Below, piece after piece: positions 1 through 64,000 of a stretch of DNA of 64,000 bases; the first letter of the stretch is position 1; the number at the start of each line of letters is the position of its first letter. The notes below the pieces were generated by a model. It was not told the origin of the DNA. It did not search any database and worked only from the letters and a program-made list of their open reading frames with translations. This stretch comes from Setoptus koraiensis (Eukaryota; Animalia; Arthropoda): contig CM106586.1 of assembly GCA_048013815.1 (NCBI GenBank), forward strand, positions 4,340,001 to 4,404,000, given 5' to 3'. The position numbers and the translations under genes are program-made.

Positions 1-2196
1 GCGAGCCGGTCAGCCAGCACTCAATCAATTAACTGTTTTGTTGGCGATGAGTGTATCGCGGCGTCATATTCGTGCCGTCGGACTGTGCCGGCCCGATTGG
101 CCGGCGCGTTGGCAGTCAACCAAACACACTATTATGGTGTGTCCGTAGCGAGGGCTGTCACTCGTGAGAAGAGCCGTGCGGGGGCAGCGCCCATCAATAC
201 GTGCCAGCATCGGCGCCTGCACGTGCACCGCCGTCAGCACTCGAGCGGGCGCGCATCATTTGCGCCCACCGACAGGGCCCGACAGACAGGAAGACAGGCT
301 TTGGGCGAGACAGGGCCCCAATAATAATAGGCACCGGCGGCCGTGAGAGAGATTTGGCCGGCCGAGCGACAGACTGTGTGCCCGTTGCACAGAGAAACGG
401 CACAAAGGGTAGCAAATTAATGGGTGGCGCTCCTTTCGCTCGATTCGGCGCTGGCGAGTCGCGAACGCACCTAGGTGCCCCGCGCACCGCGACACTCTGC
501 CCAGTTCGCCCAGTGGGTTGCATGCTCGGCTGGCTGGCCCGCTTGCGCTGGCCTAAATTATTTAGGCTAAACAGCCCGGCAGGGCCAGTGCCGAAGCGGC
601 TGCCGCTGTCGGGTCTGCGCGCCGTCCGGCTCGAATCTGGCGATCGCCATCCAATACCCATGGGCAAATTTAGTTCAATAGCGATATAGCCGGCCGATAT
701 TGCTCGCCGGCCCCGCCAACTGTCAGGCCGGCGAGCCAGCGAGCGAGCTATTAGCGGCCCGTGCCTGCGCCGATCTGCCAATCTCGCAGCCAGCGCGCGG
801 GGCCCCCGTCCGACATTCAGCTCAGCGCCGATATATAACTAGCGACATACCGCTCACACAACTATGTATACCCGGGTGATGCCTGGTGGCTGTAACTGGC
901 GACATAATATAGTATAAAAAGTATTAGTGATATTATAACAAGCGGGCGGAATGGGGGCGCCGTCAATATGAGCGCCGCCGCGGGACGCGGAAAGGGGTTA
1001 AGGTGAGCGCCATCATGCGCACCGCTAGCGTTACCGCTGGCGCCGATTGGCCCGCTGCCGCATCGGGTCGGCCCGCTTGTCGCGGGCCGACGCGACCCGT
1101 TGCCCCTGGCGCCCCCTTAGTCACTTTTTGGGCCGGGCCGGGCCGGGCCGGAGCAGCGACCAGAGCGGGCCAGCGAGCCGAAAAATGGATATTTACAAAA
1201 CTGGACTCATTACGGGTGTTTTCTACGCGATGATTTCTGCCGCTCGGGCCGCGCTGACATTTTCTGGCGTTGACGTTGTTGACGTTTGTCGTTGGTGACA
1301 AATTGACAAATTGACAATTTGTCACGCGACACCAACAACAGTTGCCACCGTTCGGCTGTAGGTGGCCCCTCGATGAGGGCTCCATCCATGCGTCGCCTTT
1401 TGAGTGCGTATTTGCGGCCCAAGCGGCGCCCCAAACGGCGGCCGTGCCACTCACTCAAAAAGGTGTCGCATGTGTCATTTGGGTGACGACCAGATTTTCC
1501 CATTTATCAAATCGCTGCTAGAGCCAGTTGATATTTTAGTGGCGTATATTGCAAATCCAAATATTGACTGCATGCCACATTAGACACTGACAACTGCCGA
1601 ACAGGAAGCAGGCGCACCGGCTAATCGGGCGAAAAGCAAATGTTTAATCTCGCTGACTGTCTTGGCAAATAGGTGCCCCAGTGGGCTGGCAGCGCCACCG
1701 CCAGCCATGTGGAGCGGGTCGAGCGAGTGGAGCGGATCGAGCGTCGAGCAGGAAATATCGACTCAATATATTATCGGCGATCGGCGCATCGGCGGCTCAA
1801 AAATGCATTAGGCTAATTTCGGCGCCATTGCATGCGACTTTATTCTTGTCGCGGCCCCGTTCTAGACACGCGATATAATTTCATATCGAGCGTAAATATC
1901 CATCAACGGGGCCCATTAGTCGCGTTGACTGGCGTGCAAAATCGGGCGCGTCGGCGAGCGGGCGCAATGGTGCGCATTTGCATTTGTATTTGTATTTGTC
2001 TGCTTACAGAAACAGATAAACTATTCAGCTATTCAACTAGTGTCGCCGAAATTCAAAATTAAAAAGTGATGGATCGACGTTGCCACTTGTCGTGCCGAAA
2101 CGCCGGCTGCTCTGGATGTTTTTGGCAACTCGCATAGTGTTTCTTTTGGAGCTTCAGTCGGGCTCGCCAAGAGGCCAGAATTTTCGCGTCCACAGC

Positions 2197-2204
2197 TATA
2201 AATA
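2197..2204 (+). promoter_or_regulatory. Possible TATA box (TATAAATA) upstream of the 452-aa orphan gene
   Basis: TATAAATA about 240 nt upstream of ATG 2439. No clear initiator seen, and a possible donor (cg|gtatgt) lies just downstream, so support is weak. Confidence 0.3.
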
Positions 2205-2438
2205 GCAACAAACGGTATGTTTATGTGTGTCGGATTTCTGGCGTTCATCGTTGCATGTTGTGTTGTTGTCTGTTGCTGTCTGTTGGCCTATTGCAGGGTT
2301 TGATTGTCGATATCGCATGATCGGTGTCAGCGTTTCTAGCCTCTGATGATGAGCTGTTGTTTGGGAGCGATCGAGAGAGCGAGCTAGCGAGAGATAATAA
2401 CGACAACTCATTGTTTGTGAGCGATCACACATAAAGTC

Positions 2439-3797
2439 ATGGCTGGCAAAATAGCAACCTCAGCTTGGCGACGCAATCAAGATCGAGATGGCCCCCATAT
2501 AAACGGCCGCCGTAATACAGTGGCGCATGGTCGTTGCATAACAACAACAGCAGCAACAACAGCAACAGCAAACAAAACTATTAGAATAAATTGCCTGGGC
2601 ACAATGGCCCTGCTGCTACTATTATCCGGCATGCCCATAATGAATATATTTAGCGAGCTCAAGGCTCGAGTTCGGGCCGCGCCAATGAACGCCGGCGCGC
2701 CCACACTGCAGTCGAGATCCGGTGCGCGCCGGGGCACCACAGATACGCTCGTGGCGCAGCCAACAACAACAATTTGGAATAATTTGGGCCCCGGCGCCAC
2801 AGTGGACAGGCGCGAGTCCGTTCCCGTCGCTAGTGGCAAAAAGAGCCCCATCGACAAGACAGCGATTGATTTATTCGCCAGCCAGCACACTGTGCAAGCG
2901 GCCAAAAATGAGGGCCCCAATGAGGGGCCCAACGAGGGGCCCGACGAGGGGCACGCGACACAACAGGCCCGTCATTTTGATAGTCACAGAAGGAGCAGGC
3001 GATCAATTGATGGGCAATCGAACGAGTCGGCCCACGGCGACGCTCTAATGGATAAAAAATTCTCATTAGAATATCCAAACTATTGCTGGTTCGCCGGCCT
3101 AGAGAATCGCATCCTATTAGAGTATCCCCAATTTAGGACTCTCGTTGAGGAGCACGACAGGGCGCGAACGGCCAAGAATGCGCCCGTGGCCATTGAATTG
3201 CATCGACAATTATATAAGCAGATATATTTGTTTGAATTGGAACGGGCCAGCGCGGACGATTGGAACAGCAGACAACAGCAACAGCAACAACACAATGACC
3301 GGCCGCCAGTGTCCAGCCGAGACAAGGCAGCCTATGCTGTGTTTAATTTGTGGGCCAATACACCTGGCGATTTCAGTTCGAGACAGACGGAATTTGGTAA
3401 TTATTTGGAGCCGTATTTTGTGCATTCGCACATTGAATTTTGGTCATTTTATTATTCAGAGGAACAGGGTCAAGCGGCCAAAGACGTGCTAGAGCAGCTG
3501 TCCATTTTGGCTAAAGCGGGCGAATTGGGCCCACTGGAGCTATTGCAAGTGTCCATGAATATAATCATGCTGATGAATTCGCACAAGGCCGATTTAACGC
3601 TGGACAAGCTCATCAACAGGGGCCTCGTTAAAGAGGATCTTTATGATGATTACTTTGGCAAAATAGTGCGCCTGATTGAGCGCGACGAAGACTTTCACGA
3701 TGTTACCTTTGATTATGTTTTCACCACCAACAATCTGGTGCACACAATGATTGACAATCAAATCGAGACATACATACTGCGCAACCTGGAGTCTTAA
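2439..3797 (+). CDS. Intronless orphan protein (452 aa; ~397 aa from Met at 2604), probably a secreted proprotein
   Basis: Long ORF with a protein-like C-terminal half. Hydrophobic MALLLLLSGMPIMNIF follows ATG 2604, then NEGP tandem repeats, a furin-type RRSRR site and a helical ~260-aa C-terminal region. No family motif recognised. Confidence 0.75.
   Translation: MAGKIATSAWRRNQDRDGPHINGRRNTVAHGRCITTTAATTATANKTIRINCLGTMALLLLLSGMPIMNIFSELKARVRAAPMNAGAPTLQSRSGARRGTTDTLVAQPTTTIWNNLGPGATVDRRESVPVASGKKSPIDKTAIDLFASQHTVQAAKNEGPNEGPNEGPDEGHATQQARHFDSHRRSRRSIDGQSNESAHGDALMDKKFSLEYPNYCWFAGLENRILLEYPQFRTLVEEHDRARTAKNAPVAIELHRQLYKQIYLFELERASADDWNSRQQQQQQHNDRPPVSSRDKAAYAVFNLWANTPGDFSSRQTEFGNYLEPYFVHSHIEFWSFYYSEEQGQAAKDVLEQLSILAKAGELGPLELLQVSMNIIMLMNSHKADLTLDKLINRGLVKEDLYDDYFGKIVRLIERDEDFHDVTFDYVFTTNNLVHTMIDNQIETYILRNLES
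2908..2950 (+). repeat. 12-bp coding tandem repeat (aatgagggcccc-like) encoding NEGP x3 + DEG
   Basis: Read directly in the sequence and in the ORF translation. Confidence 0.9.
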
Positions 3798-3828
3798 TTA
3801 ATAAATTCACCAATACCCGCAGCCTCTG

Positions 3829-3933
3829 GCCAGCCGAAACCTTTTCCCGAGCCGGCCTCACCTTTTCCCGAACCAGCCCAACCTTTTCCCGAGCCAGCCC
3901 AACCTTTTCCCGAATCGGCCCAACCTTTTCCCG
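3829..3933. repeat. 21-bp minisatellite, ~5 copies (ccttttcccgagccagcccaa)
   Basis: ccttttcccg recurs at 3840, 3861, 3882, 3903, 3924. Confidence 0.95.
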
Positions 3934-4040
3934 CAAGGTGCACGACCCGTATAATGTGACCGTGCAAATTAGCGATCGATCGAATTAGAGGATCATGGCG
4001 CATTATGTCGGGCGAGCGAGCGACCTAATCTCGCGGCGTC

Positions 4041-4104
4041 GGCAGCGGTTTTACAGGGGCAGCGGTTTTGCAGGGGCAGCGGTTTCGCAGGGGCAGCGGT
4101 TTTG
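4041..4104. repeat. 17-bp minisatellite, ~4 copies (ggcagcggttttgcagg)
   Basis: ggcagcggttt at 4041, 4058, 4075, 4092. Confidence 0.95.
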
Positions 4105-7100
4105 CCGCTGTAAGCCTCGAGAACTGGCCGCAAAACTAATTATGAGGCCCGCGCAGAGTTGCTCGGTCACTGACGAGCCGTTGCTCGGGCCCCACACCCA
4201 CGCACGGGCAAACAATAGTTTGTCAAACGCAGTTGTCATGAGTGTTTATTTTCATCATGTGTCTTCGGTGACAGTCGCTGGCTACAAAATGTAACTGTGA
4301 TTGAAACACAAACTGAAACCAAAACCCAAACCGAAAATGAAAATGAAATACAACACGAGCCAAGTGAAAAAACAAAGTTTCAACCCTTGCTCGTCGTGCA
4401 CTGCTAAAGCGGCGCCAGATATTAATCAGTGATGCCGTATAATTAGCGAGCCTATTACTGAGCTGGCCTGATACGGGCCGGCTCAGCGATACGGCCGTAG
4501 GGGCCCCCGCTTGCTGGATCAAATTTCGTATCTCGTGCTCACTCGCATCTGACAGCTTGCACATACGGCTGGCTGGATAATGTCACGCGCACCGGGATTT
4601 ACTTGACGCTCGCTTGATAATATGGCGTCCACTCTGGACGCGTTGTGCCACTTTCGGACTGTTGAACTATGCTGAAGGCGCTGACAAAGTTCCCTTCCAG
4701 GTTGCGTGCGGACAGAATTGAACGGGTGCTCGCTAGAGGCCCCCAGAATTGTTGAATTTTGCACGTGAATTGGCCTCTTTTTTCTGAGCCATTTTCGGCC
4801 TTATATCCAGCCATATCTAGCCATTCATTCGGTCAGAAAAACAAATCTCGCGTTCGTGTGTAACGCTCGCAGGCCCATGAAGCGTCCAACTCTGGTAGCT
4901 AGATCATTTGACCCCCGCTGCTCGTTGGGCTGCAGAGCCAAATAAGATAACACTTTTTTGGTTGCGAGCGAAAAATTTTTTCAAGATACGCGGCCGCATC
5001 TCGTTAGTCGGCCAGTGCTAGATTATGGATCGCCCATGTCCGACTGTCGGTTTGTTTGCAACAAGAGCACAGTCGGATGTATGGGCAAGATTGAGCTTGT
5101 TGGTGGGCCCAAAATACAGTGGGCCTGTCGCGAAATGAACAGTTTTATCAAGCGCGCCCTGCAACGTTCGCTGTGAAATTGGGGCCCCGCTTCTAAAATC
5201 GGTTTGACATACGAATTAGGTGTGTTGATTCACACACACACACAGAGGGAGTTTATTTCGACGAAACTCAACATTGGTCAAGATGTTGAGTTTGATCGAG
5301 ATAAGCAGTTTGTGCGAGAGAAGAGAAAATTCTCGGAAAAGCTTATGAAACACTCTAATAATAACTAATGTTTCACCGCCTGACAGCTCGGACAGGACGG
5401 CCAAGCAACTGTCAGCTTGTTGGCCGTCTCTAGTACCCAACAGCCTATATTAATCATAATTTTATTGTCTAGATCATAAGCTGATGAGAGTGGGCGCCGG
5501 CAAACGGGCACACTTGCCGCAACTCGGCTCTTCATTTATATTCTTGCTCTAAATTTTTGCCCCGTGGCTCTATCTTGTGTTGGCGAAATATTTTTGTTCA
5601 AAATATTGCGCAATCACAATTGATTGCACTTGTCACTTGCATTTTTTGATGTCATTGATCCGTGGCGTTTCGTTTTGGAGGGGCCAAAATTAACTGGCTG
5701 CGACCAGCAACAACCGGCCCCCAACGATGCGAAATGAAGTGAACTGAACCGAACGAGCGGATCAAATTTCGACCGAAATTGCCCCCAAAGAAACTCGCCC
5801 AGCTATATATGCTGTCATACACCTGTTGTTGTCAGACCGGACGTTGCGCCACTGTAGACTGGTGGCGAGTGTCGCGATCGCCGACGATATCCGACGATTT
5901 AGGTTGGTTGGTTTGTATTTTGGCGACAGGGCAAAAAATAAGATTGTGAGATTGATAAAGCACGACAACAACAGTGTCACTGTTGAACAGTGCAGGCGGA
6001 TATTTGCATGCAAGCCTCGGACAAAACTGAGCTTGTTGATGGCGAGGGCGTAACAATTGCGTCACCATTAGGCGCTGCCGATGGCTGCATATCGCACACT
6101 TGGGGGGGCAAGTGTGCGATGTGTCGTAATAACAAGCGATAAACAAAAGAGAGGAAGCCACTCGTATATTGAATGGATGAGGCACGTGATAAGGTAGTTG
6201 ACACGACGCCAGCATCTCAGTCAGCTGAACAATGATTAATCTTCGTCACATTTATCAAATGGCCAAATCAGCGCAACAATATACATGATATTAACTAGCC
6301 AATTGGCAAGCATTAACTCGACGCCATTATCTCTGTTGTTTTTATTACATAATCAATGGAGCTGGCTCGTGGCTGGTATCTCGTGCACACAAATACTACC
6401 CACAGCGACTTGCACTGCGCACAGTTGCACTGCACAGAGCGAACGATGGCTGGCATTATTATTATTACGTAACGAGCGTGTGCTTGTGCTCGGGGCCCCA
6501 GTTTGTTGGCGGTGCCTGTGTGTGCATGCTAGTAATGCGACCTTAGCGTGTTAGTTGTTATTTATAAAATAAAGTCGCGCCGTAATGAGCTATTGTTGTC
6601 GTCGTTGTCGTCGCTGTCGTCGCTGTCGTCGCTGTTTAGTCTGCTCGTGCATAATGGACGCCACGCACTCCGGCACGCACGCGATTAGCCTGGCTAGTTG
6701 ATGATGGCGAGACCGTGGACTTGGGATTAATTAAGAGCTTTGATTGATTTTGCGCGATGCGAATTCATGCGCACACATGAGGCGCGCGAGCAGCCGAACG
6801 TGCCAAATTGCATCATCGCCAACCATGACACTAACGCGGCTTGCTGTGCCGACCAATGACCAGCGGCGAGCCGTGCTCAGTGATCATTCAGTTTTACGGG
6901 ACTCTCAACGGGCCAGTTGATGATGCAAAATGGTGATTGGGCGACGCTGTCACGGACACTGTCACCATTTTCATAATCTCGCAACGCACAAACAAATAAA
7001 TCCCTAAATAGATCCGTTGGTTGTGCCACCAATCGCACTGCCACTGTGTGCTCGTGATTCACAAGTTGTGATTCACTGTCGTCGGAGCGGCCCCATTCCG

Positions 7101-7168
7101 AGCATGATTCATGCATGACTCCAACTGATGTATAAACAATAACAATTATCACAATATCCGTTGTTGCG

Positions 7169-7228
7169 CCTCTGGCCGCCAGAGTGCAGCGATTTCACCC
7201 TCTGGCCGCTAGAGTGCAGCAATTGTCA
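7169..7228. repeat. 30-bp tandem duplication; the first unit carries a small hairpin ctctgg-ccg-ccagag
   Basis: cctctggccgc[c/t]agagtgcagc at 7169 and 7199. Confidence 0.9.
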
Positions 7229-8108
7229 TTGGTCTGATCGATTGCGTTGCGGTCGTGAAGCGAGTGCGCCAATTGTGACAAAGAGCCCAACTTGTATCTT
7301 GTGCATTACACATTGTACTTATATGACCGTCTTACAAGCTGGCCAAAACTGACCAAACAGGATAAAATGGCCCATTTATTATGCATGGCAAGCTGACTCT
7401 CAGTGTGCTCTCTTTGCACAATTTGTCGCTGCGTTGCTGTCTGTATCATTGTTTCAGTTCGCGAACTTGGGCCCAATGAGGGGGCGAGCTTTGTTACGCT
7501 CGTTGTTACGCTGCGGGCCGCAGTGGCGTGGGCGTGCAAGATGAATTGGGCCTTTATTTTTGCAGTGTGGAGGCTTTGGTGCGAGCTCGCGAAGCCAGAA
7601 ATATCCCGCTGGCGCCAAAATGTAAGCCAGAGCTGTTTGCTCAACTGATAGTATCGTCATTTCCAATTATAGCCGCCACTAATGGTACGATGAGCCACTG
7701 GCCAGTGCGTGTGTGTGTGTGTGTGTGTCGAGCACACACCTATGGGGCCATTTGATCGATTAACGGGGCGCCCGCAAGCAGCATATGTGCGGCACGAGCT
7801 GGGGCCCCGAGCCCGTGGCAAGCGGCCGGCCAGCGCTGATTAACTGATGCCAGCCGCGGCGAGCTGATACGGCCAATTGCGCCTGTTGGCCCCCGATCTC
7901 ATACGATCCGATCGCTGTTACATGCAACACGGACACAGCGACCGGATCTGATCGCATCGAGCGAGCGACATAGCGATATAGTGATACGGCGATACAGCGC
8001 TGGCCATTTGTCGGATTGTTCGGCCTGTTGGTGGGGCCCCTCGCTAATTAACGAGCACACATTCACACAAGCTGTGCCGCTCGTGCTGGCTTCGCTCCGG
8101 CCCACCGG

Positions 8109-8149
8109 CGCCCCTTCTGGCGAGACAGACGCCCCTTCTGGCGAGACAG
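8109..8149. repeat. 21-bp tandem duplication (cgccccttctggcgagacaga)
   Basis: Two adjacent near-identical copies. Confidence 0.9.
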
Positions 8150-8546
8150 CGCGCTAACGGGTTCGCCCGAGCAACGGGCCACTTATTATCGTGTTGCAAT
8201 GACCGCCGCCATAATCATAATAATAGTGATAATAATAATAACAATAATAATAGAATAATAATGATAAAAAATGACGATAGCGACAGAGCAGGCATCATTA
8301 GGGCCCCCTAAACACGCACACTGGGCCGGCCGGCTGGCGACAAAATCCAATAGTTGGCACGAATTTGCTTAGATGTTGTGAGCGTACATGTTGCAGCAAG
8401 AATTACATGTGAGCCGCCGGTAATGATGGCCGGCGATGATTGATGATCATGGCGTATTTTTGGCGCTCTTTTTCAACATCTTGCCAGGCCGTGCAAGTTA
8501 CAAGTTACGTAAGCTAGGTGAGCGGTTGCGTAACGGGCAACTTGTA

Positions 8547-8595
8547 CCTCATACATCATATCGGGCCTCACACATCATATCGGGCCTCACACATC
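8547..8595. repeat. 19-bp tandem duplication (acatcatatcgggcctcac)
   Basis: Exact copies at 8553 and 8572. Confidence 0.9.
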
Positions 8596-9911
8596 GACGT
8601 GTTCAGTTGGTTGAGTACTGATCAATTTGTGTGTGTGTTGCATGTCTATTAACGGTGCCACACAAGAAATTATTTGCCGGCCTCATTATTGGCCCCAGAC
8701 AGCGCCGCTAGGGGCGCAGTGATGCCATCATTAGCGATGCCGTCGTCATGCTAATAACACGGCGTGGCCGACACCGCCAACAGTGTACGCGAACAGTGTA
8801 CGCAAATAGCCCAGCAGTTGAACGGCCGAGCAGCCGAATATCCGAATATCCGAATAGCCGAACAGGCGAATTAATTTAATTTAACACATCCATCAAATCG
8901 CCTTGATATTTGAATCTACGATGCGCTAAAAATTAACTAAAAAGCCAGCGAAATACCCGCACACACGGCATGTTTGCACTTGATCGGGCCACGCTTGTAC
9001 ACACAATAACAAATTCACTGGTTGCCGGCCCCAAATAAATACACTGGCTACTACGAACAGTGTAATACGAGCCGCCATTGGGCGCCATCGGGCGCCACTG
9101 AGCCGTCATCGAGCGCTGGCGAGCGGCCGCCATCGAGGCCCCGAGGCGGCCGCTCGCTCCAGTGGCTAGACGCGGCGGCGGCCAGTTCATTTGCGCTGCA
9201 AATTTATGCATGGATATGCGCCGCAAATCGATTCTGATTTTGGCCACTGTAAAACGCCCGACAACCGGCTGACAATTGGCTGAACAAATATTTGCACGAT
9301 ATTTGGCGCCGTCTGGCGCGTGTATCGCGCGGCCTGGCCAGATTGGCAGTCACTCAATAGAGAGAGAGACACATTGTAAATTTGCGGCCGTGGCCTGCGA
9401 ACAGATTTAGTGTCAGTTGTCGATGCCATTGTGTCTACACCAGATTTGGCCTTGGCTCGGCTCGGCTCGGCTCGCATTGGGGCCCGATTGTGACGACTGA
9501 CCCCACGGGAACCCTCCAGTTTGTTTGTGTGGCACGGCTAACTGCTGGGCTGCGCTCGCTGCGGCCGTTCGTTTATTGTCCGCATGCCCGCCATTATGTT
9601 ATAACTGCCATTGACGCATTATCTGGCCAGCCTGACGCGCCTCGAGTAAGAGGATTAGCAGCGGCCGACGGCGACAGGTAAACCAACGAACATGTTATAT
9701 AATGTTGCAATAACCTGAGAGCAGTCGACGCTCAAGAGCCATATAACAAGTGCAATTGGCTCTCGACGCAACTCGCTGTAGTGAGCTACATCGAGAAAGA
9801 CACACAAACAGAGCGAGCGATTAATTAGATAAGATGCAGCCCGGCTACAAAGTAATAAAGTATTCATTATTTATGGCTGCTCCAATCAGATCATTCGGGG
9901 CCCGTTGGGGC

Positions 9912-9950
9912 CCCGGCCAGACACCGGCTCTCAGCCGGTGTCTGGCCGGG
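9912..9950. repeat. Perfect 18-bp inverted repeat with 3-nt loop
   Basis: cccggccagacaccggct / ctc / agccggtgtctggccggg; the arms are exact reverse complements. Confidence 0.95.
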
Positions 9951-12117
9951 CGAGATTGGCGCAGATAAGAGCAGATTTATCATATGCTAATTCGTGCGCT
10001 TGTCGTCTGTGCGCCACAAACTCTTTGCACACACTAATCGGGTAAGCAAATCATGAGTTTATATCCGTTGGCTGGCTGCCGGGCCCACATCACAGTTATT
10101 CGCAAGCAACGACTGAGCATAAGCAACCGCCAGACATAATGCAAGCTCGCGAGGCTGCCACCCTGGCGCCAGATATCAACAAAACGGCGAGCGGGCCCCA
10201 GCGAACGCCAGTCAGACACAAAATAACAAAACGCACAAATAGCAGAATAATGGAAATCTGACTGCGAGTTGCAGTTGCAGGTTTGCGTTGTTTGTGTGCC
10301 TCTTTTAGTGTGCCGGTGGCTGGCATTTGGACGCATTTAGCCGCGCCATTATGCGCTATTCAAGCAACGGCTATCAGTTAGCTATCAGCGCCAAGCAATA
10401 GCGGGGCCCCATGCAACAACAGTGTGCGCAAACCTGGCCAATAACTGCAACGCTATTATCCGGCGCTATTTCCGGCAAGTTTTGCCAGCAGCAGCAGTAG
10501 CAGCAGTAGCAGTGGGCCCAAAACAAACTGCGTGGCGAGCGAGCAGCCACAGGCCACTTGCTTCTCGGGGGACTATCTAGCGATTAGGCGATTGTTGGGG
10601 CGATTATGTCGATGAAAGTTGCCCGAATGAGACCAGTGCAATGTTGCGCGCATTATGCAATTTGTGCCAGCCCGACCGGCATACAAATCGGCACACAAAT
10701 GGCAACACAATGTTGCCAACAGCGACCGGTCAGCTGACTGCTGCTGCTGGCATGGGGATAAGCATCGAGCGCAACAATGTTGTAAATTCAATTGGAGCAC
10801 GCTTTTTGAATTTGCAGCACGTGGACACAGTGAGCGCACAGTGGGGCCCAAGCTCGTGCTTAGACTACAATTGTGACAGCATTCATCAATCAATTGGAAA
10901 AATCTCGAGCATGCACTATTGGCTGCTAAACGAATCGGCCCGAACGGGGGGCCCCCGAAAGAACGGGCCCAGAGCCGGGCAAATTTGACAACTAGAACAA
11001 GGAGCCAGCGTAAACCGCAGCGAGCGCACAATTGCGGCCGCAGATCAATAATCAATTACAATAATCTGTACATCTATTCACGTTGGCATACACAGCGAAG
11101 TGTATACATTCGCATTTACATGTTCGCGTATCGTGAGCAACCATTAGCGGATATGCGGCCCACACGACGGGACCCACTCGTCTCATCGTCCTCTGACGTT
11201 GAGACGAGTGGGCCCCAGTTTGCGGCATGTCGATCTTGTTTGAAGGTTTTGCTGCGTCTCACCATTGTCAGAGGGCGTCTTGGCGTCGCGCTACACACAC
11301 ACAGTGACAGAAACCCAAGTAACAGTGCAAATTGGTTTAAATAGGCTCGACGTCAACGACGGCCAATCTGTCATGATTTCGGCGCTTGTGCCGGCGATTA
11401 AATTATCCCAATCTCGCCAAGAGACTCCAAGAGACCCCAACACAAATAGAGGAGTCAATGAAGCGTGCATAGCAAAAACATGCAAAACAACTTGCTGGTA
11501 TTGTAATGAGCGTATGTCCGCCGACGCGACGACGCCACCAAATGAGCCAGCGACAGACAAATAAACAAACCAAGCGGCAACAGTTGCATAATATTATTAT
11601 TATGTTTGCGCCGCAAACTGCAAATTTAACTGCATGTTAATGATGTCGTCGCATGCTTGCGCGATACCGGCCAGCTGATTTGTTTTGTTTCATTATTTTA
11701 TCCGTCTCCGTTTCATGCCCAGCCTGCCAATACTGAATACTGGGCGCACTGAAATGGCGCCCCTCGCCAGTGTGTACCGAACTTTAAATTTGCTGAACGA
11801 ATCCGCCACACCGACAGCCAGCAAACGTGCTCACGGCATCATTGCGACGCAGCGCACAATAAATAAATAAAGAAGATAAATAAATTCTTAATCGTGCAAG
11901 ACGCTTAACAATGACGCCCGGTGGTTACGCAATAGTGACAGTGATTTATCTTCGGTGCAAGCCGACAGGGGCCCACGCGTCTCGCGTGGCAGATATTCAA
12001 ATGTGGCACGACCAGTGCACTTCACTTTTCAATGCAGTCTTCACGGCCTCTAGTGGCTCGGCCGCCTGGTTGCGCTGGCACCACGAGCCACAGCTCGCTG
12101 GGCGCCTCGACGAACTG

Positions 12118-12172
12118 CGTTCGGGTTCCGTTCGGGCTCCGTTCGGGCTCCGTTTGGGCTCCGTTCGGGCTA
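12118..12172. repeat. 11-bp minisatellite x5 (cgttcgggctc)
   Basis: Units at 12118, 12129, 12140, 12151, 12162. Confidence 0.95.
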
Positions 12173-12743
12173 CGTTGGCCGGGGGCAGGCACAGCGGCGC
12201 ACGTGTAAGCGACAGCACAAAGCAATAAGCGTCTTGGCTGAATCGCTGGCGCAATATCCGTTGTGTTGCGCGATGGGGCCGCGCGATAGGCCCGTTCGAA
12301 AGGAGTGTCTATCGACAGAGTTGCACGGATGAGCCGAGAGGCGGCACGCGACGAACGGGAGACAATGGCACAATGGAACGGGCACGACAGGGGCCCGAGA
12401 AAAATAGAAATAGCAGCAAAAGTGGCTCACGCATTTGATTGGCGGGTCCCCGGTGCGAGTCGGCGGCGAGCGGCACCTGAGCGGGCTCCGTTCAGCAGTC
12501 GGCAGCTTCCATTAGGCGGCCGGCGGACAAGCGCGGGGCCCCAGACGGCGCGCGCTGTTTGTCAAAAAGAGCTCTTTAGAGATATCACGGCAATTGGTAT
12601 GGTGGCGCCCATTCAAATGATAATCATTGTTGCTGGCAGTGGTGATTTGAAGCGTGCGCCAGCCATTAGCGATACACTGGCTACAGTGAGTGTGCGCGCC
12701 AGTGGCAAGTCGCGAACGCCGCTAGGCGCCAGCCGATCAACAT

Positions 12744-12837
12744 AGGGACACAGCGACACAGCGACGTAGAGTCGCAGGGACATAGCGACGTCGAGTCGCA
12801 GGGACATAGCGACGTCGAGTCATAGGGACATAGCGAC
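12744..12837. repeat. 24-bp minisatellite, ~4 copies (agggacatagcgacgtcgagtcgc)
   Basis: agggaca at 12744, 12776, 12800, 12824. Confidence 0.9.
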
Positions 12838-13439
12838 ATGCCGACGCAGGGGCACGGCGACAAATGAGCGTGCCGATTGGCGAGCGGATAAGTCGATAAG
12901 CGATCTGGCGGGCAAGACGCAGTGGTGGCGCAACACACACACGCACACACACACGCACCGAGATTAGCGAGGGGCGATGCAGATTTGATTTTTGTGTTTG
13001 TATCGATTGAAAGGCGCCGTTGCCAAGACAACAAAGGGCGTCATTGCGCGAGATAAGCCCGTCGTTGTGGCGCCACCGGAAAGGTTGGCGTGCGATAGAT
13101 AGCGACGATGTGACTGTGCGCTATCTGTCGCAACGTTGTTAGTTGGCGGGCTAGACGTGGCGAGGCGCTATGCGACACTATTCGAGGCGACGCTATGCGA
13201 CTCGAACACACAGACACTGTCAGACAGTGCACTGTGCAAACAGGGCTCCGTTGATTATTTAAAAAGAAGATTACAGATGCAGCGGCAGAGGAACTGCCTA
13301 TCAATCTCGCGTGTCATGCCAATCAAAATTGCTGCAAAGTCTAATCTGGGCGCTAGGCGCTCACTGCCGACAATGTTGTCGTGTTTATGTTTGCAGTGCC
13401 AGTATCGATTCGGCGTGTCGTTGCTGTTTGCGCTGTGTA

Positions 13440-13518
13440 GTTGCACAACAGTTGCACAACGGTTGCACAACAGTTGCACGACGGTTGCATAACAGTTGCA
13501 TAACGGTTGCATAACAGT
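13440..13518. repeat. 11-bp near-palindromic minisatellite x7 (gttgcacaaca / gttgcataacg) with 22-bp higher-order alternation
   Basis: gttgca at 13440, 13451, 13462, 13473, 13484, 13495, 13506. Confidence 0.95.
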
Positions 13519-14433
13519 CGCTCACATGGCGCGCTCGGTAGCTGCCGATGGGCGCCAGCGAGCGCGCTATGTGTCGCTGAATGTCGCTATGTGTCGCGAG
13601 TCGCGATGCACGGGCCGACATGCGATCAACGAGCGACATAGCGACACGGCGACACCGGCACATAGCGACACTGCGACGGGGCGCTGTCGCGGGCGTGTGT
13701 CGGCCCGTCGTATCCAATTTGCTCCGCTGTGACTGATAATTTAGACCCATTTCATTCATGTGTCAGGCGTGCGTTGTTTTGTCGCGCGCACGGTCGCCGA
13801 TCTCGTTGTTTCATCTTGCCAAGTCCACAATTATTGCAGCGCATTGTGCAGCCGGCACAATGCGGCGGGCCCGGCGCGGCCCGGCGCGGCTCGACGGGCT
13901 CGGCGGGCTCAGGCACAAAACGGGCGCCGACACGTTAGATAACAGCGTCTGGCGTCTAGCATTAGTCGCGAGTCGCGACTGGCGCGCGCGCTGTGAGAGT
14001 AAGCGCTAGGTGCCGCGCTTGATTGCTCTGGCGGGCCGCCGGGTCGCGCACTGCCAACATAACACAACATAATGTCTAAAACTGGTGCCAGTCAGGCGTC
14101 TCCGTGGGCGCCCCCGTGATTTGTTGGCGGCCCGCTGTCAGCTGACGCATTCATCGACGCCGAGCACAAGTTTTTCGTTATCGGGGCCCCCTTTCCCGGG
14201 GGCCCCGACGCAAATCTTTCTCGTTGTGGCGCCCAAAAAGTGAGACGCTCACTCTCTTTTTGTTCTGGCACAAGCGCACAAAACAAGCGCACAAAACAAT
14301 CGCGCAAAACAGAAGGGGCCCACTTTTGCGCCAGTGCCGGCACCAAAATCGGATAAGCCGGCCAGACTGCGCAAACCGGCAAACGGGGGCCCCACAATTA
14401 ACAGAATGACAACAAACAAACTTATACACTTAC

Positions 14434-17344
14434 CAGTACGTAAACGGCGAACGGCATCACGATGGCGCCCACCAATAGGTCGCTGAAGGCCAGACTAACT
14501 ATGAAATAATTAGTGACAGACTGCAGCGAGCGCTCCTTCCAAACGCTCAATATCACCAGCATGTTACCGAATGCGGCCCCAATGGGCAAAACTAGCAGTA
14601 TCAGGCGCCAATAATACACTTCGTGCTGATACACTTCGGCCGGCTGTTGAGGGGCCCACAGGTCTGATTGATGTTGCTGTTCGCTGGTTGCGTTGGCTTG
14701 CTGCTGCTGCTGCTGCTGCTGCTGTTGCTGTTGCGTTGCTTGCAAATTGTGTTTTGTTGTCGCGCTGCCGTCAAACAAATCAAATTTTCTGCCATCAGTT
14801 TGGCGCTCGTTGATGTGCGATATGGACTGGCGCGACCCGGACCAGCCGGCCCCGTCCGGCGGCCCGTCCGCGGGCAAAGCGCGCCCGACCGAGGCCAGCC
14901 GCTCGAGCCAGCGCTGGTCGTCCTGACCGTCGTGCACGCTATCACTTGTGTCGTTGGCTAGGCCAGTGTCCGTGGCCGCGAGCACATGATGCGGACCGGG
15001 CGATTTGGTTAGGCGCTGATTGGCGCTGATTGACGCGTCATTTGCGTCGCGCTCGTCGTCGGCGCCGGCTGCGGCTGCGGCCAACGAAGAGGCGCCGGCG
15101 GACGAATTGTGGGCCCGAGCGGAAGACTGCGCATTGACAGTGGAGGCCGGCCGAGCCGCCCCATGAATGGCAGCCGACAAATTGGCTAGATTGTGGCGAG
15201 TGGCAATTGAATTTGCGGCGCGGTCAATTTGCAGCGACGGTGGGCGCCGGTCGCTGCCGGTGGACACAACATTGTGTTGCGCGCTGTCATTGTGCAAATT
15301 GTTGTCATATTCGCTTGAGCGTGATACTTTGCTGGCCAAAAATGCAATTTGTCTCCGTCTTCCGGTTGCGCTATCGACGGGCGATGCAAAAAACAAATTG
15401 GAGCCCCGTTTCAGCGCCTCCAACTGCCTGTAAGTGTCTTGTTCCAGGGTGAGATTGTCATCTGCGTCGCCGTTGCTATTGGCCGCCGACTCATTGTTGT
15501 TGCTGTTGCTGCCGTTAATAGCACTATCACTGTTGTCGTCTGAGTTGGATTCACTTGTTTCACTGTTGTTGTCATTGTCGGTGGCGTTGTTGTTGGCGTT
15601 GTTGTTGGTGTCGCCGCTGGCGTCGTTGGCATCACCATCATAATGGTCATAGTGGTCAGCGTAATCAGCGCTGGCCGCTGCCGGCCGGTCGGCCGGCTGC
15701 GAGCCCAAGTCGGCGCTGCTATAATCCTCGCTATCAACAACCACATAGGTACCGAAGTCGCTATAGTCGTCGTCGTCCTCCTCACTGGCGCCGCCGCCGC
15801 CGCTCGTGCAATTGCTGTTACATAACACGAGCTTGTCGTCTTTAGTTTGCGTGCCCTGCTTCCACAGGCCAATCATGGGGGCCCCAATTTCATTAGAGGA
15901 CAGCTCGGCGTCGTTTGTCTCATCGGCGTCGGATCTATGGCTGCCATATGTCGCACTGGCAACACTTGAGCTGGCTAGCTGCAGTTTTGAATTAGCGCTG
16001 CAATTTGCCGAATTGGTGCCAGCTAATGACCCGCTATTGTTGTTGTTGCTGCTGTTGTTGTTGCTGTTGTTGTTGCTGTTGTTGTTGCTGTTATCGGTGT
16101 TGTTGTTGTTGTTGTTATCGGCGTTGTTGCTGCCGATGCTGCCGATGTTGTCGTTGATGTTGTCGAGCCGGATCGGTGTCGTTTGCTCTGACTGTTGCTC
16201 TGTCGCCCGTCTATCACCGGGCCCATTAGAGATACCGCCAATGAGACCGCTAGCCGCCAATAAAGGCGATTTGTCGGAAGTGGACACTTCGTTTGACCAC
16301 TCTCGCCAATTTGGCGCTTGTTTGTGTGCCACTAATTGCTGTTGGCGCCAAACTAAATTGACGCCACTTACTAATGGGGCCAAATCCTCGCCAACTGCGC
16401 TGCTGTTTATATTGGCGGGTGCATTGTTTATTGGTTGTTGCGCAACAACAACAACCGTGCCCCCCGAGCCCGATGTTTTGTGTCGGGCGTGCTGCTGCTC
16501 AATCATTGTTATCGGCGGCACATTATTGGTTTGTTTCGTTGTGGCATTCATTGTAACATTGTCGACAACGTCAGCAACACTAATAACATTTACGGCAGTG
16601 TTGTCGTTGTTGTTGGCGCTGCTGTCGCTGTTGTTGGCGTTGTTGCCGACACGACGAGCGTTCGTGGCGAGCCGCTCGCCGCCGCCGCCAACAACAACAA
16701 ATGCAAATGCTGACGGGTAGGCAATATTTGCCATGAGTGATAGAAGTAAACAGAGGAAAGCAATTGACAATATTGAACTGTTCTTGTTAGGCAACAATTG
16801 GTTCGCCTCTCTGGCTGTATTTGTTGTTTGGTGTGATTGGCCCAGTTTCAGTTTTTTCTTTCGTTTTAATTGTAATTGTTGCAGTGATTTGTCATTTGTT
16901 GTTGAACAAACTACACTCGATTTCACGCTGTCTGGTCGCCTAGCCGGTCGAGTCGGTCGCGTCGGTTTAGTCGGTTGCGCTGGCTGGGGCGCCGCATTCT
17001 CTTGCGACCTTTCGCAGAGACGATGTTTATTTGCTCTATGTGACCTCATTGGACTGGCGGTGGTGCTGGCGGTGGTGCTGGTGGTATACATTGTTTTATC
17101 AATTAAGTGCCTCCACGCGGTGTGTTTTTGCACTTGTTTGCGAGTCACATTATTACTATTGTTTGTTTTCTTGTTATATCTGCTTGCTTCGCATTCAGAT
17201 AAATTTCTGGGGCGCCAATGGCAATGTTGCTCGTGCCACAATAGGCGGCGATCTGGCGATGGCCGGCGATCCGGCGATAATATTAAATCGTGTGGCGAGT
17301 AGAAATCATTCGTTGTGTTGGTCGTTTGTGTTGCTTGCCAATAA
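14434..17344 (-). CDS. Dop2R: D2-like dopamine receptor (class A GPCR): large exon encoding the low-complexity N-terminus plus TM1-TM2; the gene continues toward lower coordinates
   Basis: The ORF ends YYWRLILLVLPIGAAFGNMLVILSVWKERSLQSVTNYFIVSLAFSDLLVGAIVMPFAVYVL, matching arthropod D2-like TM1-ICL1-TM2 (GN, SLAxxD). Perfect donor CTG|GTAAGT at 14434/14433. The acceptor AG at 17346-17345 is the first AG after a TACTAAC branch point. Confidence 0.85.
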
Positions 17345-17396
17345 CTGTTATTGTCCAGCAAATGTTGATATAGAGGGACAATTGTTTTTGTTGTTT

Positions 17397-17403
17397 GTTA
17401 GTA
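17397..17403 (-). promoter_or_regulatory. Consensus branch point TACTAAC of the intron 17345-17857
   Basis: Plus-strand gttagta; no AG between it and the 17345 acceptor. Confidence 0.7.
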
Positions 17404-17857
17404 TCAACTAGTATATTCATGATATCTACTGCTCTCTGTATTACATGCTATTTATTTGCTATTTATGAAAACGAGCTTCTCTGCGCGCCGTATATTGGCC
17501 CCATTTTGGTGTGATTTAATGAAAAAAGTAAAGGCAATCAATGGCTCCACAGTCACCGGGCCAACGGCCGAGATGTGCCACCGATAAATCTTTTTCACAA
17601 AAGATCGACACCCGCTGGCTGGCTGACAATTCAATCCAATATAGGGTACAAAGTTGTGCTCAGATTTGTTTGGGCCCGTGGGATTTATTCAAACACGCTG
17701 CGCTTCTATCCGAAACTAGCCCCCATTCTCAGAATGTCATGTGGGCAATACCGCACCATTTGACTATCAGTGCCTGCTGTGTCGAATGCCAGCGAAAAGC
17801 AACGAAACGAAAAATAAAAAAAAGAAAGAAAAACGACGACGAAAAATATCTACTCAC

Positions 17858-18459
17858 CGCACTTTGTCATTTCCGGTTTGGCCTGTGTGCCTTATGGGCG
17901 ATCCAATATGAGCTGTCGGCACTCTATTATGACAAATGTGATTATAAGCTAACAATTTTTTATCATTGCAACAGTGCCAACTATCATTAGGCCACTTGGG
18001 CCAGCAATCACTATCAAAGATGGGCATTACGGTGGTTGTTTGGTCGCTGTTCGCCGGCTGACTAGACCTGTGATTAGCGGCTTTCCTTTGGCCCCAATTC
18101 TCACCTGATCTAATGCTGCTGGCTTGAGCATAAGAGAGGCCACTTTTCGAAATATCACTTGATTTTGTTATTGTGATCATTGTAGGTGCTGCTTTTCTAG
18201 TTACCACTGGTGCCACTGCTGTCGCCGTTGTGTCTTCATCGTGGGAATTAATTGGGATTAGCCTATTAGACTTTTTGGCATGAATTTGTGCTTCCGTTTG
18301 GCCTCGAGTTACAGCTTGGCGTTGGGTATTTGGCGGCGGGTTTTTCTGGTGCGTTTTAGTTGGAGCGGGCTGTTCGGGCGAACGACAACAACGTGCCGCT
18401 GACCAACTAGAAGCGACACAACTAGCTGATGGATTGATAAATATAATTGAATCCAACAT
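17858..18459 (-). CDS. Dop2R: Probable first coding exon of the D2-like receptor (ATG 18459, 200 codons + 2 nt)
   Basis: The 201-aa ORF ends at a strong donor CG|GTGAGT (phase 2). This matches the phase-2 acceptor at 17344; the joined CDS is 3513 nt, in frame to TM2. Confidence 0.6.
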
Positions 18460-20121
18460 TTTATTTTATCCGCAATCGTGCATCAGCCAGATGCTTGTGA
18501 TATTGTTGATTGTGTGCAGATATTAGTGGCGACTGAGATACTGTTTTCAATAGGGACAACGTCAATAATTTGATTACCCATCACCATCTGGCACCGTTAC
18601 TCTCGGTTACTCTCTGTTGTTGTCGTTGGCGTAGTTGTTGTTGTCGTTGGCGTCGTTGTTGATGCTGGCGCTGTTATTGTTGGCTGGCTTGGCCGGCTTA
18701 GCCGGTGTGGGTGATGATGATGCGATTGTGCAAGTGTGTTGCGTAATCCGTTTTCCACTGCTGCCAGCAGCAGCACGAGCATCAATAGTGTCACCGGTAG
18801 TGCCGTTATTGTTGATACCGTTGTTGCCGGTGCCGACACCAGTGGCTGGTATGCGAATTGCGCCACGAGTGACTCCTTGATGACTTTAATGATAACAATA
18901 ATGATGACATAGGCCCGCTAGCTGTCGGGCTGGATAGGCGTCTACTGGTGCCTGGATTGATTATTATTATTATTGTATATTCTTGTGTGAATATCTTATT
19001 TTGAGCAGCATATGGGCAGTATGTGACGACACGAGTGCAAGGGACGGTTGCATATAAGCGTTGTGTGCGTTATGTAACGATGATAATAATAACAGTGAAA
19101 CGTGAATTTGTTTAGTCTGCTGCTGTGTCGCCGATACACACACGCACGCATTTTAGCACGACCAAAATGTCAAGTCGTCGAACAAGTTGTTGGTTGTTGG
19201 TTGTTGGCCACCATTTGGGGCGCATCAAACGCACCAAGCCCAGGAGAGAGGGAGAGCGAAAGAACGTGATTCAACGTCAGTTATGGTATCTAGAAAATAT
19301 CCGCGCAAACTATTATGCAAATTGGGCCCCGTCTCACGTCCACTGTAAAGCAACCAATTTAACATCTGGCGAGCAGTGATGTGATGTATTTGTGACACGA
19401 TACGAGATATACGACGAATCGTGACAATTTTGAGATGAGTAGAGCAATGTCGAGCTGAGTCGAGATAACACACGAGACACGAGACGCGACATGCGACGCC
19501 ACAAAGACAAAGGGGCCACCAAGCTAGCGACTTGTGACAACGGATGACACAACAGGGCGCACACTGCGCCCGCCAACTGGTTAACTAGACGAATAGATAA
19601 ATGGTGGCTAACTAGGCAGCAGCAGCAGCTTCGCAAGGAAGCCAAGGTGTGCGTGTGTGTGTGTGTGTGTGTTAACGAGCAAACAACCGACAATTGACTA
19701 ACTAAACTAACTGTCACTACACGCAAACAACAAACGTTGTTGCCAGCGCCATCGCTCATTTGAATAAAGCAAGTTTTGTTTGATTTCATAGAGTTATCAC
19801 GTTTATGATTATGATGATGATGATGATGATGATGATCGTAATTGCAGTCACACATCATAAATCACACAAAAGCATTGACTCTGTTTGTTGTTGTTGTTAG
19901 TTGTCTGTCTGCTTGTCGTTGTTGTTGCCGTTGACAGTTTTGCTGCCGCCAGCTCAACTTCCCCTTCGTCGTAACGTTTCGTTGGCTTGTGACATTTGCA
20001 TCATGACATTAACAGGCAACTACATACGACGACCACGACCACGACATAGTTGAGGCCCGCAAAGACCTATTAGCTCTCATTATTATTTATTATCGCACAT
20101 TTTCGCAGTTCACTCTAGTTT

Positions 20122-20399
20122 TTACTCATGTTTTGGCACAAGAGCACGTTTTAACTTCACTCGCACTTGTCGCTCAAAGATTAAACGTTGCCCCATGAAC
20201 GTTGCCCTAAGCTCACGATATTTCGCCAAATCATCTCGCCAACTTTTGTTGTTCCTTACATACCCTATACCAACTATGCATGCATCCCATGCATAGTTGG
20301 CCCGTGCAGCGCCCTCCCTCACCACCGTTGGTGTTGCTAATACCAAAGGTATAACAAAAAGACGGACGAAATAACTTTTAGTCGGACGTTGACGTGCCA
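20122..20399 (-). CDS. Small orphan protein (92 aa) with a signal-like N-terminus; ATG formed by splicing A20960 to TG 20399-20398
   Basis: Acceptor tacactttAG|TG, open frame to TAA 20122, AATAAA ~30 nt downstream (plus tttatt 20086-20091), and upstream donor CAA|GTAAGC at 20960/20959. Protein MARQRPTKSYFVRLFVIPLVLATP... No family recognised. Confidence 0.45.
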
Positions 20400-20936
20400 C
20401 TAAAGTGTATTTTGCAAAATGTCACGTTCTTCGTGGCAGACAAATTACCGCTACAAATGCGTTTTAGTCAATGTCTTGCCAACTGTCACACGACTGGCAT
20501 TACTTATTGCACACAACATTGCTTGATTAAACGGTGTATCGAGCTATGGTTTGGCGCGCCAATAAAGATCAATGGCCACTTGCGGGAATAGCATTTTATA
20601 CGCGGGTGTATGAATGAAATTCATAGTGCGAACGAATGAATCGTTGACCTATGGTTGTGCTTTTTAAACTCAATTTCACGCGAGTAAAATCTTTTTGAAA
20701 ATCAATTTCAACTTAGGCAACTTCAAGCAACTCAAGTGACTGTCACCGGATCTTTTCTTGCGCGGCTCAACTAACAATTCCTAATCTTATTATACGGGCG
20801 CCTCATGAAACCACTAATGCGATTATCATAGAACTGAATTCATCATCGCATCATTATCACTGCATACGACACTATTGTTCCTATCAAACTGATAACTTCA
20901 ACTGTTCCACATCTCGAAAATGCTCAAATAGCTACT

Positions 20937-20984
20937 ACAATTTACACTTATGGGCTTACTTGCTGGCCCATAAGTGTAAATTGT
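20937..20984. repeat. Perfect 19-bp inverted repeat with 10-nt loop enclosing a minus-strand splice donor
   Basis: acaatttacacttatgggc / ttacttgctg / gcccataagtgtaaattgt. Confidence 0.95.
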
Positions 20985-22456
20985 TTTCTTTTTATTGATA
21001 CACAGTTTTCGTTGGGTGTTGAAAGCCAGATATTCTCGCAACTGTCGTTCTGAATCAAATCTCTCCTGACACTACATATTGTCATCCAGTTGGCTCGCAT
21101 CACTTGAAACAAAATCAGTGCTACAGCAAAATGCATGTCTGTCATCTCAACCGGAAACACCAAAACAGGATATTCAAAAAGCATTGCTCATCATTATATG
21201 GCCGATGAGCAACGTCAGTCACTTGTCACAGTTCACCTGTGCAAAGTGGTTAATAAAAAATAAAAAATGAACATCATGTCAACTTATCTCATGCCAGTAA
21301 GATGATATCGATGATGATATTGATAGACAAATGTTTGTTCTTGATACTCACTTGATTTGATGACTATCTTGACCAGATAACATTAGATCAGATACATGAA
21401 CACTTTTGTTGTCATGATATTCCATGAATGAATGGAAATAAAATCAAAGTACCTCTACTGCTGGTAACAATACTACTGGTTTCTTCAATTTAGGCGTGAA
21501 AAACTCTTGATTTGTTTGCTCATGGCTTTGATTTCTTTCATTTATAGTTTGAGTTCAAACTTTTTGTCGCACTCTGTTTAAACAGCAGATAGAGGAAGTG
21601 ATTCAAGTTGACGGTCGTGAGTCATTATAACATGACTCTAGGTGAGTTATTGCAGGATTGCGTCAGAACTTTGCACAAACTTGATGCTTTAATGTACCAT
21701 CCTGATGTTACATAATGAAATTAGTCTACTCGTTGTATCTCTGTCTAACCATTTCACGCCAATGATGCTAGTTCGTTGTTGGCAAGTCTGAAATTTCTAA
21801 AACTAGAGGAAACAAATAAAACCCGACTAATATAGCTACTGTGTCTGCTTTTGCGCACAACACATTATCTAAATGCGCAACGCGAATCTTTTATCAAGTG
21901 AACAATGAGGTCCGCCAGATAATAGACTATGTACAGATCATGTATATACCCTATTCTACAAACAACCGAATAAAACGCGCGTGGCGCCTCATCACGTCTG
22001 CCAAACGAGTCTTGTCAATAGGAGAAAATAATAGGGAATATCTAGTAGCAACCTGTTCATCACCATTTTTTTCGTCGTAACTTCTACACCCGGATATTAC
22101 GATCATAGTCATTTGTATCGACTACCATGATCATTCGCATCCATCAATGGGCGCCATCACGACGTGGAAGCTATCCTCGATGCCAACATCTTGCAGAATG
22201 GGTCACTAATTAGACATATCGTTATCACGATGTCGAACACATCTCTCGATATGCATTGCTGATAGAAACAAACCCACCGTGATGATAGAGTCCTCATCGC
22301 ATGCTAGAGTCAACACTTATGGGTCAATCAAGATGGAATCAAAACAAAGCTGAAAAAAAAAATGGCTACCCGAACTAACCAGATCTCGAGGCTTCACAAA
22401 CTCGCTCTTGCTTTTTAATAATATCGAAAATAATGATATATAATACTCAATATACT

Positions 22457-22822
22457 TCAAACTTCGTCCTCTTTACACAACATGTTGGGAATTCCGTCGC
22501 TTATGGGAAATTTTCGTCCAGTTTCTGGGCACACCATGTGGCCAGTAATGACTTCGATATTGAACAGCGCCTCGTGAATGAGTTTTAATGTTTCTTCGTC
22601 GCCTTCGCTCGATGGAGTCATTTCTGGCAGCTCTAAGCCGCAAACTTTGGCCGCCCGTCTCAGTACTTCGTAGTCTATTTTGGCTAGCATCCTTTGAACA
22701 AATTCGTAATTATATTCAGTTTGCACGCGTTCCACTTTTTCCGTCACCAATTCCAATGGATATCCAGTTGTGACTCCTTTCAAGCTACGCGATGTCAACA
22801 AATTGTGCGTTAATAGCTTCAT
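22457..22822 (-). CDS. TRMT112: Multifunctional methyltransferase subunit TRM112, intronless
   Basis: MKLLTHNLL...GYPL...LxCPETGRKFPISDGIPNML Trm112 signature; 121 aa. Confidence 0.97.
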   Translation of the reverse strand: MKLLTHNLLTSRSLKGVTTGYPLELVTEKVERVQTEYNYEFVQRMLAKIDYEVLRRAAKVCGLELPEMTPSSEGDEETLKLIHEALFNIEVITGHMVCPETGRKFPISDGIPNMLCKEDEV

Positions 22823-23296
22823 CTTGTCTTTTGAATATTACAGTTGTTTATATTTATTTATATATTTATATAATAATTTATATACATATATAGATATCTA
22901 TTGCATGATATGATTATTTAATAACAACAACAGATATTTCTTATTTATATATCCACTCTCACACGCACTCGCATATGTACACACACAAATAAACACAAGC
23001 ACCACACAGCACAGGCACACAATTATTTACACAAATACACCTACACCCTAATCTTAATCTTATTATTATTATTACAACAACCATCATCATTTGTATTTAT
23101 TAAGGAGCACCAAGATGATGTTGGAACTGTCCTCGATGCTAACATCTTCTTAATATATTATTATTACCAACAACTATTATTTATAGTCAATTGTCACCAC
23201 AGATTTATCATCACCACTCTAAACACACCCAATTTGACCGACCGGGAAGGAACACTAATTTGGCATATTGTTAATATTATCAAATACATCATCAGG

Positions 23297-24698
23297 ATGT
23301 CTAGCGCCTCAATCGGTATGACACCGCTAGAGTTGTGCATCTTCGATGATTTAGCCACTGCCTTGGTGATAGATCCGTATCTTGGATTCACGACACACAA
23401 AATGAACGCCTCGTAAGTACAACTACTACTGCTGGCGCTTATCTTGTAGCCATCACGATATACCATATATGACATAGAGTATCAAGTGGTATCAATATAT
23501 AACAATCACCTGATTGATATGTACACATATTTGTATCACTATGCAACAACAACCACAACATCCCATCATGCTAACTATCATTGACATATTTATCATATAT
23601 CAAATCAATTTGTATTGAAATCTATCCAGGTTCAAGGCGCCCAAGTTTCCCTTCGTCCCCTTAAAAGAAATCGTGGTCCGATTTAAGAATAACCAACAAA
23701 GTAGCTACCAGCAGACTTACGATAAATTGATAGCGTCCAACGCCTCTATAAAGAATTGTTTACACAGATTTGATGCCAGACAACTAGACCTATTTAAAGA
23801 GCATTGTTATCGGTATTTGCGAATTATTGATACTAGATCCGGATTTGAAATTAAATATTGTCCTAGGTACTCACAGGAACAGAATTTAGGAGCTAAATTA
23901 TGTACAACTAGAAAATGGTTTAAAAATGAGAAAATTGAATTTTTAGTTGGCTGTATAGCAGAATTAAGTGAAGAAGAGGAACGTGATATGCTCAAGCCTG
24001 GCATTAACGACTTTTCAGTAATGTACTCCTGTCGAAAGAATAGAGCACAATTATGGCTTGGACCAGGAGCTTTTATAAATCATGATTGTCGCGCTACCTG
24101 CAAATTTGTCTCTACCGGCCGAGATACTGCATGCGTTAAAATATTGCGTGATTTAGACATAGGTGATGAAATAACTTGCCATTATGGTCAAAACTTTTTT
24201 GGCGATGATAACAGCTATTGTGAATGTGAGACTTGTGAGAGAAGAGGAACTGGTGCATTCTCTTCAAATAGTAACAAATCAAAGTACGCCCCCTTTTCAT
24301 CTTCAACAGATCTCATATCATCCTCTGGGTCCAGCTCATCCACATCTGAACCTCAAAATCATTATACATTATCAGCACCATCCAGAAACAACCTGACGCT
24401 CAATCACCAACGGACAAGCCATCATCACGTCAACTACAGTTTGCGTGAAACGGATAACCGCCTTAAAAGGTTAAAAGCAACCAACAATAACAATAACCAG
24501 AGTAACGGTAACAAACAAAATAATAACGTTATTAATAATAGTAGTAGTAATAATAATGATAATAGGAAAAATGTTTCACCAGTCCGCATTGAGCGTTCAT
24601 CAAAAAAATCTGACATATGGACAATACCTAAAAGGGTTAGGCTAATAGTAGGCGATAGCACCATCGTCAGAGAATTGGATGAAAAGTGTCCCAATTAA
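23297..24698 (+). CDS. KMT5B: Histone H4K20 methyltransferase SUV4-20 (~394 aa); exons 23297-23412 and 23630-24698
   Basis: N-terminal [20 protein letters not shown] motif. SET domain [28 protein letters not shown] with post-[17 protein letters not shown]. The GTAAGT...CCAG intron (217 nt) is phase-compatible. Confidence 0.95.
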
Positions 24699-24767
24699 AT
24701 ATACCTATAATTGTATTTACTGCTATTAATACCATTGCAAACTAATATATTATTTTGATATATTTTC

Positions 24768-25052
24768 CTAAATTTTACATATTTTCTCACCAATGACTTG
24801 AGGATTATTTTTACGGATTTCTTCGGCGCCTAATTCTTTATAATCAAAAGTGCAATTATGCTCATTTGCATAACGATGTGTAGAACAGAATAATCCTCCG
24901 CAACGGCATGGGAATCCAAAGACTCCTACTTTGGTCCTGCATTTAGTACATTTGGTTTTAGGTTTTTTGCCAGCCACTGAGGTGGCGTCGGCAGTGGTGG
25001 TGGGTCCGCCAGCTGCAGTAAGATCTGACGGCGTAGTAGTGGTAAATTTCAT
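24768..25052 (-). CDS. ZFAND5/6-like: AN1-type zinc finger protein (ZFAND5/6-like), AN1 domain only
   Basis: CTKCRTKVGVFGFPCRCGGLFCSTHRYANEHNCTFDYK...IRKNNPQV is the C-terminal AN1 module of ZFAND5/6. Confidence 0.92.
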   Translation of the reverse strand: MKFTTTTPSDLTAAGGPTTTADATSVAGKKPKTKCTKCRTKVGVFGFPCRCGGLFCSTHRYANEHNCTFDYKELGAEEIRKNNPQVIGEKICKI

Positions 25053-25559
25053 ATTGTGACGATGTTTTAGTGTTGTTTATGATCTATTTGTTCCAATATA
25101 ATCTCTAGTAACCAGGATGGTAATAATAGTAACAATGATCTTGCAATATCTATAATATCTATAATATATGTATGTATCTATATGTATGTATATTTGTGAT
25201 TTATTAGTGCTAAAACAATAATCAATAATGATGATTTTTTTTTGTTTGCTTGCTATGGTGTGTCTATAATGATTATTGAGCTCTATCAATATTGATGATG
25301 ATAATAGAAATAATATTGTGTGATTGTGGTGGCTCAATAGAACTCAATAGTGTAAATCTCAGATCAGTGTGTGCATATATATACGTATGAATATGACTAT
25401 ATATACGATAATGTAGCTATATAATTATAATAGCTAATAATTGTGACGACGATGGTTTAAATTCTCTGGGTTTTCTTATAAGAGTGGTGTTTATTTTCAT
25501 CGTCGCACAACACACACACACACTCATTCTAGCTACGACTGTACGCTTCATACTGCATA

Positions 25560-25845
25560 GAGTTTGTGTGTGTGTGTGTGTGTGTGTGCAACACTCTCCG
25601 AGAGAGAAGCTTTACATTGCTTGCGTCGTTGTTTTGCAGTCAACAACAATACACACACACACACACACACACCCAGTCTGTCTGTCCGTCCGACTGTCTG
25701 TCTGTCTCTACTCGTCGAACGCACACGGACTAACTGAACTCTCACACACACACACACACACACACACACTATCAAAGCGAGTATTGAGTAGATAATAGCG
25801 AGAGCTTCGCTTGTTGTTGTGTGTGTGTGTGTGTGTGTGTGTGTG
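25560..25845. repeat. Cluster of (CA/GT)n microsatellites
   Basis: Runs near 25563-25588, 25653-25671, 25742-25769 and 25819-25843. Confidence 0.95.
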
Positions 25846-26893
25846 AGCCAATGAGTGACTCACTGTAATGTTTACTATGAGACAAGCTGTAGCTCTGGCC
25901 TGTACGCATTGTAGCGTTTTGCCCTGTGCACTTATGCCAGTACTTGAGAGAGAGTGCGAGAGAGGCGCTAGAATCGCCCCGAAAACACACATCCGAGCGC
26001 GGAGTGTCTCGTGAAATGTTTCAATCTTGCTATTCATTCAGCCCGAGTGAGTGTCCACTGCGACACACAAGTGGGCCTGTTATTCAACGCAACAGAGGGG
26101 CCAAGACCGAAAGCGCAGTAGCGTCACATAGGCGCATATTTTGTAAACTAGTTCTGAGTGCGTTAAACGAGCATCGCACATCACACTGCTGACAAGTGAA
26201 CAGAGCAAAATAGCGTCGCTATATTGCGAGCACAGATGCTGTCGTAACACGACATGAATTGTAATTTGTATGACGTATTTTGAACGGTATTGACAATATT
26301 GAAATCGCTCAAACGCCACCTCTTGGCCGTTGCCACACACACACACACACTCATACGCCTTGCATGTTGCAATTGTCTAGTCAGCTTTAAATGGTGTGTG
26401 GGTTATTCGCAGATCGAGCAGCCATGGTCGCACGCAGGCACAGAACGTATCGACTGAGAGCTGCGAGCCTCCCGAGCCAAGCCTTTTGTGTGTGTTGCGT
26501 GTGCGATTGATTGGTCGAGTATGTTCCACAAAGATTGTGCTTGCGGTCGATCTGTGCCCTCATTGTTCATCGTACCAATTATCTCAACTTGAGATTCTAA
26601 GGTAGTACACAATTTTCACACTGTACTATTTTGCCCGGTCTGTGGAGGGGGGGATATAATCATAAAGGTTCAATAATTTGTTAATGTTTATTTCCCCCTT
26701 CATCTATGGATACCATTCTACTATTCACAGAATCGATAAGTGAATTTTTCAAATTTTCGCGCTCTCCGTATAACTGGTCATTCAGCCGCTTTTGATGTGC
26801 GCTTATTCAACTTCGAACAAGTGAAGTCCAGCAACAGCACTGTTGCATCAATTCCATAACTGTTGTTGTAATAATACTAAATATTAGATAACA

Positions 26894-28240
26894 ATGCACC
26901 GGATTGCAACAGATTCGTTGCTTGGAATGAGCCGTCATCATGAGGCCTTATTGCGCGTCAAAGCTCGCGATCAATTCGGACATCTGGCCGAATTGCCAGC
27001 CATTGATAATCCTGATCATCCACCCAGAAGCCTAGGGACCTCAACGATACCAAATAATGCTTTGGCGCTGGCTGGCACTGCATCCAACCAGGAATCTCTT
27101 AACAGCCGACTAGCGGCCCCTGTCTCTAAACAAACCACAATGATTTATAGTAGCACCTCCGAGCAAAGTAAGATGGAATTGAAACAAACTACAGAAAATA
27201 TGCACAAACAAATGGTTGCCCTGGCAGCCAAGCGATCCATCGGTCAAATGCTCAACCCAGAATGGCATCCCCCATGGAAATTGTATCGAGTTATTAGCGG
27301 CAACAATGGATGGGTGCACAGTCTGACTGTGGAACCTGAAAACTCTTGGTTTGCCAGTGGATGTCGAGATGGCCTTATAAAAATCTGGGATCTGGCCAGT
27401 GGCCGGCTACGATTAACACTCACGGGACATATTGCTGGTGTTCGTGGATTAGCAGTCAGTCCACGTCATCCTTATCTCTTCTCATGTGGGGATGACAAAA
27501 TGGTTAAATGCTGGGACCTAGAAAAGAATCAAGTAGTGCGGCATTATCATGGACATTTGAGTGGTGCACACTCCTTAGCTTTACACCCCAATCTAGATCT
27601 ACTGGTCACCGCAGGAAGAGATGCAGTTGGTCGTGTTTGGGACATGCGATCCAGGGAACAAGTACACTGTCTTACTGGCCACACTAATACTATTGCAACC
27701 GTCCAATGCCAAGCGTCAGAACCTCAAGTCATTACAGGATCTCATGATACCACAATTAGACTCTGGGACCTCAAGGCTGCTAGAACTCGAGTCACTCTAA
27801 CTAATCATAAAAAGAGTGTCAGATCGCTAGTCATCCATCCAAGAGAAAATATGTTCGTCTCGGGGGCTACAGATAATTTGAAACAGTGGAAATTCCCCGA
27901 TGGAGAATTCGTTCAAAATCTCAGTGGACACGAATCTATTGTAAATTGTTTAGCCCTGAACCATGATAATGTGTTGGTATCCGCAGCCGACAATGCATCG
28001 ATGTTCTTCTGGGACTGGTCGACCGGATACAATTTCCAACGGTATTCATCACCTGCCCAACCTGGTTCTATCGACTCGGAGGCGGGAATACTTGCAATGA
28101 CATTCGATCAAACTGGGTCAAGATTAATTACCGGAGAATCGGACAAGAGTATCAAGATGTTCAAAGAGGATCCAAACGCAAATGAAGAAACGCACCCCAT
28201 CAACTGGAAGCCAGATATTTTGAAAAGAAGGAGATACTAA
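26894..28240 (+). CDS. PLRG1: Pleiotropic regulator 1 (Prp46), WD40 subunit of the Prp19/NTC complex, intronless
   Basis: [33 protein letters not shown], seven WD repeats, C-terminal [14 protein letters not shown]. Confidence 0.96.
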
Positions 28241-28345
28241 ACGGAATAACATAAGATAAAGACTTATATTTTCAATCAAATTCATCATGGTAGTGATAGG
28301 GCGACACATTGAGAGGTCCCAGAGTGCACATTATTTGCCCTAAAT

Positions 28346-30232
28346 TCATTTCACAGGTTCTCTAGGCATTTTGAAGATTTTTTTCACTGTTGATTCAGAG
28401 AATAGCCTGTTTCCGTTAGTGAGTCTATTTTTTTTGTTGGTAACTACTTTAATTACTGGATGCGCACCAGCGTTGTGATTCTGCAAAACGAGTATCCTAC
28501 CTTGTGCCAACAGATTCGTTGACGGTGGTGGTGGTGGTAGAAGGGGAGCAGAGTTTTCTACCCTCAGCGTCTGGTCAGATGGTACAGCACCCTGGTTGAA
28601 TGGTACAGCACCCTGGTTAAATGATGCAGCACCCTGGTTAGATGATGCAGCACCCTGGTTAGATGATGCAGCACCCTGGTTAGATGATGCAGCACCCTGG
28701 TTAGATGGTACAGCACCCTGGTTAAACGTTACAGCACACTGGTTAGATGTGACAACACCCTGCTTAGCATTTTTTCTATCTTCAGCTAAGCGGATGAGCC
28801 TACATAGCGAAGGATATGGAACATTTACTGGCTTTTCAAGCTTGAGGAAATAGTCGTGCAATTGGACACAGCAATCATCGTACAAATCATGTTTGGTCGT
28901 TGGATGCTGATTATGGGGATCTCTCTTTCTTCTGATCTTACCAACCAATTCCGCCCACAAATCCGAGTCATTTGTATAATCTAACTCGCATATGAGCTGT
29001 ATCAATTCCTTCAACACGGTTGGATTATCTTCACTCGGGTGGAAGCACCTAAAAAGTGCGTCTTTGAGATATTTTCTAGCATCATCATTTGAGGCTATAG
29101 AATCGGAGTATTTCCGAAGGAGAGCGAAACTTTGAGTAAGAGATAGTTTGCTATTATTTTTTAGTTCTTCATTCCAATTCAGATCCACCCTGTTTTCTGG
29201 AATAGGGACTGTCGATGGTGATTCCATCACGTCTGTCATAGTCACATCATTTTGAAATAAATCTTTTATTGCAATCTGACTTTCATTATTTATGGTATCA
29301 AGGCCATCTTTACTTGATTCTCCTAAAAGACTATTTTTTGGACGACTTCTGATTATGCTGAAATCATCATCGTCAGCATCGTCTTCTTCATGAGGGTGTT
29401 GGGTTGGTAGTGGAATGTTTTTTCTTCGGGCCTCAAAGTATTTTCTGACTATGTTGAACTCTTTTTTTGATTTATTTCTCCGACTTTTTCCGGACATAGG
29501 TGCTAATGTGGGTCGTTGCAATAAGCGTCCTCGGACCTCAACAGGTGGATTTTCTCTACAGAATTCCAGTTCCATTTTCTCTCTAATGATAATGCCATCA
29601 ATTTCGTTGATTTGTTCGATCTGCTCAATTTCTTCAAGTTGTTCAGTAGGTTCCAAATCATAATCAATGTGTTCGATTTGTTCACATGGCTCAATGTGTT
29701 CAATTTGTTCACATGGCTCAATGTGTAAGGATTTTTCAATATGTCCAGTTTGTTCATTTTGCCCAGTTTGTTCATTTTGCCCAGTTTGTTCACTTTGTCC
29801 AGTTTCTTCAATTTGTAGAGTATCTTGAATTTGTCGAGTTTCTTTGCTCTGTTTAATTTGTTCACTTTGTTCGATTTGACCATTTTTTTTGATATCTAGA
29901 GTTTCTCCATTGTGTTTAGTTTGTTTATTAGTTTGTTTGATTAGTTTGATTTGTTTGATTAGTTTGATTTGTTTGGGTTTTTTGACTTGGCCAATTTTGC
30001 CATTTTTGTCATTATCGTCAGTGTTTTTGCTGTTGTGGTCATCATGGTCAAAGTTGTGCCAAATTCTTTCTAATCTATCGCATGTGATATATGTGTATTT
30101 TGGTTTGTAATTTGCATATTCCAGATTAACAACAAAAAGTTTTCCGGCCTTCTCATTTTGTTGATATTGTAGCTCGTCTTTTAGTTTATGCTTGAGTTTA
30201 TCCAAGGAGCGAAGTTTAAGCGTACTGCCCAT
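28346..30232 (-). CDS. Uncharacterised 628-aa protein with internal tandem repeats and a helical central domain
   Basis: Long intronless ORF with QTGQNE, HIEPCEQIE and NQGA(A/V)xx repeats. No family recognised. Confidence 0.8.
   Translation of the reverse strand: MGSTLKLRSLDKLKHKLKDELQYQQNEKAGKLFVVNLEYANYKPKYTYITCDRLERIWHNFDHDDHNSKNTDDNDKNGKIGQVKKPKQIKLIKQIKLIKQTNKQTKHNGETLDIKKNGQIEQSEQIKQSKETRQIQDTLQIEETGQSEQTGQNEQTGQNEQTGHIEKSLHIEPCEQIEHIEPCEQIEHIDYDLEPTEQLEEIEQIEQINEIDGIIIREKMELEFCRENPPVEVRGRLLQRPTLAPMSGKSRRNKSKKEFNIVRKYFEARRKNIPLPTQHPHEEDDADDDDFSIIRSRPKNSLLGESSKDGLDTINNESQIAIKDLFQNDVTMTDVMESPSTVPIPENRVDLNWNEELKNNSKLSLTQSFALLRKYSDSIASNDDARKYLKDALFRCFHPSEDNPTVLKELIQLICELDYTNDSDLWAELVGKIRRKRDPHNQHPTTKHDLYDDCCVQLHDYFLKLEKPVNVPYPSLCRLIRLAEDRKNAKQGVVTSNQCAVTFNQGAVPSNQGAASSNQGAASSNQGAASSNQGAASFNQGAVPFNQGAVPSDQTLRVENSAPLLPPPPPSTNLLAQGRILVLQNHNAGAHPVIKVVTNKKNRLTNGNRLFSESTVKKIFKMPREPVK
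28578..28748 (-). repeat. 21-bp coding minisatellite x8 encoding NQGA(A/V)(S/P)(S/F) heptads
   Basis: cagcaccctggtt every 21 nt from 28585 to 28732 (last copy with one mismatch). Confidence 0.95.
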
Positions 30233-30650
30233 CCCTAACGGTAATAGCGGATTAGGTGGAGATAAAAAACAATGGTGAGAAAATTAATTTATAAGTGGCG
30301 AATTGTTGTTGATATAAATGTGTGATGTTAAAATTTGATATGAGTAATCCATCAGTTGCAATTTAAATTGTAAAGAATCATTGTTTGGTTATGTGTATGA
30401 TTTCGTAAAAATAAAATGCATCAGCGTTTGTTGTGTCTGATGATGATGATGTATAAATAGAGCTGGCTGAATGGATAGACTTCTGTGCCAAAGCAAGATG
30501 GACGTAACTGCTATATGAGTGCAGCGAGCCAACGCGTGTAATTAGTAGCGTATACGGCGTGCATCAACTAGTAGTCTGTCGATGATCTAGTGTGTTTATA
30601 GTGCCTGTGTGTGTGTGTGTATGTGTTAAGCTAGTCGTAAGGCACAAATC

Positions 30651-30685
<35 letters not shown>

Positions 30686-31789
30686 GCGCATGGGCACAGA
30701 GAGGGTCGGGTGTGCTGCCCGTATCACGTGTGCCAAGTATTTATTGCAGTGCGCGCAGGGCGGCCGATGATTGGAGCGGTGTCCGTTTAACACTGTTTGT
30801 AAGCACAAATTGCGCCAGCGTGGCCCCCACTGGCAATTTGTTTGCGAGCGCATCGAGTTGTTGTTGAGAATGCATTGTGAAACCAGCAAGCGGCCGGCGT
30901 GATGCTTGCGATGGCAAAAAATACACACTGTCAACTTGTTGTTGTGTTTAAATAGAATTAGCGCCAAATCACTCCTGTGTGTCTAGTTAGCGGAGCGCGA
31001 AAATGGCGATACACTGTTCAGGCGACAACTCACAGCAGACGATGCAGGGCTTTATAGGCCGCAAACATCGCGATTAGTTGTTACACAAACGAACTTTGTG
31101 TGTAAGTGTGTGTGCGAATATTTGTGACAATTCGATTGTGCAACGCTCGCTGTGTACCAATACAAATTGCAAATAATTCGACGAGAGGGAAAGCACTTGA
31201 GCCTGAGTGAGCCCGAGACTCAAGGATTGCCGTTGAGACTGAGCGCGTGTACGAGTGTGTGAACAATTCTCAGGTTATCTCGGCTCTTGTGCAAAATGAA
31301 CTCAATAACAATGGTCGCACAATCAATTAGTTGCCAATTAATTTAATTAAATGGCTGCAAATTACTCATCAGTGCTATTCAATACAAATTCAAGCGAACA
31401 ACGCAGGCCAACGAACCGCAAAGGAGCGTCTTATCTCATACGGCGGCGTGCAGAGTTCATCAGACTGACCGTCTGCGACCAACGCACTCTGCAGTCCAGA
31501 GTGTGGACGGGCACATTTCAAACAGGACACATAATGAATTCACTTGTGCGAACACACGAAGGAATAATTACAAAATCATTTTTATATATTATACCTAAAT
31601 GATCAAATGAAGACGCACAACTTGCCAACTTGTTACGCAATGACACCCACCCTGTCAGCGGTCTCGCCAACGACCCGAGCTCGCGTATCTCGTAAGCAAT
31701 TGGCCGCTCGATGAGCCCAAACAGACCAACTTCATTCAGATTAGCATACAATAGTACAACAATGCTTTTGGAATACAAAATTCTTGGAC

Positions 31790-34427
31790 ATGTCATCATT
31801 GCAACCCATCGTAGAGGCAACAATTGCCAACAAAAAACGTTTTCTGTCCCAACAACAACAACAACAACAGCAGCAGCAGCAACATTATTATTATTATTAC
31901 GTGCGTCATTGTTACAACATTCTATTTATCTATTTACATTGTTTTCAACATACAACTATTTTAAGCGTGCTGTTGTTAATTAGTCGGCCTGCTATCATCA
32001 ATGATATCATCATTATTGGCTGCAGTCAACTTCACTTGCCAAAAATTAGATTAGATTACCTGCACCCACAGCAGCAACAGCAGCAACAGCAACAACAACG
32101 ACAGCAACTACGACAACCACAGCAACAACACAAAACTAACGATGACCATCATCTGATAAAAAATTTGACTGGCCGTAATAGCATTGCCGATCAACAAGAT
32201 GACACCAACACAACACTATCGTCGCTTATGTCTAAACAAATACCACTACTAAATGACCAAAACATTCAAGGTGATAACAGCAGAAACGAAAAACATGCGC
32301 TTAGTTTCAAAGACTTGTTGCTCTTTCACAGCACTATAGAAAACAATGAGATTAATCATAATATAATGCCAATAGTTGCAACCAACAACTACAACCATCA
32401 CAAGCTACAAACAAAAGCTCCTCCCTTGTTATTAGCATTACAGAAGAGCGACAGGTTTTCGTTCGACCAACATCGACCGTATTGGCATTCGCTAACATTA
32501 ACAAGCCCATCGCCGTCATTTAATAATCAACTACATTATGGGGGAAAAAGCGATATTGAAAGTGAAAACCTTCCGCTGTTGTTGTTTGAAATATTGACAG
32601 CAGCAGCAACAACAACCACGCTGTCGGCAGTCGCAACCATCACAACAAAGGTAGGCACTTTTAAAGCTACTGCACAACAACTATCAATGGAACAACATAA
32701 ACCGACAGATAGTTTCTACGATGGCCGAGAAAGAACCATTCCTGGGGGTGGCAGTGTTAAACAAAAAACAGATAATAATAATAACCATCATGTTCATAAA
32801 GTTGTTAAAAGAGCGCTAGATGAGTTAGAGTTACAAACCGGCAATCTAGAGTTGGTGGGCTTAGAGGAGTTAGATTATTCATTAACAAACTATCCATTAG
32901 ATAATAAAGATGATAAACTTTATACAAGTTCACAACTTCAGCGTCAACTTGAGCGCCATTTGCAGTTAGCATCAAGTGCAAAACAATTACAATCGGATCT
33001 TCTTTTGCAAAGTAGTATCGAAGATACATTACGCAACAATAATTGGCCCTCTGATCAAATCTTAGTTGGTTATAAACAACACCCTATACACGAATCTGAA
33101 ATATTGATACGAGAAAAGTATAGTAGTCCCTCAATAAGTTCAACTAAATCAGCTAAACTTAGTGGAAATAGCGTCAATTCGCCCAAGCAAGTAGTGAGCT
33201 ACGATGAAGACGACGATGACGATTACGATGACAATGAACTTATTATAGTTGATCTATTTAAACCACCACTAGATAGTCATCCTAATCAAACAAAGCAGGA
33301 GTCTCCAGCGGATGTTGCTAAGAATCATTCGCAGATAAGTAAAGCAATAGTAAAAACGAACTCTGTTAAAAATGGAACTCAACGGTCAATTGATAATCTT
33401 ACGTTTCCAAACATAGATGTGCGAAATTTGACCTCTGACTCGAGCGAAGACACCGAAGATTCTCTTCAAACCACCAACCCGTTCGCTTTATATTTGCATC
33501 AGCATAATCATCGTCACGATCACTATCATAACTGGAACAACAGTGACCCAAGTCGATTGCTAAGTACAGAAGTTGACAAAAATACTACTTTTCCATTAAC
33601 AGAAAGTAAATCCATCAAATCTTCGTCACACCAAGGCCTCAATTCAGCATTGAAAACTAAGAAACTAAATCTGCTTGAGAATCTAACTCATGACAATTCT
33701 ACAAATTCATCAAGAATTCTCACACCTGCATCCTCTCGTGCAAATTATAGTAAAGATAGTGATAGTCATAACAGCCAGCGTCCACCGAATGATCGCGGGC
33801 GAACTCTAATTCAAGGTGAATTAGTTAACACAAGTTATAACAGTCAGACTCACGCCAATCTGAAGCCAGCCATTCATCTCAACAGTTCAGCAGAAAGTAG
33901 TGAAAGTAATAGAACAAAAGAACTGACATCCTCTTTGTCGCGAAGAACCTCCGAGCAAAAACCTGAGTCTAGTATTATCGCCACTGCCACCAATGAAACA
34001 AAATATGAGTTGTGTTGTCATATGAATGGCACAATTCCCTCGATTAACTCTTCAGATGATTCAAAAATCAATCATTTAATAGATTACTACACGTACAAGT
34101 TCTGGTTAAGTTGGAGGTTCCAACCGCAACTAACTTTAAATAGGAAGAATACTCAACTCATCAACATAGCACAAATAAAAAAAAGAGTCAAAATGAGTGT
34201 ACAGAACGTGCGAACTAATTCTTCGGATACCTTTAATGATGGCCGTGAGGCCAACATCATAACGAGTGCTGGTCTTGATCAAGACAGAACGAGTGTCCAG
34301 GGTAAACAGCAACGATTATCGTCGTCACACATTGGAACTTGTCTGAATGGTATACTACTGTCACTGTCTGTAATTAGTCTAAGTCCAATTAAATTGTTAG
34401 ATTGCCAAACTCTTCAAAGACCAAAAG
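31790..34427 (+). CDS. Large low-complexity exon (~879 codons), possibly the first coding exon of the transferrin-family gene
   Basis: The first ATG is at 31790 (the ORF-track start is TTG). It has an N-terminal hydrophobic stretch, polyQ, a KR dibasic site and many N-x-S/T sequons, and ends at donor AAAG|GTAAGT (34427/34428). I could not trace the link to the transferrin exons. Confidence 0.6.
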
Positions 34428-37189
34428 GTAAGTCTGACTAAGACCATCGCCATTACCACTAAGACCTGACTGAACTACTAGGAAAAAAAGAGAGTTTTGT
34501 CGACAAGCAACAAAGAATGGATGAGATACAATAATGCATAATTGTTTAAATTAATACACTTGTGTTTTTGCGCTATTTTGGAACAAATCAACAAGTGTCA
34601 GATAAGATTTAATGACAACACATCCGATCTTTGTGTGTTTGCGAATGATGCAAGTACTGTAAAGTTGGGTGGAATTGTTCGTTGGTCAGATAGCTTACCT
34701 GAACAAACAAAGATAGACGCAGACGGATAAGTTTTGTTTGTACGGGCGTCGGATTGAATATATCACTATCTGCCAATAGAAAGTGAGATTTTATACGATT
34801 GCAGTCCACAAACTCAACCGAACATTCCGAGCTGTATGTTGGAATAGAGTGCGACTTGAGATAGTTCACTCATTAAAAAGCAATTCACTCACGCCATCAT
34901 ATGCTCAATTATAGACACGTACTAAATTTTGTAGCCAGGTAGACAAGTTTTTTTTTCTGTTGAGAGAGAGAGAGAGAGAGAGCGTGTTAAATAGCTTGTT
35001 TATTTGTAAACGCACAATGCATCGGCCATACAGTATGAACTAGCTAGAATGTCTAAATGAGCATATTGTTTGTTTGGTTGTTTACTTTATTTGCCCATGG
35101 CATCGGCATACCTACTAATCTAGCAAATCTGCACGTACCGACAAACTATAATACACTAGCTAAACCACTCTGGAAACAGTAGATCATGAGCTGCCTCTAC
35201 TACTATGGTTGTAGGAACTCTGACGTTGCTATGATGATGATTCGCATCAGTTCCATAAACAGTTGAGCTTTCTAAGTAGACAAATTAATACCGCCTGAGA
35301 GAAAGCGGATCGAATTGGTGAGTTTTGTGAGACTAGTCATCATTTGTATAGTCATTCAATTTGTGTAGCCTGGACTGAGCATGTTTTATTGCCTTTGGAC
35401 CTTCAAAAATTCGACCAAATTGTAACTGCAAACTGCATTATAATGGCGGTAGTCAGTGGGATACATGCGGCCTGGCTGATTAGATAGGGTGCACAAATGA
35501 AAGAAAAAGTCAGATAAGTTGTTTCTGGTAAGAGACCTTCAGGGCTTAGCACAAATGAATTAATGGCACTTTTATAGTGTAAAGAACAAAACTTCCTATT
35601 GTCCATTGTAGCTGGTGCTACTCTTTTTTATAGCCATCATAACAAATGATATATGACAATGCGCCCATCCCGTTCACTATTCTTGGCGATATAAGCATTG
35701 GCATCAGAGTAAACAGATCCTTGCAGCAAATTGCCCATAAGAAAAGAATCAACAAAAACGAATGTAAGCGCCACAGTAAGACTGCACAATAACAATGATT
35801 TTATGAAAGATTCGGATCTTCTAGCCAGTTGCATGTGCTGACTTGAGTGAAAAAACTGTAAGGCTTGATGTTAATTGATTAGTTTCACGCATGTCAATAG
35901 TTGTGTGTTTGTGTGGACCACCAACAATTACGTCGCCCAAACTGACAGTGGTGATAAGATAAGAAGCGACATGATTCTTCAAAGTGTCTATAAGTTTCCA
36001 AGATCGTGATGCGGATGATAGTCAATCAACTGCGACACCTGATACCGATCTTTGTGTGTGTTTGGCTCACCTGTCGTTTGTGATGTCAGTTGGAGATTGT
36101 GAGGCAACAACGAGGACATCAATGTTCAAGTTCACGCCTGTGATAGCGGGCATCAAACAATTGCGCCATTGTGTGTCCATCTTGCCAGCTTGATAACAAT
36201 AACCAGCTTGATAATATTGCGATTGCGAGACAATAACGTTAATTATTAGCTGGTGACTATGTGGTGGCTGATTGACCGTTTGGGTGCTTGATGCCTGACA
36301 TATGCCTTGTCCAGAATATTAAGCTGTTTGTTGTTACGGCAATCACCGGTTGGCAGTGTCAAGTGTGCACCATTATTATTGTTACTGTCGTTGTAGTGTT
36401 TACGCGGAAAGGGGTCAAGCGTAGCGCGCGTGAGACGTAAAGTGGTAAGTGTTGGACGACTATGTGCCAAGAGTGCGCCACACTAATAAATCTCGCCACC
36501 ATCGTTAGCGATTGTCAGAACATAATCGCAGCAACAACAACAGCAACAACAACAACGACACAGGCAACTAATGTTAAATGAATAGGAAACAAAATTATAT
36601 GGATTGTTTTTGCAGGCAACCCATCGACGGTTAACGAACCACAACAGCCCCATCAACTCAAGGCTATTCGACAGATACAACACACAGTAACAAAGTGTAT
36701 AATCTCACACAAGCGCACATAAATTGAGTTGAGGGAACAAGTGCCAGTAAGGAACAAAGAACGATGAAGTCAGGACAACAACAACAGCAGCGGCAGCAAC
36801 AACAACAAATGTAATGATTTGGTAAAAGTGAAGATGATTCATTCTGTTATCCATAATCAATGTTACCACTTATTATGTAAGCTACTATTGAGTGGTAGCT
36901 GGCACAACAAGTTAAAGTGACCATCACTTGATTACGACAACTGGCATGTTGTTTTCGCTAACTTGTTAGCGGACACTTGTTGTGTGTGTGGCTAATCTGA
37001 CCAGTGTGTAGGCATTCATTAAGAAGCACCGAGTGAGTCAATAAGTCAGTCAACAATGGGCACAAACGATCTGAACGTACCGAAAGAAGCCGAGTTGCGA
37101 TAATTGTGTTGATGGTGATAGTATTACAATCGCCATTATTGCTATTATTGAATAGTCGGCCATGCAACCGGCGGAGACGCTGGAAACAT

Positions 37190-37203
37190 TGCAACAACAA
37201 CAG

Positions 37204-37237
<34 letters not shown>

Positions 37238-37262
37238 AACAGCAACAGCAACAGCAACAAGT
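37190..37262. repeat. (CAA/CAG)n trinucleotide tract
   Basis: About 23 triplets, read directly. Confidence 0.95.
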
Positions 37263-38856
37263 GGCCTCCACAACTTTAAAACGATCGCTGCTGAGCGACC
37301 GCTCGCCATAAATCAGCTCGGATATTTGATTCGAGTGGTCGTTCTTTACAACGTTTGGCCCTCATTGCAACAATTGAGCCAGTAAGACAACCAACACACA
37401 CACAATCAGCAGCACGAAGTCTGGCAAATGATCTGAATGCTCGCAGTGATTGTTGCTGCGCGCGTTGGTCCGACAACCAGACGAACGCATTATCGAGTAT
37501 CATCATTAGCATCCATTTGTTGTCTGATTGTCGGATCGAGCAACGTTCTGTTTTTTATCCGTACTCGTTTCTCATGGACTAATTGTTACCAATTGCCAGA
37601 CAATGCTATGGTTGAGAAGGGTTTCATTCGAATGAATGTGATATGGCTGCGTTGCAAGCAGCCAGCAGCAAAAAACAATTGCCGACGACGACATGTGTAC
37701 GGCTATGGCCAGATTGAGATGTGCCGATGTGTAGACAATAGTTGGAGAGGGTTCAAACTGGCTCCAAATGGCTCAAAATAGCTCAAAATAGTCAGTTTAA
37801 AATGGATATAAGCAGTTATCACGGAAATGTGCAAACTTGCAAGATAGTTCTTTGTCTCACTCAATTATCAGACTCTGTAATAATCAATTGGCGACTGTCG
37901 TTTTTGCTACAGCCATTTGAATGTGTGTTGAGATATAAATTAGCACGCAATGATGGCGCCAACTATTTGCCAACGGCCACTATCATCGATCGAAGTACGT
38001 GCAAAAAACTCGACGGCAAGCTTGACGATTGGCACTGCGCTAACTGAATGACAGTCGATTGTGAAACAACACAAGTTTAAATTTTGTCCGACGTTCATCG
38101 TGCCAATGATCGGGCAAAGTTGCACGGAGTGTGTCTTATCTCATATGATCTTATGGCTTGCCAATTTCATCTGCTTGCCAATTGATTTATGCCCACATGC
38201 GCTCAATTGACGATAGAGCGTTTCTTTAATTGGCTGCACCAACCACTCGACTACGAAACACTTTTTTTTTCATGAATCTAAATTTGTCAAATATGTTATA
38301 TTAATAATCCATTCGATCTCATCTCATTGCAACCGTTAATACTAATTTCTCAATCATGCAGCCACAATGAGATTGTGCGTGACACAAGGCGATTATGGCA
38401 ATTGTTTGGAAATGGTGAGAAACCGCCAAGGTAGCCCGACAAATACAATTGCCTGTGTTGAGGCGCGCGACAGGTAAGTTAATACAATAATGATAATAAT
38501 AAACATAAGTCAATCTCGTGTCAATGACTATTGAATAGATAAAACGCGATCCAACTATAACAGAAACAACTAACTAATTTTAGAATAGTAGTGTGCCAAA
38601 GAATCAGAACAAATCTACGAGAAAATTCCGAGCTGTTTTTTTTCTCTCCACAATGTGCAAGATGTTTTGTCCAGACTTTTTTCTTGCGTTATCCTCTGTC
38701 AAAAGAGAATGAGAGACCGAGTTTGTGCGATGGGCAAATGTGCTGCGATCAAATAATGGCGGCGACACGCTGTTGGCAAGCTCGACGATTCTTCGGCAGG
38801 CTTGTGTTCTAGAGTACAAACTCATGCTATCAAATATTTGTTCTTATGCCACCCAG

Positions 38857-41800
38857 GTTCGAATGTATGAAATTCATTATCAATGGCAAGGCTGACGTAG
38901 TCAATCTAGATAACGAGGAGCTCTATCTAGCCGGTCGCCTCTACAATCTGGAACCGTTTGCCAGTGAGCAATATAGCCAAGGTGAGTTGTTTGCTCTCTC
39001 GCTCTCTTACAAATGTTTACAGCTGTACGTACACCTAATCCATCTAAAGCAGATATAAACAAACAATTTCTCGCCTTCATTCATCGCTCATATGAATTGC
39101 TATATAGATGTCATTTGTTCCGTTGTATGTGCTTGCGCTGTCGTTATAATCTGTTCTAATCTCTAAAAACTTGTAACTGTTATTATCACTATTATCCTTG
39201 AATTGAAAATGCTCTATCACGGTGCCATAGGTGATCGTCAGTCTGTTGTCATAGTAAATAGGCAAGCAAATATAAACGCGCTGACGGATCTCAAAGGCAA
39301 ACGAAGCTGCCATGGTGCCATGAATAGCACCTTTGGTTGGGACGTACCCATTGGCTTGCTGCTAGCCACCATGTCTATGAGCCCCGATTGTCGAGGGGAA
39401 CTATACTCCGCGGCGGAATTCTTTGGACAAAGTTGTGCACCAGGTGAGTAGAGGCAATAATTAACTCATGACGTCGTAAAATATACAAATGGCTTAAATC
39501 CAGAGAAAGTGAAATATTGTCTTAAGCGATTATGAGCTCGCACAATGTTGCTACATGAATGACTTGCGAATGACGGGCCAGCCGATCGCAAGTCACTGGC
39601 CCGTTAGCAATAAAATTTAGCTTATTGCTTCGATTATCAAGAACCATATATCATGTAGCCAAATATTGAAGGAGTACATTGCTCATCTCGGTGTTCCTTT
39701 TTTTTCTATAATAAACATTTAACATTATTACTTTGCTTAATTCCGACACCCGTGCATACGACCGAAAAACCGACCCGACTGACAACGGCAACAAATCACC
39801 GGATTATCACCTCTACAAATGCACTTCCGCTTGCATTAGGGTAAGTATGATGGCTCGAGATTTGAATAACTGACTTGTTTTACATCATCGACTTGTTTGA
39901 CATTAGATGACATCAATTAATCTGGTTGATTTATTGAACTCATGTCACTATGCAAGCGCAGGCATTATGACATCATAACAGCAGCTTAATATGTTATGTA
40001 CAGCTACAGTGTATGTTGTTTGTATTAGTATTATTAATTACTTTATTTTGTATTGTTGCCTTCTTTTTGTTCCAACCATTCAAACAACAATACTTCAGCT
40101 CGTGGTCGCCTGATCCTTATGTCGATGCCGAACTAAGTAAGTAACAAGACACGACACAACGTTTTGTCACGCTAACAAGACAAGCATTTATCTACAAATC
40201 TGCTATCTGATTCAATAATAATCATCTGTCAGCTTATCTCAAGCGTACAAACTTGCTCGACTGCTACTCGAGGCCTGACTGTTGGGTGGGCTCAAAAGAG
40301 CACGTGATAATGTGATCTCACATCTGTATATATTTATCAATAATCTCATTATCATCTTTTGATCATTATTATTTCTGTTTGCAATCTTAACCGCCGATCA
40401 CAACAATCAGAAAAACTGCATCCAAATCTGTGTGCGGCTTGCAGAAATTCAACACTTTGCTCTATAAACGATGAATTTGCCGGCGAGGAGGGCGCCCTGA
40501 AATGTTTGTTCAGGAATTCGGGTGATGTTGCATTCACTACTAAAGATGCTGTTGACAGATTTCTATCTCTGTATGTTCGCGATGAGAGATTATTCGAACA
40601 ATATGAATTCTTGTGCTTGGACGGAACCAGAAAGCCCCTGACCGATCGGAATCCCTGTGAGTGGGCCCAAAAACCAGGCAACGTCTTTGTTACTTCGCCC
40701 GGCCGATGTAAGTTGCTTGAAAGAGCCCAGAAATTCATTAAAGCTTTCTGTCAAACAACGGACTGACTAGTGTATTGCTTTCATACAATAATAACAACAT
40801 CAATCTATCATTTGTTTCATCATTTCATGACGACTAGCTTTACAAAAGGACATCTATCATCGTCTATTGGATCACACCTTTCTCAGTCATGAATCTGTGA
40901 AGCCCTCCTGGTGGCGAATGCGATCGTTTATCTCAAGGCCATTCGATGTAACTAGAATAGTTCAGATACCATTCGAGAATCAACAATGGGATCGATATCT
41001 GGGTAAGCCTGACAAGCTAGGGACGATCTTGTTCTTTGATCAATCGTTTGAGGTGGCGTTGATAGGTGGCAGCAGAGCAGTAATATTCGGATTTTTTCTT
41101 TATTTCTGTGATTCTTCATTAGGAAATTATATATCGTCTATAGAGAAGCCATTGCCAGATTGTCAGCCCCGAAACTTGACTTTCTGTACTGCGTCTGCAA
41201 TTGAAGAGACCAAATGTCTTGAGTTACAGAAGGTGAGTAAAACTCTTTGAAACGGCCAGCTTTATCCTGTGAGGTTCGTTTAGCTCAATGAAAATTAATT
41301 TAATTGCTTGTTTTCGTATATCTGATTTCAACAAACAGGTTGCATTTTCGCGCAGGATTAGACCAGAGATTGACTGCCAACGACAAAATAGCAAACAAGA
41401 GTGCATAGATATTGTCTCTCGAGGTAAAGCTGATTTGATATTAATGGATATGGGAGAACTTTATGAGACACAACGACAAACGTGAGTATTGGTGGTAATA
41501 AATTGAGCTATCCCATTTTAATTAGACATTGCTGAATTTTATCGACTGTGCTGCCGATGTATTGAGTAAGCAATCATTATTATGATCACTTGATCTGCTG
41601 CATTATCCTCATACGCCGATGTTGAAGCGTTACTATGTTGAGGCAGAAGGTTTGCCTCAAGCTAGACGAGTGTTGCTGACATCACCTCATACTGATGCCA
41701 TCTTATTTTCGCTCGGAAACATTGGCTGTCTTGCTTAGAATGTTTAGATGCAACTAAGACACTCAAAACATGCACGTCTCGATTGTCAGTACGAATGGTC

Positions 41801-43876
41801 TTCTCAACCTGTTCAATCGACATCTCATCAATTATAGAATGAGATTTGTTTGGCTCGTGGCTGCTCTGCTCAGGAGCATGTGATTCCATGAAAACTCCTA
41901 TAGAATTGTCATCACGAATGGTATATTTGATTTGGTGACGTGTAGTCGACACCTCTCATAGTATCAGACATGCTTGACTCGAAGTTGCTTTCCGTTTTTC
42001 GCTACATCTTGTCATTCGATGGATGTTTCTGGAAAAGAATGATAGTCTCACAGAGTCGTGTCGATCGATAGCGGTGATGTTTTCGGACAAGACCATTTTA
42101 CTTGTTGTTTGCGAAGCTCTATCAATAATTTCAACTCGTAGATGATGGGTGTGAGCTTCACCAGCATGCATTTGGTGTCAACCCTGATAGATTTTCGGCC
42201 AATAAACTCGCCCACGATGAAGCTGTCTTTTGATGTCCGTTATTCTCCAGTTGTACTCACCTTAACAAGAATTGTTAAATCGGCTTAAATTCGCTGATCA
42301 TCTCTCTATTGTAACTAATGCATCTCTGTTTTACATTCGTCGTATAATTAATCCTGGCCATTTTAACGACCAACTATGCGTTTCTGATCAAATTATTGAT
42401 ACAACAACAACATTGAAATTCATTGAAGTGCCCTGCGTCTAGAACCTATCGCTGTTGCTCAAACAAAAACAGATTTTGCTGTTGCACTGGTTAAAGCCGA
42501 TTCCGGCATTAAATTCCTCTATCAATTGGGCGGCAGACGCACATGTCACCCATCGTTTGGCGACATTGCCGGATGGCTAATACCCATAGATGTGCTGTCC
42601 GAGCGGTCGATGTTGGACAGAAACGATTGCAATAAGGCCGATCAAATGGCCGCATATTTTGGTGGAAGCTGTGTCCCAGGTAAGTGGTGCCGGCCATGGA
42701 TTTGATCTTTATCTACGCCTTGAACCTTAAGAATTAACAGGTTATTGTCTCTTGTCCATCCGATAAATTGCCTGTTTAGGAGCTGCGGATCTACGCGTCA
42801 ATCAGTATCGATCTGGTTCCGATAGATTGTGTGAAGTTTGTCAGGTAGGTGTCAGGAATCACGATCAACCGGGTTCGTTTATTTATTATTTCTTTTTATC
42901 ATTGTTGCTAAACTTTCCGCTCACACTTGTATTGCAATCGTCACTTTTGTTTGTCAGGGTGATGAGATCACAGGTTTGCATCAGTGCGAAAGGTCACCAT
43001 CCGAACGATTCTTCGGGCAAACGGGTGCACTCAGATGTCTAGCTGAGGGCGCAGGCGAAGTAGGTTAGTATTAAGCGATTTATGTATTGTATCGACTTTT
43101 AGATTGATAAATCTACAACCAGACGGTCTAATGTGACTACTCTGTTCTGGCCAATCCCATTAGCTTTTCTATCTCATTCAACCATCATGGCCAACGTCGA
43201 TGGACGGAGCCAGCACTCGTGGTCTTCACATGATCCGCTTGCCCTTGACAGTAAAAATTTTAGACTCATTTGCCGGACAGGACCAAGGTAAGAGAGGGAA
43301 AGGAAGAGAGAGGGAGAGGAAGAGAGAGGAAGAGGAAAACATCAGATAATACATCTCTCACTATAAAAGATGCAAGGTGTATTTGTATAGGATAGTAACA
43401 TTATATTGTTGTCTTCATATTGCAGCATGCTAATCACCGACCAGGAGAGATGTAATCTAAGCAAAATGCCTGGAAAACTGCTAGTTACATCCAGATTTGC
43501 CTCTTTTGAAGATAAACTGGATATGAGGAGTCTCGTTGTTTCACTAGCTGATAGATTCGGACAACAGGGCCAAGATTTCCAACTGTTCGCCCCATACAAC
43601 AATGTAACAAATCTTTTATTTGATGATGAAACCACATCGATGGTGGCCATACCCCAGGAATTATCATCAGGCTCATTTGAATTGGTGTTCAAACAGTATT
43701 TCGATAGCTCTTACGACCAGGTGCCGGCGAGCAAAGGATCAAACAGTTGCAAACTGACTATAACAAGTGGCTCAAAGTCTCTGGTAGAATACTCATTAGT
43801 AATGACGCAAGTTACTACCGTTATCGCGTCTAATGTCTTCTCACTGGCACTGTTATATGTATTCCATTTTCTATGA
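38857..43876 (+). CDS. Melanotransferrin-like (Tsf2/Tsf3-type) two-lobed transferrin with GPI-signal-like C-terminus. Exons 38857-38981, 39231-39443, [39840], 40099-40136, 40411-40707, 40838-41002, 41123-41232, 41339-41481, 42429-42679, 42780-42844, 42958-43063, 43164-43287, 43426-43876; 5' exons unresolved
   Basis: Motifs KADVVNLD, DLKGKRSCH...GWDVPIG, SCAPG, HPNLCAAC, GALKCL...GDVAF, FLCLDG, AFSRRIRPEIDC, GSCVPG, GALRCLAEGAGEVAF. All GT-AG junctions are phase-compatible except one, which is resolved by G39840. Hydrophobic C-terminal tail. Confidence 0.92.
39840..39840 (+). other. Candidate 1-nt microexon (G) of the transferrin-family gene
   Basis: cttccgcttgcattAG|G|GTAAGT, preceded by a 163-nt AG-free zone; it converts phase 1 to phase 2 and gives SCAPG-SWSPDP. 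Confidence 0.65.
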
Positions 43877-44229
43877 ACAAAGAAAATGGCAAAGAATGAC
43901 GGAAACAGCCAGATTGTAGTATATGAAATATGTAGCCACAGAATTGTACAGAAGACATTGTTTTGTCTATACGCCAATAGCGAGAAAGAGCTATTGTTGT
44001 ATGTAGGCCGACAGATATATAGACAGAAGAAGGGGACACAAGGCAATAAATAACATGTGATCATGTCCTTTTATAATTGATTATTAATGTTAGTATGTTC
44101 GTGTACTGAATAATGTCTGTCCTGAAATGAATAGGTGAGCTCGAAGGTAGTGTAAGTTGATAATGTACAATAGTGTAATAATGATGATGAAATGTTCGCC
44201 CTGGCAAACTTTAAACAACAAACAAATTA

Positions 44230-44775
44230 TTATTTTTGTACTTCCAGCGATTTTCTGATTCTTTGCACAAGGTGCATGTCTTGCGTGAATAAAGTGGCTC
44301 TATTCGCGTGTTGAGTGCACCAGAATGATTGCTCAAACAGTTCCACGAGATAAGCCTCGGCGGCCTCTTGCAGGGCCATAAGTGCGGCCGTCTGGAATCG
44401 CAAGTCGGCATGAGTGCCCGATGCGCCACTTTCCTGGTGCTGAGTTCGTTTAAGATCTTGGCAGATCTCTCTGACGAAACGTTGGAATGCTGCTCTTGGG
44501 ATCTGCAAGTCGGTTGTTCGTTGTAATCTGCGAATCTCCTTCAGCGCCTTGACTCCTGGTCTTGAGCGTGGTTTTTGCTTCACCTGAGATCCTTGCTGTT
44601 TTAGCATGGCCAGATTTTTTCCGCCCGTGGCCCTGGTTCTTCCATTGTTTAGGCCCGATGTTCCTGGCGACGTCGAGTGTCTTTTTGTCACCAAAATATT
44701 GTTGATACGATTCTGAATCGGGTCTTGCCGCGTCGACTGGCAAGTCGACTTTCTTGCTGTTTGCTTAACGCGCAT
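44230..44775 (-). CDS. CENP-A-like: Divergent histone H3 variant, CenH3/CENP-A-like (181 aa), intronless
   Basis: Histone fold RPGVKALKEIRRLQ...FQRFVREI...DLRFQ..ALMALQEAAEAYLVELFE...HANRATLF. Loop 1 is ~13 aa longer than H3 and the tail is extended. Confidence 0.8.
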   Translation of the reverse strand: MRVKQTARKSTCQSTRQDPIQNRINNILVTKRHSTSPGTSGLNNGRTRATGGKNLAMLKQQGSQVKQKPRSRPGVKALKEIRRLQRTTDLQIPRAAFQRFVREICQDLKRTQHQESGASGTHADLRFQTAALMALQEAAEAYLVELFEQSFWCTQHANRATLFTQDMHLVQRIRKSLEVQK

Positions 44776-45716
44776 CGTGGTGCCAATACCAGAGCGAAAT
44801 TGATCGATTTAATTTCTTGAATTATTATTATTTAACTGACTCTATGTGTAATAATTTGTGGAGACTGCGCTATATGACGCTATTTGAATTAATTAATCGG
44901 TTAATAAGAATTTATTGAATTGTTCATCTGCGTCTGGGCTACGGAGGGTGTTGTGATAGTGAGCCAATGCAGCACAACATACAGTACACACGGTTCATGG
45001 GTGAAAAAGTATTTAACACATCCAAAACAAGTGCCCCCCATGCGCGCAAAACGAAGCGCCAATTTCGAAGTTGAGCACTGACCAAGGCGGCGAACGGACT
45101 GCAAGTGTGGCTGTGCGCACCAGCGCTCGGGGGGAAGACAGTAGTGTGAGTGCGATTGCATTTAGACAAGTCTGGCTGCGCTACACAGGCTATGCAGTTG
45201 GCCACAGCGAGCAGCAGTAGATGTTGGCTAATTGTTCTATTGCTGACTCATGAACAGGTCAGCACGCAATGCGCCCCCTTGCGTTCAACAGCGCCTATCT
45301 GTGTGAGTGATCCGAGTGATTTGAGTGCGCAACCTACAGTCGGCTCGAGCCCACACTCAATTGGATAATCCAATCTGGATTATCCACTATCCAGCCGAAG
45401 AGACTCGCCGGGCTCGCGCTGCAAGGCCGACGTTTGTGGACCGAGAATTGTGTTGTTTTTTTTTTCGCAATTGGGTGTAGATGACGCGCTGACAATTGCG
45501 AATATTCTCACGTCTACGTTAGCAGTTCGAGCGAGCAAGCGAGAGAGCGAGCTGCAAACGAGAATAACGCAACGTCGGAACTTGTTGCCGCGAGCGGCGC
45601 CGATCGCCGCTCCCGAGAATTTCTCGACGAGAACCAATCCGACGACTAACTCCGATGTGTGATTTGCCAAACAATATTGTGAAATGAAACAATATCGTTC
45701 CCAACTGTTCGTGTCG

Positions 45717-47780
<2,064 letters not shown>

Positions 47781-50700
47781 TCAATTAACAGTTATTCTGG
47801 CTGCTAAAAACTCAACTCTATAAACTCTGTATAACCAATCAATGCCCAGTGGTGCTGCTGGTAATGCTGGCGCACTGGTACAAATCCAAATTGATGGAGC
47901 CCAAAATGTCACCATGTTTGTCTTTGGTAAACTGTTTATAATGATACTATGCACACATGTCGTGTATAAATGCTGGGTTGGGGGCACCAACCAGCGCTGT
48001 ATTGCGCAATCGCGCTGCGGTCCGCTCTTTTCTCGGGTCCCCTCTATAGGGTCATGTTGCACTGATAGTTGAATCACTTACCATCATCAGCCCAATATCA
48101 GTTGGATATTCGGGCGACGCAGGCCCATATATCGATGCTCACTGATGATGGTTACACTATCAAGACAGATTGAAATTGCAAAACAATTTTCAATTTCTCG
48201 CGCTTAGAATTTTGCCAGGCCAGTTATTGAATTGTATTGTACGAGTCGTCAGTTCAATCAATTTGAGTATCAAGAGATGACTATTCTAAAACGTTGCTCT
48301 GTCACGCTGGCCCCTCTGCTGGTAACAATGTCAAATAGAACATTCGAAACTAATTCATTTTTACAGCAACATGGTCGTACGCGTGCGAGCCACGCTCTAC
48401 CAAACCAACTCAGCGACTGAACTCATAGTGAGCAGGGTCCTCTTAAAATTTGATACTTCTTCGGAGCACTGTGTAGTTCGATATTGTTGATACTGAAGTT
48501 GCGTCTATCAACTAATCAAAGAGGACATCTCTCTCGCGACACAGAGGCACAACAAGAGTGCCACCGACTTGTAATTCATCTCCTCCTAATTGAACCATTT
48601 GAGCAAGTTTTGAACTGTAACTGCAACTATAAAAAAAAAATCTAACAACACAGCAGAGTGAGATTAGGTGATTTCAAAGAGAAAAACCGTCAAACAAAGT
48701 CACTGAGTGGACACTGTCCACACAACGTCGGCACAAAGAAGAAATTCTTCAACTGGCCGAGGCACTAATTGATACAGACTTGATGTCCCCAACAATAACT
48801 GGATACGTCATAACTTTGTCCTGCAGAATTCAGCAGCATCCATACATACGCACTAATAGTATCATGATATGGCTTTGCTGTTCGAGATGTACTCCAGTGA
48901 AATTTACTTTGATTAGGCAATTATTGCTACGGGAGCAGGACTTTTGGCGCGCAAACCGAGGCAACAAGCTCTCAACCGGACACTACTAATTAAACGTTGG
49001 ACAACGATGATACATATGTACAGCTGCCTTGTTGAACTATTATCAAGTAATGATCGTTTGGACAGGAATTAAACGAAGCACAATAAGATTCATCGTGTTT
49101 ACTTGGCATACACAAACAAAGGCTTAATCTTAATGAACAAGAAACTTTTTGAGGCGAAAAAATTTAGGAATTCATTATGATAGTTACATAATGTTAATGA
49201 CTATTCTTGTTTGTGCAAGTTGTTGGTAATCTTGGCTTCATTTTAACTGCCACTGTGTATATTATGTGTGACGCACTGCAATTGAGCAGTCGAGCAAGTT
49301 ATGTAATATCATTGATTGTTTCATTAGGCAGAGCGAGTGCCCGTCTCTCATTGGGCTCACTCATAGACTGTGTATGAACTACCAACTGCATGTCTCCTAT
49401 ATAGGCAACTTATGGTTGCACTGGCAACATATTTTTCCATTGTTTTTCAGTTATTCATTCAAATTCAGTGTTGGTGACTCTCAAGTAATGCTCGCTAACA
49501 TGTAAATATTGCTTGATTGTATGTCGACAATAGCGCCGAGAAGTGAGTTTTATTGCCAGACGAGGGACGTAATGGCTAAAAGCACATTGACCATTGCGGT
49601 AAACAAATAGACAAGATTTGCGACATAAGTTGGCCGGGCTCCGTTTTGATTCAATTAAAGTGCCACACATTGTTGTCATTGTTTGTCGTTGTTTGTGTAA
49701 TAGCAGTGCCTTGATTTATGATCATGTAACAGCATTGTCGTCACACCAACCTATCCGTGAATCATGATGATGGTTATTATATTTAAATTGATGACCTCTG
49801 GCCTTCCCCCTGTGCGCGCGATAGTCTTTCTCTCATATTACCATCCAAGTGGATATCATTGTGTAAGACAGTCAGTGAGAGAGTTTAGTGGACGGTGAAC
49901 TAATAGAAATTTGTCTTTCTCTCTCTCTCTCTCTCTCCCTCTAATGTTTTCCAACAATCGAAAGCTCTGAGGGAAATTGTTTGAAAATGGTTACGCAGTG
50001 TGTCTCCAGACAACCAGGCAGCTAAACAGCCAGACAGCCAGTATTCATCATGTTAAATAATGTAACGGGTTGCAACACACTTTTGGGGCCCTCTGTATGG
50101 AGCGGCCCCAAAAGTCAAGCGGCATGATCAATAATAAATGCGATGTTATGATGTGCCAGTTGCACTAATGGGGCTTGAAAAGATAGCTGCTGAGTAGAGA
50201 GGAATGAGAAAGTGGAAAATATGAGATATATAGAATTGAAAGACCCACACACCCAATGTTTGCAGTTGAGTGCGCCACTCAAATGTAACTCGACTGGAAG
50301 AATATATATAAATATATATGCGCAATAGTGATCATGATATCTCTCGAGCACTTGGCGTCTTTTTCTCGGTCAACTTTGCCAGACAAAGAGTGAGACATTT
50401 AAATTGACACAGTTTCGGTAAACAACAACAATAACAACAAGCGTTTCATTTGCCATCAGCACCAGACGACACCACTTGTGAAAATAATATAAATCTCGCG
50501 AGCTGATTTCAAATTGAATGATAATGGTTTACACGGCCACTACACATTGTGTAGCATTCGCAACGCTGTTGTTATTTTGTAGAAAACTATGCTACACTTA
50601 TAGTGTTTGTGTTTTTGTTTGTGTTTGGATTGTGTGGATTCAATTATATCTAATAGGTCATTTGATGATGATGATGCTGATGATGTTAATGGTACCAACC

Positions 50701-51971
50701 ACTTGTATTTGTTGTGGATGTGGAATAGAAACATTAGTGTATATTAGTGTCATCCAATGATTATATCATCAATCATTGTGTTTAACCATCCGGTGATAGG
50801 TTGTCACACATTAGAAAGTATTTTTCTTCTTTCTATGTGGCGCCCGACACCAGCTAGCACTTACTGTAGATATGGTTAGTATTGATCATTTCAAGATGCA
50901 TCACAATACGTAATCACTGACGTAATGATGACGATTGAATTCATTCTAATGTATAGGTGCTTCATGGTTGTTTTACGCGCTCTCCCACTTTCATCTCTAT
51001 TGAGGTCCCCAAAGGTTATTGTACAATTGTATTAAGTGGCCGCCGTGTGTATAGATTCGCACACGTATAAATGTATAAAACCAGCCAACTATCACATTAG
51101 AAACTCGCACAAAAAGTCAACAAGGCACGACAATCGGTTACAAGTCCGCTCAAGCGTAATGTCCAGTCTCATATAGCACGTCTATGTAGAAAATTGTACT
51201 TATATAAATAAACAGTGGTATTGGAACATCTTAACAGTATCATCCATCACCACAACACAAACATCCGTCACCACTTGTTCCACCATTAAACATAATCGCC
51301 ATGACTAGATCGATGAGACTTGCTCTGCATGTGCTGCAAGTCATGTACGGCCATTCGCGAGGTCATCCAATTAGATTGGTCACTCTCACTTCGGCAATCA
51401 TTTAGATTACGACCATTATCAATTACTCGACACAACCGTCGGCTAATAAAATTGAATGCCATCATTCAAATGGTCATCCATTGAGTTAACACACGCACAC
51501 GCAATTTTGACAAGTCGCCGATTTATTTACATCACAACTATCTAGTGAGCATTTTTTTGCATCAACCTATACGTTCTATCCATACCAGCATTCGTCACGA
51601 TTTTTTGATATTTCCATTTTTCCTGCATTGTTACTAATTAGAATATAAGTCTGTTCAATTTACACATGGGCATATTTTATTTAGACGAATAGTCATTAAT
51701 TTAGTTACATCTCTATGCGTAATCATTGCTAAAATTTCTGTGAGATAGAGTTTCTTAGATAACATGTCGGTGCTACATGAATGTATACATAATGTGCATA
51801 TTTAAAACGATTATAAAATTCAAATCAATGGTAAGCATAGTCTACTTAGAACTCTATATCAGTAATTTATAGGTCTTATTGCATAATAATAACAAAGAAC
51901 AAATTCAACGATAATATTACTATATACATTTTTTTTTTCGCACTTTTTCCGTTCAGATATACTTCTAAAGT

Positions 51972-54947
51972 TTACACGTTCCTCTCAGCTCGACTGTTTC
52001 GCTTTTTAGCCGACACCTTATACATGCGTGTCTGTGGAGTTCCAGGCCGTACGTCATCATAAATGCTATTATGGTCGCTGTAATAATCGTGTATTTTTTG
52101 CGAGTTTCTCCGCTGTCTTTCTCGTATATGAGCTCTCTTAAAAATCCATTCGGAATTCTTGCTGGAATCCATGTTGTCATATAAGGCATGGAAAATTGGA
52201 TAATGATTACGGCGATTGCCGCGCAAACGCTTCCGTTGTTTCGCACGCTTATAGTACCATGCATCATCAAGCTTATCGTTCAAGTCGCTTGTATCACCCA
52301 TCTTTTTTGAGTCTTGAGTGAATGATTCCTCTCTAGCATTAGGTGGACTCTTTATTGAGTATTGAGTAGTTGTTTCACCATTTTTCATTTCATCATAATT
52401 GCGTTTGAAAAATTTCGATCCAATCAGAGATTCATAAAGCGTATCGAATTCATGTAGTATTGTATCGACGTCTGTAGGCTGATCCTTAGATGAATCTTCA
52501 ACACCAATCAAGTTTCTGATGGCAATATCGGCCACCAATTCGACGGATTGCAGCACTAGATTCGACCATAGATCGTGTTTTGAATGAGATAGTTGCAAAG
52601 CGTTACTACCTATCTGCCGATGTTTTGATCGAATGATGGACTCATTTTGCAGCAACTTTTCTGTATATTTTCTGATGTGAGGTATATTGGATACTGCGCT
52701 GGAGTTACTTCTCAATTTTGTTAGACCCCTTACACCTGGAACATGTACAACGTTATTTTCTTTTTTTAAAGTTTTTGGCGTTGACGGAGCAAACCATCTC
52801 TTGAATTCCAGGCAACCGAGACTCTTAGGTTGCATTTTCACATCACTCTTGTTCATTTTGTCCGAATCGATTTGTCGAGCATCTCTTTTATATGTTTGAG
52901 GCATTAAATACAACGAACTTGGTGGTGATTTGACAAGATGGTGCGAAGAATTCCGATTTGGGGAAGTTCTGTTCGCGACTAGATCCTTTTGAGTCCAACG
53001 CAGCTTCGCAACCGTGTCTCTCAATTCATCGTTTTCTAGTAACAGGTGATCTAAGCTCTTTTTGAGCAGATTCATTCCATCCTCGACAGACTTCAACTTT
53101 GGCCCCAGATTGTTCATTTGCTCATCTAAGGGCAGAAAATCTAATACTACATTTGCTTTTGGATCCATTGATTTCAAAGCAATAGCAACGGATCTGGAAA
53201 TATGATTGTAGAACTGTTTGAATTGGTCATTCTCTCGATCAAGCTGCTCCAATTCAATGAGCTGTTGCATATACATGGTACCAGCTTTTTTGCTCAAAGT
53301 ATCCTTGATGGCGTCGTTCTCTCTCTGTAGTTTGGAAATTTTCATCTCCAAACCTATCATTATTTGTTGATATTCTTCATCTCTAGGTTGACTTAACCGT
53401 TGCATCAACTCTATGTTTTCGGCTCTCAATTGATTCACAGTGTCTTCAAGACGCTTATTGCTGCGTCGTGCCTCAACTGCATCTAGGTATTCCACTTGAT
53501 TGAATAATGTAGTTAATTTCAGGCCGGGATTTGTGTAGCGGTAATATTTAGCTATAAAATTGTCGCCAATTCTGTTTCTAAATCGCTTTATCAAAGTTCT
53601 CAAGTCTAAATTGTGATAGATTGCCAAAGCATCGATCCGGTTTCTCCAATAATTCTCTCGACTATAACAAGCAATTGCTTCTGGCGACCCACTAAGTTCA
53701 TCCACACCAGCTGAATTTTTGTCGTTCCTCTTGTTTTGATTATAAGATTTTTTCCTCCTATCATTCTGATTAATCTGAGAACTATAGTACTTGATGAAAG
53801 AAGGACTCTGACGTTGTAAACACGTGATAAGTTCATCATGTAGTTCCCTGATTGCTGCAATCTGAAATTCACTAAGTGAAATATCAGCATCGTTATTTGA
53901 ATGACGGGATTGTTGCACGGGTGCATTGTGGCTTCTAAATGAAGTTGTTTTCACATCAACAATTTTTGACCAGTCGAGAGAGCTAAAGATGGTCATCAAG
54001 GTTGGAAATAGAAACATCAGTGAAAAAGTTAAGATTGTGGCTAGAACAAATATGGCTTGAGGTACTGAGTCAATATAGACGAAATCTTTTGCATAAGAGC
54101 TTCTCCAAGAGCTACATTTGATTTGCTTATTAGGTGCCTTACTAACGATGCTGAGATTTGCATCTTTCGACTTCGCTTTCGGTGATAATCCATGATGGCG
54201 ATGCTTTTGTACTTTTACTTTGATTTTTTTTACATTGATTGGTTTGTATTTATATTTAGATGCATCAATTTTTGGTTTGCGCTTGGCACTTTCAGAGTCG
54301 TCGATATTTTGAAAATCTTCTTGCAATTCAAACAACGCATCATCAACTTTTTCTAATTTATCTTTATTATCCACAACATTTCGCATGAAATCTTCTATAT
54401 CGCCCTCGCTATTGTCGTTGTCGGTCAAAAAGTCCATGCCTTCATAACTAGAGATAGAGTTAGACATATTTGTACTACCGACACTGTCGGCAGAGGACAT
54501 TTCTGTTCGATTATCATAATCTTCGTCGTCCTCATCATCACCATCCTCAATATCTGAGCTCATGTCGTCAGTGTCAGTAGTGTATTGATAATCTGATTTT
54601 GAAAATGTTGAGCAAGATGCAGATTGCTTGTTTACGTTCTCACTTAGACTATCAAGAACACTCTTGATGTTGTTTAGGTTCGAAACAGTGGAGCACGAAT
54701 TAAGTGGGACTTTTTGCTCTTTTGTGACTCGACTTTCCTTTGCACTAGATATACTACCATTATTGCTATTGCTTGGACCACTGGTCAAATCATCACCATG
54801 GTCTTGCTTATCGTTGTAAGCATCTTCAACCAAGTTAACAAGGGACGATGAATTGGATGAGGAAGATGAGGTTGGTGGTGGAGAGACTAGAGTCCAATCA
54901 TCATGATCACTTCCAGATAGATTGTTGTTTTGTTTTTTGTTATTCAT
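51972..54947 (-). CDS. Single-pass membrane protein (991 aa) with acidic N-terminus and luminal coiled coils; CCPG1/PBXIP1-like
   Basis: N-terminal DDWTLV (LIR-like), acidic/Ser-rich region, TM AIFVLATILTFSLMFLFPTLMTIF (~aa 305-325), coiled coils, and C-terminal W.FKRA..R motifs. The family call is by architecture only. Confidence 0.55.
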   Translation of the reverse strand: MNNKKQNNNLSGSDHDDWTLVSPPPTSSSSSNSSSLVNLVEDAYNDKQDHGDDLTSGPSNSNNGSISSAKESRVTKEQKVPLNSCSTVSNLNNIKSVLDSLSENVNKQSASCSTFSKSDYQYTTDTDDMSSDIEDGDDEDDEDYDNRTEMSSADSVGSTNMSNSISSYEGMDFLTDNDNSEGDIEDFMRNVVDNKDKLEKVDDALFELQEDFQNIDDSESAKRKPKIDASKYKYKPINVKKIKVKVQKHRHHGLSPKAKSKDANLSIVSKAPNKQIKCSSWRSSYAKDFVYIDSVPQAIFVLATILTFSLMFLFPTLMTIFSSLDWSKIVDVKTTSFRSHNAPVQQSRHSNNDADISLSEFQIAAIRELHDELITCLQRQSPSFIKYYSSQINQNDRRKKSYNQNKRNDKNSAGVDELSGSPEAIACYSRENYWRNRIDALAIYHNLDLRTLIKRFRNRIGDNFIAKYYRYTNPGLKLTTLFNQVEYLDAVEARRSNKRLEDTVNQLRAENIELMQRLSQPRDEEYQQIMIGLEMKISKLQRENDAIKDTLSKKAGTMYMQQLIELEQLDRENDQFKQFYNHISRSVAIALKSMDPKANVVLDFLPLDEQMNNLGPKLKSVEDGMNLLKKSLDHLLLENDELRDTVAKLRWTQKDLVANRTSPNRNSSHHLVKSPPSSLYLMPQTYKRDARQIDSDKMNKSDVKMQPKSLGCLEFKRWFAPSTPKTLKKENNVVHVPGVRGLTKLRSNSSAVSNIPHIRKYTEKLLQNESIIRSKHRQIGSNALQLSHSKHDLWSNLVLQSVELVADIAIRNLIGVEDSSKDQPTDVDTILHEFDTLYESLIGSKFFKRNYDEMKNGETTTQYSIKSPPNAREESFTQDSKKMGDTSDLNDKLDDAWYYKRAKQRKRLRGNRRNHYPIFHALYDNMDSSKNSEWIFKRAHIRERQRRNSQKIHDYYSDHNSIYDDVRPGTPQTRMYKVSAKKRNSRAERNV

Positions 54948-55623
54948 GATTGTTTTCCTTTTTGTTGGTCGCTTTTATTGGTGAGCTCCGAATTGATAAC
55001 TGTTTCGTGGATTTGTTTGTATGATCATTTACGAGTTTATAATATAACATTAGGCAACTATCTATCGTCGTTCATTTCGTTGCATCTCACTGAAAACTTT
55101 TTCCCTGAGCGCTTATCAGAAGCAATTTGTTTTGATCCGATTTAGTTGTTTAAGCCTAAAATAGATAACTGTATCCTTGGGCCAATTTTTTAACGAATAT
55201 TGTCGTTATGTCTGTGGCAATAATGCAGATGTTTTCGTTTGTTTCATTCGAATGTCGATGGTGTCCATTCCGTTAGAGCGCTTAGTTGTAGTTTGAGAAG
55301 GAACATGAATACGAGATAATACTTTCCTTTCTCACACTGCAATAGTTGGATAGCCAGCCAACGTTATAGAATATCATTCAGATTTGCGATAATACGCACA
55401 ATATTTCATCAGTTTATTGTATGGCTCAATGTTGTTGTTGTTGTTTTCTTTGGGCGAGTTCGAACGACTCGTTTCGTACAGCGCAACTCTGCTAGCGTTT
55501 CATCGTGCGTTGTTCACAAGAGCACACATTCGCAAGACACAACAACAAGGTATAGGCCAAGCAAAGCTAGATCGACCAACAGCAGCAGCAACAACAGCAG
55601 CACCACCAACACCATCAACAGCG

Positions 55624-55656
<33 letters not shown>

Positions 55657-56598
55657 ACAGATCGCACACTGTCACAGTCTATGCGAGTCGCAACTTGTGA
55701 GAACGAGCACACGAACAGAATGCACCATGTGTGCGTTGCACCACAAGGCCTGCACATGGTGCGCAGCTTTGTTCTCTGCTGTTTGCTACCCCCAACTTTA
55801 AAGGGCCCTCGTTCCGTGTCCATCTGTGCACAAATTCATGCGCTCGTTTTTCTTTGTCCGCTCAATTTTGTGCTGCCATGAAGCTGGCAACACTGGCTGG
55901 CAGCCGACGAGTGCAAACGACGGTGCGACGGTGCACGGTGTCTCGCACCATGGGCGTCGAGGGCACGCACTGTAACACACCCACTGTGTGCGAAACGCTA
56001 GCTGGCACTGCCAACACTGGGCTTTGTGTGGTGAATTTTTGGCGCGCAAATTCGCTTTCGTCACACACGGCGTGCTTTGTGCGTTGGTCTGTTTGTCTGT
56101 GCAAAGAGTGTAAAAGTGAAGGTGCAGTGGATTTCAACTAAACGACGAAATTTCATTTTGGAATGCTCAACTAATAAGTTCAGCGGCACGCTGCAAAACA
56201 CACCGGCGAGAACGCATTAATAATGCAAATCTAGTGATTGTTTAAATCCCCAACAGTGAATTGGTAGCAAAAATCGACAGTAAATTTGTCTCTTTGGTTG
56301 AGCATCGCTGTGCCGGGCCCTATAAGCACACCGACACACTATAATCGAAGCAGACGGTCGAACAAAGAGCGAAACGATTGCCGCGCACAGTCGATGCAAA
56401 AGTTGCTCATTGTTTCCACTGTTAACATAGAGCAAAAAGAGAGATATTCACAATTCTGTGCTATAATGCTGTCGCCGCTGTTACTTAAAAACCAACACTA
56501 GACGCTCACTCCCAGAAGATCAATCTCATCATTTTTTATAACATTTATTGTTGTAATAACCACATTTTGTTCCTCGCTCCCACCATCGACCAATACAA

Positions 56599-59500
56599 AT
56601 GAATTATACAACAATGGATCAATTAACCAAACGTTATAAAACCTTATGCAACGACCTTAATTTGGACAAGGCTACAGCGGATGACGCTTGGAAGACATTT
56701 AAAAAATGTGAGACAGAGTTTATTTTGGAGGGCGACAAATTGCACTGGCTAGCATGTGCCATTTATGTTGGCTGCCGAAAATCTGTCACTAACAACAACA
56801 ACACTAACACCAACAACCTATCTACTAGAAGCCATCAACAACAATCGCTCAACATTGAAACAAATTGCTTATCACTAACACGATTATTGAGATCTTGCAA
56901 ATTGAATCTTGTTGAATTTTTTAGTAAAATGAAAAAATGGTTAGACATGACTAACATGCATAGTTTTAGATGCAAATTAGAACATCTTGAGAGAAACTTC
57001 AATGTCTCAGCTGTAATCTATAAAAAATATCAACCAATATTCATGGACGTATTTCAAGAATTTAAGCAAGTATCAAATATTGCATCCTTGGAGGTCGCAT
57101 CGGAAAACGATGAAGCTAATCCTTCGTCTGACCAAGAAGTTAAAACCAAAGATGATGATGATCGAAGCAAATCATCCAAGATCAAAACTAAAGCGAAAAA
57201 GACACCAGCAGCTCCCAGTGGTGCTCCATCCAAGAAACAGATATCTGTCACTCCAGCTGAGATATTTGCATTCTGCTGGACCCTTTATGTCAACGTAAAG
57301 GCCAACTATTCTACGATAAGCGATGATCTGGTCAACTCATACCATCTACTACTAGCCTGCGTCGATATTTGTCACGCAAACGCCTTGGAATGCGAAAATA
57401 GCTCTGAGTTACTGAACCCAAAGTTCCCCCAGTTATCATCCGAGACAAACCAGAATGCATCATCGCCAACATGCATACTAAAAACATTGTGCAATAGATG
57501 GGATGGAATGGTCGTTGAAGCCAAGGGTATACGCGAGCACTGGCTCAGACCTTTCCTCAAGAAACTCATCGACAAGAAAGTTCTAAGATGCCAAGATCAA
57601 CAAAATTTTACTGGATTCTTTGATATATCAAACTTCGAACACAACATTAAACAAATTACCCGTGAACATGATCATTGCGTATTGAATATTGGAGACTTCG
57701 ATGAGAGAATTTTCTTGCGCGATAATGCCACTGAAGAATTGGGAACACCTGCTTACAGCTTTGAGGATTTGGATAAAATTATATCACAACGACATGTCTC
57801 GTCGAGTAACTCAATAATCCCGCAGACTCCACTCAGTAACCGTCAATATCTGAACAATCGAGAAATCGGTTCTATGACACCTGTTTCGAATGCAACTCAA
57901 AGTGTTAATAGATTACATGCCTTATTAGTTAATCGTAAAGATGTACCTAGCCAAACATTGGAGAATATTTTCGAATTGTGTGAATCTTCGTCATCCTCTA
58001 ACCTCAAGGAATCTATCTTAAAGCGTGTAGATGAAATGGGGCAGACATTTGTGGCTGCATATACATCCAATGATTCCGATCAACAAGCAGTTGACTTAGC
58101 TAAGAAGCGCTTGGATTTGGGACGAAAACTTTATTTTAAGGTCCTCGAAGAGATCATGCTTCGAGAACAAAAGCGACTACCAACAGACAAAATTGAGGAT
58201 AGTTTAAATAATCTCCTCAGTCATGAAATTTTCCATGTGTCTCTATTCGCCTGTTGTATGGAGATCGTTTTAGTATCATACAATGCGGTCAGAATCTTTC
58301 CTTGGATATTAGACGTTTTCAAAGACTTCAGAGGCAGTAAGTTATATCCGTTCGCATTCTACAAAGTGATCGAACCTCTGATTAGAGAAGAAGAAGGTCT
58401 ACCTCGTGACGTGGTAAAACACCTGAGCTCCATTGAGGAAAAAATCCTTGAAAGTATGGCATGGGAATCTTATTCTCCTCTCTGGACCGCAATTGCGACG
58501 AACGGTAGAATTCCAGCCTGTCAAGATGTTGTTTTGCCTCCAAGTAACACCGATCATAATCCACCAGGAATGTCACCCTTGTCATTCCTCAAGCGTAGAG
58601 AAGGATTTCAATCGCCCATATCGACATCAGATAGATATTCCCACACAATAGAAAGTGGGGCTCGAAGAAGATTATTTACATCGTCTACACCTGTTGTCAA
58701 CGAGCAAGCTTCCACTGCAGTTTCGAACTCGCAACAAGGTCAGAGGATACAATTAGCTTTCCCCACGAAAACTTCCTCTGGAATAAAGTATGTTAGATTG
58801 CAAGCCATTATGCCCGTGAATCAGGCAGGAAACAACACCACTAATGCCACACAAGCTCGAGAAACCGAAACATCAGCCCTACCTATCCGTCCAGCAGTGA
58901 AACTGAACCCGGTGAATATATTTTTCAGGAAGGTCTATTATCTTGCACAACTCCGCTTCCGTGATCTGTGGGATAAATTGAACATTTCTGATCAGGACCT
59001 CCAGCGAAAAATTTGGACTCTTTTCGAAAATCAGTTGAGAAATCACACCAATCTCATGAAGAATCGCCATCTCGATCAAATGATAATGTGTGCTATCTAC
59101 GCAGTAATAAAAGTGTGTAAAACCGAGCAAAGCTCGAACTTCTTCAGAGAAATCATGAAAGCATATAGATTACAACCTCAAGCATCAAATCCTGTATATA
59201 GAAACGTCCTTCTGGCCACCAAAACCGTGCCTCAGCAAACCATTGGGAAGAGTCCCAAAAGTTATGAATCCCCTGTTCAATCAGTTGCGGAGGCGCCACG
59301 AGGAGACTTGATACAATTCTACAACGATGTCTATGTGCCACAAGTCAAGCAATTCGTGAGAGATTACGCTACTCAACCGGACAGTTCATTGACATTATCA
59401 CCTTTACCACGCATGAATACGAATCCTATGTCTCCTTGGCGCAGGGTCTCCCCTCAGCACTCTGTATACGTATCACCTTTAAATAGTTCCTTAATTCCAA

Positions 59501-59700
59501 AATCACCAGGACGTCCGCTCTCATATAGCTTCCAACGTAGCCCAGCCAAGGACTTACGTATAATTAATAACATGATCAACCGCGACAAGCAACGCACCAT
59601 CAGTAAACGTATGTTTCAGGACGAGCTGTTTGAGAATAACTCAGGCAAGAGATGGTGCGGCTTTGAAGCAGGAACAAAGAAATTAAACGATATATATTAA
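56599..59700 (+). CDS. RBL1/RBF: Retinoblastoma-family pocket protein (p107/p130/RBF-like), 1033 aa, intronless
   Basis: LHWLACAIY, TPVSNATQSVNRL, RB_A FHVSLFACCMEIV, RB_B IFFRKVYYLAQLR..HLDQMIMCAIY, DLIQFYN, C-terminal SP..RVS..HSVYVSPL and SPAKDL..IN. Confidence 0.96.
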   Translation: MNYTTMDQLTKRYKTLCNDLNLDKATADDAWKTFKKCETEFILEGDKLHWLACAIYVGCRKSVTNNNNTNTNNLSTRSHQQQSLNIETNCLSLTRLLRSCKLNLVEFFSKMKKWLDMTNMHSFRCKLEHLERNFNVSAVIYKKYQPIFMDVFQEFKQVSNIASLEVASENDEANPSSDQEVKTKDDDDRSKSSKIKTKAKKTPAAPSGAPSKKQISVTPAEIFAFCWTLYVNVKANYSTISDDLVNSYHLLLACVDICHANALECENSSELLNPKFPQLSSETNQNASSPTCILKTLCNRWDGMVVEAKGIREHWLRPFLKKLIDKKVLRCQDQQNFTGFFDISNFEHNIKQITREHDHCVLNIGDFDERIFLRDNATEELGTPAYSFEDLDKIISQRHVSSSNSIIPQTPLSNRQYLNNREIGSMTPVSNATQSVNRLHALLVNRKDVPSQTLENIFELCESSSSSNLKESILKRVDEMGQTFVAAYTSNDSDQQAVDLAKKRLDLGRKLYFKVLEEIMLREQKRLPTDKIEDSLNNLLSHEIFHVSLFACCMEIVLVSYNAVRIFPWILDVFKDFRGSKLYPFAFYKVIEPLIREEEGLPRDVVKHLSSIEEKILESMAWESYSPLWTAIATNGRIPACQDVVLPPSNTDHNPPGMSPLSFLKRREGFQSPISTSDRYSHTIESGARRRLFTSSTPVVNEQASTAVSNSQQGQRIQLAFPTKTSSGIKYVRLQAIMPVNQAGNNTTNATQARETETSALPIRPAVKLNPVNIFFRKVYYLAQLRFRDLWDKLNISDQDLQRKIWTLFENQLRNHTNLMKNRHLDQMIMCAIYAVIKVCKTEQSSNFFREIMKAYRLQPQASNPVYRNVLLATKTVPQQTIGKSPKSYESPVQSVAEAPRGDLIQFYNDVYVPQVKQFVRDYATQPDSSLTLSPLPRMNTNPMSPWRRVSPQHSVYVSPLNSSLIPKSPGRPLSYSFQRSPAKDLRIINNMINRDKQRTISKRMFQDELFENNSGKRWCGFEAGTKKLNDIY

Positions 59701-59805
59701 TATTGAATCGCACACTTTATGAAAATATATATTATTATTCACATTTGCATGTAATCATAAGTAAATTTGATCAACTATAATTTTCCTTTTCACTGTGTCG
59801 GTTTT

Positions 59806-60147
59806 TTAACTTTTTGTTAGTTCTAAGTCGTAAAGCAACACCGCCATATCGTCTCTCAACTGAACTAGCTTCTCATCAATGGCTTTGATTGCGGTTGGAT
59901 CTGATTTCGCTTCGATAGACTGGTTGATTAAAGTAAAATCGTTGATGATGTAAAAATTCCTTATATCTGCGATCAAGGTCATCAGCGATTGAAACGATCG
60001 GACAATTTCGGCTGCTCGTACTTGCACTTCGAATGTAACATGTTCAGATTTAGTATTGAGAATTTCGGCAAATTTATCCTGGATGTTGCGGACATTGTCC
60101 TTGAGTTGTTTCTGGTAGTCCTTTAGAGTGAGATCCTGAGAAGACAT
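59806..60147 (-). CDS. MED22: Mediator subunit 22 (copy A, 113 aa from ATG 60147)
   Basis: LKDYQKQLKDNV...EVQVRAAEIVRSFQSLMTLIADIRNFYIINDF...LRDDMAVLLYDLE Med22/Surf5 pattern. The ORF-track start is a GTG. Confidence 0.9.
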   Translation of the reverse strand: MSSQDLTLKDYQKQLKDNVRNIQDKFAEILNTKSEHVTFEVQVRAAEIVRSFQSLMTLIADIRNFYIINDFTLINQSIEAKSDPTAIKAIDEKLVQLRDDMAVLLYDLELTKS

Positions 60148-60293
60148 GTGGTTAAATATGACAGACACGATAGGTCTTATCTTAATCTACACACGATTCA
60201 GTTAGTTTTAGCGTAAATGGTGTTTCACGCTGCTATATTAGTAAAAGATTTTAAACATTTCCAAAAAATACAATATAAAAGATGAAATCATAC

Positions 60294-60299
60294 TTTATT
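60294..60299 (-). terminator. Polyadenylation signal AATAAA just after the ARL2 stop
   Basis: Plus-strand tttatt; no AATAAA in the 58-nt CDC5L-ARL2 spacer. Confidence 0.6.
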
Positions 60300-60301
60300 A
60301 T

Positions 60302-60856
60302 CTAACTGTGATGATAGATCCTGGAGCCGATATCACCAACCAACCAGTCTATTGATTCGATAACATTCTTTCCAGTCAAAGCGCACACAGGGAATATTTG
60401 CCAATGATGAGTCTTGATTGTGTCCAATTGGAGCAGTTGTTGCAGCTTCTCGCTTGATAAAGCTCCTGGTAGATCCTGTTTGTTGGCTAAAACTAAAAGT
60501 GAGGCACCTGCCAACCTCTCTTCCTTGAGAAGATCGTGCAGTTCGTCTTTGCAGAGTTTTAATCTCATTGTATCGGCGCAATCAACAATCCATACAAGAC
60601 CGTCTGTAGATTCGAAGTAATTTTTCCAGTACGATCTGAGTGATTTTTGTCCACCTACATCCCATATATTGAGGCTGTAATTCTCATATTGTAGAGTGCT
60701 TATTTTGAAGCCCAATGTAGGTGACACCTGATTTACATCATCTCCGCTGAGTTGTTTTACCAAAGTCGTTTTTCCTGCGTTATCGATACCGAGTATAAGT
60801 AGCCTCATCTGACGCTCTTCTCGACGTATCTTCTTGAGAATCTTGTGTAATACCAT
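60302..60856 (-). CDS. ARL2: ADP-ribosylation factor-like 2 (184 aa from ATG 60856), intronless
   Basis: [52 protein letters not shown]; length equals typical ARL2. Confidence 0.96.
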
Positions 60857-60914
60857 AGTAATAATGGGGATATATTTAGATTTACAGTAAAGTTCAGCCA
60901 AATGTGAAAAACAA

Positions 60915-62762
60915 TTACTTTTTTGCCATTTCCACTTCGTTTTCGCGTGGTAATTTTGAATTTTGGCTTGATTTTGAATTTCGCACTTTATCGAAAGCTT
61001 CTTGTAAGAGATGCTCTCGGGTCTTGAGCTCCTGAATTTGGACGTTCAATTTATCTACTTTTCTCTGGTTGGCCAATATTTCATCTGCTTGTTGCTTCGT
61101 TATTGAGTTTAATTTTATCTCAGACTGATGAATTTTCTCAATGATTCCGTTGATCTTGTCAACCAAAGACTTGGCCCTGGCTTGGTAGCCTCCGAGTAAG
61201 ACCCACAACTTGGCCTCCGATTTTGAATTTTTCTTTGTCTCTCTACAAAATATCGGTTTGTATGAGTCGTAAGGCTCCTGAGCCTGCTTCAAAAACAAAT
61301 GTGTATTTTCTTGAGTGATAAGATTCGAGAAAGGCTTGTGGATTTTTCGTTGAGAATCTCCGGGCTTAATCTCAGACTGTACCAATTGCTTGGCCGACAA
61401 TAAATCTTTGATAGAGATGACTTCGTAAGGATATTTTTCCAGAAATTTTCTGTGCAAATTATCAAGATCTACACCCGATCTCAGTTTTAGTGTGGCTTCA
61501 ACCTGTTGTTCTTCCGATTTCTCATTCAGAGCATCATGGTGCATCATTGTGAGAATCTCTTTCCTCACTGGCGACGGTGCATTCGGAAAAAAATCATCGC
61601 TCACCTCTAAAGGAATACTCGAGGCCAATGGACGCGGTAAATTGAGTTGAACTGACCGCGATTTCGTTTTGAAGAATTCCAACCACCCCTTCTCTTCTGC
61701 CGTTCTCCTTAACTCGTCAAGGTGAGCCTCATCGGGGATTATCGCGCCAGCCTCGTCATCACTAAATTCTTCTTCAGGCTCATATTCATTCAACAAATAT
61801 TCATTCTGAGGTTCGGGTAATGCGTCAAGTAAATTTCTCACTTCTTCCCTCTTCTCCTCCGTACTTTCTTTATAGTCAAAAAATTCTGGATCTGGAGGGA
61901 CAAGTGGTCGCCTTTTTGGTTTCATTGGCTCCAAAAATTTGTTTGTGGACTTTTGTTTATCTTGCTTTCTGAGCTCCTCTTCTTTCTCACTTCGCAATTC
62001 ACCATCCATATGCTCCTGGCGTAAACGTTTGAAATCAAAGTCTTTCGGATTATAAGCTTCTTGTGATGTGTTGTAGAGACCAGTGGGCACAGGTTTTTCG
62101 AACGGAATCTCAGCATTGTAGTCAATTCCATATTTCTTCTTCTTTGGAAATAAACTGACCCCGATACCCGCCATCCTTAGTTCCCTAGCTTTACCTAATG
62201 CAGCAAGCCTACGCGCCTCCTCTAACTGCTTTTCTCTAGCTTTTCTCTTAGCCTTTTTACCTTGCGTATTGGCTAATCTGGCGCGAGCCTCACTCAACAT
62301 TTCCAATTCATCTTGGTCCATATCTTGTGGGTCAGGTCTAGCTGGCTTAGTCTCTGGATTTGGATCAATTTCTCCAGGTCTCAGGCGCCGAGGATCGTCG
62401 GCCAGAGATGGTATGGCATCGTCGCCTTCTTCCTTCTTCTGAGCTTGGTCCAACAAATATTCGTAATGTTCCAGACATTGTGAAGCTGTTCGTCCGATCG
62501 AGCTAGCGATCGTTCTCCATTGCGTTGGAAGTATTTTGGCCAGATGAAGCAATTTTTCTTCTTCCTCTCTACTCCATTCGGTTTTTTTAATAGATGGATC
62601 TAACCATTCATTCCAGCGAGCCTTACATTGCTTGGCTGATTTTCTATGCAATAATGATGCAACACGAGACCATTGATTTAGACCATATTTAGAAACTGCA
62701 ACCTTCAGGATTTCGTCCTCAGTGTTCCTCCAGACACCACCTTTTATCATAATACGAGTCAT
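60915..62762 (-). CDS. CDC5L: Cell division cycle 5-like (Myb-domain NTC splicing factor), 615 aa, intronless
   Basis: [20 protein letters not shown]...[82 protein letters not shown]. Confidence 0.97.
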
Positions 62763-62925
62763 TTGTCGTTTAACAATACAAAATAAATATAAAATAAATT
62801 ACATGTATGTAGTGTAGTCAGAGATCTTTTGAATGTCAATTGCTTTCCAAGTTACAGTGATTCTATAACACTCCGGGGGGTGGGGGGTGGGGTAAGAGAG
62901 CGCGTGTTCCATACGCAGAACCGAG

Positions 62926-63480
62926 CGCACCATCAGTAAACATATGTTTCAGGACGAGCTGTTTGAGAATAACTCAGGCAAGAGATGGTGCGGCATTGAA
63001 GCAGGAACAAAGAAATTAAACGATATATATTAATATCGAATCGCACACTTTATGAAAATATATATTATTATTCACATTTGCATGTAATCATAAGTAAATT
63101 TGATCAACTATAATTTTCCTTTTCACTGTGTCGGTTTTTTAACTTTTTGTTAGTTCTAAGTCGTAAAGCAACACCGCCATATCGTCTCTCAACTGAACTA
63201 GCTTCTCATCAATGGCTTTGATTGCGGTTGGATCTGATTTCGCTTCGATAGACTGGTTGATTAAAGTAAAATCGTTGATGATGTAAAAATTCCTTATATC
63301 TGCGATCAAGGTCATCAGCGATTGAAACGATCGGACAATTTCGGCTGCTCGTACTTGCACTTCGAATGTAACATGTTCAGATTTAGTATTGAGAATTTCG
63401 GCAAATTTATCCTGGATGTTGCGGACATTGTCCTTGAGTTGTTTCTGGTAGTCCTTTAGAGTGAGATCCTGAGAAGACAT
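62926..63480. repeat. 555-bp duplication of 59593-60147 (offset 3333 nt), three substitutions
   Basis: Direct comparison; differences at 62942, 62995 and 63037 only. Confidence 0.97.
63139..63480 (-). CDS. MED22: Mediator subunit 22 (copy B), CDS identical to copy A
   Basis: Lies inside the duplicated segment; ATG at the exact duplication boundary (63480). Confidence 0.8.
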   Translation of the reverse strand: MSSQDLTLKDYQKQLKDNVRNIQDKFAEILNTKSEHVTFEVQVRAAEIVRSFQSLMTLIADIRNFYIINDFTLINQSIEAKSDPTAIKAIDEKLVQLRDDMAVLLYDLELTKS

Positions 63481-63719
63481 TTCATTCAAAAGATATTTTA
63501 CAAAATCACAACTTCCAACAAATATTGCGGTCACCTTTTATTTTACATGTGATAAATGATATTTTCTTTGAGATTCTTCCCCGCTGCCCCAATGAATTGT
63601 GGAAGCAACGCACACCCAACGAAAGGTGCAAACCGTTTGACGTGCGATAGGAAATTATAGGGGGCGCTTCAGAGCGCAGAAAAAGCGCAAACGTAATAAG
63701 TAAAAATCAAAATTTTTCT

Positions 63720-64000
63720 TTATTGTAACTGGACTTTGTTACGGGTAAACTTCGTAAGGTCTGGACCATTTTTTAGGACTTCACTTAGAAGTGGTTTCTT
63801 TTTTTCTATCTCTTTGTGCGTGCTACACCAACGTTTATAACATTGATGCTTCGACCGGAGTAAAAGTCCCCTCTTTTGAATCTGTTCGGCCACTTTTTTC
63901 CACGGTATGTCCTTAGAGGATATAATATCGATGCTACCTGACCCGACTATATCCGCAACAATATCTCTGAGTATCAAATCCTCATGCTCTGTCCATCTTG
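63720..64000 (-). CDS. 3' end of a Myb/SANT-repeat protein (TTF1/DMTF1/Reb1-like); partial, runs off the window
   Basis: RWTEHEDLIL...IPWKKVAEQI...RSKHQCYKRW has Myb tryptophan spacing. Confidence 0.75.
   Translation of the reverse strand, partial: RWTEHEDLILRDIVADIVGSGSIDIISSKDIPWKKVAEQIQKRGLLLRSKHQCYKRWCSTHKEIEKKKPLLSEVLKNGPDLTKFTRNKVQLQ

What the first reader, a model, noticed from the sequence alone, without database searches (positions are those of the whole stretch)
39675..40136. Probable single-nucleotide exon (G39840) required to keep the transferrin in frame
Seen: the upstream exon ends CCA G|GTGAGT (phase 1). The next exon (cAG|C TCG TGG TCG CCT GAT CCT, SWSPDP) needs phase 2, and its frame is confirmed by the phase-matched downstream join (AEL-K-KLHPNLC). 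Between them lies cttccgcttgcattAG|G|GTAAGT, an acceptor and a perfect donor one base apart, preceded by 163 nt with no AG dinucleotide (39675-39837). Including the G gives CCA GGC TCG TGG = SCAPGSWSPDP, the compact motif expected in transferrin N-lobes. Known: 1-nt exons are very rare (one reported in Arabidopsis APC11), and AG/GT junctions underlie recursive splicing. Inference: a 1-nt exon, perhaps spliced recursively; skipping it would frameshift the mRNA and could act as an NMD switch. Less attractive in-frame alternatives exist: an acceptor at 40028 (inserts ~23 hydrophobic aa) or a 166-nt exon 39675-39840 (poor acceptor, ~55-aa insert).
Basis: partly seen in the sequence, partly recalled or inferred. 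Interest (0 to 1): 0.85.

Follow-up and report, generated by a model that had tools for sequence, protein, structure and literature searches.

The report
One-base exon in mite transferrin
A single G sitting between a splice acceptor and a splice donor is very probably a one-nucleotide exon that supplies the middle base of a conserved glycine codon in a gall-mite transferrin gene; I found no earlier report of this in an animal nuclear gene, but no RNA read across the junction was available.

Summary
The upstream exon ends CCAG|GTGAGT at 39443 (phase 1). A 38-nt mini-exon (40099-40136) starts in phase 2. Between them lies AG|G|GTAAGT, with G at 39840, behind 163 AG-free bases. An independent DNA assembly confirms every junction base, so this is not an assembly error.

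The main evidence is comparative. The gene is a melanotransferrin-like gene of an eriophyoid mite. Six other eriophyoid loci show the same layout: CCAG|GTRAGT, then an intronic YAG|G|GTRAG, then a phase-2 exon N NNN TGG. The surrounding intron sequence does not align. Five further loci have the G fused to the next exon (AG|GY NNN TGG). On a protein tree the split form is ancestral, and the fused form arose at least twice by intron loss.

The mini-exon shows a coding signature in exactly the frame that needs the extra base. The 1-nt exon is the only in-frame solution shared by all seven loci, and it restores the conserved C-A-P-G-x-W motif.

RNA contigs of the same organism confirm six other introns of the gene but do not cross this junction. 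One contig ends exactly at CCAGG.

One-nucleotide exons are known in plants and in Fusarium. I found none reported for an animal nuclear gene. The scan has not noted this elsewhere.

The parts
39231..39443 (+). Upstream transferrin exon (N-lobe). It ends ...TGT GCA CCA G in phase 1, followed by the donor GTGAGT.
   Evidence: Pfam PF00405, E=2e-12. tblastn with eriophyoid homologues. RNA contig X9#15 covers 39246-39444. The only AG in 39150-39230 ends at 39230.
39444..39839 (+). Intron a (396 nt), GTGAGT...CATTAG.
   Evidence: Sequence. The same intron position is found in 12 eriophyoid loci.
39675..39837 (+). AG-free zone of 163 nt in front of the acceptor of intron a.
   Evidence: The same acceptor in six other species has AG-free zones of 83-227 nt. 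Other true acceptors of this gene have 28-157 nt.
39840..39840 (+). Proposed one-nucleotide exon (G). It is the second base of the Gly codon G|G|C in the C-A-P-G motif.
   Evidence: AG|G|GTAAGT. Conserved as YAG|G|GTRAG in L001, L003, L007, L008, L010 and L012. It is the only in-frame solution common to all seven loci.
39841..40098 (+). Intron b (258 nt), GTAAGT...CTTCAG.
   Evidence: Sequence. This intron is absent, with the G fused to the next exon, in L002, L004, L005, L006 and L011.
40099..40136 (+). 38-nt mini-exon, C TCG TGG TCG CCT GAT CCT TAT GTC GAT GCC GAA CTA A (..SWSPDPYVDAEL..). It starts in phase 2 and ends in phase 1.
   Evidence: Homologous peptide in P0011, P0151 and all eriophyoid loci. 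Codon-position variability is 0.27/0.07/0.54 in this frame among 8 split-form species.
40137..40410 (+). Intron c (274 nt), GTAAGT...ATCAG.
   Evidence: Sequence. The join EL-K-KLHP matches the homologues' ELKKLHP and ELKRLHP. No RNA contig covers this join.
40411..40707 (+). Next exon (AA AAA CTG CAT ... = KLHPNLCAAC...). Its true donor is at 40707|40708, joined to 40838.
   Evidence: Pfam PF00405, E=7e-15. RNA contig X6#9 runs 40530-40707 and continues with letters that match 40838 onward.
40838..43876 (+). Rest of the gene. Exons are 40838-41002, 41123-41232, 41339-41481, 42429-42679, 42780-42844, 42958-43063, 43164-43287 and 43426-43876 (stop included). The product has a hydrophobic C-terminal tail.
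   Evidence: GT..AG joints in RNA contigs of runs X6 and X8. Boundaries resolved and the ORF checked.

Best explanation
G39840 is a constitutive one-nucleotide exon of a melanotransferrin-like gene in an eriophyoid (gall or rust) mite.

The pre-mRNA carries two ordinary GT-AG introns separated by a single G: intron a (39444-39839) and intron b (39841-40098). Removing both joins CCA G + G + C TCG TGG. This rebuilds the Gly codon of the conserved C-A-P-G motif from three exons and puts the 38-nt mini-exon in frame (SCAP-G-S-WSPDPYVDAEL-K-KLHPNLC).

An acceptor and a donor one base apart cannot both be occupied at once. The two introns must therefore be removed one after the other by intron definition, in the manner of recursive splicing except that one base is kept. 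This step is inferred, and the order is unknown.

The arrangement is ancestral for the sampled Eriophyoidea. Lineages that lost intron b now carry AG|GY NNN TGG. That is what is expected if a reverse-transcribed spliced mRNA replaced the gene's 3' part, so these lineages act as a genomic record that the mRNA contains exactly one G there.

The arrangement itself is probably a frozen accident rather than a regulatory device. This is inference.
For: 1. The sequence and phases are as described. The full ORF is open only with G plus the 38-nt exon, or with both left out.

2. Seven species share the split form, among them Fragariocoptes setiger (GCA_019968535.1): WIN, L001, L003, L007, L008, L010 and L012. 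Each has CCAG|GTRAGT, then an intronic YAG|G|GTRAG with an AG-free zone of 83-227 nt, then an exon starting N NNN TGG in phase 2. Only the core YAGGGTRAG aligns. The expected chance occurrence of AGGGTRAGT is 0.003-0.013 per intron, with a product of about 1e-11 over five loci. L009 has the same 38-nt phase-2 exon, but its contig is too short to reach the G.

3. Five loci (L002, L004, L005, L006, L011) have the G fused to the next exon: AG|GC or AG|GT NNN TGG.

4. On the protein tree the split form sits on the two deepest eriophyoid branches and on several crown branches, and the fused form sits in two separate places. The split form is therefore ancestral.

5. The mini-exon has a coding signature in the required frame. 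Mean pairwise differences at codon positions 1, 2 and 3 are 0.27, 0.07 and 0.54 among 8 split-form species.

6. Relatives have exactly Gly plus one residue before the Trp: Aceria tosichella CAP-GPWSSD (P0151), and P0193, P0194 and P0196 CAPG(K/R)WS.D.

7. No other in-frame route is shared. L001, L008, L010 and L012 have no longer-exon route, and L001, L008 and L010 have no single-acceptor route (L012 was not run through that second check).

8. The independent DNA contig X3 has no difference at any of the junctions.

9. RNA contig X9#15 ends at 39444, so it reads CCAGG. The base after CCAG is therefore G. It is not C (G skipped), A (both skipped) or T (either longer-exon alternative).
Against: - No read or contig crosses the junction in this or any other split-form species. 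RNA contigs leave 39445-40529 uncovered, and two protein searches for junction-spanning peptides returned only genomic ORFs.
- The terminal G of contig X9#15 is equally the first base of the unspliced intron.
- The gene structure of A. tosichella is unknown. By its place in the tree it probably has the fused form, so its protein shows what the product should be, not how this locus is spliced.
- Skipping G and the mini-exon together is in frame, and this is the model annotated for F. setiger (P0003).
- L003 and L007 have a tandem AGAG acceptor that would give an in-frame CAP-A-W without the G.
Confidence: 0.85

Rival explanations
1. The G and the 38-nt mini-exon are both skipped. The mature mRNA joins 39443 directly to 40411 (SCAP-E-KLHPNLC), as in the public annotation of the F. 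setiger orthologue. On this view AG|G|GT and the mini-exon are unused relics, or are used only in a minor isoform.
For: This join is in frame and open for 650 codons. The annotated F. setiger protein P0003 reads SCAP-ERQHAN-LC. No RNA contig shows the mini-exon.
Against: The mini-exon is conserved as coding sequence in one frame across 8 split-form species, with mainly third-position change. AG|G|GTRAG is conserved in seven loci. Fused-form species encode the segment inside one long ORF. The A. tosichella protein and more distant relatives contain the segment. Contig X9#15 has G, not A, after CCAG. The F. setiger model is an automatic prediction that could not have placed a 1-nt exon.
Confidence: 0.06
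2. The extra G comes from a shifted, non-canonical splice site and not from G39840. Either the donor is used one base later (intron TG...AG), or the acceptor is used one base earlier (intron GT...CA). Both would give the same mRNA, CCAGGCTCG.
For: The mRNA sequence alone cannot tell these apart, because a donor begins with G and an acceptor ends with G.
Against: TG or TA at the 5' end, or CA or TA at the 3' end, are not spliceosomal dinucleotides (established knowledge). This reading leaves the conserved AG|G|GTRAG and its AG-free zone in seven species unexplained. The six RNA-supported introns of this gene are all GT..AG.
Confidence: 0.03
3. In this species a longer exon restores the frame. 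One option is exon 39675-39840 (166 nt, about 55 extra residues) or 39672-39840, using the same donor. The other is an acceptor giving exon start 40029 (25 extra hydrophobic residues).
For: All three are open and in frame in the window.
Against: None exists in the split-form species checked: none of six for the longer-exon route, and in the five run through the single-acceptor check only the L003/L007 AGAG acceptor, which is not this kind of insertion. The insertions would break the conserved C-A-P-G-x-W spacing. Contig X9#15 has G, not T, after CCAG, and RNA depth is zero over 39484-40167.
Confidence: 0.03
4. Assembly error (one base missing at a junction), or a frameshifted pseudogene.
For: A one-base phase mismatch is what a homopolymer error or a recent frameshift would produce.
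Against: The independent DNA contig X3 (5764 nt, a different study) differs only by +T after 39697 and by four SNPs far from the junctions. The same mismatch is seen in seven other independent assemblies of other species. The gene is transcribed and spliced, and its ORF is otherwise intact.
Confidence: 0.01

Closest known systems
One-nucleotide exon of Fusarium CYP621A P450 genes (PMC12940212)
   Same: The sequence is the same, AG|G|GT. The single G is the middle base of a Gly codon in a conserved motif (PKG there, CAPG here). There is a phase-1 to phase-2 mismatch between the neighbouring exons. The exon is conserved across orthologues, an intronless relative serves as a length marker, and automatic gene models get it wrong.
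   Different: That case is in a fungus, with very short introns (139 nt in all) and SRA reads across the junction. This case is in an animal, with introns of 258-2500 nt and no read across the junction yet.
One-nucleotide exons of plant APC11 and VPS55 (PMC4674806, PMC8831610)
   Same: A single base lies between canonical AG and GTRAGT. It is missing from reference annotations and conserved over long evolutionary times. In some lineages the base is 'subsumed' in a larger exon after intron loss. Those authors also proposed stepwise removal of the two introns.
   Different: Those are plant genes. The base is A in APC11. They were validated by reporter constructs, RT-PCR and RNA-seq. VPS55 shows alternative use, which has not been examined here.
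Recursive splicing at zero-nucleotide ratchet points in Drosophila (PMC8605326; Duff et al. 2015, cited in PMC4674806)
   Same: A strong acceptor and a strong donor (YAG|GTRAGT) are juxtaposed inside what looks like one intron, and the site is used in successive splicing reactions.
   Different: At a ratchet point nothing is retained and the order is fixed, because the donor is completed only by the upstream exon. Here one base is retained, the donor AGG|GTAAGT is complete before any splicing, either order is chemically possible, and the introns are short.
Single-base-pair cox1 exon of placozoan mitochondria (PMC5436844)
   Same: It is a one-base exon in an animal.
   Different: It is a mitochondrial gene with organellar introns and trans-splicing, not spliceosomal GT-AG introns.
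Melanotransferrin / insect Tsf2-type transferrins (host gene)
   Same: There are two transferrin lobes (PF00405 in both halves) and a hydrophobic C-terminal tail. The best named relatives are 'melanotransferrin-like' (Limulus) and mite 'transferrin-like' proteins.
   Different: Iron binding, GPI anchoring and function were not tested.

Membership tests
Spliceosomal one-nucleotide exon | A single base is flanked directly by a canonical acceptor AG and a canonical donor GT. | tested here: met
   CATTAG|G|GTAAGT at 39834-39846. The donor matches GTRAGT perfectly. The acceptor has a 163-nt AG-free zone, like other true acceptors of this gene.
Spliceosomal one-nucleotide exon | The neighbouring exons are out of phase by exactly one base, and the ORF is restored by including that base. 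| tested here: met
   Phase 1 at 39443 and phase 2 at 40099. With the G the ORF is open for 663 codons; without it there is a TAA in the mini-exon.
Spliceosomal one-nucleotide exon | The site and the phase mismatch are conserved in orthologues. | tested here: met
   Six further loci have YAG|G|GTRAG plus a phase-2 exon, and one more has the phase-2 exon on a truncated contig.
Spliceosomal one-nucleotide exon | A homologue lacking the intron(s) shows the same base contiguous with its neighbours. | tested here: met
   L002, L004, L005, L006 and L011 have AG|GY NNN TGG. More distant ORFs P0193, P0194, P0196 and P0197 have [AP]G-x-WS contiguous with the upstream exon: CAPG in the first three, CAAG in P0197.
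Spliceosomal one-nucleotide exon | The mature mRNA contains the base, shown by reads or cDNA across both junctions. | tested here: inconclusive
   RNA contigs of runs X6, X8 and X9 do not cover 39445-40529. One contig ends at CCAGG.
Recursive-splicing ratchet point (zero-nucleotide exon) | AG|GT are juxtaposed with no base retained in the mRNA. | tested here: not met
   One base lies between AG and GT, and the reading frame requires it.
Recursive-splicing ratchet point (zero-nucleotide exon) | Stepwise removal, shown by intermediates or a saw-tooth read pattern. | not testable with these tools
   Only assembled contigs at depth 2-8 were available.
Transferrin family (PF00405), bilobal | Transferrin domains in both halves of the protein. 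| tested here: met
   PF00405 hits for exons 39203-39442 and 40413-40751. The C-lobe exons align to homologues' C-lobes. The assembled ORF has both C[AV]PG...LC..C motifs.

The most novel reading that the evidence does not exclude
This is the first spliceosomal one-nucleotide exon in an animal nuclear gene. It is constitutive, ancestral to the eriophyoid mites and kept in most sampled lineages. It splits one glycine codon over three exons, in a clade otherwise known for extreme intron loss. It is removed by an obligatory two-step, recursive-like pathway. Lineages that lost the downstream intron preserve a DNA copy of the spliced junction.
Probability: 0.75. Interest if true: 0.75.

Novelty: new member of a known kind. 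Interest (0 to 1): 0.7.

Why it matters
[quoted passage not shown] That would show the metazoan spliceosome can handle an acceptor and a donor one base apart in a gene that is probably essential.

It offers a natural system with both split and fused forms in related species. That system could be used to study the order of removal of adjacent introns, the limits of exon versus intron definition, and reverse-transcriptase-mediated intron loss.

On the practical side, it shows that gene predictors mis-model such loci. The public F. setiger model drops 13 residues. A phase-1 to phase-2 mismatch together with an intronic AG-N-GTRAG is a usable search signature.

Tried and rejected
- **RNA run search.** No run was listed as holding the spliced N-lobe. 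Three low-depth RNA runs (X6, X8, X9) turned out to be from the same organism, but their contigs stop short of the junction. The caps on the look-up of sequencing runs and read laying were then exhausted, so raw reads could not be queried.
- **Protein searches for transcript-derived peptides across the junction.** P0151:80-280 and P0151:140-215 returned only genomic ORFs that end just after CAPG.
- **P0011 (CAP-HEWSPDPIVDAELKK).** No encoding contig is on record.
- **P0002.** The contig could not be fetched because the sample file is too large.
- **P0198.** This is a close relative of the window's species (about 88% identity in the upstream exon).
- **Assembly error.** Rejected on the independent DNA contig and on seven other assemblies.
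- **Shifted non-canonical splice sites.** Rejected as unable to explain the conserved AG|G|GTRAG.
- **Longer-exon alternatives.** Rejected as specific to this species.
- **The 163-nt AG-free tract as a special feature.** Rejected. True acceptors of this gene commonly have long AG-free zones (28-157 nt).
- **Earlier notes of this scan.** They list other microexon candidates in this genome but no 1-nt exon.
Full report
**1. What is in the sequence**

- A transferrin exon ends ...TGT GCA CCA G|GTGAGT, with its last exon base at 39443 (phase 1).
- At 39838-39846 lies AG|G|GTAAGT, with G at 39840. It is preceded by 163 nt without any AG (39675-39837).
- At 40099-40136 lies a 38-nt segment, cAG|C TCG TGG ... 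GAA CTA A|GTAAGT, which needs two bases from upstream.
- The next exon starts at 40411 (cAG|AA AAA CTG CAT).

Both larger exons hit Pfam Transferrin PF00405. AGGGTRAGT occurs only once on both strands of the 64-kb window.

I built the rest of the gene model from RNA-supported junctions and translated four versions.
- With the G and the 38-nt exon, the ORF is open for 663 codons to the stop at 43874-43876.
- Without the G, there is a TAA inside the mini-exon.
- With the G only, there is an early stop.
- Without both, the ORF is again open (650 codons, SCAP-E-KLHPNLC).

It is the main competing model.

**2. Whose gene it is**

A HMMER search of 1.84 billion representative proteins with the exon 40413-40751 found transferrins at up to 58% identity. 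Names from the second protein database show that the nearest relatives are eriophyoid mites: Fragariocoptes setiger (P0003, GCA_019968535.1) and Aceria tosichella (P0151). Many unnamed proteins from Logan, ENA and JGI contigs also match. More distant hits are 'transferrin-like' proteins of other mites and 'melanotransferrin-like' of Limulus.

The product has two lobes and a hydrophobic C-terminal tail. That fits a melanotransferrin/Tsf2-type protein; this last point is inference.

**3. Is the mini-exon real?**

- The F. setiger annotation reads SCAP-ERQHAN-LC, so it skips the segment.
- Other relatives contain it with the same spacing: P0011 has CAP-HEWSPDPIVDAELKK, A. tosichella has CAP-GPWSSDSGIDMELK, and P0193, P0194 and P0196 have CAPG(K/R)WS.D..D.(E/Q)L.
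- The 1-nt-exon model gives CAP-G-S-WSPDPYVDAEL-K. That is Gly, then one residue, then Trp, as in those relatives.
- Among eight species that share the split structure, the mean pairwise difference at codon positions 1, 2 and 3 is 0.27, 0.07 and 0.54 in this frame. This is a clear coding signature in the very frame that requires the extra base.

**4. The comparative test**

I fetched the genomic loci of eleven relatives and examined the junction in each.

*Split form.* Seven loci have it: the window, L001 (F. setiger), L003, L007, L008, L010 and L012.
- Each has an upstream exon ending CCAG|GTRAGT.
- Each has, 0.4-2.5 kb into the intron, YAG|G|GTRAG behind an AG-free zone of 83-227 nt.
- Each then has an exon beginning N NNN TGG in phase 2.
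- The Gly codon is always G|G|N (GGC, GGT or GGA).
- Around the G only the ten bases YAGGGTRAGT align. The rest of the intron does not.
- By base composition the expected number of AGGGTRAGT per intron is 0.003-0.013, with a product of about 1e-11 for five loci.
- L009 has the same 38-nt phase-2 exon, but its contig ends before the G would appear.

*Fused form.* Five loci have it: L002, L004, L005, L006 and L011. They have a single ordinary phase-1 intron and AG|GC or AG|GT NNN TGG, so the G is contiguous with the following bases. The ORF usually then runs without introns to the stop.

**5. Polarity**

I built a maximum-likelihood tree of 22 proteins, with four more distant transferrins (Oppia, Sarcoptes, Dinothrombium and the unnamed P0011) as outgroup. 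No fetched sequences other than very short fragments were left out.

F. setiger and the window's species sit on the deepest eriophyoid branches. Both have the split form. The split form also occurs in several crown lineages. The fused form occurs in L002 and, separately, in the clade containing L004, L005, L006 and A. tosichella.

The split form is therefore parsimoniously ancestral, and intron b was lost at least twice. The tree is midpoint-rooted and several inner forks are weak, so the number of losses is a minimum estimate, not a firm count.

Eriophyoids are known for massive intron loss (PMC7738191). In the fused loci all introns from the G to the stop are gone. That is the pattern expected from recombination with a reverse-transcribed mRNA. 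If so, the fused genes are DNA copies of the spliced junction, and they contain exactly one G. This is inference.

**6. Alternatives examined**

- *A single acceptor contiguous with the mini-exon.* L001, L008 and L010 have none. The window has only exon start 40029, which gives 25 hydrophobic residues. L003 and L007 have a tandem AGAG acceptor that gives CAP-A-W.
- *A longer exon ending at the same donor.* Only the window has this (166 or 169 nt). None of the six other split-form loci does.
- *A donor or acceptor shifted by one base.* This would give the same mRNA but needs TG/TA...AG or GT...CA/TA introns. It also leaves the conserved AG|G|GTRAG unexplained.
- *Assembly error.* A 5764-nt contig from an independent DNA run (X3) matches 38800-43002 except for +T after 39697 and four SNPs at 41765-42386.

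The one-nucleotide exon is the only solution common to all seven loci.

**7. RNA evidence**

Runs X6, X8 and X9 hold spliced contigs that are at least 99% identical to the window. The gene is therefore transcribed.

Six introns are confirmed as GT..AG: 41003-41122, 41233-41338, 41482-42428, 42680-42779, 42845-42957 and 43064-43163. The donor at 40707 is also confirmed.

Depth is low (2-8), and nothing covers 39445-40529.

One 199-nt contig (X9#15) covers 39246-39444 end to end. It stops at CCAGG, one base beyond the canonical exon end.
- The base after CCAG in the RNA is therefore G.
- It is not C (G skipped), A (both skipped) or T (either longer-exon alternative).
- A de Bruijn contig would end exactly there if the mRNA (next base C), an intermediate (next base G) and the pre-mRNA (next base T) coexist.
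- It is also what unspliced RNA with a chance end of coverage would give.

I count this contig as suggestive only.

**8. How it probably works**

Shown: there are two canonical introns one base apart, and both splice-site pairs are strong. The donors are CAG|GTGAGT and AGG|GTAAGT. The acceptors have long AG-free zones, like the other acceptors of this gene (28-157 nt).

Inferred:
- U1 on the donor and the acceptor-recognising factors on the AG would overlap. The exon therefore cannot be 'defined', and the two introns are removed successively by intron definition.
- Either order is chemically unproblematic. The donor is complete before any splicing, because the acceptor's AG mimics the exon's AG. 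After intron b is removed, the acceptor faces a normal exon.
- The authors of the Arabidopsis case reached the same conclusion (PMC4674806).
- I see no evidence for a regulatory (NMD) role. Mis-splicing would give a stop or a 13-residue deletion.

**9. Comparison with what is known**

Full-text searches and reading found these cases.
- 1-nt exons in Arabidopsis APC11 (validated).
- Plant APC11 and VPS55 (conserved across land plants, and subsumed in intronless copies).
- Fusarium CYP621A, which is strikingly similar: AGGGT, the middle base of a Gly codon in a conserved motif, described there as only the second example.
- A mitochondrial 1-bp cox1 exon in placozoans. This is in an animal but is organellar, not spliceosomal.

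I found no report of a spliceosomal 1-nt exon in an animal nuclear gene. The library does not hold most subscription-journal papers, so this is absence within what could be searched.

Drosophila ratchet points are the nearest animal mechanism, but they retain no base.

**10. Verdict**

I put confidence that G39840 is a real one-nucleotide exon at about 0.85. What is lacking is a read across the junction.

It is a new member of a known kind. It is of interest for its taxon, for its conservation across a whole mite superfamily, and for the paired split and fused natural variants.

Noticed in passing
L001:3001-8654 (Fragariocoptes setiger, GCA_019968535.1, protein GZH46_01567): The public gene model skips the G and the 38-nt mini-exon, so it reads SCAP-E-RQHANLC. 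Its last ~120 residues do not resemble transferrin, and the protein sits on a very long branch in the tree. The model is probably wrong at both places.
   Followed up: partly
window:40700-40840: The long ORF 40359-40766 overshoots the exon. An RNA contig shows that the true donor is at 40707|40708 (CGAT|GTAAGT), joined to 40838.
   Followed up: yes
window:43780-43876: The transferrin ends in a hydrophobic tail (..VTTVIASNVFSLALLYVFHFL). This fits a GPI-anchored melanotransferrin/Tsf2-type protein rather than a secreted serum-type transferrin.
   Followed up: no
window:44230-44775 (-), and L003, L006, L007, L008, L009 downstream of the transferrin: A histone-fold gene (PF00125; an H3 variant in the window) lies just downstream of the transferrin in the window and in five relatives' loci. 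The neighbourhood is therefore conserved across Eriophyoidea.
   Followed up: no
window:39697; 41765, 41868, 42309, 42386, 43126: An independent DNA run of the same organism has one more T in the T-run after 39697 and five single-base differences. All are intronic or away from the junctions. They are probably ordinary polymorphism.
   Followed up: no
window:39840-43426 (all acceptors of the gene): True acceptors in this gene have unusually long AG-free zones: 28-163 nt with a median of about 65, against a median intronic AG-to-AG gap of 11. They often have an A/C-rich stretch next to the AG and the T-rich tract further upstream. This may be a feature of these mites' introns in general, possibly reflecting distal branch points.
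   Followed up: partly
L003:4325-4340 and L007:4815-4830: In two split-form species the mini-exon acceptor is a tandem AGAG. Using the second AG would give an in-frame CAP-A-W without the 1-nt exon. This may be a possible escape route or an alternative isoform.
   Followed up: partly
P0193, P0194, P0196, P0197 (distant relatives of unknown taxon): In these genomic ORFs CAPG-x-WS.D..D..L (CAAG in P0197) is contiguous with the upstream exon, and only the intron after ..EL/QL is present. Both introns flanking the G may therefore be gains on the eriophyoid stem. However, the window's C-lobe has an intron at the homologous Gly codon (CCAG|GTAAGT...TTTAG|GAGCTG, 42679|42780). P0193 is labelled Acinetobacter baumannii in nr, which looks like contamination.
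   Followed up: no
P0198 (Logan contig of 3108 nt, not fetched): This is an 80-residue ORF about 88% identical to the window's upstream exon. It comes from a much closer relative than any locus examined, and it would be the best next locus to check for the G.
   Followed up: no
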